In this document: one piece after another, positions 1 to 64,000 of the stretch
How the letters are laid out: each line of letters begins with the position of its first letter
Position numbering within the stretch: position 1 is the stretch's first letter
From: Mustelus asterias
Lineage: Eukaryota
Reading direction: 5' to 3'
Assembly (NCBI RefSeq): GCF_964213995.1
Contig: NW_027590224.1
Coordinates: forward strand, 310,001-374,000
Length of the DNA: 64,000 bases
The notes under the pieces: generated by a model
Databases searched by the model: none
Seen by the model: the letters and a program-made list of their open reading frames with translations, nothing else
Told to the model about the DNA's origin: nothing
Position numbers and translations under genes: made by a program

Positions 1-3000
1 ATCTTTTCTGTATCCTCTCCAAAGCCTCAACATCCTTCTGGTAGTGTGGCAATCAGAACTGTGCACAATATTCCAAATGTGGGCGAACAAAAGTTCTATA
101 CAGCTGGAACATGACTAGATAATTTTTATACTCTGTGCCCCAACTGATGAAGGCAAGTGTGCCCTATGCCTTCTTGATCACCTTATCCACATCTGTTGCC
201 ACTTTCAGGGAACTGTGGACCTGTACACCTAGATCCCTCTGTATGTTAATACTTTAAGGGTTCTGCCATTTACTATATACTTCCCTCCTGCATTAGATCT
301 TTCAAAATGCATCACCTTGCAGTTGTCCAAATTAAATTCCTGGTGCCATTTCTCTACCCAAGTCTCCAGCCTTTCTATATCCTGCTGTATCCTCTGGCAT
401 CTGGCATCCTCCTCACTATCAGCTCCCCCAATCTTTGTGTTATCTGCAAACTTATTACTCAGGGCACCTACATTCTCCTCCAAATCATTTATATATATTA
501 TAAACAAGAAGAGTCCCAGCACTGATCCCTGCGGAATACCACTGGTCACAGATCTCCAGTCAGAAAAGCACTCTTCCATCGCTACTCTCTGTCTTCTATT
601 ACCAAACCAGTTCTGTATCCATCTTACTGCAGGTCACTGCAGGTCCTATGTGACTTTACCTGTATCAGCCTGCCATGAGGGATCTTGTCATAGGCCTTGC
701 CAAAGTCCATGTAGACAACATCCACTGTCCTGCCCTCATCAATCACCTTCGTCATTTCCTCAAAAAACACTCAAGTTTGTGAGACACAACCTTCCCCGCA
801 CAAAGCCATGCTGTCTATCACTAATAAGTCCATATTGTTCCAAATGTGAGTAAATCCTGTCCCTAAGAATCTTCTCCAATAATTACCTGACCACTGATGT
901 AAGGCTCATCGGCCTGTAGTTTCCTGGATTATCCTTGTTGCCCTTCTTAAACAAAGGAACAACATTGGTTATTCTCCAGTCCTCTGGAACCTCTCATGTG
1001 GCTAAAGAGGATACAAAGATTTCGTACAAGGTCCCAGCAATTTCTTCCCTCGCCTCCTTCAGTATTCTGTGATAGATTCCATCAGGTCCCGGGGGGGTTG
1101 TCTACCTTAATGCTTTTAAAAACAACCATCACGTTCTCTTTTTTATATCAACATGCCCTAGAGTATAACATACCCCTCTCTAGACTCACCATCCACCATG
1201 TCCTTCTCCTTCATGAATATCGATGCAAAGTATTCATTAAGGACCTCACCCATTTTCATCTGCTCCAAACTTATATTCCTTCCTCTGTCCTTGAGTGGAC
1301 CTACCCTTTCTCTAGCTACCCTCTTGTTCCTGATATACAAATAAAATGCCTCGGGATTTTCCTTAATCCTGTTTGCTAAGGACATTTCATGGCCCATTTT
1401 AGTCCTTCTAACTCATTGTTAGTTCTTTCCAGCTTTTTTTATATTCTTCGAGGACTCTGTTTGTCTTCACTTTCCTTTGATTTGATTTGATTTATTATTG
1501 TCACATGTATTAGCATACAGTGAAAAGTATTTTTTCTTGCGCGCTATGCAGACAAAGCATACCGTTCATAGAGAAGGAAGTTAGAAAGTGCAGAATGTAG
1601 TGTTACAGTCATAGCTAGGGTGTAGAGAAAGATCAACTTAATGCAAGGTAGGTCCATTCAAAAGTCTGATGGCAGCAGGGGAGAAGCTGTTCTTGAGTCG
1701 GTTGGTATGTGACATCAGATTTTTGTATTTGTTTCCCATTGGAAGAAGGTGGAAGAGAGAATGTCCGAGATGCGTAGGGTCCTTATTAAGCTGGCTTCTT
1801 TGCCAAGGCAGCGGGAAGTGTAGACTGAGTCAATGGATGGGAGGCTGGTTTGCGTGATGGATTGGGCTACATTAACAACCTTTTGTAATTTATTGCAGTC
1901 TTGGGCAGAGCAGGAGCCCAGACCAAGCTGTGATACAACCAGAAAGAATGCTTTCTATGGTGCATCTGTAAAAGTTGGTGAGAGTTGTAGCTGACATGCC
2001 AAATTTCCTTAGTCTTCTGAGAAAGTAGAGGCGTTGGCGGGTTTTCTTAACTATAGTGTCGGCATGGGGGGACAAGGACAGGGTGTTGGTGATCTGGACA
2101 CCTAAAAACTTGAAGCTGTCAATCCTTTCTACTTCGTCCCTGTTGATGTAGACAGGGGTATGTTCTCCTCTACGCTTCCTGAAGTCAATGACGATCTACT
2201 TCATTTTGTTGACATTAAGGGAGAGATTATTGTCGGTGCACCAGTTCACCAGATTCTCTATCTCATTCCTGTACTCTGTCTTATCATTCTTTGAGATCCA
2301 ACCCCTATAGTGCTGTCGTCAGCAAACCTGAAAATCGAGTTGGAGGGAAATTTGGCCGCACAGTCATAGGTGTATAAGGAGTATAGTACCTAAACCTTAC
2401 GAATGCCTCCTTTTTCTTTTTGACTAAGCTCACAATTTCTCTTGTCATCCAAGGTTCCTGAATCTTGCTTCCTTATCCTTCATTTTCATAGGAACATGCT
2501 GGTCCTGAACTCTAATCAACTGGCCCTTAAAAGATTCCCACATTACAGAGGTGGATTTACCCTCAAACAGTCGCCCCCAATCTACATTCCCCAGTTCCTG
2601 CCTAATATAATCATAGTTAGCCTTCCCCAGTTTAGTACTTTCACCCGAGGAATATTCTTATCCTTATCCATTAGTAACTTAAAACTTACAGAATTACGTT
2701 CCCGAAATGTTCCCCCCACTGAAACGTCGATCACCTGGCTGAGTTCATTCCCCAATACCAAGTCGAGTATGGCCCTTTCCCTCATTGGGCTACTTACATA
2801 TTGCTTCAAGAAACCCTCCTAGACATTTAGCAAATCCCCTCTCATCCAAGCCCCTGGTACTAAGGGAGTCATATCAATATGGGGGAAGTTAAAATCAACC
2901 GCCACAACAACCCTGTTGTTTTTACATTTTTCCATAATTTGTCCACTTATCTATTCCTTTATCTCTCACTAGCTATTGAGAGACCGATAGTACAACCCGA

Positions 3001-3035
3001 GCAAAGTGATTGCACCCTTCCTATTTCTGAGCTTG
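1..3035 (-). mobile_element. CR1 LINE, degenerate ORF2 (endonuclease to RT), interrupted by a Rex1/Babar insertion
   Basis: Minus-strand ORFs 229-579 (VTSGIPQGSVLG...KFADNTKIGG), 1158-1397 (ANRIKENPEAFY) and 2582-2809 (RERAILDLVLGNE) are typical CR1 ORF2 segments. Confidence 0.9.
1476..2388 (-). mobile_element. Rex1/Babar-type LINE, 3' portion, nested in CR1
   Basis: ORF 1890-2075 (QRLYFLRRLRKFG...FYRCTIESILSGCITAW) and a (TTTGA)n tail at 1476-1495. CR1 sequence resumes on both sides. Confidence 0.85.
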
Positions 3036-3270
3036 ACTGAATGTGAAACTGGGCAGGAAGTGTGAGTGTTAGAATGTCTGTTTACTCTGACTGCTGCTGC
3101 ACTGTGGTCATTGTGACTTCTCATTAATATAAGATTCTCTGAACTCCTCCATCTCAGCGGTTTAGAGAATGAATTCCAGAACTGAGGAGCCAGGCAGATG
3201 AAGATAATGGTGGGGTGAGGTAAATCAAGGGATACTCCAGATACCAGAATTGGAGGAACACAGAAATCTC

Positions 3271-5879
3271 GGAGGGTTGTAGGGGCTAGAGGAGGTTACA
3301 GAGATACGGAAGAGTGTAGGGACTGGAGGAGGTTACAGAGATAGGGAGGGGTATAGGGCTGGAGGAAGTTACAGAGATAGGGAAGGTTGTCGGGGCTGGA
3401 GGAGGTTACAGAATAGGGAGGGTTGTAGGGGCTGGAGGAGGTCACAGAGATAGGGAGGGGTGTACGGGCTGGAAGAGGGTACAGAGATAGGGAGGGTTGT
3501 AGGGATTAGAGGAGGTTACAGAGATAGGGAGGGGTGTAGGGGTTGGGGGAGGTTACAGAGATAGGGAGGGTTGTAGGGACTGGAGGAGGTTATAGAGATA
3601 GGGAGGGTTGTAGGGGCTGGAGGAGGTTACAGAGATAGGGAGGGGTGTAGGGCCTGGAGGACGTTACAGAGATAGGGAGGGTTGTAGAGGCTGAAGGAAG
3701 TTACAGAGATACGAAGGGTTGTAGGGGCTGGAGGAGGTTACAGAGATAGGGGTGTAGGGGCTGGAGGAGGTTACAGAGATAGGGAGGGTTGTAGGGGCTG
3801 GAGCTGGTTACAGAGATAGGGTTGTAGGGACTGGAGGAAGTTACAGAGATAAGGAGGGTTGTAGGGGCTGGAGGAGATTACAGAGATAGGGAGGGTTGTA
3901 GGGACTGGAGCAGGTTACAGAGATAGGGAGGGTTGTAGGGACTGGAGGAAGTTACAGAGATAAGGAGGGGTGTATGGGCTGGCGCACGTTACAGAGATAG
4001 AGAGGTGTGTAGGAGCTGGAGGAGGTTACAGAGATAGGGAGGGTTGTAGGGGCTGGAGGAGATTACAGAGATAGGGAGGGTTGTAGGGGCTGGAGCAGGT
4101 TACAGAGATAGGGAGGGTTGTAGGGACTGGAGGAAGTTACAGTGATAGGGAAGGTGGTCGGGGCTGGAGGAGGTTACAGAGATAGGGAGTGTTGTAGGGG
4201 CTGGAGGATGTTAGAGAGATAGGGAGGGTTGTAGGGACTGGAGGAGGTTACAGAGATAGGGAGGGTTGTAGGGGCTGGAGGAGATTACAGAGATAGGGAG
4301 GGTTGAAGGGGCTGGGGGAGGTTCCAGAGATAGGGAGGGGTGTTGGGGCTGGAGGAGGTTCCAGAGATAGGGAGGGTTGTAGGGGCTGGAGGACGTTACA
4401 GAGAGAGGGAGGGTTGTTGGGGCTGAAGGACGTTACAGAGATAGGGAGGGTTGTAGGGGCTGTTGGAGGTTACAGAGATAGAGGTGTAGGGGCTGGAGGA
4501 GATTACAGAGATAGGGAGGGTTGTAGGGGCTGGAGGAGGTTAGAGAGATAGGGAAGGTTGTCAGGGCTGGAGGAAGTTACAGAGATAGGGAGTGTTGTAG
4601 GGGCTGCAGGAGGTTACAGAATAGGGAGGGTTGTAGGGGCTGGAGGACGTTACAGAATAGGGAGGGTTGCAGAGGCTGGAGGAGGTTACAGAGGTAGGGA
4701 ATGGTGTAGAGGCTGGAGGACGTTACAGGGATAGGGAGGGTTGTAGGGGCTGGAGGAGGTTACAGAGATAGGGAGGGGTGTAGGGGCTGGAGGACATTAC
4801 AGAGATAGCGAGGGTTGTTGGGGCTGGAGGAGGTTACAGAGATAGGGAGTGGTGTAGGGGCTGGAGGACGTTACAGAGATAGGGAGGGTTGTAGGGGTTG
4901 GAGGAGGCTACATAGATAGGGGTGTGGGGGCTGGAGGAGATTACTGAGATAGGGAGGCTTGTCAGGGCTGGAGGAGGTTACAGAGATAGGGAGGAGTGTA
5001 GGGACTGTAGGAAGTTACAGAGATAGGGTTGTCGGGGCTGGAGGAGGTTACAGAGATGGAGAGGGGAATAGGGGCTGGAGGAGGTTACAGAATAGGGAGG
5101 GTTGCAGAGGCTGGAGGAGGTTACAGAATAGGGAGGGTTGTAGTGGCTGGAAGAGGTTACAGAGGTAGGGAATGGTGTAGAGGCTGGAGGACGTTACAGG
5201 GATAGGGAGGGTTGTAGGGGCTGGAGGAGATTACTGAGATAGGGAGGGTTGTCGGGGCTGGAGGAGGTTACAGAGATAGGGAGGGTTGTCGGGGCTGGAG
5301 GAGGTTACAGAGATAGGGAGTGGTGTAGGGGCTGGAGGACGTTACAGAGATAGGGTTGTAGAGGCTGAAGGATGTTACAGAGATAGGGGGGGCTGTAGGG
5401 GTTGGAGGAGGCTACATAGATAGGGATGTGGGGGCTGGAGGAGATTACTGAGATAGGGAGGGTTGTCGGGGCTGGAGGAGGTTACAGAGATAGGGAGGAG
5501 TGTAGGGACTGTAGGAAGTTACAGAGATAGGGTTGTCGGGGCTGGAGGAGGTTACAGAGATGGGGAGGGGAATAGGGGCTGGAGGAGGTTACAGAATAGG
5601 GAGGGTTGTAGGGGCTGGAGGAGGTTACAGAATCGGGAGGGTTGTAGGGGCTGTTTGAGGTTTCATAGATAGGGAGGGGTGTAGCGGCTGGAAGTGGGTT
5701 CAGAGATAGGGAGGGTTGCAGGGACTGGAGGAGGTTACAGAGATAGGGAGGGGTGTAAGGGCTGGAGGAGGTTACAGAGATAGGGAGGGTTGTAGGGGCT
5801 GGAGGAGGTTATAGAGATAGGGTGTAGGGGCTGGAGGAGGTTACAGAGATAGGGTGTGTTGTCGGGGCTGGAGGAGGTT
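3271..5879. repeat. 37-bp G-rich minisatellite, about 70 units, with a ~504-bp higher-order duplication
   Basis: Unit GAGATAGGGAGGGTTGTAGGGGCTGGAGGAGGTTACA. ORFs 4959-5168 and 5463-5672 are near-identical at a 504-bp offset. Confidence 0.97.
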
Positions 5880-6594
5880 TGTGGTGATACTATACCTTTA
5901 AGAAATGTATTTATACCATGTTTCTTGTCAGGTGTATGTTTAACATTCAGCTGTTTTTCATGGTTCCGATTTGTCTGCACCAGCCAGCCCACATGCTGAG
6001 AATGCGGGCTAATGATTGACCTTAGCTCCGGATGTGTTGTTTTAATCTGAGTTCATGCATATTTGTTTATTTTGGTTTCCCCTGGGGTTCAGAATCGGGT
6101 TTTGATCAGGGGTTGATTGACAGAGGCAGATCATGTGATTCGGCAGGTCTGAGCTTGCAGGGAAAAGCACAATTCTCTTTGATTTTAAACAGTCAGTTTC
6201 TGCTTGGTCCTGAAAGAGCAAGAGGTGTCACTCATTGTCTCCCTTTCTCCAGAGCTGTTCAAAAAGCTCTAAGACTGTTAAGAAGCACAAACATACCTGC
6301 GTGTCAGAGTTCAAGTCTCTCAGAGAAATGTTGTTTGATAGAGATAGGTCAGCAGTTAGGAATTGTATCTTGTCATGTTTAAATATTTCAACTTATAAAA
6401 TTTACACTAATTTATTCATGAACGTTAAACTGTGTTGTTAAATAAAGTTTGTTTTAATAGAAGCTTCCTCGTGTGTCAGTAGAATCACAGCAGATAAGGA
6501 GTGAGACACCTCACACTAATGCCAAAATACAAAAACCTGGGATCTAGCTGGGCTTCATAACATACTTTGCAGTTTCTGCTCTGGTACTCTGACA
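5880..6594 (+). mobile_element. 5' LTR of the Gmr1-type Gypsy element
   Basis: TG...CA ends and AATAAA near 6441. Followed by TGGGGGCTC (tRNA-Pro-like primer-binding site) at about 6600. Start resembles the solo LTRs at 16037 and 38749. Confidence 0.8.
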
Positions 6595-7892
6595 AAAACT
6601 GGGGGCTCTGACGGCATTAAAAACTATAATTCCTTGTTTGGTTTGGGATTATTGAACTCAAAGACAGTGGATGTTGAGTATTGGTGTTTTCTTTCCAGGT
6701 ATTGTTTTCGGTTCGTGTAATAAGGGGCTCTTTCAATGGCTAAAGTTTTTCTGGGTGTGAAATCACTCATTCGGAGCGGTTTACAAAAGATGGTCAAACC
6801 AAGGCTTTTGGAATTGGCAAACAAGCTGCAGTTGACTTTGCCTGAAGGGTGAAAAGGTGGAGTTATTCACTGTGATAGCTCAACATTTAAAATCACCAGT
6901 AACACAGTCAGAAGCATTGAGATTAGCTAGAATTCAGTTACAAATGAAATAGCTGGCATTAGAAGCAAAAGAAAGGCAGAGAATGATAATTTCAGCAGAA
7001 CAAAGAGAGAACGAATTAAAGGAAGCAAAATTGTGACAGTTTGAATTGCAATTAACAGCAGCAGAAAAAGAAAGAATAGCAATTGCAGAACGAACTGCAA
7101 CAAAGAGAGAAAAAAGGGAGAGAGATTTTGAACTTCAGAAAATGGAACTGAAAAGTGAGCTTAAACTGGTGGAGGCAAAGATAAAGGTTGGAAGTTATGA
7201 TGAGGGTAGTGAGGAAACACAAACCCATTAGAGTTAGAGGTCTGATGAGGATCTGTTTAAATATGTTCAAGCACTGCTAAGGTTTGATGAGAAGGATGTA
7301 GAAGCCTTTTTCATTTCATTTGAGAAAGTAGTTAAACAATAAAATGGCCACAAATCATGTGGGTATTGTTGGTTCAAACGAAGTTGGCAGGTAGAGCTAG
7401 TGAGGTGTTTGCACCACCATCAGAGGAGGTATCTATGGATTATGATGAGGTGAATAAAGCCATCTTAGGTGCATATGAACTAGTGCCAGCAGCCTACAAA
7501 CAGGCTTAGAAATCAAAAGAAGGAACCAGGTCAAACTTATATAGCATTTGAAAGAATCAAACAAAGTAACTTGGACAGGTGGATAAGAGCACTGAAAATA
7601 GACCAGACATTTGGCACTCTTAGGGAAATGGTTATTTTAGAGGAGTTTAAAAATTAACTTCCCGAAGTAATGAGATCTCACGCGGAAGAGCAGAAGGTTA
7701 AAACTGCAAGACTGGCAGCAGAAATGGCAGAAGATTCTGAGTTGGTGCATAAATCAAGATTTGGGTTTCGACATCAATTTCAATCTGTGAGGGATAGAAA
7801 CTGGGGAAAAGAGAAATCATCAGGAGTAAAGGCAAAGGAGATTTTATTGGAGATAGTAAAGATAGTTTACCTCAGGTTAAAAATGAAACATA

Positions 7893-10635
7893 TGAACATA
7901 GAACATAACAGCGCAGTGAAGGCCCTTCGGCCCTCGATGTTGCGCCAACCTGAGAAACCAATCTAAAGCCCATCTAACCTACACTATTCCAATATCATCC
8001 ATATGTTTATCTAATGACCATTTAAATGCCCTTAATGTTGGCGAGTCCACTACTGTTGCAGGCAGGGCATTCCACGCCCTTACTACTCTCTGAGTAAAGA
8101 ATCTACCTCTTACATCTGTCCTATATCTATCACCCCTCAATTTAAAGCTATGTCCCCTCGTGCAAGCATCACCATCCGAGGGAAAAGGCTCTCACTGTCC
8201 ACCCTATCTAATCCTCTGATCATCTTGTATGCCTCTATTAAGTCACCTCTTAACCATCTTCTCTCTAACGAAAACAGCCTCAAATCCCTCAGCCTTTCCT
8301 CATAAGACCTTCCCTCCATACCAGGCAACATCCTGGTAAATCTCCTCTGCACCCTTTCCAATGCTTCGACATCCTTCCTATAATGTGGCGACCGCACCAG
8401 AGTTTTATACAGCTCTGGTGCGGCCAGAGTTAAGAAGAGCCAGGAGGGGACATGAGAAGCCTTTGGCAGGTAGGATCAAGGAAAACCCTAAAGCTTTCTA
8501 TAGGTTTGTCAGGAGTAAAAGAATGACAAGGGTAAGATTAGGGCCAGTCAAGGACAGGAGTGGGAAGTTGTGCGTGGAGTCTGAAGAGATAGGAGAGGCA
8601 CTAAATGAATATATTTCGTCGGTATTCACACTTGAGAGGGACAGTGTTGTTGAGGGGAGTACTGAGATGCAGGCTGTTGGACTGGATGGGATTGATGTTC
8701 ATAAGGAAAAGGTGTTAGCAATTCTGGAAAGGGTAAAAATAGATAGGTCCCCTGGGCCGGATGGGATTTATCCTAGGATTCTCTGGGAGGCTAGAAAGGA
8801 GATTGCAGAGCCTTTGGCTTTGATCTTTGTGTCGTCATTGTCTACAGGAACAGTGCCAGAAGACTGGAGGATAGCAAATGTTGTCCCCTTGTTCAAGAAG
8901 GGGAGTAGGGACAATCCTGGTAATTATAGACCGGTGAGCCTTACTTCTGTTGTGGGCAAAGTATTGGAAAGGATTATAGGAGATAGGATTTATAATCACC
9001 TAGAAAGGAATAATTTGATTAGGGATAGTCAGCACGGTTTTGTGAAGGGTAGGTCATGCCTCACAAACCTTATTGAGTTCTTTGAGAAGGTGACCAAAGA
9101 GGTGGATGAGGGTAAAGTGGTTGATGTGGTGTACATGGATTTCAGCAAAGCGTTTGATAAGGTTCCCCATGGTAAGCTTTTACAGAAAATACGGACACAT
9201 GGGATTGAGGGTGATTTAGTGGTTTGGATCAGGAATTGGCTAGCTGTCAGAAAACAAAGGGTGGTGGTTGATGGGAAATATTCATCCTGGAGTTCAGTTA
9301 CTAGTGGTGTACCGCAAGGATTTGTTTTGGGGCCACTGCTGTTTGTCATTTTTATTAATGACTTGGATGAGGGCGTGGAAGGATGGATTAGTAAATTTGC
9401 GGATGACACTAAAGTCGGTGGAGTTGTAGACAGTGTGGAGGGAAGTGGCAGGTTACAGAGGGACATAGATAAGCTGCAGAGCTGGGCTGAGAGGTGGCAA
9501 ATGGAGTTTAATGCGGAAAAGTGTGAGGTGGTTCACTTTGGAAGGAGTAACAGGAATACAGAGTACTGGGCTAATGGTAAGATACTTGGTAGTGTGGATG
9601 AACAGAGGGATCTGGGTGTCCATGTGCATAGATCCCTGAAAGTTGGCACCCAGGTTGATAGGGTTGTTAAGAAGGCATATGGTGTGTTAGCTTTTATTGG
9701 TAGAGAGATTGAGTTTCGGAGCCAGGAGGTCATGCTGCAACTGTACAAAACTCTGGTGCGGCCGCATTTGGAGTATTGCGTACAGTTCTGGTCGCCGTAT
9801 TATAGGAAAGATGTGGAAGTGTTGGAAAGGGTGCAGAGGAGATTTACCAGGATGTTGCCTGGGATGGTGGGAAAATCGTATGAGGAAAGGCTGAGGGGCT
9901 TGAGGTTGTTTTCGTTAGAGAGAAGAAGGTTAAGAGGTGACTTGATAGAGGCATACAAGATGATCAGAGGATTAGATAGGGTGGATAGTGAGAGCCTTTT
10001 TCCTTGGATGGTGTTGGCTAGCACGAGGGGACATAGCTTTAAATTGAGGGATGAGAGATATAGGACAGATGTTAGAGGTAGGTTCTTTACTCAGAGAGTA
10101 GTAAGGGCGTGGAATGCCCTGCCTGCAGCAGTGGTGGACTCGTCAACGTTGAGAGCGTTCAAGTGGTTATTGGATAAACATATGGATGATATTGGAATAG
10201 TGTAGATTAGAGGGGCTTTAGATTGGTACCACTGGTCGGCGCAACATCGAGGGCCGAACGGCCTGTACTGCGCTGTAATGTTCTATGTTCTAACATGACC
10301 TCAAGGCTTCAAAACTCAATCCCTTTACCAATAAAAGATAACACACCATACGCGTTCTTAACAACCCTATCAACCTAGATGCCAACTTTCAGGGATCTAT
10401 GCACATGGACACCGAGATCTCTCTGCTCATCCACCCTACCAAGTATCTTACCATTAGCCCAGTACACTGTATTCCTGTTACTCCTTCCACAGTGAATCAC
10501 CTCACACTTTTCCGCATTAAACTCCATTTGCCACCTCTCAGCCCAGCTCTGCAGCTTATCTATGTCCCTCTGTAACCTGCAACATTCTTCCGCACTATCC
10601 ACACCTCCACCGACTTTAGTGTCACCGACTTTAGT
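7893..10635 (-). mobile_element. CR1 3' fragment (minus) inserted in Gypsy gag, itself split by a plus-strand CR1
   Basis: 3' tail (GAACATA)n at 7893. Minus ORFs 8137-8397 and 10375-10692 are contiguous parts of the CR1 RT C-terminus. Gypsy sequence resumes at TGAAGGTGGAAGAG. Confidence 0.85.
8431..10292 (+). mobile_element. Young 5'-truncated CR1 LINE with an uninterrupted RT ORF
   Basis: 614-aa ORF 8361-10205 with NYRPVSLTS, QHGF, YMDFSKAFDKV, GVPQG and KFADDTK motifs. No endonuclease domain. 3' tail ATGTTCTATGTTCTA. Confidence 0.95.
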
Positions 10636-12886
10636 GAAGGTGGAAGAGAAATTTAAAACCTCAGATATTTTCATTGTAACAAATTTGGACACACAAAGTT
10701 GCAGTGTTGGTGTTTTAAGAAAAGCACTGGGAAGACAGAGGTGGTAAAACAGGATAAGCCAGCAGGGCTTGTTATGGTGCTAAAAGATGCCACAGTTGAA
10801 ACTGAAGAGGTGCAAAAGAATGTACAGCCTGTTCAGGGATTGGTTGGTTAAAAAAAGTGCCAGATTTCTTTAAAGAATTTACTTGTGTGGGTAAAGTTAC
10901 TCATGTGCTTGGAGGAATAGGTAAAGAAGTTAAAATTTAAAGAGATATGGGAGCAAGTCAATCTTTAATGTTGAGAGATAAGGAGATATGTAGTTTGGAA
11001 AGAGTATTGCCAGAAAAGGTGGTAGCGTGTGGAATTCATGGTGAAAAGAATCGTATTCCATTATGTAAGGTACGGTTGGAGAGTCCGGTTAAAAGTGATG
11101 AAGTGGTGGTAGGAGTAATAGAGAAATTATTTTTTTCAGGGATTCAGTTAATCCTGGGTAATGATATAACTAGATCACAGTGATACCTACTGAAGTTGAA
11201 AAGCCAATGGAAAATCAAACAAGATCACAAAGCCACAGGTTGAGACTGGAGGAGGAGAAATTGGAGAGTAAAGATAAGGAGGTTGAGGTACAGTTATCAG
11301 AAAAAATCTTTGACCAGATGGTTGATCAAGAACAGGAGGCGGATCAAGCGGATATCTTTAGTTCAGGGAAGTTGGCAGAATTACAACTGAAAGATGCAGA
11401 GATAAAGTAGTATCAGAAAGCATAGACAGAAGGAGAATCTGAGTGTATACTGGAATATTATTACATTAGAAATAATGTCTTAATGAGGAAGTGGAGATCT
11501 TTACATATTCAGGCAGATGAAAAATGGGCAGAAGTTCATCAAGTTGCATTACCGGTGGGTTATAGAAAGGTTTTGCAGGTGGCATATGAGGTTCCAATAG
11601 GAGGTCATTTGGGAGTAAGGAAAACTCAGGCAAAAATAGAAAAATTCTTTTATTGGCCTGGACTGCATAGGGAAGTGTTGAATTTTGCCAGATGTTTCTC
11701 GCATGTCAGGTGACAGGAAAACATCAAGCGGGCATCAAACCAGCACCTTTAATACCCATTCCCACATTTGAAGAACCTTTCACGAGGATCCTAACTGATT
11801 GTGTGGGACCCCTGCCCAAAATGAAATGTGAGAATCATATCTGTTGACCATAATGGATGTGTCTACTAGATTTCCTGAGGCCTTTGCATTACGTAATATA
11901 ACAGCGAAAATGATTGTCGAGGAATCACTTAAAGCTTCTACCGGATGGGGACTGTCCACAGAAATCCAATAAGATCAAGGATCCAATTTTATGGCAAAGT
12001 TATTTCGGGAAGTTATGGATAGCTTAGGAGTAAGGCAATTTGAAACAACTGCATATTATCCAGAATCACAGGGAGCATTAGAACTGTGTCAAACTTTGAA
12101 GACCATGTTGAGGGCCTGTAGTCAGGGTTATCCAGAAAATTGGGACAAAGAAATTCCATTTGTACTTTTTGCAATTACAGATGCACCTCCTGAAGCAACA
12201 AAATTCAAACCATTTGAATTGATTTTTGGTCATGAGAGGATCATTTAAATTGATCAAGGAGCAATTTGGTGAGTCAGTGTTCTGAGACTACATTGTTGAG
12301 ACTACATTATTGGACTATGTGTCAAATTTTAGGGAGAGATTAGCTCAGGCTGGAGAGTTGGCTCGACAGCATTTAAAAGGGGCACACCAGGCGATAAAAA
12401 AGCAGATAAGAGATCAAATATTCACAGTTTTGTTAGCGGGGAGAAAGTATTAGTACTATTACCAGTGGTAGGTGAACCATTAGAAGCAAGATTTAATCTG
12501 TCTTATCAAATTGAAAAAAGATTAATTGAGGTGAATTATTTGATAAGAAGGCAGATAGAAAGAAGAATCACAGAGTGTGGCATATTAATATATTTTAATA
12601 GAGAAGGACAGCAGAAGCAGGATGTGTTAATTGTTACAGCTCAGAGAGAAAAGATAAATCCAGATGATTCTGAATTTGACATTCCTCAAGTCAAATTGGA
12701 CAATGAGGAAGTAATCAGAAATTGGGATAAATTACTGAGTTACCTTCCAGAGGGTTACAATCGTGTAGAGCTATATGTAGGAACAAACTGGGAAATACCA
12801 AAGTAATTGTGCATGATGTAGATGTAGGAAATGTTGTTCCAATTTAACAACATACGTATCAACTTATTCCACTCAAGTTTGCAAAG

Positions 12887-13224
12887 GCTCAGGAGAAGCT
12901 GACATTTACTCAGACTGAGATGCAGCAGCTGGAAGTTTCAATCAAACACTACGATGGACTGGCTGATAGTTACAAATCTCGGTTAATGAAGACACAAATG
13001 GAGACATGAAATTGACAAATACAGAAAAGGAGAACAAGCTATTGGACGATGAATAAGGAAAGTAAGCAGGTATGGAGACAGATGCAAGAAAAGTTGCTGA
13101 TTTGGAGCCTGTTCCTGAGTTGTTGAAATTAACTGAGCATGAACTGCAGGACTGTCAACAGCAGCTTGTCATCTATAAGAACAAAAATGTAGATCAGTTG
13201 GTAGTCATATGTGATCTCAAGGTG
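12887..13224 (+). pseudogene. ODF2: Intron-less ODF2(-like) mRNA fragment captured inside the Gypsy element
   Basis: Translates (with frameshifts) to AQEKLTFTQTEMQQLEVSIKHYDGLADSYKSRLMKTQME...EKENKLL..MNKESKQVWRQMQEKL/ADLEPVPELLKLTEHELQDCQQQLVIYKNKNVDQLVVICDLK. This matches recalled ODF2 LEVQQLKASVKNYEGMIDNYKSQVMKTRLE...KENKILKDEMNKEIEAARRQFQSQLADLQQLPDILKITEAKLAECQDQLQGYERKNIDLTAIISDLR. ODF2L paralog not excluded. Confidence 0.8.
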
Positions 13225-13945
13225 GTGATGAGGAGCAGAAGCATTTTACTATCACAGACAGAAGAAAAGGACGAAGCTGCGAAGTAAGTCTGTTTGGTGA
13301 AACTGTACCATCACCGCCTAATGAACTGCTGAAATAATGAATATGCAGCTTACACAGCTGCAGACGCCCAGGGAAACAGTACTGTTCATAACTGATGTTC
13401 AAGTAAATTATGATGGTTTTCGCAACAGCATGGCTACCACAATGATCGCTAAAACCATAATTACAACAAATCCTGGCACCAAAGAAGACAATCTGCAATA
13501 TACCTTTGAAAAGAATACACAGAAAGTGATGAGGAAGATCCAGAGCAAACAAATGAATTAATAAACTATATTGGGCGGCACGGTAACACAGTGGTTAGCA
13601 CTGCTGCTTCACAGCTCCAGGGTCCCGGGTTCGATTCCCAGCTCGGGTCACTGTCTGTGTGGAGTTTGCACATTCTCCTCGTGTCTGCGTGGGTTTCCTC
13701 CGGGTGCTCCGGTTTCCTCCCACATCCAAAGATGTGCAGGTTAGGTTGATTGGCCAGGTTAAAAATTGCCCCTTAGAATCCTGGGATGCGTAGATTAGTG
13801 GGTAAATATGTGGGGGTAGGGCCTGGGTGGGATTGTGGTCGGTGCAGACTCGATGGGCCGAATGGCCTCCTTCTGCACTGTAGGGTTTCTATGATTTCTA
13901 TGATTGCAACAGAAAGATATACAATTAGAAAGAATTTTGAATGTA
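13225..13945 (+). pseudogene. MEIOB: Intron-less MEIOB mRNA fragment (OB fold) captured inside the Gypsy element, split by a later SINE
   Basis: EQKHFTITDRRKGRSCEVSLFGET...[43 protein letters not shown] matches recalled MEIOB [24 protein letters not shown]...[43 protein letters not shown]. Weakly continues after the SINE (DIQLERILNV). Confidence 0.85.
13573..13905 (+). mobile_element. V-SINE (HE1-like), tRNA head + V domain + CR1-type tail
   Basis: A/B-box head (GGTTCGATTCC), V core GTGTGGAGTTTGCACATTCTCC...GGTTTCCTCCCAC, tail TTTCTATGATTTCTATGA. Confidence 0.9.
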
Positions 13946-14025
13946 CCATTTGACAACAGTAGGGGGAGTTGGACTACTTGACCGAGGAACTAAGGCCAGT
14001 TATAAAGAAAGGGGACAGGGATATC

Positions 14026-14372
14026 ATGACCCTTCTGGATGGCCCTAAACACATCTGTGAAGTTGAGGAAACATGCAAGGGGACAGATTCTCTTTGACAA
14101 AGTCTGTGAGCAGCTCAACCTGATTTCACTTTGACATTTTAGAACTCTGAAAATCAAAATCAAAGCGAAGGGAATTACAAAGCAAATCCAAAGTGGTTTG
14201 TAGCATTTGCATTCAATGTAAAGTTTTGCCCTCCAGGTCCTGCCCAGCTCTTTGAGGACATCACCAGGATTAATTTACAATCGTGACAACGGATCCAGGC
14301 TCAGACTCAGAATCAAAGCAGGGTCAAGAACAGAGGGTGACCTCTGAAAAGAAAGAGGAAGCAGCTGAACAA
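14026..14372 (+). pseudogene. EPB41L3: Intron-less EPB41L3 (protein 4.1B)-like fragment with scrambled order: FERM exons, then the N-terminal exon
   Basis: 14026-14267 gives TLLDGPKHICEVE/KHARGQILFDKVCEQLNL...ITKQIQSG...AFNVKFCPPGPAQLFEDITR (4.1-family FERM N-lobe). 14283-14372 gives (M)TTDPGSDSESKQGQEQ, like the 4.1B N-terminus MTTESGSDSESKPDQE. Confidence 0.82.
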
Positions 14373-14551
14373 CAGCCATTTAATTTGAAGATTATAAATG
14401 TGGCAGGAAGAGAGAATGTGACTGCAGATGCTTTATCACGACTTTGCTCTAAAAGGATAGAAAGATCAATGTTGGAAAAGACTGGACGATGATCCTGTTT
14501 GATTTTGCATGTTTAGTGCCAGTATTGCTGTGAATCCTGAGAATTTCTTAT

Positions 14552-14700
14552 GTAAGAGTTTTAACAACACCAGGTTAAAGTCCAACAGGTTTATTTGGTA
14601 GCAAATGCCATTAGCTTTCGGAGCCCTGTTGGACTTTAACCTGGTGTTGTTAAAATTCTTACTGTGTTTACCCCAGTCCAACGCCGGCATCTCCACATCA
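14552..14700. mobile_element. Penelope-derived short inverted-repeat insertion
   Basis: Head-to-head copies of AACACCAGGTTAAAGTCCAACAGG, flanked by the direct repeat AATTTCTTATGTA. Confidence 0.8.
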
Positions 14701-15664
14701 TAATTTCTTATGTATCATACTGAATATAAAGTTTAAAATTTTCAATGAAAACATTAAAAAAACTGACCATGGAATTCCCCTGGGATGTTGAGTGAATGTT
14801 TTTGGCAAAACAACTAATTTGAGCCACTATCTAGAACTGATGTAAAACTGAAAACGTCAAGGAGATTGTAGGAGTCTAATTTTCACTTTTGACTTTCTCA
14901 GACAAGGGGCAATGTGTAGTAGGCTGAGGGTCTGGATTAATGCTGCTGATCTGTGTTTGGGGGGGATGTGAATTCTCATGATGGGCGTGGCGGGCACTCA
15001 TTACTTTCTGAGGTGGAGCTTAGAAATCCTTATTTGGTGCAATGTGTGTGGAATGGTTTTTTTAAGCTGTGAAACCATAGGCAGTGCACAGAAAGTCACA
15101 AAAATCCAACGACCAATAGTGACTGGGAAAGAAAGTCACCACTTGTGTTTTCATCGGTTAACCACATCGATCCAAATCTTCTGTTTGTATCGGAACAGTT
15201 CCAGTCGACTGTAATCACAGGAGAGTCTGTTACACTTACCGTTGTGTGCGGATTGTACTAGCTGAGATATAACTAAACTATATACAAATATACACAACGA
15301 GATGTTACTGTGCTGAAGTGAGGAACATTCTCCCTCTCGACTCTCAGTCATGTGTCTCTTACATCAACATTACGGGAGGTGCTATTTACACCATCCCACA
15401 CATTAAACCTTGCAACCCCAATACTGCATCTTCCCCAAATATTTTCCCATTTTCTTTCACATTAATATGTACCCATTCTCTTGTCCACCCATGCACCCAC
15501 TCCCGCCCACCGCAACCCTGAGTCTTTAACTTTACAGTTTCAGTCTGCCGGGAGGCTTCACCACACTCTCTGGTTGTGTTCTATTCAGACTTGGACAATC
15601 AGTCATCTCTCTCTCTCTCTTTGTTCTTTTTCTATACTTGGATTGTCTTCACTGAGAGTCGTAG

Positions 15665-15792
15665 GGGTGAATGTTTCCTGTTCCACCTGCCACAGGAATC
15701 GTAGTGGGCGAGGGGCAGACCATGGAAAGGTCCATTGACCTCCGATGGGATTTTCCGGTTTTGGGGTGAGCACGGCTGGAAAATGCCACCCG
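15665..15792. mobile_element. Small palindromic MITE-like element; related copies at about 28105-28320, 29280-29337 and 54550-54742
   Basis: Imperfect inverted ends and a shared central CCATTGAC/GTCAATGG motif across copies. Confidence 0.5.
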
Positions 15793-16036
15793 TGGTGCTT
15801 GCTTCTTCATTAATTTCTGACTCAACATCTAGTTCTTTCTTTATTCTTTCATGAGCATCACTGCGCAATATATTTTATTATCTACCCCTAATTGCCCCTT
15901 GAGAAGATGGTGCTGATCCACCTTCTGAACCGCTGTAGTTCATGTGGTGTAGGTACATGCACAGTGCTGTTAGGGAGTTCCAAGATTTTAACCTAGCGAC
16001 AGTGAAGGAAGAGCCGATATATTTCCAAGTCAGGAT

Positions 16037-16808
16037 TGTGACGATACTGTGCCTTTAAGACATGTATTTTAGTCATGTTTCTGTGCAGGATCTGTTTTAG
16101 CAGTTTTTTGTATTATTAGTGCCATTCTGTCTATAACTGGCACCCTGTATTGTTACTGCAGCAGCATAATTGCTTCTAATTGCTAGAATGTTTGTTTTAT
16201 TCTGGACTAATGCAGTTCTGTTGTTTTTAGTGGTTCCCCTGGGGTTTTACAGAGTAGGATTAGATTGATTGACAGGGAAGATCATATGACTGGATGGAGC
16301 TAGGCTTATACAGAGAATTCAAGGTTAGTTATTGTTTGGGAGCTGCAGAGAACTCTGGCGACTGGGAGCTGCCAGAGACTAGGTTTACTTCTCTGACGTT
16401 CTGCTGTTTGAGGATATATCCTTCTCTGGAAACTGCTGTCTGGATCTAAAAGTGTTAAAAGGCTGGAAATCTCACACCATGTGAGCATACTTTACTGTCA
16501 ACTAATTCTGAAGAAGGGTGTATGTCTATTTGGGTATTGCTTTAAATTGAAACTACAGAGATTGCTAGTTGTTAAGTGTTATACTTTGTCATGTTAAAGT
16601 ATTTTAATTGGTAAAAGTCAAGCTAATTATTTTAGCTATATTCTAACTATTCTTAAACACAGTTTGTTTTGATAAAAGCTTCCTAGTGGGTCAACTGCAT
16701 CATGCCTGGAGCGAAACATGCTCACCCTATTGCCAAACCCAAAGGCAAAAATTGGGGTCTTGGCTAACTTCATAATATACCTTGGAGTTTCTGATCGGCT
16801 CCCTAACA
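16037..16808 (+). mobile_element. Solo Gypsy LTR with 4-bp TSD GGAT, inserted in a LINE 3' fragment (about 15870-17070)
   Basis: TGTGACGATAC...CCCTAACA, with GGAT on both sides. Similar to the LTRs at 5880 and 38749. Confidence 0.88.
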
Positions 16809-17199
16809 GGATGGTGAGTTACTTGGAGGGGAACTTTCAGATGCTGGTGTTCTTGAGTGTTGTTGGAGCTGTACTTATCCAGGCAAATGGAGAGTATTCC
16901 ATCACACTCCTAACTTGTACCTTGTAGATGGTGGACAGGCTTTGGGGAGTCAGTAGGTGAGTTACACACCGTAGGATTCCCAGCCTCTGATTTGCTCTTG
17001 TAGCCACAATATTTATAGGCTGGGTCCAGTTCAGTTTCTAATTAATGGTAACCCCCCCAGGATGTTGAAATGTATGACTGATTGTTACCTTTGATAAATA
17101 GAAATAAAATTCCTCTGATTTCTTCATACAACATTTTATGAAGTATTAACTAAATAAGATCACTGTTGATTGTCTGCTCTCTGGATTATTACGCCTGCT

Positions 17200-18340
17200 A
17201 AGCCTTGGTCTGAGTTCCAGATCTGAATTTGATCCTTTACTTCCTCATTTTACTGTGACACTTTTCTCCATCATATTTCCCTCTCTCTTGATTGGATTTT
17301 ATCGGTTTCTCTCTCTTTGCATTTTGCATGTTCTCTATCCTTGTCTCTTGCATCTATCTTTGTTCCTTTGAATGGTCCTTCCTATCTTTCCATACTTCTG
17401 CAGTCAATCATTCCTGAACTCTCGGATAATCATGAGTTTCAATCTGTGAAAGTAATTCTTTAGGAAGGATGGGATGATGTGAGGAATCCACCTGATCTAT
17501 GCCTTGGCTTCCCTCAGAATCCAGCAGACATGCTTCATCGATCAGTTCATTTTTCTCTCTGCAGACATGCCATGGCTGGCTTCCATGCCTAGTGTTGGAT
17601 TTGTTTGATTGGTAGAATCATAGATGACTCTTGGTGGATGGATTGTTGCAGATATACTTTCTACAATGTCATCACTGTTGAATGAAGGTGGTATTTGAAT
17701 GAGTATTCCATCACCAGATTTCCGTCTTCCATTTTTGAAGCAACATTACAGAGTGATGACGATCAGTCTCATTCCCGTCTTTTCTAAGATGTGACTGCTT
17801 CACCATGTATTTGGTGTGAGGGAGTCTAGGCAGCTCTCCAGGGCATCCTCCGGTAAAACAACAGAACTATCAATCTCTGTGAAGAGTATCGGAAAGTTAG
17901 TGCTGAAGTCTCAGTCTAGATCTTCATTGCAGTTGGATAGTTTCAGGGATTCATTCTGAAATCACACTTGGAATTTTGCTGATTTCCTTCTTCCAACCTT
18001 CCTAGAATCAGGTCTATCTAGGCCTTCTACTTCTGTCGGACATACAGTGATTTCCCTGCTATTGGAGCATTGACTTGAAATGCCCCCTGACTTTTAGTTC
18101 GATTCCTTCTGAACCATTAGCTGTGGACATTGTGTTGGTAACCATGGTTCATTGTCTGACAAAACCATTACACTGGCTCCAGTATCCAGTGTTTACACTG
18201 TCTGTTCACATATATATCTGTATTCCAGAACGTATGATTAGGGCCGTTAATCTCACTCTGGAAACATTTCTGTTCCTCTTCTGTTGGAAATTCTTCATCA
18301 TCATTAATAGCCTTATGCATGAAGACTTTCTTCTTGCATA
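17200..18340 (-). mobile_element. Highly decayed Gypsy pol fragment (protease region)
   Basis: Minus strand near 18170-18195 reads TLDTGASV, a retropepsin active-site motif. The rest is degenerate, so boundaries are approximate. Confidence 0.5.
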
Positions 18341-19866
18341 GCAAATAGCCAATGCATTAGTGGTAATTTGTCAAAATTCGCTGGACTCTGGGGTGGTGCC
18401 CGCAGATTGGAAAACAGCAAATATGACGCCACTGTTTAAAAAACGAACTTGACAAAAGGTGGGCAACTATAGGCTGGTTAGCTTAACTTCTGTAGTAGGA
18501 AAATGCTTGAATCTATCATCAAAGAAGAAATAGCGAGACATCTGGATATAAATTATCCTATTGGTAAGACACAGCATGGGTTCATGAAAGGCAGGTTTGA
18601 CTAATTTGGTGGAATTCTTTGAGGACATTACATGCGTGGTGGACAATGGGGAACCTGTGGATGTGGTATATGTGGATTTCCAGAAGACATTTGACAAGGT
18701 GTCGGACCAAAGACTGTTGCATAAGATAAAGGTGCACAGTGTTACGGGTAATGTATTAGCATGGATAAAGGATTGGTTAACTAACAGAAAGCAAAGAGTG
18801 GGGGTAAATGGGTGTTTTTCTGGTTGGCGATCAGTGACTAGTGGTGTGCCTCAGGGGTCGGTGTTGGGACCGCAATTGTTTGCGATTTACATAAATGATC
18901 TGGAGTTGGGGATGAAGTGTAGTGTGTCAAAATTCGTAGTTGACACTAAGATGGGTGGCAGAGCAAAGTGTGCAGAGGACGCTGAAAGTCTGCAAAGGGA
19001 TATAGATAGTTTAAGTGAGTGGGCGAGGGTCTGGCAGATGGAGTACAATGTTGGGTAAATGTGAGGTCATCCATTTTGGTAGGAATAACAGCAAAATGGA
19101 CTATTATTTAAATGGTAAAAAATTGCAGCGTGCTGCTGTGCAGAGGGACCTGGGTATCCTTGTGCAGGAATCTCAAGGAGTTGGTTTGCAGGTGCAGCAG
19201 GTAATTAAAAGGCAAATGGAATTTTGTCCTTTATTGCTAGAGGGATGGAGTTTAAAAACAGCGGGGTTATGTTGCAGCTGTATAAGGTGCTGGTGAAGCC
19301 ACACCTGGAGTACTGTGTACAGTTTTGGTCTCCTTACTTGAGAAAGGATATACTAGCACTGGAGGAGGTGTGGAGGAGATTCACTAAGTTGATTCCGGAG
19401 TTGAGAGGGTTGGCTTATGAGGAGAGACTGAGTAGACTGGGGCTATATTCATTGGAATTCAGAAGAATAGAGGAGATCTTATAGAAATATATAAGATTAT
19501 GAAGGGAATAGACAAGATAGAAGCAGGGAAGTTGTTTCCACTGGCAGGTGAAACTAGAACGAGGGGTCATGGCCTCAAAATAAGGGGAAGCAGATTTAGG
19601 ACTGAGTTGAGGAGGAACTTCTTCACACAAAGGGTTGTGAATCTGTGGAATTCCCTGCCCATTGAAGCAGTTGAGGCTACCTCATTGAATGTTTTTAAGG
19701 CAAGGATAAATTTTTGAAAAGTAAAGGAATTAAGGGTTATGGTGAGCGGGCGGGTAAGTGGAGCTGAGTTCATGAAAAGATCAGCCATGATCTTATTGAA
19801 TGGCGGAGCAGGCTCGAGGGGCTAGATGGCCTACTCCTGCTCCTAGTTCTTATGTTCCTACGTTCT
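18341..19866 (+). mobile_element. CR1 LINE 3' half (frameshifted RT)
   Basis: ORFs 18597-19058, 19224-19484 and 19499-19717; tail TTCTTATGTTCC. Confidence 0.92.
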
Positions 19867-19914
19867 TTGAAGCCTGTGAAGTTAAGATGTTTTACAAACA
19901 TACGAATTAGAGGC

Positions 19915-20690
19915 AGGTGTACCACAACACCACACAACCCTGCCAGCAACCTCTGCAAGACGTGCGGGATCATCGACACGGATGCCATCATCTCATGTGA
20001 GAACACCATCCACCAGGTACACGGTACATACTCTTGCGACTCGGCCAACATTTCTACCTGATACACTGCAGGAAAGGATGTACCGAAGCATGGTACATTG
20101 GGGAGACCATGCAGATGCTACGACAACGAATGAATGAACACCGCTTGACAATCACCAGGCAAGAGTGTTCTCTTCCTGTTGGGGAACACTTCAGAGGTCA
20201 CGGGTATTCAGCCTCTGATCTTTGGGTAAGCATTCTCCAAGGCGGCCTTCACGACACACGACAACGCAGAATCGCTGAGCAGAAACTGATAGCCAAGTTC
20301 CACACACATGAGGACGGCCTCAACCGGGATCTTGGGTTCATGTCACACTATGTGTAACCCCCACGACTTGCCTGGGCTTGCAAAATCTCACTAACTGTCC
20401 TGGCTGGAGACAATACGCATCTCTTTAACTGTGCTTAACCCTCTCTCCACTCACATTGTCTGTACCTTTAAGACTTGATTAGCTGTAAAGACTCGCATTC
20501 CAACCATTATCTTGTAAATTAACTTTGTGTCTGTATATGCCCTGTTTCTGAACACAAGTCCTCACTCACCTGAAGAAGGAGCGAGACTCCGAAAGCTTGT
20601 GCTACCAAATAAACCTGTTGGACTTTAACCTGGTGTTGTGAGAGTTCTTACTGTGTTTACCCCAGTCCAACGCCGGCATCTCCACATCAT
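19915..20690 (+). mobile_element. Penelope-like element 3' end (GIY-YIG endonuclease + pseudo-LTR)
   Basis: YLIHCRKGCTEAWYIGETMQMLRQRMNEH...VGEHF...EQKLIAKFHTHEDGLNRD (ORF 20034-20357), followed by the terminal repeat shared with the short palindromic insertions. Confidence 0.9.
20566..20602 (+). ncRNA. Minimal type-I hammerhead ribozyme motif in Penelope pLTR
   Basis: TCAC-CTGAAGA-A-GGAG(CGAGA)CTCC-GAAAGCT-T-GTGC. Confidence 0.6.
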
Positions 20691-21859
20691 TAAAGAAAGG
20701 GGCAGAGCAAGGTTGCAGTTAAATGCATAGCTCAAAGGTGAAGACCTGGTGAAGTTGGCTAGCGGAACGCCAGATACCTGATGTAATCCTAAGGTTTGTG
20801 ACACCTTTATACAGCCTGTGAAGCAGTAGTGTTTTGTTGGCATGGTTGTGTGCCTGGGAAATTATGTATACGTTGGAATTCACATGGCAATCGAAGGCAG
20901 AGGAATATTGAAAGGAGAGATTCAAATCCTGGAAGTGGATCTTTGGTGAAGTTATCTGAGGGAAAACGTTATTTGGGAGAAGATTCTAAGGCATGCTTTT
21001 TCCAAGAAACACTTGGATGCTCACAGAGTAATAAACATCTGGGGGGATTTGATGAGAAATCCACAGAAGTTGCATTGGGTGGCATCTGCCACCCATTTGG
21101 GTTCAGAGTGTAGTGTGTCTAACCACAGTTAGCTTGTTGGTTTACTTGGGCTATGTAATTACCAAGAACAATAGAGTCTAAGCTATATTTAATAGCTTGT
21201 GTTATCCTTAGAAAACTCTGTATCTGTGAAGATATAGTTGGGATGACGGAGTATTGTGTTATAGGTAATCTTTTCATGTTTAATAAATGTCTTAATATTT
21301 TGTTAAGAGTTAATTAGCAGCCCTGTGACTCTGTTCATCCATGCCTCTAAACTAAAAAAGAAAAGTTATGGTCGGTTGAGCCAGATTTCCATTCCGGGGC
21401 TTGACCGTCCAGTAACAACATCAGCTGACTTTATAATAGTATGTGAGTGGTTATTCTGATGGAGCTGAGTTTACAGTTTTACACATTGCTATGGATCACT
21501 TTTCTGCTTCTGGGTGAGACTGTGGGTGTTTCTGACAACAGATCAAATCTATACATCCTGTGGCTTTTTAGTTTTGAAGAGTGGACATGAACTAGATGCA
21601 TGTTGTACCAAATAAAGATATGTGATCACACCAAAAACCATGCAACATCCCCTGTTTCACATCCTCCACAAACACAGGAACTGTGTTAATACTGACACTT
21701 CATCAGGAGCCAGTTCCCCTCTTGTCCACTACAGCGAGGAAAGCAAAGATCATCTCTCCGCTGATCATTTCCCGAATTATATCAATTTCTTGAAGTCTCT
21801 CCAATTAGTCCTCTATCCGACAGGATTCACTCTACAACTCCAGGGCTCATACTGCTGTA

Positions 21860-22220
21860 AGTAAAATGCTTCCTACTCAAGTCAAATCTCTTGTGCAGAG
21901 TATGAGCTTCAAATGGCCCAAAGCACTTTACAATGAAGTTAATCTTTTTCAGAAGTTTAGTTACTGTTGTAACGTAGAAAATGCAGCAGCCAATTTGTCC
22001 ATAGCCAGATCCCACAAACAGCAATGTGATAATGACCCAGGTCATATGGTTTTTTCAGTGATATTGGTTGAGCGATAAATGTTGGTCCTACGATACCGGG
22101 GAGAACTACCCCCCCCCACCACCAACCCCCTGCAACGTTTCTTCTAAATAGTGGCCATGGGGTCTTCCACACCCACCCAAGAGGGCAGACAGGGCCCCTC
22201 AGTTTAATGTCTCACATTGA
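21860..22220 (-). mobile_element. DeuSINE-like (SacSINE1-type) fragment
   Basis: Reverse complement resembles the Deu-domain copy at 35660-35920 (GTGGGATC..GCT.TG..CAAA.TGG.T..TGC.TTT.CTA). Confidence 0.6.
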
Positions 22221-22749
22221 ACTAAGTTTCAGGGGTGCATTGTTGACAAGGTCTCTGCACCCCATGCAGAGTTTGTTTTTGTTTTGAAGTACCCTATCAG
22301 ACATCGAGTTCTGTGTCTAAAGCTGGCATTGAAAAGCCACATTTTCAAACATTCATCTGCCATTAGCTTGTTGAGCCTTCACTCATTCTGTCCACCTGTG
22401 AATCCCCTGACCCCCTCCTTTCCTTATAGTGCGTCAAGCTCTTCTCCTAACGCTTTTCATCCTTCCCAGTAACATTCCATCACCTACATCAAACTAACTC
22501 CCGAAACTTGAATGGATTGTATGGATGGCACTCTCAGTTCTTTCTGTCTGAGACTTTTTATCGGATTTGAGCCAGCATGTTGCCTGTTTCGGATGCTGTG
22601 GGGTTCAACTGGGTGGTCAGGGTGGGATTGGTGTGGGTGGGGGGGCGGGGTGCCAGTCCCATGCGGTGGGTGTGTGCATTGTCCTCTGTGGGACTGGTCT
22701 GGGTTTTTAAAATAGCTACTCTGGAGTTAGAAGTGCTGGAATCTGAACG

Positions 22750-23152
22750 GGTTCGGGCACACTGAGGGAGAATTTAGCATGGCCAATGCACCTAACCAGC
22801 ACATCTTTCAGACTGTGGGAGGAAACCGGAGTACCTGGAGGAAACCCACGCAGACACAGGGAGAACGTGCAGACTTCGCATAGACAGTGACCAAAGCCAG
22901 GAATTGAACCCGGGTCCCTAGCGCTATAATGGCAGCAGTGTGAACCACTGTGCCACCATGCCGGGAATTGAACCCGGGTCCCTAGCGCTATAATGGCAGC
23001 AGTGTGAACCACTGTGCCACCATGCCGGGAATTGAACCCGGGTCCCTAGCGCTATAATGGCAGCAGTGTGAACCACTGTGCCACCATGCCGGGAATTGAA
23101 CCCGGGTCCCTAGCGCTATAAGGCAGCAGTGCTAACCACTGTGCCAACATGC
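22750..23152 (-). mobile_element. V-SINE with its 64-bp tRNA head tandemly quadruplicated
   Basis: GAATTGAACCCGGGTCCC recurs at 22901, 22965, 23029 and 23093. Confidence 0.9.
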
Positions 23153-23202
23153 ACAAGCTGGTCAGAGCAGCCATTGTTTTCAGATGTTCCGATTGCTAAT
23201 CA

Positions 23203-23403
23203 TGATGTGGAGATGCCAGCATTGGACTGAGGTGGACACAGTAAGAAGTCTCACAACACCAAGTTAAAGTCCAACAGGTTTATTTGGAATCACGAGCTTT
23301 CGGAGCGCTGCTCCTTCATCAGGTGAGTCACCTGATGAAAGCATACCGAGAGCTTGTGATTCCAAATAAACCTGTTGGACTTTAACCTGGTGTTGTGAGA
23401 CTG
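23203..23403. mobile_element. Penelope-derived palindromic insertion
   Basis: Inverted pLTR copies; TSD-like GATTGCTAATCA / GATTGTTAATCA. Confidence 0.82.
23290..23326 (-). ncRNA. Minimal type-I hammerhead ribozyme motif
   Basis: Minus strand reads TCAC-CTGATGA-A-GGAGC(AGC)GCTCC-GAAAGCT-C-GTGA. Confidence 0.7.
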
Positions 23404-23784
23404 ATTGTTAATCAGGCTGTTAAACCAGGCTGCTGTTCAATAAGGTTTATATTCACACATTCATCTACTCACGTATTTCAGTAAATGTATTAACGAAACA
23501 CAGTTAAATAAAAAAAACAAGCAGTTTGATCCTACAGTTATCAGTTCAGACATGGCTGACATCGCAGTTTCACAATAGCCTTGTTTTTTAAGGAAAGGAA
23601 ACCGCAAACAATTTCCAGTAAAATGTAACAGATGCACTCTATTTTTAAATTCATTTCCAGGATGTGGCATCGCTGGCTACGCCAGCATTTATTGTGCATC
23701 CCGAATTATGCTTGAGAAGGTGACGGTTCTTGAACCGCCGCAGTCCATGTGGTGTAGCTACACCCACAGTGTTGTTAAGGTTAT

Positions 23785-24660
23785 TTTTGATTTGATTGAT
23801 TATTGTCACACGTATTAACAGACAGTGAAAAGTATTGTTTCTTGTGCACTATACAGACAAAACATACCGTTCATAGAGAAGGAAACGAGAAAGTGCAGAA
23901 TGTACTGTTACAGTCATAGCTAGGGTGTAGAGAAATGTCAACTTAATGCAAGGTAAGTCCATTCAAAAGTCTGATGGCAGCAGAGAAGAAGCTGTTCTTG
24001 AGTCGGCTGGTACAGTCTGCAAGTCCAGAATCTCACTGGCTGTCCTGTCTGGAGACAATACACACCTCTTTAACCTAAGCTTAATGCTCCCTCCACTCAC
24101 ATTGTCTGTATCTTTAAGACCTGGTTGGTTGTAGAGATTCGCATTCTAATCAGTACTCTGTAACTTGATTTTGTGTCTCTGTGCCCTGTTTGAGAGCAGA
24201 TATCCACTCCATCTGATGAAGGAGCAGCGCTCCGAAAGCTAATGGCATTTGCTACCAAATAAACCTGTTGGACTTTAACCTGGTGTTAAAACTCTTACTG
24301 TGTTTACCCCAGTCCAACGCCGGCATCTCCACATGATGTATACAGGGACATGTTAGCCACTACGCTTCCTGAAGTCGATGACAATCTCCTTCGTTTTGCT
24401 GACAGTGAGGGAGAGATTATTGTCATTGCACCAGTTCACCAGATTCTCTATCTCTTTCCTGTACGCCGTCTCATTATTTGAAATCTGACCCACTGCAGTG
24501 GTGTCATCAGCAAACTTGAAAATCAAGTTGGAGGGGAATTTGGCCACACAGTCATAGGTGTATAAGGAGTATAGTGAGGGGCTGAGGACAAAGCCTTGTG
24601 GGACACCAGTGTTGAGGATGATCATGGAGGAGGTGTTGTTGCCTATTCTTACTGATTCCT
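23785..24660 (-). mobile_element. Rex1/Babar LINE fragment with a nested Penelope pLTR (about 24015-24335, +)
   Basis: ORF 24353-24625 (LNTGVPQGFVLSP...KFADDTT...SKTKEIVIDFRK) and a TTTGA tail at about 23787. Confidence 0.85.
24209..24245 (+). ncRNA. Minimal type-I hammerhead ribozyme motif
   Basis: CCAT-CTGATGA-A-GGAGC(AGC)GCTCC-GAAAGCT-A-ATGG. Confidence 0.7.
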
Positions 24661-24770
24661 ATCTTTCAGGAGGGATGACCAGGATTTTGACCCAGTGATA
24701 GTGAAGGAACAGCTGATATATTTCAAAGTCAGGATGGATGGTGAGTTGGAGTCATAGTCATTGAGTCATA

Positions 24771-25918
24771 GGGGGTGATTCTTGCAAAAAAATTCTAAGC
24801 GCTGAATCCGTGGGAAAAATGGTGTAAATCAAAATTTTTTTTTGAGTAGGAGTTCAGACTCGAATCTCCCACACTCTGTGCAATGGAGAGGTCACAATCG
24901 TGAATATCATTAAAAGCTCGGGAGGTGAGGCCTGTTCACACCAGAGTCTGACCGTTCTGGTACTCTGCGCATGCGCAGTGGCCCCAAACTGTCAGCCTCC
25001 TGTTTGCTGGCCAGCCCGGGACCCATGCAGTGCTGCCCCTCCAACAGCATCCACCCCCCCCCCCCCCCCCCCCACAGCCCAATCACGGCCCCCACGACCA
25101 TTCCTGGGTCAGCCCCGACCCTCCCGTCCCAGAGCACCATGATCTCCAGCCCCCCACACCCCCAGGCCGGCAGACCCGCAGACCCCCACCCCCCCCACCC
25201 ACAGGAGGCAGACCCCCCTGGGTGGCAGACCCCCCCCACCACAGCAGACCTCCCCCCTCAGGAGGCAGACCCCCAGCAGATCACCACCGCCCACCCCCGC
25301 CAGGCCACCGCGATCAATCCCAATGCAGAGTGGCAGCGGGACCCCCAGCCCCACCGATCGCCCCTTAGGCCCCACCCCATTGGGCCCCACCCCAATAGGC
25401 CCCACTCCTTAGCACTGCCCCATGCCCGGTGGGCAGTGCCAAGGTGCCCCCTGGGCATTAGCACTTTGCCCCTTGGCAATGCCAGGGGGCACAGGCTGGC
25501 ACAACCCAGGTGTCCATGCCCAGGAGACGCCACCCCTCTGCTGCCCAACCCCCTGGGGAGCCCAATTGACGCCCTTCACTCCAGCGGGTTCTCCCACTAG
25601 TTCCCCGTAAGTGGAGAGCTACTCTAAACCCTGCCGGGGTGAATTTGTACTGGTGGGGTGGGAGATGCTATCGGACCCGGAGAATTCAGTCCCAGGTCCG
25701 ATAATGACAATCAAATAACATTAAAAATAAAATAAAATTACTTGCCTGGTCTTCCCCCTGGTTTCCTGTGTGATCCCGACTGCGCCAGATTTCTGGTGGT
25801 GGGAGACGCGCATGCGTCGGGAATGCATGTGGGCGAATCCCGCGAATTGGCGCAGGTGCGCATCTCCCGCCCCGACCCGCCAAAAAAATTAGTTGGTCAG
25901 AATGGGAGAATTGCCCCC
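24771..25918. mobile_element. Non-autonomous PIF/Harbinger-like element with a C-rich interior
   Basis: TIRs GGGGGTGATTCT...AGAATTGCCCCC and a 3-bp TSD (ATA). TIR resembles the left end of the Harbinger at 36659. Confidence 0.7.
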
Positions 25919-26800
25919 ATACAGTGCATAAAATGCCCTTTGGCCCATTGAGTCTGCACCAACAATAACTACCACTAAAGTCACGTTAATCCCATTTTCC
26001 AGCACTTGTCCCATATCCTTGAGTGTTCCGATATTAACCTTTTTAAAGGTATTTAGGTTTCCGTCCTTCACTACCTTCCCAGGCAGTGCATTTCAGATTC
26101 CCACCACCCTCTGAATGAATTTCTTTTTCTGAAAACCCCTCTGAATCTCCTGCCCCTCAGCCTAAAACCCTGCCCCTTGTGATTGATCCCTGAACCAAGG
26201 GGAGTAGCTGCTCCCTATCCACCCTGTCCAAACCCCTCATAATCTTATACACCTCAATCATGTCCCCCTCAGCCTTCTCTGCCCTGGAGAAAACAATCCA
26301 AGCCTATCCAGTCTCTCCTTATAGCTCAAATGCTCCATCCCAGGCAACATCCGGGTGAACCTCCTCTGTATCTCCTCTAGTGCCATCACATCCTTCCTAG
26401 TGAGGTGACCAGAACTGCACACAGTCTCCAGCTGTGGCCTAACCAATGCTCTGTACAACTCCAACATTACCAGCTTGTTCTTATACTCTATTCCACAACT
26501 GATATAAGCAAGTGTCCCATATGCCTGCTTAACTATCGTATTCACCTGCTCTACCGCTTTCAGGATCTGTGAATAAATACCCCAAGATCCACCTGTTCCT
26601 CTAAGCTTCCTAGTGTCCTATCATTCATTAAATACTCCCTTGTTTTGTTAATTCTTCCAAAGTGCAACTCTTTGCACTTAGCAGAGTTAACTACCATCTG
26701 TCACTGTTCTGCCCATCTGACCAACCCATCTATATCATCTTGTAACTATGACCTTCTTCACTATTAACTACACTACAAATCTTAGCGTCATCTGCAAAAA
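25919..26800 (-). mobile_element. CR1 3' fragment
   Basis: ORF 26258-26545 (LYRALVRPQLE...QRRFTRMLPGM). Confidence 0.85.
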
Positions 26801-27267
26801 GGGAACCTCCAGATGGTGGTGTTCCCATGTGTCTGTTTTTTAAAAAAAATTAATTTGTGGGACATGGGCATCGCTGGCTGGCCAGTATTTATTGCCCATC
26901 CCTAGTTGCCCTTGAGAAGGTGATGGTGAGCTGCCTTCTTGAATCGCTGCAGTCCACGTGCTGTGGGTTGACCCACAATGCCGTTAGGGAGGGAATTCCA
27001 GGATTTTGACCCAGCGACTTCAAAGAAATGGCTATATATTTCCAAGTCAGGAAGGTGAGTGACTCGGAGGGCAACTTGCAGGTGGGGATGTTCCCAGGTA
27101 TCTGCTGCCCTTGTCCTTCTAGATGGCAGCGGTTGTGGGTTTGGAAGGTGCAGCCTAAGGAACCTTGGTGAGATGCTGTGGTGCATCTTGTATATGGTAC
27201 ACACGGCTGTCACTGTGCGTTGGTGGTGGAGGGGTTGGATGTTTAAGGTGGAGGATGGGTGTCATCC

Positions 27268-27558
27268 TGTGACAGTGCAGCACTCCCTCAGTACTGACCC
27301 TCTGACAGTGCGGCACTCCCTCAGTACTGACCCTCTGACAGTGCAACACTCCCTCAGTACTGACCCTCTGACAATGCAGCACTCCCTCAGTACTGACCCT
27401 CTGACAGTGCGGCACTCCCTCAGTACTGACCCTCTGACAGTGCAGCACTCCCTCAGTACTGACCCTCTGACAGTGCGGCACTCCCTCAGCACTGGCCCTC
27501 TGACAGTGCGGCACTTCCTCAGTACTGACCCTCTCAGTAACGCGCTCCCTCAGTACTG
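27268..27558. repeat. 33-bp minisatellite, about 9 units (DeuSINE-derived)
   Basis: Unit CAGTGCAGCACTCCCTCAGTACTGACCCTCTGA; reverse complement of the 35258-35657 array. Confidence 0.95.
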
Positions 27559-27683
27559 AAGTGACTTTCTGGCTTATGTGCTTTGTGATGAAGGATCCTA
27601 CATTGATATCACATCTTTCATATTCTCAGCATCTCAAAATGTTTCACAGTCAATGCAAGTTAACTGATCTTGATTCTTTTTAG

Positions 27684-27963
27684 ATGCATCACAGAATCTC
27701 TCAATGACTTCTCTTGATATGATTAACTCTTCATGGATCAATATTTCTGAGGGGAATTTGACAGTGATAATCTGCTGTCGAGAGCTTCCCAGCTTCTAAC
27801 CTGACCTGGAGACATCTTAATGTCCCAATGAACAGAACATGTTCCAGCAATGAGCTGTGGCTGGTGATTCCTCACGTTACATCCAGGCACACTGGAGACT
27901 ATCAGTGTGTGGCAGAGAATGAACATGGAGCAGTGGAGGGGTCCATCACCATCACTGTGGAAT
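27684..27963 (+). pseudogene. Ig C2/I-set exon of a Siglec/MAG/CD22-like receptor with a 2-bp frameshift
   Basis: TTTTTAG acceptor and GTGAGT donor, phase 1-1, but 280 bp long. Reads ...INISEGNLTVIIC/VESFPASNLTWRHLN...LVIPHVTSRHTGDYQCVAENEHGAVEGSITITVE, with the frameshift at about 27776. Confidence 0.8.
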
Positions 27964-28752
27964 GTGAGTGTGGAGATACATTCATTTATTTGTTATTATT
28001 AGTCTGAGTGGAACCATTGGCATCAACTTGATTATTCTCTTGTTTCTTCAGTCCCCACTCAGTCCACATCTCAATGTTTTCCACCTATCTAATTTTTCTT
28101 CTTCCTCTTCTATTTTTACTCTCAGGCCGGTCTTCTCCAGCGGTTCAGGTTCTTCCTGTCCACCCAATGGCGAACTCGCACCACTGGTTTCCTTGTGGCA
28201 AGCGGTGCATTCAATGGGAAACCCATTGGGGACAGGACAGAAGATTCTGCCAACAGTCAATGGGGGGACCACCTCTGCCACCACAAAACACACAGGGGTT
28301 TTGCGGAACACCCCGCCCAGTGTCATTTCCAATCTCCATACCTGACTATCTTTCTCTCTAACTAATACTGAGCAATCCTTTTAATTCCTGAATTTCTCCT
28401 CTTGATTTCAGTCACTCATTGCTCTTTCTGTCCATCCAGCTGATTCTGAGTCCCCTCATTCTCCCAAAACCCACATTTCAAAAGCTGTTCTCCTCTGTCT
28501 AACTCTCACTTCAATAGAGCAGAACTCACCACATTGGTGACTGGGTTCGACCTTTATGCAGCTTCATGCTGATGCTTTTGCACTTCCAGACATTACTTTA
28601 GTCAGTGGTTACGCCTCTTGCTGTATCTAATGTAACCCGGATTTCATTCTTGATGTAATTGTGGTGTTTATAAGAACATAAGAACTAGGAGCAGGAGTAG
28701 GCCGTCTAGCTCCTGGAGCCTGCTCCACCATTCAATAAGATCCTGGCTGATC

Positions 28753-29280
28753 AACTTAATACATGATAGATCCATTCAAAATTCTGATGGCAGCAGGGAG
28801 TCGGTTGGTATGCGATCTCAGACTTTTGTATCTTTTTCCTGAAGGAAGAAGGTGGAAGAGAGGATGACCATGGTTCATTGGGTCCTTGATTATGCTGGCT
28901 GTTTTTCCGAGACAGCGGGAAGTATAGACAGTCAATAGGTGGGAGGCTGCTTTGTGTGATGGGCTGGGCTTCGTTCACGACCCTTTGTAGTTTCTTGCAG
29001 TCTTGGACAGAGCAAGAGCCATACCAAGCTACGATACAACCAGAGAGAATGTTTTCTACGGTGCATCTGTAAAAGTTGATGAGAGTTGTCGCTGACATGC
29101 CAAATTTCCTTAGTCTTCTGAGAAAGTAGAGGCATTGGTGGGCTTTCTTAACTATAGTGTGTGTCGTCATGAGGGGACCAGGACAGTTTGTTGATGATCT
29201 GGACATTTAGAAACTTGAAGCTCTCAAACATTTTTACTTCGTCCCCATTGATGTAGACTGGGGCATGTTCTCCACTACAC
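28753..29280 (-). mobile_element. Rex1/Babar LINE fragment
   Basis: ORF 28751-29206 (LYFLRRLRKFG...SGCIVAWYG). Confidence 0.85.
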
Positions 29281-29382
29281 TGCCCAGCAGTGGGACCGGA
29301 GAATCCCAGCCACAGATGAGGTCAGAGAATCCCGGCCAATCTCCAACCCTCTCACAACCTTTAAGATGCTCCTTAAAATGTG

Positions 29383-30695
29383 CCCTTGGAGTTGGGGACC
29401 AAGTGTAGTATGTCAAAATTCGCAGATAACACTAAGATGAGTGGCAGAGCCAAGTGTGCAGAGGACGCTGAAAGTCTACAAAGGAATATAGATAGTCCAA
29501 GTGAGTGGGCAAGGGTCTGGCAGATGGAGTACAATGTTGGTAAAGGTGAGGTTATCCATTTTCGTAGGAATAACAGCAAAATGGACTATTATTTAAATGG
29601 TAAAAAATTGCAGCATGCTGCTGTGCAGAGGGACCTGAGAGTCCTTGTGCATGAATCACAAAAGGTTGGTATGCAGGTGCAGCAAGTAATTAAGAAGGCA
29701 AATGGAATTTTGTCCTTCATTGCTGGAGGGATGGAGTTTAAAAACAGCGAGGTTATGTTGCAGCTGGAGAAGATGCTGGTGAGGCCACACCTGGAGTACT
29801 GTGTACAGCTTGATCTACTTACTTGAGAAAGGATATACTGGCACTGGAGGGGGTGCAGAGGAGATTCACAAGGTTAGAAATCATAGAAACCCTACAGTGC
29901 AGAAGGAGGCCATTCGGCCCATCGAGTCTGCACCGACCACAATCCCACCCAGGCCCTACCCCCACATATTTTACCCACTAATCCCTCTAACCTACACATC
30001 CCAGGACTCTAAGGGGCAATTTTTTTAACCTGGCCAATCAACCTAACCCGCACATCTTTGGACTGTGGGAGGAAACCGGAACACCCGGAGGAAACCCACG
30101 CAGACACGAGGAAAATGTGCAAACTCCACACAGACAGTGACCCGAGCCGGGAATTGAACCCAGGACCCTGGAGCTGTGAAGCAGCAGTGCTAACCACTGT
30201 GCTACCGTGCCGCCCTCCATCGGCCGGAGGTTGATTCCGGAGTTGAGAGGAGAGACTGAATAAACCGGGGATATACTCATTGGAATTCAGAAGAATGAGG
30301 GGAGATCTTATAGAAACATATAAGATTATGAAGAGAATAGATAAGATAGAAGCAGGGAGGTTGTTTTCACTGGTGGGTGAAACTAGAACTAGGGGACATG
30401 GCCTCAAAATAAGGGGGAGCAGATTTAGAACTGAGCTAAGGAGGAACTTCTTCACCCAAAGGGTTGTGAATCTGTGGAATTCCCTGCCCAGTGAAGCAGT
30501 TGAGGCTACCTCATTGAATGTCTTTCAGGCAAGGATAGATAAATTTTTGAACAATAAAGGAATTAAGGGCTATGGTGAGAGTGCGGGTAAGTGGAGCTGA
30601 GTCCACAGAAAGATCAGCCATGACCTTATTGAATGGCAGAGCAGGCTCAAGGGGCCAGATGGCCGACTCCTGCTCCGAGTTCTTATGTCCTTATT
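29383..30695 (+). mobile_element. CR1 3' fragment with a nested V-SINE (about 29875-30215, minus)
   Basis: ORFs 29380-29826 and 30280-30600; the SINE head and V core lie on the minus strand. Confidence 0.88.
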
Positions 30696-31669
30696 AACTA
30701 AAGTTTTATGCAGCTGTAACATAACTTGCCAACTGTTATACTGACGTCCGGCCGATGAAGGCAGGCATGCTGTATGCCTTCTGATTTTGATTTGATTTGA
30801 ATTGATTTATTATTGTCCCATGTGTTGGTATACAGTGAAAAGTATTGTTTCTTGCACACTATACAAAGCATACCACTCATAGAGAAGGAAAGGAGAGAGT
30901 GCAGAATGTAGTGTTACAGTCATAGCTAGGGTGTAGAGAAAGATCAACTTAATGCGAGGTAGGTGCATTCAAAAGTCTGATGGCAGCAGGGAAGAAGCTG
31001 TTCTTGACAACTTATCCACGAAGGAAACCCACACAGACACGGGAAGAATGTGCAGATGTTCTTCCCGCGTAATCACTGATGCCATTTTCAGGGATTTGTG
31101 GACACGAGGCTTCATTCCCATGGATATTAAAAGGTTAACAAGTTATTTATACCAAGGTAGAGGTCGATAGAGAAAAAATATCTCTGCTGGCTGGGGGAGT
31201 CTTATACCAGGGGACAGAGTCTAAAAATAAGTGGCAGACCTTTCAGGCATTATATTAGGGAAGACTTTGACCAATGCAGGGTGGTGGAAACCAGTCTTTT
31301 TCAGGTTGGTAAGATGTAACAGGTGGTGTGCCAGGGAACAGTGCTGGGATCTCAACTGTTTACACTTTATATAAATGACTTGGATGAAGGGATTGAAGAG
31401 ATTGCTGCCAAATTTGATGGTGACACAATCATAAGTTGCATAGTGAGTTGTGGAGAGGACATAAGGAGGCTACAAAAATATATAGATAGGTTAAGTAAGT
31501 GAGAAAAGATTTGGGAAATGGAGTATAATGTGGGCAAATGTGAAATTGTCCATTTTGGCAGGATGAATTTTTAAAAAGCTTATTATCTAAATAGTAAGAG
31601 ATGGCAGAACTCTGAGGTGCAGCAGCATCTGAGTGTCCTAATGCATGAATCACAAAAGGTACAGCAAAC

Positions 31670-32261
31670 TGTAAGGGGAAAAATGTAAGGAAAGCACACT
31701 TTAAAATGGCTGCCTGGCACATAAAGAGTTAACTGGGAAAGGAACCATAAAACAGACACCGGCTTCCACTTATACAAAGATCACTTCAAATCAAACCCAA
31801 CAGACAAGCCATTTAAATATCACAGACAGTGATTTAAAGTAAACAAACACCTCAGGAAGCCAAGCCAAGGATCGAGACATCTTTTAGATAAGGAAAAAAC
31901 CCGAGACAAAGGGAATAGATTAGTCATAGGAAGAGCGGGAAAATATGAATGCAGGGAAACCGATTAGCACCTGAATGAGCCGAAACCAACCACTGATAGC
32001 CACAGACATAGGAAATGTACCCATTCATAAGAACAATACTATGTTAAATGTCTGTATCTGTTTGTATCTGCCTATAACGATGTGATAATGTTCAAATCAC
32101 CGGTCCATCTATTGTGTAAAAAGTATAAAGATGGACCGTTCCCGACATTTTACTGAGAGAAGGTTTGCTACAGACATGTGCCTTGTCTCCACGGAGCTCC
32201 GTTGAATAAACTGTGTTTTGGAATCTCGAGATCTAACTACTAGTGGATTTTTCCCACAACA
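31670..32261 (+). mobile_element. Solo LTR (second family) with TSD AAAC, inserted in decayed CR1 (about 31100-32870)
   Basis: TGTAAGGGGAAAAA...TTTTTCCCACAACA, TATAAA and AATAAA inside, AAAC on both sides. Homologous to 39657-40282. Confidence 0.85.
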
Positions 32262-33424
32262 AAACAATTAGGAAAGTGATGGAATGTTATCATTTACTGT
32301 GAGGGGAACTGAAAAGAAAAGTAGGGTTGTGGTTCTCCAGAGAACTGGTGAGACCACATTTGGAATACTGTGTACAATATTAATTACTTTCTTAAATGGT
32401 TCAGAGAAGATATACTAGACTAATACCTGGAATGGGTGGGTTATATTATGAGTTATCAAATCAAATCAAACCAGAGGCATCATGTCACAGCTCAGCCATG
32501 ATTTTGTTGAATGGTGGAACAGGCTCGAGGGGCTGTCTGGACTCCTCCTGTTCATGCAGTCCGAACAGTTCTGAAAGAGATTGAATGGATGGTTGCCAAA
32601 TTCGATGATGGCACAAAGATAGGTAGGAAAGTAGGATGTGGAGAGAGCTTAAGAAGGCTACAAAAATATATGGATAGGTTAAATGAGTGGGCAAAGATCT
32701 GGCAAATGGAGGAAAATGTGAAATTTTCCATTTTGACAGGATGAATAAGAAAGAAGTTTATTATCTAAATGGTGGGAGACTGCAGAGCTCTGAGACGCAA
32801 AGGGATCTGGGTGTCCTAATGTATGAATCACAAAAGGCTGGAATCCAGGTGCAGCAAGTAATTAGCAAAAAGTATGAAGCTTTCCTAACAATCTTACCTA
32901 AACTTCAAGCAACATTTACTCAGTTCACAAGAAAATAATTCCAAAACAGTCTACAGCCAATGGAGCACTTTAAAAGTGTGGGTACTGTTGTACTGTAGAA
33001 AATGCCACGACCAGTTTGCACACAGCAATATCTCTCATATCCCAATGTGATGATGACTTGATATCAATTATTTTAGTTGATGCAAATATAGAGATTACAT
33101 ACATAAGGTGGGTCATTAATGATCTTTAATGGAAGAAAATCTGCCATCTTTATCAGGTCTGGGTGTATCCGTGACTGTAATCTCAAACACCAATGTGGCT
33201 AACTCTTACATCGCCCCCTGAGCTGGTTTCCCAGTTTGTATCAAACCAGGAGTTCAGGAGGAAGATCCTACGGCACCTTCTGAAGGGGAAAGTTGGGGTG
33301 GACAATAAATGTCAGCATTACCTGAGAATGAATATTTTCAAATAGCGTGAAAGTATCACTGGTCGAGATACATTGTAGCATCATTTTAAAAATGCAATGC
33401 AGTAATTAATGTTTGTTTTTACAG

Positions 33425-33521
33425 ATCGAGACACCAGTAAATGGAGAGTAGGATTGCTCACAGCTGGGATCATTTTGAGTGTTTTTGTGGTTGGAATATT
33501 AATCTTCCTGCATGTCAGAAA
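33425..33521 (+). CDS. Transmembrane exon of the Siglec-like receptor
   Basis: TTTTTACAG acceptor and GTAAGT donor, phase 1-2. Reads (Y)RDTSKWRVGLLTAGIILSVFVVGILIFLHVRK. Confidence 0.8.
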
Positions 33522-34948
33522 GTAAGTGAGAAGATTTAAATTTGTGCTTCTCTAAACATTTACTTTCAAGTTCTTTCCTGAAGTCAGTGATTGCTTCCCT
33601 TAAGAGCCACGTGCCTCTCCTTTAACAGGTTCCTGTGTTCCGCTTACTGGAGAGTGCATCTTTCATTGCCCTGATTAATACTAATAAATTCTGATCTGGA
33701 AGGCGCTGCCTGAAAGGGTTGGAAGCAGATTCAATAGGAACTTTCAAAAGGGGAACTGGAAAAATACTGGAAGGGGGTAAATTTACAGGGATATGGAGGA
33801 GAGAACAGTGTCACGATCGTGACGTGAAAGATAAAAATATTTCCACATATATTCATCAGCTGCACTATTTTAGAGAGTCGCTTTTTTTCTGTGCTGTTAA
33901 AAATGGAGAATTTGCTGAGCTAATAAATGGTTCAGCCAGTCACCTGATGCCTTGCAGCAGTTTCAAGGTAACAATGGATGTGGAGCCTGGTCTAGATAAC
34001 TCAGAAGAAGTTAAAACCTTTGCAAGTCGTAACCTCCCATAATGGTGCTATTGGCAAAATATTAGCAGTCCTGACACAAGTTTCAACAAAGATAGCATCA
34101 GTGAAGTGAACCCAACACCCATGTCTTTAAAAATGAGAGGAATCCCAACTCCAAATGAACACCTCAAATTCCAGCCTTGGAGTGTTAAAAATCGAGGAGT
34201 TATGTAATTTGACCTCCCCCAAGCTGCACTGGAACCTTGTCTGTTGGAACTAAACTCCGGCAGTTTCCTGCTTGACTTCTAATGTTAACAAAACTCCAGG
34301 CAACAGTCTGTGCTGTCTCACCTCAAGTTAGTGGCAGCAGAAAAAGCTTGGACCCTCATCAAAACTGCCAACTGCTGGAACCATGAAACCCGTGCCTCCA
34401 AACTAACTTGTTTTACGTGCTTTCTCCTGCTGTGCAAGTCTCGCTCTCAAAAAGTGGTGCATTCTATCATCAGCCAGCCTCCCGTTGGAAGGAACATTCC
34501 AGTTTATTTCTGATTCCGGACCCTGGGTATATGTAAAACAGATACTTGTATTTTTATTGTGGCTGTGCCATGAACCTTCCTTTTCCTTACCCCTCATTTG
34601 TTGTGTGAGTGCAAATAGGAGTGGACGTTGCAAAACCACTCTCGTGTGTGTTTGTGGTTGTGTGCGGATAACCTTTAACCTTTCCAAATTTAATGTTTTG
34701 GAGAAATTCCACCACCATTTATAAAGGGGAAATCAGGATAATAAAAAATCCTTTCTGTATATGGACGGGTAGAGAGTGCGGAAATCAGGGCAGTTTAAAT
34801 TGTCTCCCTCCTGTCCATGACAGCAGTGGGTGCGTGGGATTAAGAGACAGTCCAGTAGCTGAGGTACATTTACAGTGGGCTGTGTCTATGCTGCAATGAC
34901 CCTCTGATATATGATAACCATAGTGTGATATTGTATTATTTATTGCAG

Positions 34949-35030
34949 GAGAAAGACAGCAATTGAGGAGAGAGTTTCAGAGACCAGTGACATTACACTG
35001 AGGCCCAGGCCAGTCTCTGTGACGCACCAG
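34949..35030 (+). CDS. First cytoplasmic exon of the Siglec-like receptor
   Basis: TTATTGCAG acceptor and CAG|GTACAG donor, phase 2-0, matching the TM exon. Reads RKTAIEERVSETSDITLRPRPVSVTHQ. Confidence 0.7.
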
Positions 35031-35139
35031 GTACAGAAGCTGTTTATACTCACTCCAAAGCTTCAATCTAGATTTGTAGACAAAGGTATGCCAGATTCCC
35101 ATAGATTTCGACCTATGGAGTCAATCACTGGTAAAGCAG

Positions 35140-35940
35140 GTAGCACTGTCACTCTCCCTCTCACTCTCTGAGTCAGAAGGACATGGTTTTACTCACCACA
35201 CCAGAGACATCAGTGCAGGATCTTAGCCAGCACTCGTCATTACAGAGAGAGAGCTATACTGTCAGAGGGTCAGTACTGAGGGAGTGCCGCACTGTCACAG
35301 GGTCAGTACAGAGGGAGTGCTGCACTGTCACAGGGTCAGTACAGAGGGAGTGCTGCACTGTCAGAGGGTCAGTTCTGAGGGAGTGCCGCACTGTCAGAGG
35401 GTCAGTACTGAGGGAGTGCTGCACTGTCAGAGGGTCAGTGCTAAGGGAGTGCTGCACTGTCAGAGGGTCAGTACTGAGGGAGTGCTGCACTGTCAGAGGG
35501 TCAGTACTGAGGGAGTGCCGCACTGTCAGAGGGTCAGTACTGAGGGAGTGCCGCACTGTCAGAGGGTCAGTACTGAGGGAGTGCTGCACTGTCAGAGGGT
35601 CAGTACTGAGGGAGTGCTGCACTGTCAGAGGGTCAGTACTGAGGGAGTGCTGCAGTACCGAAATCCTATCATCTTTCAGATGACACATTAAATCGAGGCT
35701 CCGCGTATCCTTTAAGGTGGGTGTAAACGTTCCCATGGCCACTCTTTGGAAAATGAGCAGGGGTGAGTGCACCTTATTTTCCTGCAGCCAATATTTATCC
35801 CTTAGCTAATATTGCTTTAAAAATGCAAAATGTTTGTCATCAAATTGTTCAGTGTGGGATCCTGCTGTGTACAAACTGGTTATTGCGTTTCCTATGAGAC
35901 ATCAGTAACACCCTTGCAAAGGATCCCATTGGATCTCTTT
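35140..35940 (+). mobile_element. DeuSINE with an internal 33-bp minisatellite expansion (35258-35657, about 12 units)
   Basis: SINE head remnant (CTCTGAGTCAGAAGG), then the array, then Deu-like TCTTTCAGATGACACATTAAATCGAGGC... Confidence 0.7.
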
Positions 35941-36080
35941 GGAGTCTCCTGTGATTGCCATTCATGAGGCTCAAACCCAGGAGTTTCTGAGTCAGAGACT
36001 CAAAGAGAGGGGGTTAAACACACTGAGCCCCGACTGACACTAACAAAGCTGCACTATAATTTAACCCTATTTCTCTGGAG

Positions 36081-36311
36081 GGTGAACAGAACATTCTGCT
36101 CACTGGCCCCCGGAACACAACCAGAGAGGAGGTGACACCAGATACCCAGGATCGCTCTAATGGTCCAGTGGGAATAAATACTGAACATGGGAACCCCGAC
36201 AAAACCAATGACCTTCTCTACATCAATCCCCAAATCTTGAGGGTGTCCAGTGGTGACGGGAGTGTCCACAGGGACAAGGAAGCGGAATCTGCACAGATCA
36301 GATTCCACTGA
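36081..36311 (+). CDS. Terminal cytoplasmic exon of the Siglec-like receptor (decayed ITIM/ITSM-like motifs)
   Basis: Phase-0 frame GEQNILL...DLLYINPQILRVSSGDGSVHRDKEAESAQIRFH*. Acceptor is uncertain (GAG at 36080 or CAG at 36089, same frame). Confidence 0.6.
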   Translation, partial: GEQNILLTGPRNTTREEVTPDTQDRSNGPVGINTEHGNPDKTNDLLYINPQILRVSSGDGSVHRDKEAESAQIRFH

Positions 36312-38748
36312 AAGTGAGTGTGAAATGGGGAGACGAGTCAGCTGAGGGGGTGGGAGTGTGGATTGAGATTCCTGGGAATACAAGACAAGCCCCTGGGGGA
36401 AAGGGGGAGGGAGTGAATGGGTTTGAAATTGGCAGGATTTGGGATAAAATATTTCTCCAGTGACAAAATGATGCTGAGCCACTGGGACAGAGATTCGATC
36501 ATCTCTGTTTGTCTCTCTCTGTCTCTGTTCCCCTCTGTCAGTCTCTCCCTCCATATGTCTCTCTCTCCATCTGTCTCTCCCTCTCTCTCTGCTCCAACAC
36601 ACAATTATCAAATGTGATGGGTGGAGAAAGTGATACAAACTCATTGTGTGGAGTCAGAGGGCCCGATTCTCCCATTATGTGGCTAAGAGCCCACATCAGC
36701 GGGAAAGCCGGAGGGTTTCGCCTGGTGCTACCAGCGATCAGCACTCGCAATTCAGTTCACCCCCGACATGATTCACACAGGCTTCGCAATGCCTGGTGCC
36801 TGATTCACTGCAGTCAGCATTTACCCGTCAGCCCTCTGAAGCGGAGGCAGTGCAGTATTTCAGCGGTCCCTTTGGCATCACTCTCGCTTCAGCCAGGAAT
36901 ACAGCCGAGAAAAGGCTCTGCTCCGTGATCTCTAGAGGCTGAAATCAAGAGGATGTTTCAAGGAGAGGATGGCCCTCTTCCCAAGAGTTAGCAGGAGGCA
37001 GCCACCAGCCAAGGTAGCGGAGGCATGGGAAGGGGGGATGCTTCACTAGCTTCAGAAGCTTCACTAAGAGGGCGGCATGCAATGCTGGAAGTAGATGACC
37101 GAATTACTCTGTTCGACAAGGGTGAGTTCCTACTTCCCTGCCCCATCCTCTCCTTGAAGCATCCCTAACCTCTGCCATCTCACCTTAAACCCCTTCGATC
37201 ACACCGCACCACCTTCTAAAGTTGTCAAATAGAATCCCCATCTGATCCTCCAACGCCTCAACCACAGTGCACATCACAACCCCTAATTGGAGTAGCCCCA
37301 TGACCACACATGCCACAGATTTCAGACCCCCATCCTAGTCAGGCCAACCTCTCACTCTGTCATCTTTATGTCCCCATAGGCAAAGCTGACCTTCAACAAG
37401 AGAGTGGGCAAAAACAGGCAGGGGCATCCCTGAGGTGCAAGTCCTCACCCCTTCTGAGGAGACCATAAAAAGTGCTGAGACAGGAGCGAGTGTCGCTGGC
37501 TGCAAGGTCGGCAGGGCCCAAGCAAGTAAGGACCCAAAGCACCAGGATCAAGATCATGGTGCTTTGTCAAGTGACTCGATCATCCTCCACACCCCTGACA
37601 GCTCCACCAGCTGACCCCATGTACTTTGTCTTGCTGTGTCTCCATTGGATGAGGCCATCAGGGATTGCATCCCGCCATGCCACTCCTCCGAGCACTGGAC
37701 ACAGACATACTGTCATTGCGTTCACCTGCGCCAGCACAGGGACACTCACCTCAGTGAGAAACATTCATAGACAGGCTCCTGGGACACTCTCTGGCACCAC
37801 ACAGCCATTATTGCACATCGGGTGGAGGCTGAGATATCCAAGGGAGTGGTCTGTTGGAGGGCTGATGGCTCCCTGGGAACTGCTGGCCCCAAGGCAGATG
37901 TCAGGCCTCTGGAAGCCTTCATCCCAGCAATGGTCAACATGCAAAGGCAGAGGCAGGCTTTACAGGAGGAGATGTCAGCGACCTTCCAGCAAATGCAGGC
38001 ACAACTGGAGGAGTCCGGGAGCCTCATCTCGCAGGAGATGGTGCCAGCATTAAGTGGTACCCAGGCCAACACTACAAGGGTAGCACCCGCAGCAAAGCCT
38101 GGGCCAAGATGTCTATACAATGACCAATGACTTTCAAGACATGGCCCACTCAGTGACACCCATGGCTGCGACCCTGGGCATCTAGGCCAGTTACACAAGG
38201 ACATGTCGCTCGTGTTGAGGGATATTGCTGATGCGCATCAGAGCTTGACCCAGTCACACAGGACCACAGCTGAGGGCATCTACAACATTACCCAATTGCA
38301 GAGGGACATGTGCCAATCACTGAGGGCCATGTCCGAAGGCATTGGAATCACGGTGCAGACAATGGCGGTGCAGGATCATGGAGAAGCTGATGGAGCTCAC
38401 TCCAGCTGCCCCTCCATCCCAAGGAGTGATCTGTGGGCCATCGAGCACCCTGAGGGAGCCCAACACAGTCTTCAACCATGGAGATTCGGGCCGTTACCAG
38501 CCCTTATGAATTCCGCCTTCCTAACAGTGCCTTTTACCCTGGGCAGCAGGCAGCACAGAGTGGCACATTGTGGCACCAAAAGTTGGCCGGGCCTTTCCAG
38601 GTCCAGGCCTTCCAAAGGATGCCCACCGAGGGTATCAGAGGCCAGAGGTCATGGTCAACAGCACTCCATCTCCACCTCTGATGTGCAATCTAGGGACACA
38701 CTTATAAGATGTGGGAGGGAACGAAAGAAGAGGACGATAGAGGACCAC

Positions 38749-39613
38749 TGTGACGATGCTTTACCTTTAAGAAATGTATTTTAATCATATTTCTCTGCAG
38801 GATGTTTCGAGGAGTCCCTGGCATTTCTCACAGCCGTTTTGTCTACAACTGGTAACCTCTATTGTTACTGAAGCAGTATAATTGATACCAATTAATCTGA
38901 ACTAATGCAATTGTCTGTTTAGTATTTCCCTGGGATTGCAGAGTAGAGTTTGATTGGGGTGTTTGACAGGTCAGGTCATATGACTGGGGACAGCTCGGCT
39001 TTCACAGAGGATTCCAGCTTAGTTGCTGTTTTTTTTCAGATGCTCTTTGGAGTTGAGAGAGAGCAGTGTCTGCTTTCTACTCTCTGGAGCTGGAGATTCT
39101 GCTGTCTGAGTGTTGCTGTTTTGGAAGCTGTAGGGAGAGAGGTATCCTTTCTTGTCTCTGAAGTCTGAAGACTGGAAGCTGCTAGAAACTGGGTTTACTT
39201 CTCTGCTTAGCTGCCTTGAGGGTATATCCTTGTCTGAAAACTGCTGTTTGATATTTTGTCCAGAAGTGTTACAAAACTGGAAATCTAATATCATGTGAGC
39301 ATACCTGTTTTAGTGTTAACTAATTCTGAAGAAGGGTGTATGTCTATGGGGTATTGCTTTTAAATTGGAACAACAGAGATAGCTAGCTGTTAAGAATTAC
39401 ACTGTGTCATGTTTAAGTTTTGCAATTGGTAAAAGTTATGCTAATTCTTTTCATTATATTCTAACTGTGTTCTTAAATAAACTGTTTGATAAAAGGTTCC
39501 TAGTGGGTCACTTGAATCATACCTGGAGTGAAACACCTTATGCTCAAATGTAAAACTTAGGGTCTAGGCTAACTTCACAAAACACCTTGGAGTTTCTGGC
39601 CTGGGTCATTACA
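38749..39613 (+). mobile_element. Solo Gypsy LTR with TSD CCAC, nested in the Harbinger
   Basis: TGTGACGATGC...GGTCATTACA, with CCAC on both sides. Homologous to 16037-16808. Confidence 0.88.
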
Positions 39614-39656
39614 CCACTTAAATAGGCATGGGTGAAGCAACACTTCTCCATTATCA

Positions 39657-40282
39657 TGAAGTGGGAAAAATATACAGATGGGTACACATAAGATGGTTGC
39701 CTGGCACATCAACAGTCACCTGGGAAAAAGACATTAAACAGGCACTGACTTTCAGTACAGACAGCTACCTGAGATTAAAACATAAAGGACAGACAGCTAT
39801 TCAAAGTTAAACATGCAGGAATCAAATCCTACAGGAAGCCAGCCAGGGCTTAAGGATAAGGACAATAGGGTTGGATAACGAGATTAGCTACAGGTGGGAT
39901 CGGGAATACATAACTGCAGGAAAACCAATTACTGTAAATTACTATATGAATAGGCCGAAACTAAAACCATTGATTGCTACTGACGTAGGAAATGTATCAA
40001 TTCATAGAACAATGTGATGTTAACATGTTCATGTCTGTATCTGTCTGTATTTGTCTATAACGATGTGTTAACGATCGATCACCTACTTGATTACAACGAT
40101 GTGATAATGGCTAGATGTCCGGTCCATCTATTGTGTAAAGGGTATAAAGATGGACTGCTCCTATTGTCTCATTGAGAGAAGGTTTGCTGCTTGTTAGTGC
40201 CATTTCTCCACGAAGCTTCGATAAAATAAAACTGTATTCTTGAAACCTTCAAGCCTGACCCAGTGGTACATTTCCCACAACA
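39657..40282 (+). mobile_element. Solo LTR (same family as 31670-32261)
   Basis: Shared internal blocks (CCGGTCCATCTATTGTGTAAA...TATAAAGATGGAC), ends TTTCCCACAACA, near-TSD ATCA/GTCA. Confidence 0.8.
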
Positions 40283-41389
40283 GTCACAAATAAACATGTC
40301 ACCCCCATACGACTGACCTATCAATATTACGTCAGTCCTTAAGGGGAAGGGAATTGGGGAGGGGGGCAATGTTGACAGCTTGAACCTCTGATCTTCCCAC
40401 ATGGTCCCCGCACTGACCCCTAATCGGGGGTATTCGAGAGCAACAGTGTCACTCACCCGCCTCTGACAGCATCACCAGTCCAGGACCCTGATGATCTGTC
40501 TCTTAAGCCTCCCCACCCCTGACCTTTTACTCCAACAATGAACCGGGAGGTAAGTGACCTGTCACCAGAAAGGCCGCAGTCAGACTTCAGATGATCAGCA
40601 GCTTCACAACTTTCCTCACATCGAGTCGTCATCACCCTCCAGCTTTGCTACGAGACCCTCTGACACGACCATCCCAAGCCCATCACACTGACCCTTGGGT
40701 GGGGGGGAGGGGGGGGTTAATTGGACCAATGCAGTAGGGGAGGGGGAGATGGAAACAAGGGATTGCCAAGGCAGGGTATTTAGATCAGTGGGGGGGGGGT
40801 TTGATCTGCCGCTCAATGAAGGTCCCACACTGGAATCTGGAGGTGATAAGGGCCTCACTGGTCCATCGTTCCTGTTGGACACTGGCCATGGATATTCCGC
40901 TCCCTCAGCATCCTCCTCGTCCTCCATGCCATCATGGTCCTCTTCCTCCTCTGGTGAGGCTGCCTCCTCCTCATGTTTCCCCGCTGTTGTGCCAGGTTGT
41001 GCAGCACACAGCAAGTGACCACTATACATGCCACCCTCTGGGAGAGGGGTATATTGTAGCGCCCCGCTAAAGCAGTCCAACCAGCTGAACTGCAACTTGA
41101 TGATGCTACTGGTGGCAGAGTGGACCTCATTGTAACGGGTTTCCCTTGGGTCTGAGGCCTCCGCACAGGTGTCATCAGCCATGACCTTAATGGCTAATCC
41201 TTGTCCCCCACTCGCCACCCACTCAGCCGAGGGTGACCCTCGAACATGTCGGGTACCTCCAACCATGCCAGAATGTAGGAGTTGTGCACGCTCCCACAAT
41301 AGGATACACAGACATGCATAATGTTCATGCGGTGGTCGCTCATCAGTTGGATATTCATTGAGTGTTATCCCTTCCTGTTAACGAAGGGC

Positions 41390-41540
41390 ACAGTAAGAAG
41401 TCTCACAACACCAGGTTAAAGTCCAACAGGTTTATTTGGTAGCAGAAACCACTAGCTTTCGGAGCGCTGTTGGACTTTAACCTGGTGTTGTGAGACTTCT
41501 TATTGTGTTTACCCCAGTGCAATGCCGGCATCTCTACACA
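41390..41540. mobile_element. Penelope-derived palindromic insertion in the Harbinger transposase
   Basis: Inverted pLTR copies; TSD-like AAGGGCAC. Confidence 0.78.
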
Positions 41541-41608
41541 AAGGGCACCCCATGGTCCCCTGGAACGGGGGCAGCCCAGCAATGGCAGAGAGTCCTTCAG
41601 CTGGGCAT

Positions 41609-41853
41609 CTGGTTCCTGTATTAAAGGTGTTCAGACAGATAAACCCAGAATCTGGTTCTTGGATTAAAGGGGTTCAGACAGATAATCCCAGAGTCTGGTC
41701 CCTGTATTAAAGGGGTTCAGACAGATAAACCCAGAGTCTGGTCCCTGTATTAAAGGGGTTCAGACAGATAAACCCAGGGTCTGGCTCCTGTATTAAAGGG
41801 GTTCAGACAGATAAACCCAGGGTCTGGCTCCTGTATTAAAGGGGTTCAGACAG
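41609..41853. repeat. 43-bp minisatellite, about 6 units
   Basis: Unit CTGGTCCCTGTATTAAAGGGGTTCAGACAGATAAACCCAGAGT. Confidence 0.93.
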
Positions 41854-42844
41854 TAGATGGCGCAGTTTGTCAGCCAATAGAAATGGAGCATCATCGCCAT
41901 CAGGTGCGGGCTGTCAGTATTGCAGGGGGACACTGGAGCAAATTTAAAAACTAAACCTGCATTTATATAGCGTTTTTCACGACAACACAGCTCTTCATAA
42001 TAATTTAATGAGGATAAAAACCTCTAAAATATTTCCTTCCATGTCATAACTCATATGTGAAGAATGGATATTTATGTGGAGGTAAGAACATAAGAATTAG
42101 GAGCAGGAGTAGGCCATCTGGCCCCTCGAGCCTGCTCCGCCATTTAATAAGATCATGGCTGATCTTTTTGTGGATTCAGCTCCACTTACCTGCCCGCTCA
42201 CCATAACCCTTAATTCCTTTACTGTTCAAAAATTTATCTATCCTTGCCGTAAAAACATTCAATGAGGTAGCCTCAACTGGGCAGGGAATTCCACAGATTC
42301 CCAACCCTTTATGTGAAGAAGTTCCTCAACTCAGTCCTAAATCTCCTCCCCCCTATTTTAAGGCCATGGCCCCTAGTTCTAGTTTCACCTGCCAGTGGAA
42401 ACAACCTCCCTGCTTCTATCTTATCTATTCCCTTCATAATCTTATATGTTTCCATAAGATCTCCCCTCATTCTTCTGAATTCCAATGAGTACAGCCCCAG
42501 TCTGCTCAGTCTCTCCTCATAAGCCAACCCTCTCAACTCCGGAATCAACCTAGTGAATCTCCTCTGCACCCCCTCCAGTGCCAGTATATCCTTTCTCAAG
42601 TAAGGAGACCAAAACTGTACACAGTACTCCCGGTGTGGCCTCACCAGCACCTTATACAGCTGCAACATAACCTTACTGTTTTTAAACTCCATCCCTCTAG
42701 CAATAAAGGGCAAAATTCCATTTGCCTTCTTAATTACCTGCTGCATCTGCAAACCAACTCCTTGTGATTCTTGTACAAGGACACCCAGGTAGGTCCCTTT
42801 GCACAACAGCATGTTGCAATTTTTTACCATTTATAATTATGATT

Positions 42845-45105
42845 ATGATATTTTTGAGGATGAGAGTGTGATACAGGCTGATAGGTTGGAGGAGGTAGAT
42901 GTTCTGAGGTAAGGTGTATTAGCAATTTTGAAAAACCTGAGGGTCGATAAGTCCCCTGGGCCAGATGGGATATATCCTAGGATTCTTTGGGAGGCAAGGG
43001 ATAAGATTGCAGAGCCTTTGGCTTTAATCTTTGGGTCCTCACTTTCCACGGGGATTGTGCCAGAGGACTTGAGAGTGGCGAATGTTGTTCCTCTGGTCAA
43101 GAAAGGAAATAGGAATGACCCTGGTAATTATAGGCCGGTTAGTCTTACTTCGGTGGTCAGTAAGTTAATGGAAAAGGTCCTGAGGGATAGGATTTATGAC
43201 CATTTGGAAAGATGCAGCTTAATCCGTGATAGCACGGATTCGTGAAGGGTAAGTCTTGCCTCACAAATTTGATTGAATTCTTTGAGGAGGTAACTAAGTG
43301 TGTAGATGAAGGTAGAGCAGTTGATGTCGTATACATGGATTTTAGTAAGGCGTTTGATAAAGTTCCCCATGGTAGGCTCATGAAGAAAGTAAGGAGGTGT
43401 GGGATAGAGGGAAATTTGGCTGATTGGATAAATAACTGGCTATCTCATAGAAGTGGAGATGCCGGCGTTGGACTGGGGTGAATAGAGTAAGAATTCTTAC
43501 TGTATCTCATAGAAGACAGAGGGTGGTGGTGGTGGATGGAAAATTTTCAGACTGGAGACCAGTTACCAGCGGTGTACCACAGGGATCAGTGCTGGGTCCT
43601 CTGCCATTTATGATTTTTATCAATGACTTGGAGGAGGGGGCTGAAGGGTGGGTCAGTGAATTTGCTGATGACACCAAGATTGGTGGAGTAGTGGATGACG
43701 TGGAGGGCTGTTGTAGGCTGCAAAGAGACATTGATAGGATGCAGAGCTGGGCCGAAAAATGGCAGATGGCGTTTAACACTGATAAGTGCGAGGTGATTCA
43801 TTTTGGTAGGACAAATTTGAATGCGGATTACAGGGTCAACGGCAGAGTTCTGAGGAACGTGGAGGAACAGAGAGATCTTGGGGTTCCCTCGTCAGACCCC
43901 ACTTGGAGTACTGTGCTCAGTTCTGGTCGCCTCATTACAGGAAGGATGTGGAAAAGATTGAAAGGGTGCAGAGGCGATTTACAAGGATGTTGCCTGGATT
44001 GAGTGGCATGCCTTTTGAGGATAGGCTGAGGGAGCTCGGTCTTTTCTCCTTGGAGAGACGTAGGATGAGAGGAGACCTAATAGAGGTATATAAGATTTTG
44101 AGAGGCATAGATCGGATGGACTCTCAGATGCTTTTTCCCAGGGTGGAAATGGCTGCTACGAGAGGACACAGGTTTAAGGTTCTGGGGGGATAGGTACAGG
44201 GGAAATGTTAGGGGTAAGTTTTTCACACAGAGGGTGGTGGGTGAGTGGAATCGGCTGCCATCCGTGGTGGTGGAGGCAAACTCAATAGGGTCTTTTAAGA
44301 GACTTCTGGATGAGTACATGGGACTTAATAGGATGGAGGGTTATAGCTAGGCCTAAAAGGTAGGGATATGTTCGGCACAACTTATGGGGCCGAAGGGCCT
44401 GTTTTGTGCTGTAGTTTTTCTATGTTTCTATATCCACAGATCTCTGAAGGTTGCCACTCAAGTGGATAGAGCCGTGAAGAAGGCCTATAGTGTGTTAGCG
44501 TTTATTAACAGGGGGTTTGAGTTTAAGAGCCATGGGGTTATGCTGCAACTGTACAGGACCTTGGTGAGACCACATTTGGAATATTGTGTGCAGTTCTGGT
44601 CACCTCACTATAAGAAGGATGTGGAAGCACTGGAGAGAGTGCAGAGGAGATTTACCGGCATGCTGCCTGGTTTGGAGGGTAGGTCTTATGAGGAAAGGTT
44701 GAGGGAGCTGGGGCTTTTCTCTTTGGAGCGGAGGAGGATGAGGGGCGACTTAATAGAGGTTTATAAGATGATAAGGGGGATAGGTAGAGTGGACGTTCAG
44801 AGACTATTTCCTCGGGTGAATGTAGCTGTTACTAGGGGGCATAACTATAAGGTTCATGGTGGGAGATATAGGAGGGATGTCCGAGGTAGGTTCTTTACTC
44901 AGAGAGTGGTTGGGCTGTGGAATGGACTGCCTGCTGTGATAGTGGAGTCGGACACTTTAGGAACTTTCAAGCAGTTATTGGATAGGCACATGGAGCACAC
45001 CAGAATGATAGGGAGTGGGATAGCTTGATCGTGGTTTCGGACAAAGCTCAGCACAACATCGAGGGCCGAAGGGCCTGTACTGTGCTGTATTGTTCTATGT
45101 TCTAT
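42845..45105 (+). mobile_element. Plus-strand CR1 nested in the above; itself contains a second CR1 3' fragment (about 43886-44428) and a Penelope stub (about 43454-43502)
   Basis: ORFs 42928-44002 and 44384-45028 are contiguous once 43886-44428 is removed. The Penelope stub has TSD TATCTCATAGAAG. Confidence 0.88.
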
Positions 45106-46689
45106 ATTTAAATAATAGTCCATTTTTCTGTTATTTCTACCAAAATGGATGACTTCACATTTACCAACATTGTACTCCATCTGCCAGACCCTCGCCCACT
45201 CACTTAGACTATCTATATCCCTTTGCAGACTTTCAGCGTCCTCTGCACACTTTACTCTGCCACTCATCTTAGTGTCATCTGCGAATTTTGATACATTACA
45301 CTTGGTTCCCAACTCCAAATCATCTGTGTAAATCGTAAACAATTGCAGTCCCAACACTGATCCCTGAGGCACACCACTAGTCACTGATCGCCAACCAGAA
45401 AAACACCCATTTATCCCCACTCTTTGCTTTCTGCTGGTTAACCAATCCTCTATCCATGCTAATTCATTACCCGTAACACTGTGCACCTTTATCTTATGTA
45501 GCAGTTTTTGATGTGGCACCTTTTCAAATGCCTTCTGGAAATCCAGATACACCACATCCACAGGTTCCCCATTGTCACTGCGCATGTAATGTTCTCAAAG
45601 AATTCCACCAAATTAATCAAACTTGACCTGCCCTTCATGAACCCATGCTGCGTCTTACCAATGGGACAATTTATATCCAGATGTCTCGCTATTTCTTCCT
45701 TGATGATAGATTCAAGCATTTCTCCCGAATACAAAAGTTAAGCTAACCGGCCTATAGCTACCCTAGTTTTGTCTAGCTCCTTTTTTAAACAGTGGCGTCA
45801 CATTTGCTGTTTTCCAATCTGTGGGAACCACGCCAGCGAATTTTGGTAAATTACCACTAGTGCATTTGCTATTTCTCCCGCCATCTCTTTTAGTACCCTG
45901 GGATGCATTCCATCAGGGCCAAGAGACTTGCCTACCTTTAGCTCCATTAGCTTGCCCAACACTACCTCTTTCGTGATAATGATAGTTTCTAGGTCCTCAC
46001 CCGCCATAGCCTTCCTGTCATCAATTTTCGGCATGTTATTTGTGTCTTCCACTGTGAAGACCGACACAAAATACCTGTTCAATGCCTCAGCCATTTTCTC
46101 ATTTCCAGTTATTACATCCCCCTTCTCATCCTCAGGATCAATGTTTACTTTAGCCACTCTTTTTCGTTTTATATATTTGTCGAAACTTTTGCTATCTGTT
46201 TTTATATTCTGAGCGAGTTTACTCTCATAATCCACCTTACTTTTCTTTATAGCTTTTTTCATGGCTTTCTGTTGACCTTTAAAGATTTCCCAATCCTCTA
46301 GTTTCCCACTAATCTTTGCCACTTTGTATGCATTTTCTTTCAATTTGATACCCTCCTTTATTTCCTTAGATATCCATGGCTGATTATCTCTTTTTCTACA
46401 GTCCTTCCTTATCACTGGTATATACTTTTGCTGAGCACTGTGAAAAATCACTTTGAAAGTCCTCCACTATTCCTCAATTGTCCCATCATAAAGTTTTTGC
46501 TCCCAGTCTACCTTAGCCAATGCCTCCCTCATCCCATTGTAGTCTCCTTTGTTTAAGCACAAGACATTGGTATTGGATTTTACCTTCTTACTGCTCCATC
46601 TGTATTTGAAATTCAACCATACTGTGATTGCGTCTTCCGAGAGGATCCCTAATTAAGATCATTAATTATTCCTGTCTCATTACACAGGA

Positions 46690-46903
46690 TGTGGAGATGC
46701 CGGCGTTGGACTGAGGTAAACACAGTAAGAAGTTTAACAACACCAGGTTCAAGTCCAACAGGTTTATTTGGTAGCAAAAGCCACACAAGCTTTCGGAGCT
46801 CCAATGACCTGAAGAAGGGGCTTGGGGCTCCGAGAGCTTGTGCGGCTTTTGCTACCAAATAAACCTGTTGGACTTTAACCTGGTGTTGTTAAACTTCTTA
46901 CTG
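46690..46903. mobile_element. Penelope-derived palindromic insertion
   Basis: Inverted pLTRs; TSD TCATTACACAGGA. Confidence 0.82.
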
Positions 46904-48534
46904 TCATTACACAGGACCAGATCTAGGATAGCTTGCTCCCCCATAGGTTCTATTACATACTGTTCAAGGAAGCTATCGCGGATACATTCTAAGAACTCCT
47001 CAATGCTGCCTTGACCGACCTGGTTTGACCAACTCACGTGTAGATTAAAATCCCCCATGATAATTGCTGTACCATTTTTACATGCATCAGTTATTTCTTT
47101 GTTTATTTCTTGCCCCACCATGACGTTATTATTTGGTGGCCTATAGACTACGCCGATCAGTGACCTTTTTCTCCTTACTATTTCTAATTTCCACCCAAAT
47201 GGATTCAACCTTTTCCATAGAACATATATCATCTCTCACTACCGCCCTGATATCATCCTTAAATATCAGAGCTACACCACCTCCCTTACCTTCCTGTCGA
47301 TCCCTCCGAACAGTCTGATACCCCTGGATATTTAACTCCCAGTTGTGACCATTCTGCAACCATGTCTCTGTAATGGTCACCAAATCATACTCATTCGCAA
47401 TGATTTGTGCCATCAACTCATTTAGCTTGTTTTGAATGCTACAAGCATTCAGATAAAGTGCCCTTATGCTAGTTTTTGTGCCTTCTTTTTGAATTCTAAC
47501 ACTTCCATTAAAACATCTCCTGAATTCTACTTCCTTTTAACTTTTTTCCTGATTTTTGTTGCAGTTGGAACCTTCTCCCCACATTTTGTCCTTCCCTGCT
47601 TCTCGGACTCCTGACATAGGTTCCCATCCCCCTGACATATTAGTTTAAATCCTCCCAAACTGCTCCAGCAAACACTCCCCTTCGGACATCAGTCCCAGAC
47701 CTGCCCAGGTGTGACCCGCCCAATTTGTACAGGTCGCACCTCCCCCAGAACCGGTCCCAATGCCCCAGGAATCTGAAACCCTCCCCCTGACACCACCTCT
47801 TCAGCCACGTATTTATCCGATATATCCTGTCATTTCTACTCTGACTAGCACATGACACCGGTAGTAATCCTGAGATCACTACCTTTGAGGTCCGATTTCT
47901 TAACTTTCTTCCTAGCTCTGTGTATTCTGCTTTTAGGACGTTTTTATACCTATGTTGCTTGTACCAACGTGTACTACGACCACTGGCTGCTCACCCTCCC
48001 CCTTTAGAACGTCCTGCAGCCGCTCCGAGACATCCTTGACCCGAGCACCAGGGAGGCAACAGACCATCCTGGAATCTCGTTTGCAGCCACAGAAACGCCT
48101 GCCTATTCCCCTTACAATTGAATCCTCTATAACTATTGCACTGGCACACCTTTTACCCCTCCCCTCTGCAGCAGAACGAGTTTGGCTGCTGCTGCTTTCC
48201 CTCGACAGATCATTCCCCCTCAACAGTATCCAAAGCCGTATATCTGTTTTGCAGGGGAATGGCCACAGGAGATTCCTGCACTACCTGCCTATCTCTCTTG
48301 CTCTGTCTGGTGGTCACCCATTCCCTTCCTGCCTGCGGAGTCTGAGCCTGTGGTGTGGCCACCTCTCCAGACGTGCTATCCACGATACTCTCTGACTCGC
48401 GGATGCTCCACAGTGTCTCCAGCCGCCGCTCCAGCTCCGAAACACGAGCTTCCAGGAGCTGTAGCTGGAGACCCCTGTAACAGAGGATTGCAGGTATCCA
48501 CACTGTCACCTCAGAATCAGAAGTTGTGGGTTCA

Positions 48535-48815
48535 AGTTAAAGTTAATTTATTAGTGTCACAAGTAAGGCCTACATTAACACTGCAATGAAATTACTGTGA
48601 AATTCCCTAGTCACCACATTCCGGCGCCTGTTCGGGCCAATGCACCCTAACCAGCACGTCTTTGGACTATGGGAGGAAACCGGAGCACCCGGAGGAAACC
48701 CACACGAACACAGAGAGAATGTGCAAACTCCACACAGACAGTGACCCAAGCTGGGAATTGAACCCGGGTCCCTGCCTCTGCGAAGCAGCAGTGCTAACCA
48801 CTGTGCCACCGTGCC
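48535..48815 (-). mobile_element. V-SINE
   Basis: tRNA head and V core on the minus strand. Same subfamily as 52540-52826. Confidence 0.85.
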
Positions 48816-50044
48816 ACACCCATCTAACTCCATAAACCTGAACTCACAATAAATGCTGACAGTCCTCTTGCACTGAGATTTCTAACTGATGACCTTGTTT
48901 GTCCTCGCAGATTTAAGTTCAATTAAAAACCTGGAATTAAAATGCTAATGGAACTATTGCCGACTCTCAAAAAACCTATCTGGTGAACAAATGTTCTTCA
49001 GGGAAGGAAATCTGCCATCCTTACCTGGCCTGGCCTACATGTGACTCCAGAGCCACAGCAATGGTTTGTGTGCCCTCTGAAATGGTTACGTCAGGCACTC
49101 AGTTCAAGTGCAATTGAGGATGTGCACACACTATTGGCTTGCTTCACTGAAAACTCTACACCGACTTGGTGCATTATTCCTGTTTTTTTTTTCATTTCTA
49201 GCCATCAAAGAACACCCAAGGTGGATTATCCAGGAATTTATCTTGTTGATTGATATCTTTGGGATATTGTTCTGTGCAAATTGGCATCAAATATGCTAAA
49301 TAAATGCTGGTCACTGTTCAATGTTGGAACAATCTTGAAGTGATGGGAGAAAACTGAAACTGGAATTTATCTTTGAGAGACATTGAGCTGTTGGTCGGGA
49401 GTCTCTCCTTGTTTTGGCATCAACACTTCAGACTTAACTAGACCTTCCACATTGTTGGTGATTGAGTTGACTTCAGTGCCCAGGACACATTGATTGCTCC
49501 ATTTAGTTGCTGTTGGTCTTGTTTCAGTGTCCAAGGTGGTGATGGGGCTTCTTCTTGAACGGTTTCAGTCCCGTGTGGTGAAGGTGCTCCCACGGTGCCG
49601 TTCGGGAGGGAGCTCCAGGATTTTGACCCAGTGACGATGAAGGAACGGCCGATATATCTCCAAGTGGGGACGGTGTGTGTGAGACTGGGAGGGGAACTTG
49701 GAGGTGATGGAGTTCCCCATGTTCCTGCTGCCCTTGTCCTTCTCGGGGAGGCTGGAGGTTGTGGCTTTGGGAGGTTTTATTGCAGAATGTGGCAGTGGGA
49801 ACAGAAGAGAAAGGAGACTTGTTCTCCACCTTGTCCTCTCTCACCCTCTTCTCGGAAGCTTCAATCCCAGACAATAAATTAATTCTTTAAAACCCCTTCA
49901 GAATAAATCCAACTATTTATTCCAGCCCAAGAAACATTTCACTCCAACATTTCCTTCTCTGAGCTTCCTTCATGCGATTTTTCCCCCAATAAACTGAACC
50001 GAAATTTTCAAATCTTAACCGTTTTTTCCTCCAAAGTTTCTGCT

Positions 50045-50330
50045 CGCGACGGGGGCGGGGCCAGAGACAGATGACCAATCAAGTACCAGGCCCGCCTGTC
50101 ATCCAGTCCCCGCCCCCTCTGATCAAAGCAAACCCCGAGTCGCGGGGGCGGGGCGGGACAGTGAGTATTATGGGATGTGGGACATGGTAACCAGCAGTAA
50201 CCAATCACTGGGCCCAGCTGGTGAAAGTGGCGGGGAAAGAGACCGCATGCTGGAGGGGGCGGGGTGACCACTGATTGACAGTATACTAACCAATCAGCAG
50301 CAGGGGCGGGATCACACTGGATCCTCGCAG
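50045..50330. promoter_or_regulatory. Putative CpG-rich promoter (GC boxes, CCAAT boxes, RFX-like site), partly duplicated at about 51105-51265
   Basis: GGGGCGGG five or more times, CCAATCA three times, CATGGTAAC, and local CpG enrichment in an otherwise CpG-poor window. Confidence 0.6.
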
Positions 50331-51381
50331 TAAACACTGCATCCTTTAACTGTCTCAATTCCCACTCCAGTAAATACTCAGTATATTCACAAAGCCAAGG
50401 GAAGTTGACACTTAGTTTTATCCTCCAGTAGTGGGGCAGATAGTCAGTGGGAAGAGAAGCCAGTGCGGTGGTCAGTGGGAGGTGGTCAGTGGAAGAGTTG
50501 TGTGGTCAGTTCGGGGGGGATGGGTTTGAACACCATGTCCAGATTTTGCAGTGGTATTATCAGTGAACAAGGATAGCTTCACCATCAATACTCCACTGAA
50601 ACTGACAACAACATCTGGAGTCCACACATGTGCAGGGTAACACGGAGATCCAGAAGTTGTAAGAGATTGAATCAAAAACAGAAAATGCTGGAAAATCTCA
50701 ACAGGTCAGGCAGCATCTGTGGGGAAAGAATAGAGCCACCATTTCGAGTTTAGATGACCCTTTGCCAGAGTATTTTGCTTTTATTTAAGAGATAGAATGT
50801 TCCTCTGGAGTGTACCAATGAGGTACTACACCTCCATAAGTAATCAGCGGATTCAGAAAGATTTCCACTTTTAACACTGTTATTGTAAAAATCTTTGCAG
50901 ATTGTAAATATGCTCGATGTGGCACCTTGCTGAATGAGATATAGCTGGATTTTGAAATTGAATTAACTTCCTAATTGCTGCTAAATAAATGTACTGGCCC
51001 TCAAAAGCAGATTTCCAATCTGCACAATGTCAAATCCCACCAATATGATTTTTTAAAATTTACTTTTTAAAAATTTAAGTTTATTTAATTTACTACACTT
51101 CTAATTGTCATCTAGTCCCTGCCCCCTCTGATCAAAGCCAATCCTGAGTCGTGGGGGGGGGTGGGACAGTGAGTATTATGGGATGTGGGACATGGTAACC
51201 AGCAGTAACCAATCACTGGGCCCAGCTGGTGAAAGTGGCGGGGAAAGAGATGGAGGGGGCGGGGAGGATGAAGAATTTTGAACTCCTTGGTTTGCTGTGA
51301 TTGGTTGCTTTACCTTCTTGTTGTCCAAAAGATCCCCTTGAGTTAATGCGAGATTTACACTGCCATTGGCAAAAGAGGACA

Positions 51382-51852
51382 CAGTAAGAGTTTTAACACC
51401 AGGTTAAAGTCCAACAGGTTTATTTGGTAGCAAATGCCATTAGCTTTCGGAGCGCTGCCCCTTCGTCAGATGGAGTGGAAATCTGCTCTCAAACAGGGCA
51501 CAGAGACACAAAATCAAGTTACAGAATACTGATTAGAATGCGAATCTCTACAACCAACCAGGTCTTAAAGATACAGACAATGTGAGTGGAGGGAGCATTA
51601 AGCACAGGTTAAAGAGATGTGTATTGTCTCCAGACAGGACAGCCAGTGAGATTCTGCAAGTCCAGGAGGCCAGCTGTGGGGGTTACTGATAGTGTGACAT
51701 AAATCCAAGATCCCGGTTTAGGCCGTCCTCATGTGTGCGGAACTTGGCTATCAGTTTCTGCTCAGCGACTCTGTGCTGTCGTGTGTCGTGAAGACCGCCT
51801 TGGAGAACGCTTACCCGAAGATCAGAGGCTGAATGCCCGTGACCGCTGAAGA
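51382..51852 (-). mobile_element. Penelope 3' end with pLTR and a hammerhead motif (51437-51473)
   Basis: Reverse complement of the 20200-20650 region; TSD-like AAAGAGGACAC. Confidence 0.85.
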
Positions 51853-52539
51853 CACGCCAAAGAGGACACGCCAGACATCATTCAGTCTCTATCAACAGCT
51901 TTCTTCTAGATCAGCAGAAAGTGTCACTAGTTTCACAGAACAGACAACTGTATTGCTCAAATTGGGAAATGAGTATTCATCCCAATCTTGAGCATTAACT
52001 GTCAGGAATCACTTGTTAAATCACAATAGTGGGCTGATTTTCCCTTCCCTGACCCAGGTTCAGTGCTGGACTGTCCCATTCCCCAGAAGGTTTTCTTCTC
52101 CAGCCGCACCATCCTGATGCTCAGATGCTGTTGTCACAAGGCCCCGTGATTCACCCCAAAAAAGGCTCCATTGCCGAAGAGTCTTCATTATATGCTTTAT
52201 TTCGATTGATCCCAATTCTATTTTGATTCCTAGGAGAGAAAGACCAGCAGAGTTCAGGTTATGTGAAAAGAATTCAACACTTTGGACAAGTGTGTAAAGG
52301 ACCCGTTCAGGAGCACAGACCCATTAAATTCCACTCGACATCCTGAGTACCAATGGCAGCTGGAAAATGGGTCACAGGAGTTTGGGTAAGAATTGGGCAG
52401 GGAGATGGAGATATTGAGGGAGACAAGAAAATCCAAGCTGGCCATCCCAGTGATTGAAACCACTGATGGCAGTGTCACAGCGGTCAATTTAACCACAAAT
52501 GGAGACTGAGCAATAACTTGCATTTATATAGCACCTTTA

Positions 52540-52826
52540 AAAGTTAAAGTTTATTTATTAATCACAAGTAAGGCTTACATTAACACTGCAATGTGGTTAC
52601 TGTGAAATTCCCCTAGTCGCCACATTCCGGAGCCTGTTTGGGCCAATGCACCCTAACCAGCACGTCTTTCAGATTGTGGGAGGAAACCGGAGCATCCGGA
52701 GGAAACCCACGCAGACACGGGGAGAACGTGCAAACTCCACACAGACAGTGACCCAAGCCAGGAATCGAATCCAGGTCCCTGGCGCTGTGAGGCAGCAGTG
52801 CTAACCACTGTGCCACCATGCCGCCC
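52540..52826 (-). mobile_element. V-SINE
   Basis: tRNA head and V core on the minus strand. Confidence 0.85.
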
Positions 52827-52829
52827 CCA

Positions 52830-53420
52830 AGGTGCCAAGGTGCTTTACAGAAGCGAACATCAAGCAAAATGTGTGCGCTGAGCCATTGAGGAAATAATAG
52901 TTCAAGTGATCAAATGAAGGTAGGTTTTAAGGAGTGTCTGAAAAGAGAGAGAGAGAGGTGGAGAGGTTTAGAGAGGGAATTCCAGAGTTTAGGGCCCAGC
53001 CAGCTGAAGGCACGGCCACTAACAGTGAAGCGATGGTAATGGGGGAATACTCATGAGTCTGGAATTAGAGTGCTGTGATTTCAGAGGGTTGTAGGGGCTA
53101 GAAGATAGGGAAGGGGTGAGGCCATAGAAGGATTTGAACAGGAGAATGAATGGAGGTCAGGCAAGCACAGCGGGTGGTGGATGAATAGGACTTGGTAGAG
53201 TGCAGTGCAACAGAATTTTGGATGCGTTCAAGTTTATAGAGAGAGCAAGGTGTGTTGTCAGTCAGAGGAGCTTTGGAACAGACAAGTCTGGTGATAATAA
53301 AAGCATAGATGAAGGTTTCAGCTGATAGGCTGAGACAGGATGGCACTGAGGTGGTCGTGGGCAGTCTGGGTGATGGGGGGTGCATGGGGCGGAGGGAGCT
53401 CAGCTCAGGGTCAGACCCCA
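52830..53420 (-). mobile_element. L2-clade LINE 3' fragment
   Basis: ORF 53098-53421 (AETFIYAFIITRL...KLERIQNSVA) resembles the L2 ORF2 C-terminal motif AETLIHAFVTSRLDY...LQLIQNSAAR. Confidence 0.7.
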
Positions 53421-53656
53421 AGATTGTGAATCGTCTGGTTCAGCCTCAGACAATTTCCAGGGAGGGGTGATGGGGTCAGTGACTGGGGAACAGAGCAAGG
53501 ATCAGAGGGTGGAGAAAGGTCAGAGGAGAAGGGACACGGGGATTTTAGCTGTGAGCTGGTGAGTTGTTTGGTACAGAGATTAGGTGAGTGTATATTAACT
53601 GTGTGATAGAGGGAGCCACACATTCCTGCTCTTCACCTTCAGTTCAGCAGCTAGAG

Positions 53657-53960
53657 CAGTGGTTCCCAAAGGGTGCGGCGCGCCACACTGGTGCGGCGAG
53701 AGAGGATGGCAAGTGTGGCGGGTAGATTCAAGGATAATCAAAGAAACATTTAAACATGGTTTAAACAAGCATTGTTTTATACTTTCTGGATGTCCCATGA
53801 TATTATAAATTAGTTGTGTTCTATGTTATGAATCAAGCACTGCTCGGAGTTGTTTTTTTTTGTTTTTGAATGTATTTCTTATCAATAAAAAATTCGGTGT
53901 GGCACGGGCAAATTTTTATTCCGAAAGTGCGGCCCAGTGAAAAAAGTTTGGGAACCACTG
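53657..53960. mobile_element. hAT-Charlie-type MITE
   Basis: TIRs CAGTGGTTCCCAAA / TTTGGGAACCACTG; 8-bp TSD AGCTAGAG/GGCTAGAG. Confidence 0.9.
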
Positions 53961-54122
53961 GGCTAGAGGATGACAACAAGCTGGAAGTGACTGGATAACG
54001 CAGCATTGAAAGATCCCACACAGCTCAAAGTGTATCGCTGCACACAACATTCCCACAACACCGAATGTAATGAAGCAACACTAGAATTCACAATGAGAAC
54101 CGCAGAACATTCCAGAACTCAC

Positions 54123-54231
54123 CGTCTTTGTGGCTTTCGGATTATGGAAACCCCAATTACAACAACCGCAAACAAAATCACAAGAATGATGATTCCCAAT
54201 CCAACTCTTGCTCCAGTAGAGAGTCCAGGAC
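54123..54231 (-). CDS. Transmembrane exon of a B7-family-like receptor
   Basis: TCTGTCTCTAG acceptor and GTGAGT donor, phase 1-2. Reads GPGLSTGARVGLGIIILVILFAVVVIGVSIIRKPQR. Confidence 0.82.
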
Positions 54232-54811
54232 CTAGAGACAGAATGAAGCCATTAACAGACTGGGACATTCACAAAACTAACAGCAGAGACCTTCAGCACC
54301 GAGTGTTTCAGAACCATCCCCAGAACAAACAGATCCCTGGTTAATTCTAGTCCTGGAGGGATGTGGGAGGTTAGATACCAATAATCAAACATTCTAATTG
54401 AGGCCAATATAAAAAGTGCAGTTTCTGGAGAGAGTCTGTTTTGAACATAAAATGTGTTTCAAAAGTCAATGCTATAGCAGCTGAGGTTCCCTTTGATTGA
54501 ATTTCTTTCTCTCTGTAATAGGTTCTGCAAAATAATAGGATCGCGTTCGGAATTAGAGAAGAGATGATTCTACGATCCCACCAGCAGCGCAACCCCACCC
54601 ATGGGTTTCCCGCTGGCATGGGGGTGATGTCAATAGGAATTCCCATTGACAGCGGTGGGACCAGAGAATCCCGCCATTAGCAAACAACACGCCACCTCCC
54701 GCTGGCGGGTAACACGCGGCTGGGAGGCTGGAGAATCTTGCCTGATGTCATTGCCCCATTAGACTTCTGGTCCTAGATTGGCTTAAAGCAACCAGGGTGT
54801 TGTTATAAAAT

Positions 54812-55312
54812 AGAATCCTCTCCCAGGCCAATGTCCTCAGTATTGAGGCACTGGTCACACTTGACCAGCTGTGCTAGGTGGGCTACATTGTCCGCATGCC
54901 CGACACAGGACTGCTGAAACTAGTGCTCTACACCGAGCTCCACAATGGCAAGCGATCACAAGGAAGACAGAGGAAATGCTACAAGGACACTCTGAAAACC
55001 TCCCTATATAAATGCAACATCTCCATCATTTTGTGGGAATCATTTGTCTTAGAATGCACAAACTGAAGAAGAAGCATCCGCGAAGGCACCAATCACCTTG
55101 AGTGTCATTGGCTGGAGCTCGTGGAGGCCAAGTGTAAACAGCAGAAAGACAGCACAGGATCCAGTGCGTTCCACCCACCCACCACATCAAAGGCCACTTG
55201 CTAAACCTGTGGCAGAATCTGCAGGATTGGATTATTTAGTCACCGCAGAGCCAATCTCCCCGGAGTGGATTCAGTCATCCTCGACATTGAGGGACTGCCA
55301 TAGAAGAAGACG
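54812..55312 (+). mobile_element. RTE-clade LINE 3' fragment
   Basis: GYIVRMPD...LYTELHNGKRSQGRQRKCYKDTLK; (AGA)n tail. Confidence 0.75.
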
Positions 55313-55927
55313 ACAAAGAGACCTCAAAAATGGCCATTCTGATCACATCACCTGTCTCTCAATGATGAGTTTTCAATCAATGATAACTGATTAGCTCAGG
55401 TATGGACAGAGCTTGATTATTGTATCTTGGCCTAGGTGATCCATTTCTTTAATGTCCCAGCTACCACTTCTGAATGGACCATTCCTCCTTGTGAGAAGCT
55501 CAGAAGAAAATTTCAATGCCTTCTATACAACATTCTATATTGTTGTGGTAGACTTTCTGTCTCTGTCTGAAAGATATCTTTACAGAAATGCAAATGGTGA
55601 GAGACAAGTTACAAGCTTCAGTTTATCTTTGAAATTATTCTTGTAAAATTCCACAGGAGGTTGTCTTGACATGTCCCAGTTGTAATCTACATTGAACACT
55701 TGCAGAAACTGACCAACTTGTAATGCCAGGTGTCAGGTGACTTGTGGCAGCCACCTTAAGTAAATGTCTTTACTTCTTTTAAAAAGATCCTTTTAAAGAA
55801 CAGAGTCAGTACAAATTGAGCTGCCATTTTTACAGGCTGGGCTTGCAGAGTCAGGAAATCCCCCAATTGTGCACACCCGATTATCAATCCAGGATTACTG
55901 GTCTCGTACCATAACCAGCGCACTAAC

Positions 55928-58900
55928 TATGATATATGTGTATATAATATATATGTTGGGGGGTTGGGGCGTGGACTGCCCCTTTAAGAGTATGGATCAG
56001 GTAAAACTTGGAGAATATCTTGAAGAGGTTGCAAGAGCATGGCCTACAGTCAAGAAAGAGAAATGTGAGTTCTTCAAGGACTCCATTGAATACCTAGGTC
56101 ATGTAATTGATGGCGATGGGTCACACAAGGCATACAAGAGAATGGAGGCCATCGTGAAGGCCCCAAGACCAGACAACATGTCCAAATTGAGGTCGTTTTG
56201 GGACTTATCAATTACTATGGCAAGTTGGTTCCAAATCTGGCAATGGTGTTGAAACTAATGCACCGGTTGCTGGGGAAAGATGGCCATGGAAGTGGACAAA
56301 AGACTGTGAAGAGGCCTACTGGGAGGTAAAGCTGGCTTTGAAGAGATTGGAAATGCTGGTTCACTTCAACCCAAAGTTACCACTGTAGCTGGCATGCGAC
56401 ACATCGTCCTATGAGGTTGGGGCTGTCCTATCTCACATTATGCCAAACGGGGAAGAACGATCTATAGTATTCACTTCTCGATCACTGATGAAAGCTGAGG
56501 AAAAGTATGCTCAAGTGGAAAAAAAAAGACTTTGGCATCTTCTTTGGTGTCAAGAAATTTTTATCATTTCCTTTATGGTAGGAATTTTGTGCTTCTAACA
56601 GGCCGTTGACATCCATCTTAGGACTGTACACTAGGATACTGTCTATGGCAGCTCGATTGTAGAAGCGGGCGTTGGTGCTGTCAGCATAACCATGCAAGAC
56701 CCGGTACCATCAGTCAGAGAAACACGGCAATGTGGATGCTCTGTCAAGGCTGCCTTAATTGAGATAAGGATGGTCCCGGCTGGAATTTGATAATAATGTA
56801 CTTCACACAGGAAAGATAAAATTCCGGTAACCCCTAAACGAATGCTGAATGCCACCCAGAACAATCCGATCATGAGCCAAGTAGTGGACCTTGTCCTGAG
56901 AGGGAGATTGAGTAGTAGAAACCATCTGGAGTTGCAGCCATATATGTCCTGAAGATGGGAGTTGTCCGTTTTGGATGGATGTTTCTTATGGGGCACGAGA
57001 GTCATCATTCCCCCATCCTTAGGAGGAAAGTTGCTGGAACAGGTGCACCAAGGGCATCCTAGGGTGGTGCCAATGAAAGAATAGCAAGAAGTTATTTTTG
57101 GTGGCCAAATCTAGATGCAGAGTAAGTAGTCTCACAACACCAGGTTAAAGTCCAACAGGTTTATTTGATAGCATAAGCTTTCGAAGCGCTGCTGCGTCAT
57201 CAGATGAGTGGCACTCAAGCTTGTGCTACCAAATAAACTTGTTGGACTTTAACCTGGTGTTGTGAGACTATTTACTGTGCCTACCCCAGTCCAACACCGG
57301 CAACTCCACATCAATCTAGATGCATTAATTGAAGAAAAAGTGGGATTATGAGAATCCTGCACTTTGGTACAGAAGGCGCCCTTGTCACCTCTTCATCCAT
57401 GGGAATAGCCCCAATCACCATGGCAGCATATCCATATTGATCTTGCTGGGCCAGTAGAAGGGCAGATATTCTTGGTGGTAGTGGATGCCCACTCCAAGTG
57501 GTCGGAGGTCATGATTATGAAGTCCACGTCGGTGGAGTCAATGCTAGACAAACTCGATGTGATATTTGCCCGGTTTGGTAATCCGGAACGAGTAATCAGT
57601 GACAGTGCGCCCAAGTTTGTGGCACTTGGAGCACCATAGAATCAGACACACGAGGTTGGCACCGTATCACCCGGCGACATACAGCCACCTGAGGTCTGGT
57701 GGAACGATTTGTTCAGAACCTGAAATAGTCTCTGAAGTGGTCGCAAGGGGAGGGGTCGTTCAGGCAGCGGATAAATAAATTCCTGAGTATGTACCGCAAC
57801 GCACCACAACTCAATGTTCATTGGCTTCATTGATGTTCAACTGAAAATTAAGAACCACATTTGACCTGCTACCGGCAGAGGAGATCCAAGAAGTTGTTGA
57901 ATGGAACCTAGAGGGACAGATGACCAGAACAGCAGGAAGTGAGAAGTTGAGGACTTTTCAGAGAGGGAAGTTTGTTCTGGCCAGGTATTATGCTTCTGGA
58001 GAAAAGTGCGTACCAGCTCCATTGTTACACAAACAGGAACTTTGTCCTATACAGTACAGACCAGGGATGAGGTGGTCTGGAAGAGACATGCAGGCCAGTT
58101 GGTTGCAACAGGGCACCAGAGCCGGGAAAGTCCACAAACAATGGAACCGTCCACGTTGGACCCAGTGGGGTTGCCCGAGCCTACTATTTCAGAGTCAGAG
58201 TTGATCACCTCAAGGGATCAACAGCCACCCGAGGTCCAAGAGAAAGGGACCCTCATGCTGAACAGTTCAATTACTAGGGGGCACAGGTTTAAGGTGCGAG
58301 GCTCAAAGTTTAAAGGATATGTACGAGGCAGATTGTTTTTACACAGAGGGTGGTGGGTGCCTGGAACGCGTTGCCGGGGGAGATAGTGACTTTTAAGGGG
58401 CGTCTTGACAAGTACATGAATAGGATGGGAATAGAGGGATATGGCCCCCGGAAGGGTAGGGGGTTTTAGTTAAGTCAGGCAGCATGATCGGTGCAGGCTT
58501 GGAGGGCCAAAGGGCCTGTTCCTGTGCTGTAATTTTCTTTGTTCTTTTTTTAGTAGGATCTTCCAGAATCCCGGGAATCTATTTTGGAAGAGATTCCAGC
58601 AACAAGGAAACAATCTCGACAAAACCGCCATCCTCCTGATAGACTCCATTTTGTCCATGTGAACTGTCAAAAGGGATTTTACGTTGAGGATTTGGGGGAG
58701 ATCAGGATATCAGCCTTGATCATAATGAATGGTGGAGCGGGCTCAAAGGGTTGAATGGCCTACTGCTTCCAGTTTCTAAAACTATGGTAGTTTGTAATGC
58801 TCTGTGTAAAGAGTAGTCACCTGTAAACATGTTGTATATATATATATATTATTTTTATATATATATATTTTTTTTTTTCAGTTGGGAAATTTTGGATTTA

Positions 58901-59145
58901 AGGGGGAGTGGTGTGATGTCTGTACATTGGGGTTTGGGGTGCAGACCGCCCTTTTAAGAGTATGGGATAAGGTAACTCCTGGTTATTAGCTCTGCCCAGT
59001 ATGGGACCCATACCGTCAGGTCCAGGTAGTCCTGGACCTGACAGTGAATGCGTACACACCTTCAATAAACAGCTCCCAGTATTGAAATATTCAAGCCCAC
59101 CTTGTGATTCCTTAGGCCCCTTAGTCCACAGGAGTGTACATAAAA
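55928..59145 (+). mobile_element. Internally deleted Gypsy LTR retrotransposon in the IgV-TM intron, 5-bp TSD CTAAC
   Basis: RT end (KCEFFKDSIEYLGHVI), RNase H (LACD.S.Y.VGAVLSH), integrase (HIDLAGPVEG..FLVVVDAHSKW). PPT AAGGGGGAGTGG at 58900; 3' LTR 58912-59145 matches a truncated 5' LTR at 55928-56005. Nested Penelope insertion 57120-57312 (TSD AATCTAGATGCA) and CR1 tail 58265-58550. Confidence 0.85.
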
Positions 59146-59184
59146 CTAACAAAGCTGTAAAATCAGAGATTAAATGCAGAGTAC

Positions 59185-59517
59185 CTGAAACAGAAACCTC
59201 TCCTGTTACAGAGAGTTTAACATGTTGATGAAACCTCACATCCGTCCTCTTGTAAATCTGACACTCGTACTCGCTCTGGTCTGACTCCCTGAGGTCAGAG
59301 AGCAGAACTGACCAGTTTCCTTGTTCCAGTTGATCTCTGAACAGCTTTGTTCTGTTTCTGAACCGTGGATCTTGTTCCCTCAAATCATCGTTTCCATTGA
59401 CAAACTTGTGTAAAATTTCATGCTCTGATATCTGCCAAATCACCAGTAAATCTGAGACTGGGACATTCCCGTTGTAGGTACAGGGCAGCACAGCCTGCTT
59501 CCCAAGGAACCCGGAAA
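59185..59517 (-). CDS. IgV-set exon, B7 family-like (CD276/ICOSLG/CD86-like)
   Basis: 333-bp phase 1-1 exon (CCCAG acceptor, CAG|GTAC donor). Reads VSGFLGKQAVLPC...LLVIWQ...QDPRFRNRTKLF...GNWSVLLSDLRESDQSEYECQI...VKLSVTG; intact. Confidence 0.88.
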
Positions 59518-59839
59518 CTGGGACAGGGAAAGATTGAAAGTATTTATCCACAGATATAACCTCCCTGCTGGTACATTACATCCCAAGCTTCACATGGTTA
59601 CACTGCCATGCTTGATTCACAAGAAGCACTGATCAATACCTCACTGCTTTCATTTGTGTGGGAAGGTTAAAGCTCAGGCATTGAGGGCCTTCAACTAAAC
59701 CCAGCTTGTGCTGGATATTTGTAAGCACAGAGTAGCTGGACAGCACTTTGAATCACATGTTTTCCAATTGTCCACATGCTGGGAGAACACATCAGGATAT
59801 TGGTCACCTCCCCTTGGGAGAAAAATCACAGACTGGGGG

Positions 59840-59913
59840 GTGGACAATGTGAGGTGGACAATGTGAGGTGGACAATGTGAGGTGGACAATGTGAGGTGGA
59901 CAATGTGAGGTGG
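59840..59913. repeat. 14-bp tandem repeat, 5 units
   Basis: Unit TGGACAATGTGAGG. Confidence 0.95.
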
Positions 59914-60387
59914 AACTCAGGAGCTGAAAACTGACCCTGAAATGTAAAGACAGGAACGGGTGGGGGAGGGGGTACCCGAGGATGTGGAAAGGGGTTTGGA
60001 CAGGTTGGGGGGAGAGTGATGGATGGGTACACAGTGTAGGGGATGAGGCAGCACCTAATGGTCTGAAAGGGGCTGAGGAAGGAGCCAAACACAAGCAGAG
60101 AGGCACCAGATCAAATCAGAGAGTTCACGGTTTATAATTAGCAGTTATTCCCCAGCACAGACTATGAGTAACACACACATTCTCCAGTAGAAAATCAAAA
60201 TCACTGTCTCGTGATGTCCCTCCTCCTCACCAAATCCCCCATCCCTGCTCCCCCCAATTCTATCGCCATCCCCAGCTGTCGGCACTGTCCCCCTGTAGTC
60301 TCAAGAACCCACTTCCTCACCTCCCTCTCAGCTGTCACTCTCCTGTGCCTCTCCCTTCCTGTCTCCCTTTTCCCCTATCCTCTCTCT

Positions 60388-62110
60388 GTCTGTTATTCTA
60401 CATAAAAACCATCCCGAACCCCATGATTAGATTCTAGTCTGTAACTCACTCCAGGGTATCTGTTATTCTATATATAAACCATCCCGAACCTCTCGGTTAG
60501 ATTCCAGTCTGTAACTCACTTCGGGGTATCTGTTATTCGATATATAAACCACCCCGAACCCCTCGATTAGATTCTAGTCTGTAACTCACTCTGGGGTATC
60601 TATTATTCGATATATAAACCCCCCCGAAACCCTCGATTAGGTCCCAGACTGTAACTCACTCCCAGGTATCTGTTATTCTATATATAAACCACCCCAAACC
60701 CCTCAATTAGATTCCAGACTGCAATTCACTCCTGCGTATCTGTTATTCTATATAGAAACCCCCCCTGAAACCCTCAATTAGGTTCTAGACTGTAACTCAC
60801 TCCCGGGTATCTGTTATTCTATATATAAACCACCCCGAACCCCTCGATTAGATTCCAGTCTGTAACTCACTTCCGGGTATCTGTTATTCTATATATAAAC
60901 CACCCCAAACCCCTCAATTAGATTCCAGACTGTAACTCACTTCCGGGTATCTGTTATTCTATATATAAACCACCCCGAACCCCTCAATTAGATTCCAGAC
61001 TGTAACTCACTTCCGGGTATCTGTTATTCTATATATAAACCACCCCAAACCCCTCAATTAGATTCCAGACTGTAACTCACTTCCGGGTATCTGTTATTCT
61101 ATATATAAACCACCCCGAACCCCTCGATTAGATTCCAGTCTGTAACTCACTCCTGGGTATCTGTTATTCTATATATAAACCACCCCGAACCCCTCGATTA
61201 GATTCCAGTCTGTAACTCACTCCCGGGTATCTGTTATTCTATATATAAACCATGCCAAACCCCTCGATTAAATTCCAGTCTGTAACTCACTCCCGGGTAT
61301 CTGTTATTCTATATATAAACCACGCCAAACCCCTCGATTAAATTCCAGTCTGTAACTCACTCCCGGGTATCTGTTATTCTATATATAAACCACCCCGAAC
61401 CCCTCAATTAAATTCCAGTCTGTAACTCACTCCCGGGTATCTGTTATTCTATATATAAACCACCCCGAACCCCTCAATTAGATTCCAGCCTGCAACTCAC
61501 TACCAGGTATCTATTATTCTGTATATAAACCAACCCAAACCCCTCGATTGGATTCCAGTCTGTAACTCACTCCGGGGTATCTGTTATTCCATATATAAAT
61601 TACCCCGAACCCCTCAATTAGATTCCAGTCTGTAACTCACTCCCGGGTATCTGTTATTCTATATATAAACCACCCCGAACCCCTCAATTAGATTCCAGTC
61701 TGTAACTCACTCCCGGGTATCTGTTATTCTATATATAAACCACCCCGAACCCCTCAATTAGATTCCAGTCTGTAACTCACTCCCGGGTATCTGTTATTCC
61801 ATATATAAACCACCCCGAACCCCTCAATTAGATTCCAGTCTGTAACTCACTCCCGGGTATCTGTTATTCTATATATAAACCACCCCGAACCCCTCAATTA
61901 GATTCCAGTCTGTAACTCACTCCCGGGTATCTGTTATTCTATATATAAACCACCCGAACCCCTCGATTAGATTCCAGTCTGTAACTTACTCCCGGGTATT
62001 GTTTATTCTGTATATAAACCACCCCGAACCCCTCGATTAAATTCCAGTCTGTAACTCACCCTTGCATATTGTTTATTCTATATATAAACACCTCAAACCC
62101 CTTGATTGGG
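60388..62110. repeat. 70-bp minisatellite, about 24-25 units
   Basis: Unit CTGTTATTCTATATATAAACCACCCCGAACCCCTCAATTAGATTCCAGTCTGTAACTCACTCCCGGGTAT. Confidence 0.97.
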
Positions 62111-62473
62111 CTCTGTAACCTTGTCCAATAGTTGACAAACGCACTAAACAGAGTCCAAAACCAGGGGTTATAGTTTGAGGATAAGGGGTAAACCTTTTAG
62201 AACTGAGTGAGGAGAAATTCCTTCACCTGGAGAGTGATGAATGTGTGGAACCCACTACCATAGAAAGTAGTTGAGGCAAAAATGTGTGATTTCAAGAAGC
62301 AATTAGATACAGCTCTTGGGGCTAAAAGAATTAAGGGATATGGGGGATCAGGATATTGAATTTGATGATCAGCCATGATCATAATGAATGGTGGAGGCTG
62401 ATTCGAAGGGCTGAATGGCCTCCTCCTGCTTCTATTTTCTATGTATGTCAGCAATGTTTGAAATGTTGTTTAC

Positions 62474-62551
62474 CTGAATGAGAGTTGTGCCTTGCCTGCC
62501 CCTCTCCTGTACTTGCTGATCGTGTTTCTTTAGGAGATGAAGTTGAATTTT
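62474..62551 (-). CDS. 78-bp Ser/Thr-rich linker exon, copy 2
   Basis: TTTACTTTCCAG acceptor and CAG|GTAAAC donor, phase 1-1. Reads ENSTSSPKETRSASTGEGQARHNSHS. Confidence 0.65.
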
Positions 62552-63288
62552 CTGGAAAGTAAAGTTCACCCATTAAATATATCTCACAGCAGAGGCCAGG
62601 ATATTGGAGTTTGGTTTGTAGTAATCCAGCAGGTCCAACCTCGTCCACGGCTGGAATTATCCAGTCCTGCTGTTGTGAATGGAGATTTGATTGAGCACCA
62701 AATTCTCCATTCTCAACGGCAGTACGTGAGACCGGAGAATCCCAGCCCGACTCTTCGTATCACCCCATCACCGCTTCCGTCCATACCTTTCCCCCAATGC
62801 GGTTTATATCCAATTCTTCTCAACTGCATTCATATTATTCATTCTCTCCCTGTATCCTAGCCTTGTAGCAATTCAAAGCTCTTCTGTAAGAATTTTTGTT
62901 CACTAGTTTAGGGAAAAACAGCAGCATGTTTAATGACAGGTAAAGGCTGTACAGAGGCTGGCAGCCTCATGGCTGCAGTCAGCTCCCAAGGTTGTTCTGG
63001 AACACCTGCTTACCAGGGTGATGTCCCAGCTTGCTCCCCAATTGGTTCATGTGACCCTTACCCTGCAGAATGATCCTTAAAGGGACAATCACCACTCCCG
63101 CTCATTACCATATCCGTGTCAACTCCAAACTAATCCGGGGGTGGGGGCGGGGGGCCACGGGATCAGGATATTGAATTTGATGATCAGCCATGATCATAAT
63201 GAATGGTGGAGGCTGATTCGAAGGGCTGAATGGCCTCCTCCTGCTTCTATTTTCTATGTATGTCAGCAATGTTTGAAATGTTGTTTAC

Positions 63289-63366
63289 CTGAATGAGAGT
63301 TGTGCCTTGCATGCCCCTCTCCTGTACTTGCTGATCGTGTTTCTTTAGGAGATGAAGTTGAATTTT
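63289..63366 (-). CDS. 78-bp Ser/Thr-rich linker exon, copy 1
   Basis: Near-identical duplicate (Q>H) inside a ~260-bp block repeated at an 815-bp offset. Confidence 0.65.
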
Positions 63367-63747
63367 CTGGAAAGTAAAGTTCACCCATTAAATATATCTC
63401 ACAGCAGAGGCCAGGTTTGATTGAGTTTGGTTTGTACAAATCTAGCAGGTCTGAACCCATGGCCTTTACAAAACACAACTTATCTTCTGTCTGCCGCTTT
63501 CCAGGTTGGGGGGAGGGTGGGGGGGGGGGCGGAGTGCTGTCACTGGAAACACTTTCTCCTTATTTATTCTATCCAAACCCCTCATGATTTTGAACGCCTC
63601 AATTAAATCTCCTCCTTAATTTTCTCAGCTCTGAGGAGAACAATCCCAGCTTCTCCAGTATCTCCACATTAACTGAAGTACCTCATCCCTGGGAATATTC
63701 GAGTAAATCCATACTGCACCCTCTGCAATGACTTTGCGTTTGAGTTT

Positions 63748-64000
63748 GGACAGCACGGTGTCACAGTGGTTAGCACAGCTGCCTCACAGTGCCAGGGACC
63801 CGGGTTTGATTCCTGGCTTGGGTCCTGGGAACGTGGGGCTTGTACATTTTCTCCATGTCTGCGTGGGTTTCCTCCGGGTGCTCTGGTTTCCTCCCACACT
63901 CCAAAGATGTGCGGGTTAGGTGGATCGAACATGTTAAATTGCCCTTTAGTGTCAGGGGGCTAGCTGGGATAAATGCATGGGGATAGGGCCTGGGTGGGAT
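63748..64000 (+). mobile_element. V-SINE, runs off the window end
   Basis: tRNA head (CACAGTGGTTAGCACAGCTGCCTCACAG) and V core. Confidence 0.85.

What the first reader, a model, noticed from the sequence alone, without database searches (positions are those of the whole stretch)
12805..14445. Gmr1-type Gypsy element whose RT/RNase H is replaced by a mosaic of captured germline mRNAs (ODF2, MEIOB, EPB41L3)
Seen: pol reads into the RT N-terminus (VHDVDVGN.VPI.QH.Y.L.PLK) and switches in frame at about 12887 to an ODF2-like coiled coil. At about 13225 it switches to a MEIOB-like OB fold, and at about 14026 to protein-4.1 sequence. It rejoins the element at 14373 at the RNase H C-terminus (QPFNLKI...ADALSR). 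All inserts are in the element's sense orientation, lack introns and have no poly(A) or TSD at the junctions. Established: ODF2 is a sperm-tail/centriole protein, MEIOB is meiosis-specific, and LTR elements can copy co-packaged host RNAs by RT template switching. Inference: serial template switching in testis particles produced a non-autonomous cargo element that records part of the germline transcriptome. It may have spread as a family.
Basis: partly seen in the sequence, partly recalled or inferred. Interest (0 to 1): 0.93.

Follow-up and report, generated by a model that had tools for sequence, protein, structure and literature searches.

The report
Retrotransposon carrying three circular RNA copies
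An old shark retrotransposon family lost its copying enzyme and instead carries pieces of three host genes whose exons are joined back-to-front exactly at splice sites, the signature of circular RNAs, which points to how circular RNAs get written back into genomes.

Summary
Window 12893-14376 replaces about 370 aa of RT/RNase H in a Gmr1-type Gypsy element with intronless ODF2, MEIOB and EPB41L3 sequence. It is one copy of a dispersed, decayed family (55 distinct loci examined; 337-629 first-look candidates). A downstream splice donor is joined to an upstream acceptor, and all six sites match the parental genes in this genome to the base. These are back-splice junctions, so the templates were most likely three circular RNAs, not mRNAs. 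The gene-to-gene switches whose parental exon was seen lie mid-exon, at short shared words, as RT template switching predicts. Simpler copies survive: ODF2 only, then ODF2+EPB41L3, then MEIOB nested inside ODF2, then an internal deletion (this copy, which also has a young SINE at 13574-13902). The pol frame stays open into the EPB41L3 piece, helped by a one-base insertion that offsets the ODF2 back-splice, then ends at a shared frameshift. Precedents are mouse circRFWD2 pseudogenes near LTRs and multi-gene LTR retrocopies. I found no report of serial multi-circle capture. Intragenic trans-splicing is not excluded.

The parts
5880..6594 (+). 5' LTR (TG...CA)
   Evidence: sequence; 71% over 745 aligned bases to the family LTR at 16037-16808
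6600..6617 (+). primer-binding-site-like stretch just after the LTR (tRNA-Pro type by recall, not tested)
6730..7890 (+). gag, broken by stops and frameshifts
   Evidence: tblastn of intact relatives, matches within 6917-7840
7894..10624 (.). later LINE insertion(s) splitting gag; includes a 621-aa RT ORF at 8340-10205
10625..11180 (+). gag end (zinc-knuckle region) and protease remnant
11219..12605 (+). integrase, upstream of RT (Gmr1 order), broken
   Evidence: Pfam Integrase_H2C2 E 4.4e-10
12731..12892 (+). start of the RT region; ends at the first switch
   Evidence: aligns to P0225 1129-1171 and P0227 1128-1166, just before RVT_1
12893..13240 (+). ODF2 aa 533-653: three spliced exons plus the start of a fourth; entry is mid-exon
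   Evidence: 75/88, 77/87 and 135/152 identical to parental exons at G000:C13
13233..13567 (+). MEIOB aa ~181-299, ending exactly at a splice donor
   Evidence: 81/91 to the last exon
13568..13573 (+). start of the upstream MEIOB exon (aa 44): back-splice junction at 13567|13568
   Evidence: acceptor at G000:C23:21697245
13574..13902 (+). young high-copy SINE inserted later, target duplication ATTG; absent from other copies
   Evidence: 97-100% matches genome-wide
13903..13932 (+). rest of the MEIOB aa 45-51 piece, then, after a deletion shared by most copies, the last bases of the ODF2 exon ending at aa 676 (donor)
13933..14023 (+). upstream ODF2 exon, aa 385-414, starting exactly at its acceptor: back-splice junction at 13932|13933
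   Evidence: 76/91 to the parental exon
14024..14267 (+). EPB41L3 aa ~114-202 (FERM N-lobe), ending exactly at a splice donor
   Evidence: 68/75 to the last exon
14268..14376 (+). EPB41L3 ATG-bearing exon from its acceptor, with 15 nt of 5' UTR: back-splice junction at 14267|14268
   Evidence: 101/109 to the parental exon
14372..14516 (+). RNase H C-terminal tail and start of the 3' UTR; likeness to the family ends here and no 3' LTR of this copy was found

Best explanation
A Gmr1-type Gypsy element copied host circular RNAs that were packaged in its particles. During minus-strand synthesis RT jumped at short shared words from element RNA onto a circle, ran across the back-splice junction, and jumped off before completing one turn. 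This happened in separate rounds: (1) circODF2 replaced nearly all of RT-RNase H; (2) circEPB41L3 replaced the 3' part of the ODF2 piece, with a return onto RNA that still had the RNase H tail; (3) circMEIOB was inserted inside the ODF2 piece; (4) an internal deletion gave the commonest form. The RT-less element kept its LTRs, primer site, gag, protease and integrase and was copied in trans by RT-bearing relatives into hundreds of loci, which then decayed. Shown: gene identities, scrambled order, exact splice sites, mid-exon switches, shared junctions, existence of the four forms. Inferred: circular rather than trans-spliced templates, the order of the forms, packaging, copying in trans, germline tissue.
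For: Six parental splice sites, each with one match at the parental locus. ODF2: donor C13:4053609 and acceptor about 11.7 kb upstream. MEIOB: donor C23:21734940 and acceptor 37.7 kb upstream. EPB41L3: donor C7:85961815 and acceptor about 59 kb upstream. Of 55 distinct loci, the scrambled junction is spanned in 45 (ODF2), 41 (MEIOB) and 48 (EPB41L3), and has no indel within 4 nt in 40, 38 and 42. Each captured arc lies wholly inside its circle and is shorter than one turn (about 64-78%). Among scored genome hits, strong matches outside the circles occur only at the parental genes. Other switches are mid-exon. Where both parents are in hand the shared words are 8 nt (common return) and 5 nt (window's return). 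Intermediates: L092 is ODF2 only; L083 and L091 are ODF2+EPB41L3; 11 of 50 distinct loci are long form. RNase-H-bearing relatives with the same tail exist (L096, L097). Copies are 84% identical to the parent and 80% to each other, with a star-like tree.
Against: A trans-spliced RNA has the same junction sequence, and arcs shorter than one turn cannot separate the two. No rolling-circle repeat was seen in any locus. The tree of the shared ODF2 piece has 0 of 40 strongly supported branches, so it neither confirms nor refutes the order of forms. The ODF2-only stage rests on one locus, in which a 27-nt deletion removed the junction itself. The MEIOB-less copies could be deletions between repeated words rather than precursors, although they keep ODF2 aa 654-663, which MEIOB-bearing copies lack, and L083 and L092 keep the parental residues at aa ~402-408. 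The shared words at three switches are inferred, because the MEIOB, EPB41L3 and RT parents of those spots were not obtained. No RNA evidence that these circles exist in sharks today.
Confidence: 0.85

Rival explanations
1. The scrambled junctions came from intragenic trans-spliced linear RNAs, captured by the same template switching.
For: Trans-spliced RNAs give identical junctions and are mistaken for circles (PMC10450196, abstract read). No copy shows more than one turn of a circle.
Against: No out-of-circle exon was seen in any of the three genes. Three independent trans-spliced templates are needed. All three circles have typical sizes of 0.6-0.9 kb, and one starts at the first coding exon, a common circle boundary (recalled).
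Confidence: 0.08
2. Linear mRNAs were captured, and the scrambling arose from RT jumping back within one mRNA or from later DNA rearrangement.
For: RT jumps are frequent, and this family shows several later deletions and two return points.
Against: All three scrambled joints fall exactly on a donor and an acceptor, in exons of 76-186 nt. Chance is about 1 in 10,000 per joint (rough estimate from exon length). The other switches whose parental exon was seen lie mid-exon. At the MEIOB joint the preceding exon's end, inferred from protein, shares no terminal bases with the donor end.
Confidence: 0.03
3. The ancestral parental genes carried tandem exon duplications, so their linear mRNAs held the scrambled order.
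For: Partial gene duplications do produce such junctions (general knowledge).
Against: Each splice-site pattern has one match at the parental locus. Shark orthologue proteins shown have no such repeats. It would be needed in three unlinked genes.
Confidence: 0.02
4. Add-on to the best explanation: only captures that kept the pol frame open spread well (to avoid decay of an RNA with a long untranslated tail, or to keep polyprotein processing), so the cargo was filtered for frame but not for protein function.
For: In-frame counts: pol to ODF2 17 of 20, ODF2 to MEIOB 22 of 24, MEIOB back-splice 31 of 34, internal deletion 15 of 23, ODF2 to EPB41L3 25 of 36. The ODF2 back-splice is phase 2 to phase 0, and 8 of the 9 copies printed carry one extra base just upstream that offsets it; so does ODF2-only L092. 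Stop-free stretches of 160-190 aa cross several joints (L031, L061).
Against: The frame breaks about 13 codons into EPB41L3: only 8 of 36 copies are in frame between aa 115 and 132. The stop after the EPB41L3 back-splice is ancestral: 35 of 45 copies have TG at that site. Shared words between these genes are in frame 37% (ODF2 x MEIOB) and 52% (ODF2 x EPB41L3) of the time at 6 nt, so chance is not one third. Many amino-acid changes arose in the element lineage, so protein function was not conserved.
Confidence: 0.5

Closest known systems
circRNA-derived pseudogenes, especially 33 mouse circRFWD2 copies (Dong et al. 2016, PMC4897178; whole text read, supplements searched for three terms)
   Same: Reversed exon-exon junction in genomic DNA, no poly(A), many dispersed copies, association with LTR sequence (MMERVK10C-int is marked in the figure legend).
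   Different: There it is one circle per pseudogene, the LTR link is by proximity, and the mechanism is called 'mysterious'. Here three circles from three genes sit inside one element, one nested in another, with switch points resolved, intermediates surviving and several hundred candidate loci, in a shark.
LTR-mediated retroposition (Tan et al. 2016, PMC5131818; 12 passages read)
   Same: Internal ORF replaced by host sequence, microsimilarity at switches, multi-gene chimeras (one mouse case with four genes), further rounds as non-autonomous elements, often in frame.
   Different: Their templates are mRNAs; 'circular' and 'circRNA' occur 0 times in the main text. Their cases are mostly young retrocopies with one or a few insertion sites. 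Supplements not seen.
Maize Bs1 (as cited in PMC5131818)
   Same: LTR element carrying pieces of three unlinked host genes.
   Different: Plant element; no back-splice junctions mentioned in the passage read; the primary papers were not read.
Gmr1-like Ty3/Gypsy elements
   Same: gag-PR-IN-RT-RNase H order, SCAN-type gag in relatives, RNase H tail.
   Different: RT and RNase H cores are absent, so this is a non-autonomous derivative.

Membership tests
Gmr1-like Gypsy | integrase upstream of RT in pol | tested here: met
   window IN 11219-12605 precedes the RT-start match 12779-12907; nearest intact relatives have IN before RVT_1 and RNase H. The definition comes from a cited title in PMC4131045 and recall.
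Gmr1-like Gypsy | LTRs with TG...CA ends and short target duplication | tested here: inconclusive
   5' LTR present; this copy's 3' LTR not found; a solo LTR of the family at 16037-16808 has a 4-bp duplication
Gmr1-like Gypsy | RT phylogeny within the Gmr1 clade | not testable with these tools
   the RT core is absent from the element; no named Gmr1 reference was available, relatives P0172/P0225 are unnamed
Gmr1-like Gypsy (autonomous) | intact RT and RNase H | tested here: not met
   about 370 aa replaced by cargo
circRNA-derived pseudogene | exon-exon junction in reversed order, at splice sites | tested here: met
   three junctions, six sites
circRNA-derived pseudogene | only exons that lie inside the circle; no poly(A) | tested here: met
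   limited to the candidates those calls scored
circRNA-derived pseudogene | matching circRNA expressed in the species | not testable with these tools
   no RNA data were obtained
LTR-mediated retrocopy | host sequence replaces part of the internal ORF, intronless | tested here: met
LTR-mediated retrocopy | microsimilarity at switch points | tested here: inconclusive
   shown with both parents for the return to pol (8 and 5 nt); for the other four switches only one parent's DNA was in hand
LTR-mediated retrocopy | further spread with the same junctions at unlinked loci | tested here: met
   55 distinct loci on many contigs
LINE-mediated processed pseudogene | poly(A) tail and target duplication around each piece | tested here: not met

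The most novel reading that the evidence does not exclude
In the germline, LTR particles draw on circular RNAs more readily than on the linear mRNAs of the same genes (three captures out of three cross a back-splice junction). LTR template switching is then a main route for circRNA retroposition, and element cargo is a datable fossil record of ancient germline circles, filtered for keeping the pol frame open.
Probability: 0.45. Interest if true: 0.93.

Novelty: new variant of a known kind. Interest (0 to 1): 0.87.

Why it matters
How circular RNAs are retrotransposed was left open when circRNA-derived pseudogenes were described: they lack the poly(A) tail that L1 needs. This family shows the process at base resolution and in stages, with a testable mechanism: packaging in LTR particles and template switching at short shared words. 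It records specific back-splice events of ODF2, MEIOB and EPB41L3 from an ancient shark germline, which can be compared with circles made today. It suggests rescanning LTR and ERV cargo in other genomes for scrambled exons, which colinear retrocopy pipelines would break up or misread. Hundreds of sense-orientation fragments of fertility genes inside transposon copies could also feed small RNAs against those genes (untested).

Tried and rejected
Read-through idea: I suspected that the stop after the EPB41L3 back-splice had been lost, so that one frame ran to the natural pol end. Rejected: TG in 35 of 45 copies, CG in 3, and an earlier shared frameshift. A fourth gene at 13933-14023: rejected, it is ODF2. 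The LTR at 16037-16808 as this copy's 3' LTR: rejected, it has its own 4-bp duplication inside a LINE. G000:C8:37.81 Mb (L084) and C3:130.77 Mb (L093) as MEIOB-less copies: rejected, both hold MEIOB. A tree to order the forms was unresolved (13 of 55 loci dropped for short or poor ODF2 coverage). The in-frame control used three wrongly phased exons and was redone; the identity figures included spurious alignments and are superseded. The MEIOB-to-ODF2 anchor was mis-set and counted 0; that joint is judged in frame from M70-to-O391 distances (3 of 6 multiples of three) and the L061 and L031 open stretches. Sequencing runs: no RNA holder listed. Four runs of two other organisms (B, C) hold 21-27% of the words, a lead that the locus is shared with relatives, but no reads were laid, so neither this nor the assembly was checked. 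Pfam found no family for the window's own ODF2 or MEIOB fragments at curated cut-offs. Literature: a search for 'circEPB41L3' gave 0 papers. Searches (listings and abstract starts, except the papers named as read) showed no report of multi-circle capture by an LTR element or of this shark family; subscription journals are not covered. Earlier scan findings: none.
Full report
Observation. The window lies at G000:C192:310001-374000 in a 3.68-Gb genome; the nearest proteins are from sharks and rays. From 5880 the window holds an LTR, gag, a LINE insertion, protease, integrase and the start of RT. Intact relatives have integrase before RT and RNase H, and about 370 aa of their RT-RNase H are missing here. 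In the gap lie ODF2, MEIOB and EPB41L3 sequences, 85-93% identical to the seven parental exons of this genome that they cover over 75 nt or more. They are intronless and have no poly(A) or target duplication. A SINE at 13574-13902, with 97-100% matches elsewhere and an ATTG duplication, is a later insertion.

It is a family. The two halves of the cargo each found about 40 scored loci, from 495 and 337 first-look candidates; a MEIOB protein search had 629 candidates, 88 scored. These are lower bounds, not copy numbers. I examined 55 distinct loci. In 42 of them with enough ODF2 coverage, copies are 84% identical to the parent (median) and 80% to each other. The tree is star-like, with end branches of 0.11 and no strongly supported inner branch. 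This fits an old expansion followed by neutral decay. At ODF2 aa 540, 549 and 554 most copies keep the residue of the outgroup sharks where the present gene has changed, so capture predates those changes. I have no calibrated date.

The key finding: all three pieces are exon-scrambled. Mapped to shark proteins, copies read ODF2 532-653, MEIOB ~181-299, MEIOB 44-104, ODF2 ~664-676, ODF2 385-414, EPB41L3 114-202, EPB41L3 1-~35. I located the parental genes (ODF2 on C13, MEIOB on C23, EPB41L3 on C7) and read the flanks. Each scrambled joint joins the last base before a GT donor to the first base after an AG acceptor of an upstream exon, 11.7, 37.7 and about 59 kb upstream. The donor and MEIOB acceptor patterns presupposed GT or AG, but each gave its match at the independently located parental gene, and the flanking introns were then read. 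The two or three extra hits are one likely family copy and two likely paralogues, family copies and one unexamined 1-mismatch site. Of 55 loci, 45, 41 and 48 span the ODF2, MEIOB and EPB41L3 joints, and 40, 38 and 42 have no indel within 4 nt. The window itself failed that automated test for ODF2 and MEIOB because of the SINE and a small deletion, but its joints are exact on direct alignment. The EPB41L3 joint even keeps the 15 nt of 5' UTR before the ATG. Each arc stays inside its circle and covers about two thirds to three quarters of it; MEIOB exon aa 110-176, inside the circle but outside the arc, is absent.

The other joints differ in kind. The entry into ODF2 is 21 nt into an exon, the exit from the second ODF2 piece is mid-exon, and the exit from EPB41L3 is mid-exon. 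Where both parents were available, the common return to pol uses 8 shared bases and the window's variant uses 5. The window's return point is shared by L062, so the chimera recombined more than once with RNAs that still had RNase H. Such relatives exist (L096, L097). For the remaining switches shared words are likely from the protein sequences but were not measured.

Stages. L092 carries only ODF2, running to aa 465, and rejoins at the very end of pol; its back-splice joint is removed by a 27-nt deletion, but the order is kept. L083 and L091 carry ODF2 unbroken to aa 676 and then EPB41L3, without MEIOB. Eleven of 50 loci have the long MEIOB arc; most others, like the window, share an internal deletion. 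These loci were picked by likeness to the window or to parental proteins, so the proportions are not a census. The simplest order is ODF2, then EPB41L3, then MEIOB nested in ODF2, then deletion; the tree does not test it.

Reading frame. The pol frame runs through the first five measured joints in most copies (17/20, 22/24, 31/34, 15/23, 25/36). The ODF2 back-splice is out of frame by nature, and 8 of 9 copies printed carry one extra base just upstream that offsets it. Against a strict rule: the frame breaks early in EPB41L3 in most copies (8 of 36 in frame), the stop after the third back-splice is ancestral, shared words are in frame 37-52% of the time by chance, and amino acids were not conserved. 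I put selection for an open frame at even odds.

Mechanism. Most likely (0.85), circular RNAs were packaged with element RNA, and RT switched onto them at short shared words, crossed the back-splice junction and left before one full turn. The RT-less product was then copied in trans. A linear mRNA cannot supply such a joint, whereas an arc covering about 70% of a circle will usually include it. Trans-splicing gives the same joint (PMC10450196, abstract) and remains at about 0.08. Germline origin is required for inheritance; testis is plausible because MEIOB and ODF2 are germ-cell genes (recalled) and human testis is second only to brain in circRNA number (review PMC7141194, passage).

Comparison. 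Dong et al. 2016 (PMC4897178; whole text; supplements searched for three terms) described 33 mouse circRFWD2 pseudogenes near LTR sequence and left the mechanism open. Tan et al. 2016 (PMC5131818; passages) established LTR template switching and multi-gene retrocopies but never mention circular RNA in the main text; their supplements were not seen and could hold scrambled cases. A 2025 review still calls circRNA-derived pseudogenes rare and cites the 2016 letter and one review (PMC12747553; passage). My searches found no report joining the two, or of this family; coverage excludes most subscription journals.

Verdict. Real, a family, and a new variant of a known kind: serial capture of three circular RNAs by one LTR lineage, with surviving intermediates. 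Not checked: raw-read support for this locus, and present-day circles. Interest 0.87.

Noticed in passing
G000:C15:80.5-84.4 Mb: 32 of 91 MEIOB-protein hits cluster here, many with the same span and stop pattern, which suggests that one family copy sits inside a unit amplified by segmental or tandem duplication.
   Followed up: no
window 3271-5879: 37-bp tandem repeat, 71.7 copies, 84% matches, ending exactly at the 5' LTR.
   Followed up: partly
window 16037-16808 and 38749-39604: Two more LTRs of the same family; the first is a solo LTR with a GGAT duplication inside a LINE, and the two are 82% alike, more than either is to the 5' LTR.
   Followed up: partly
window 8340-10205: 621-aa open LINE RT frame inserted in gag, with an inverted partial duplicate at 7894-8393 and 10294-10624.
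   Followed up: no
window 14552-14700: Short repeat with internal inverted symmetry, present many times in the window; MITE- or SINE-like.
   Followed up: no
window 55797-57624: Remnant of a second Gypsy element with the usual RT-RNase H-IN order.
   Followed up: no
window 58898-59575: Ig V-set-like exon with a B7/butyrophilin-like look (label recalled, not tested).
   Followed up: no
G000:C21:71458671 and C20:62032297: Likely EPB41-family paralogues that share the same donor position after the EDITR codons.
   Followed up: no

What the first reader, a model, noticed from the sequence alone, without database searches (positions are those of the whole stretch)
14026..14372. Fossil back-splice junction: a reverse-transcribed circular RNA of EPB41L3 captured by an LTR element
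Seen: FERM-coding sequence ends ...GAGGACATCACCAG (EDITR) at 14267. It is directly followed by 15 nt (GATTAATTTACAATC) and then the protein's own N-terminus, (M>V)TTDPGSDSESKQ. Downstream sequence therefore precedes upstream sequence. Recalled knowledge: EDITR|Y is a phase-2 exon boundary in 4.1-family genes, the first coding exon starts only about a dozen nt before the ATG, and EPB41-family genes produce circRNAs from these early exons. Inference: this is an exact donor-to-upstream-acceptor join, so the template was a circRNA. That would be DNA-level evidence of a 4.1B circRNA in the shark germline and of its packaging by a Gypsy element.
Basis: partly seen in the sequence, partly recalled or inferred. 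Interest (0 to 1): 0.9.

Follow-up and report, generated by a model that had tools for sequence, protein, structure and literature searches.

The report
Retrotransposon captured three circular RNAs
An old shark jumping-gene family copied pieces of three host genes into itself, one after another, and each piece crosses the head-to-tail joint typical of a circular RNA, a DNA record suggesting that circular RNAs were its favoured passengers in the germline.

Summary
Confirmed and extended. The join at 14267|14268 fuses the donor of EPB41L3 coding exon 5 (GT follows in the parent) to the acceptor of the ATG exon 59.4 kb upstream (AG precedes); no exon duplicate within 400 kb. It lies in a Gypsy element (integrase before RT) whose RT/RNase H is replaced by a 1.5-kb host-cDNA cassette. 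The other two captured genes, ODF2 and MEIOB, also cross exact back-splice joins (13932|13933; 13567|13568, MEIOB with zero microhomology). Exact joins: 31, 21 and 19 of 40 copies; eight linear-continuation controls 0 of 40. Switches between templates are mid-exon with 4-9 nt microhomology. Surviving ODF2-only and ODF2+EPB41L3 copies show three successive captures, then amplification (at least 123 loci); the chimera also shows in runs of two other coded organisms. Single circRNA pseudogenes beside LTR sequence (mouse Rfwd2) and multi-gene LTR capture are known; serial, all-circular capture with intermediates was not found in ten paper searches. Not shown: the circRNAs in RNA, target-site duplications, absolute age, or why circles were favoured.

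The parts
5880..6594 (+). 5' LTR of the host Gypsy element (TG...CA), followed at 6600-6608 by a decayed primer-binding-like site (tRNA-Pro type: recalled)
   Evidence: same LTR follows the RNase H end in other copies
6700..7880 (+). decayed gag-like region (by position; the CCHC knuckle resumes near 10670)
   Evidence: inferred, no family scan run on it
7881..10620 (.). later LINE insertions splitting gag (621-aa RT-like frame 8340-10205; CR1 label recalled)
10941..12250 (+). decayed protease-like and integrase region, upstream of RT
   Evidence: Integrase_H2C2 E 4.4e-10; 11609-12898 is 76% identical to a relative (L144/L136) that continues into RVT_1 and RT_RNaseH
12780..12892 (+). start of the element's RT; first switch into ODF2 at about 12893 (GAGA shared)
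12893..13232 (+). ODF2 exons X1 (from nt 18), X2, X3 and first 14 nt of X4, spliced
   Evidence: parent G000:C13:4058649-4053611 (-)
13233..13574 (+). MEIOB exons m6-m9, BACK-SPLICE JOIN 13567|13568, first 7 nt of upstream exon m3
   Evidence: donor C23:21734964 followed by GT, acceptor C23:21697248 preceded by AG, 37.7 kb upstream; no microhomology
13575..13903 (+). later tRNA-derived SINE insertion, this copy only
13904..13925 (+). rest of the start of MEIOB m3; a subfamily deletion removes the remainder of m3, m4 and most of the 3' half of ODF2 X4
   Evidence: long form kept in L005, L009, L011, L018, L085, L088, L114 and others
13926..14026 (+). end of ODF2 X4, BACK-SPLICE JOIN 13932|13933 (eroded here, intact in 19 of 40 copies), ODF2 upstream exon X0 nt 1-94
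   Evidence: donor C13:4053611 followed by GT, acceptor C13:4065313 preceded by AG, 11.7 kb upstream
14023..14267 (+). EPB41L3 end of exon B, exons C, D, E, spliced; entered by a switch at AAAG
14268..14376 (+). BACK-SPLICE JOIN 14267|14268 and first 109 nt of the EPB41L3 ATG exon (92.9% identical to the parent)
14372..14516 (+). return to the element's RNase H end at ACAGC (window and L004; most copies return about 20 nt later at CAGGAAGA); the window copy lacks its 3' LTR

Best explanation
A Gypsy-type LTR retrotransposon active in the shark germline reverse-transcribed host circular RNAs by template switching. Step 1: during minus-strand synthesis RT left the element RNA just past RNase H, copied about 707 nt of a roughly 900-nt ODF2 circle across its back-splice join, and returned near the start of RT. 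Step 2, a later round: RT started on an intact helper RNA, switched onto the 620-nt EPB41L3 circle, copied about 400 nt across its join and landed in the ODF2 part of a step-1 element. Step 3: about 521 nt of a roughly 745-nt MEIOB circle replaced 32 nt of ODF2 exon X4. Each product lacked RT but kept LTRs, gag and integrase sequence and was spread by helpers; the three-gene form reached hundreds of copies, all now decayed. SHOWN: exon order, splice-site exactness, microhomologies, intermediates, copy spread. INFERRED: that the templates were covalent circles, that switching happened in virus-like particles, helper-driven spread. The likeliest reason for three of three circles (inference, about 0.5) is that exonuclease-resistant, untranslated circles were the host RNAs that persisted inside or were enriched in the particles of late germ cells.
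For: Three joins exact at donor GT and acceptor AG in three unlinked parents. Exact in 31, 21 and 19 of 40 copies; eight controls for linear continuation 0 of 40 each; shifted registers 0-2. Microhomology at the back-splice joins: MEIOB 0 in both mRNA and precursor context, ODF2 1-2 nt, against 4-9 nt at the mid-exon switches: GAGA, GGAACA.AA, GAAGAAA, AAAG, CAGGAAGA or ACAGC. No exon duplicates in 400 kb (EPB41L3) or 200 kb (MEIOB, ODF2). Intermediates: ODF2-only L145 and L146; MEIOB-less L016 with intact X4, 7 of 40 scored hits cover all of X3-X4, one of them being L145. At 21 ODF2 sites where three-gene copies share a non-parent base, L145 keeps the parent base at 7 and shares 9, L146 8 and 11, the window 1 and 16; L016 6 and 7 of the 14 sites it covers: one origin, early branches. 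With circular templates the chance that all three fragments cross the join is about 0.36, so all-circular templates fit easily; ODF2 and MEIOB were not picked for having such a join. 266 and 275 first-look candidates, 123 distinct loci on 35 contigs among scored hits. ODF2-to-MEIOB chimeric loose ends in 23 contigs of organism I, 3 of organism A and 5 of run X21 of organism H. LTR template switching with microsimilarity and secondary spread is established (PMC5131818, passages).
Against: A join alone cannot tell a circle from a linear trans-spliced or exon-repeated RNA; no fragment exceeds one turn of its circle (65-79%). The EPB41L3 join has 5 nt of identity to the precursor context and the upstream untranslated exon was not found, so its mRNA-context microhomology is only half known. 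No inverted repeats flank the ODF2 or MEIOB circles in today's introns; around EPB41L3 inverted (7) and direct (5) matches are alike. 9, 19 and 21 of the 40 copies did not pass the exact-join test (locus too short, insertions, deletions; the window itself fails for MEIOB and ODF2). No target-site duplication or true LTR pair was obtained for a cassette copy. The three events occurred in one lineage of elements, so they are not fully independent draws. No simulation of microhomology length was run.
Confidence: 0.92

Rival explanations
1. The templates were linear RNAs with repeated exons, made by trans-splicing between two precursors of the same gene; the rest of the story (LTR template switching) is unchanged.
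For: Gives the same donor-to-upstream-acceptor join; every captured fragment is shorter than one circle, so no rolling-circle repeat proves circularity.
Against: Would have to happen in three of three genes; non-colinear joins in animal transcriptomes are mostly on circles (own knowledge; PMC4897178 treats such joins as circRNA marks while noting other routes).
Confidence: 0.05
2. Ordinary RT template switches on linear mRNA or precursor happened to land on splice sites.
For: Exon ends share AG/G; the EPB41L3 join has CCAG+G identity with the precursor context; switches are plainly frequent in this element.
Against: MEIOB join has no shared base in either context, ODF2 1-2; all six switch points between different templates are mid-exon; rough chance of hitting a donor and an acceptor exactly is 5-8e-5 per gene (exon counts and lengths approximate).
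Confidence: 0.015
3. Each parent once had a genomic tandem duplication of these exons, giving the order linearly in mRNA, later lost.
For: The captures are old (copies 81-87% identical to parents), so a lost duplication cannot be excluded directly.
Against: No trace in 400, 200 and 200 kb around the parents; needs three independent duplications and three clean losses.
Confidence: 0.01

Closest known systems
circRNA-derived pseudogenes (Dong et al. 2016, PMC4897178; main text part 1 and supplement passages read): 33 mouse circRFWD2 copies, flanked by MMERVK10C-int LTR sequence
   Same: Exact back-splice join in DNA, introns gone, sequence only from circle exons, no poly(A), LTR-element context, multi-copy.
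   Different: One gene per case, mammals, an endogenous retrovirus context, mechanism left 'mysterious' by the authors. Here three genes in one Gypsy element of a shark, with switch-point microhomologies and surviving intermediates.
LTR-mediated retroposition (Tan et al. 2016, PMC5131818; passages read) and maize Bs1 (via PMC5408686, passages)
   Same: Partial host cDNAs inside a discontinuous LTR element, microsimilarity at switch points, multi-gene chimeras, secondary amplification.
   Different: The words circular and circRNA occur 0 times in that paper's main text; its model uses cellular mRNA. Here every captured piece crosses a back-splice join.
Gmr1-like Gypsy retrotransposons (integrase-before-RT order recalled; PMC11117352 passages only confirm Gmr as a Gypsy branch of fishes)
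   Same: Protease, integrase, RT, RNase H order in the window and in a relative; TG...CA LTRs, polypurine tract before the 3' LTR in 12 of 40 copies by pattern.
   Different: Non-autonomous: RT and most of RNase H are replaced by host cDNA. No RT tree was built.

Membership tests
circRNA-derived pseudogene | non-colinear exon join exactly at a donor and an upstream acceptor | tested here: met
   three joins
circRNA-derived pseudogene | introns removed | tested here: met
   nine internal exon joins examined are spliced; B-C carries one extra shared base
circRNA-derived pseudogene | no sequence from exons outside the circle | tested here: met
   joins to the flanking outside exons 0 of 40; no outside exon in the maps of 40 copies plus L145, L146. 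Weak as a discriminator because fragments are short
circRNA-derived pseudogene | no genomic tandem duplication giving the order | tested here: met
   (400, 200, 200 kb); exon B 5' part only in the parent genome-wide
circRNA-derived pseudogene | the circRNA itself seen in RNA data | tested here: inconclusive
   contigs only, ODF2 only, 193 loose-end rows hidden; no back-splice end among those shown
LTR-mediated retrocopy | host cDNA flanked on both sides by discontinuous element sequence | tested here: met
   RT start before, RNase H end after
LTR-mediated retrocopy | microsimilarity at switch points | tested here: met
   4-9 nt at six switch points; no chance simulation run
LTR-mediated retrocopy | secondary amplification of one chimera | tested here: met
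   shared breakpoints and alleles, 123 loci on 35 contigs
LTR-mediated retrocopy | paired LTRs with target-site duplication | tested here: inconclusive
   no cassette copy with both LTR ends recovered
Gmr1-like Gypsy | integrase upstream of RT and RNase H (feature recalled) | tested here: met
Gmr1-like Gypsy | RT groups with Gmr elements in a tree | not tested
   no reference RT set at hand
Gmr1-like Gypsy | gag and pol in one frame (PMC11117352 passage) | tested here: inconclusive
   frames broken in all copies viewed

The most novel reading that the evidence does not exclude
This Gypsy family captured circular RNAs selectively: in three successive rounds every host template was a back-spliced circle, so its particles or RT favoured circles over the far commoner linear mRNAs. 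LTR elements would then be a general route by which circRNAs enter genomes, and old shark genomes would hold a readable fossil record of germline circRNAs and their back-splice sites, older than the split of the species that share the element.
Probability: 0.7. Interest if true: 0.86.

Novelty: new variant of a known kind. Interest (0 to 1): 0.77.

Why it matters
How circRNAs, which lack the poly(A) tail that LINE-1 needs, become DNA was left open in the one primary paper found (PMC4897178). This family shows the route in steps: mid-exon microhomology switches in an LTR element, intact back-splice joins inside the captured pieces, and dated intermediates. Three of three circles, two of them not selected for that trait, make a specific and testable claim that LTR particles or their RT are enriched for circRNA templates. 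It also gives DNA-level proof, free of library artefacts of modern sequencing, that ODF2, MEIOB and EPB41L3 were back-spliced at these sites in an ancestral shark germline, and predicts three exact joins to look for in living sharks. The copies are decayed; nothing suggests a present function.

Tried and rejected
RNA evidence: the run search listed no holder on record as RNA. One lay of four contig sets on the ODF2 parent showed the linear X4-X5 splice and an X3-skipping contig but no back-splice end among the rows shown; contigs drop rare forms and 193 rows were hidden, so this is no evidence either way. The DNA search with exons D-E did not reach the parent (copies filled the 40 places); it was found by fetching the region. 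An EPB41L3-only element with more of exon B: none (blind to one with the same 5' breakpoint). A MEIOB-only element was not searched for. Dating by LTR pairs: the 85% pair in L030 runs past the LTR end on both sides and is a duplicated flank, rejected; the partner LTR of L088 was not among 40 scored of 5345 candidates; the region upstream of L021 is interrupted. A lax join test gave 0-3 false ungapped positives in controls and was replaced by the stricter test. In one search the EPB rows for L145/L146 and the X1, X2 rows for L016 are spurious local alignments (those copies lack the exons) and were dropped. Flanking inverted repeats: no support. Pfam gave nothing useful for the window's ODF2 piece, protease or integrase core. 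Paper searches; 'circEPB41L3' 0 papers; none listed a shark or multi-circle case; subscription journals and bioRxiv supplements are not covered, and the supplementary retrocopy tables of PMC5131818 were not read. Earlier scan findings: nothing.

Full report
Observation. The window has FERM-coding sequence ending ...CATCACCAG at 14267, 15 nt, then the gene's own N-terminus with GTG for ATG. The window is G000:C192:310001-374000 of a 3.68-Gb genome; a search with 14020-14380 gave 266 first-look candidates, of which 40 were scored, all 72-80% identical besides the window itself.

The EPB41L3 parent. The 115 nt around the join found a 93% hit on C7 that starts at the join; there AG precedes the 15 nt and the exon ends in GT. 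Fetching 200 kb downstream placed the other pieces on four further exons, the last followed by GT, 59.4 kb from the ATG exon. All five exons have AG/GT ends and sum to 620 nt. Exon B is 100% identical to proteins labelled band 4.1-like protein 3, the best labelled Mustelus asterias; the protein maps colinearly over the region. No exon is duplicated in 400 kb. Caveat: the donor end and the intron before the acceptor share CCAG, plus one G after the join, and the upstream untranslated exon was not located.

The host element. LTR at 5880-6594, gag-like region split by LINE insertions, protease-like region, integrase (Integrase_H2C2), then the first 110 nt of RT. A relative at C13:49.57 Mb is 76% identical over 11609-12898 and continues into RVT_1 and RT_RNaseH, so the order is integrase before RT (Gmr1-like; label recalled, no tree). 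In the window RT and most of RNase H are replaced by 12893-14376.

Two more captured genes. The rest of the cassette maps to ODF2 on C13 (exon 98% to proteins so named) and MEIOB on C23 (93%). MEIOB: exons m6-m9, then exon m3 from 37.7 kb upstream; GT follows m9, AG precedes m3. ODF2: X1-X4, then X0 from 11.7 kb upstream, again GT and AG. The MEIOB piece sits inside ODF2 X4. No duplicates in 200 kb around either parent. Circle sizes are about 745 and 900 nt (two exons not in the cassette were bounded only roughly). Shared bases at the joins: MEIOB 0 in mRNA and precursor context, ODF2 1 and 2. The switches between templates are all mid-exon and share 4-9 nt.

Across copies. Of 40 distinct copies with DNA in hand (39 from search loci plus one found upstream of MEIOB), 31, 21 and 19 carry the EPB41L3, MEIOB and ODF2 joins ungapped with at least 12 of 16 matches per side; eight controls for linear continuation gave 0 of 40 each and shifted registers 0-2. 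Misses are loci that end before the join or carry insertions or deletions; the window itself misses MEIOB (SINE 7 nt after the join) and ODF2 (deletion). Copies are 81-87% identical to the parent exons by segment mean and 80-83% to each other, and share 4-18 non-parent sites per segment and one extra base at the B-C join: one origin, an old burst. Scored hits of six searches fall on 123 distinct loci on 35 contigs, a lower bound; 266-275 candidates suggest hundreds.

Order of capture. L016 has an intact X4 and no MEIOB; 7 of 40 scored hits cover all of X3-X4. The part of X0 beyond the EPB41L3 switch hits only the parent and two loci (3 of 3 candidates); both are ODF2-only elements running X1-X4, join, X0, part of Y1, back to the element (the join is 2 nt eroded in L145 and followed by a deletion in L146). 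They and L016 share about half of the three-gene alleles and keep the parent base at most others, so they branch early. The ODF2-only form returns to the element downstream of the point used by the later forms, so step 2 needed an intact helper RNA as a third template, or an unseen EPB41L3-only element (none with longer exon B). The window and L004 return about 20 nt earlier than other copies: a further switch with a helper.

Other organisms. Laying contigs on the ODF2 parent showed loose ends that continue from X3 into the X4-MEIOB chimera in run X22 (organism I, 23 contigs; its own intron contig has 65 other letters and 68 gap letters over about 1,320 nt), X1 (organism A, 3 contigs; RNA status is a guess) and X21 (organism H, 5). 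The three-gene form thus predates the split of these organisms. No absolute date was computed.

Mechanism. Shown: structure, splice-site exactness, microhomology, intermediates, spread. Inferred: circular templates, switching in particles, helper-driven integration (no target-site duplication recovered; an unrelated solo LTR in the window shows a 4-nt one). If all templates were circles, fragments covering 79, 65 and 70% of their circles would all cross the join with chance 0.36; from a pool dominated by linear mRNA (own knowledge) three of three is very unlikely. MEIOB is meiosis-specific and ODF2 a sperm-tail and centriole protein (names, roles recalled), which fits a male germline setting. 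Why circles were favoured is not shown; persistence or enrichment in particles is my best guess.

What is known. PMC4897178 (main text part 1, supplement passages): 33 mouse circRFWD2 pseudogenes with LTR-rich flanks, marked MMERVK10C-int, mechanism called mysterious. PMC5131818 (passages): LTR template switching, multi-gene chimeras, no mention of circular RNA in the main text. PMC5408686 and PMC12747553 (passages) cite only that mouse work for circRNA retrocopies. PMC11117352 and PMC6015446 (passages) added nothing on capture. Ten searches listed no shark case and no serial multi-circle capture; the library omits most subscription papers.

Verdict. The finding is real and larger than reported: a new variant of two known kinds, joining them, with a testable claim of selective circRNA capture. 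Interest 0.77.

Noticed in passing
window 16037-16808: Solo LTR of a related subfamily (TG...CA) with a 4-nt target-site duplication GGAT; 78% like the LTR near 39160-39598; not the 3' LTR of the cassette element.
   Followed up: partly
L092:4200-5530 (G000:C23:21681200-21682530): A truncated cassette copy (EPB41L3 part with its join, RNase H end, LTR) lies about 2.4 kb upstream of the first coding exon of MEIOB, one of the captured genes. Possibly chance given the copy number.
   Followed up: partly
L124:8675-8705 (run X1 record 2): A contig joins ODF2 exon X2 directly to X4, i.e. skipping of X3 in organism A.
   Followed up: no
L124:8702-9656 (run X22): One contig of organism I joins 41 nt of X4 to X3, as a MEIOB-less copy would; the early subfamilies may also exist there.
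   Followed up: no
run X1 records 4 and 6: 2.4-kb contigs at depth 9 and 32 carry the chimeric cassette in a run guessed to be RNA; some copies may be transcribed in organism A, not shown.
   Followed up: no
G000:C15:80.77-84.40 Mb: Five hits of 87-88% over the same query range cluster here, suggesting segmental or tandem duplication of one copy.
   Followed up: no
window 14552-14714: Short SINE with a 13-nt target-site duplication; the element's 3' LTR is missing after 14516.
   Followed up: partly
window 3238-5800, 27233-27562, 35170-35730, 41565-41896, 60266-62106: Minisatellite arrays with units of 37, 33, 33, 43 and 70 nt; the two 33-nt arrays are inverted copies of each other.
   Followed up: no
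window 8340-10205: 621-aa open RT-like frame of a LINE inserted in gag, flanked by inverted fragments of the same family.
   Followed up: no
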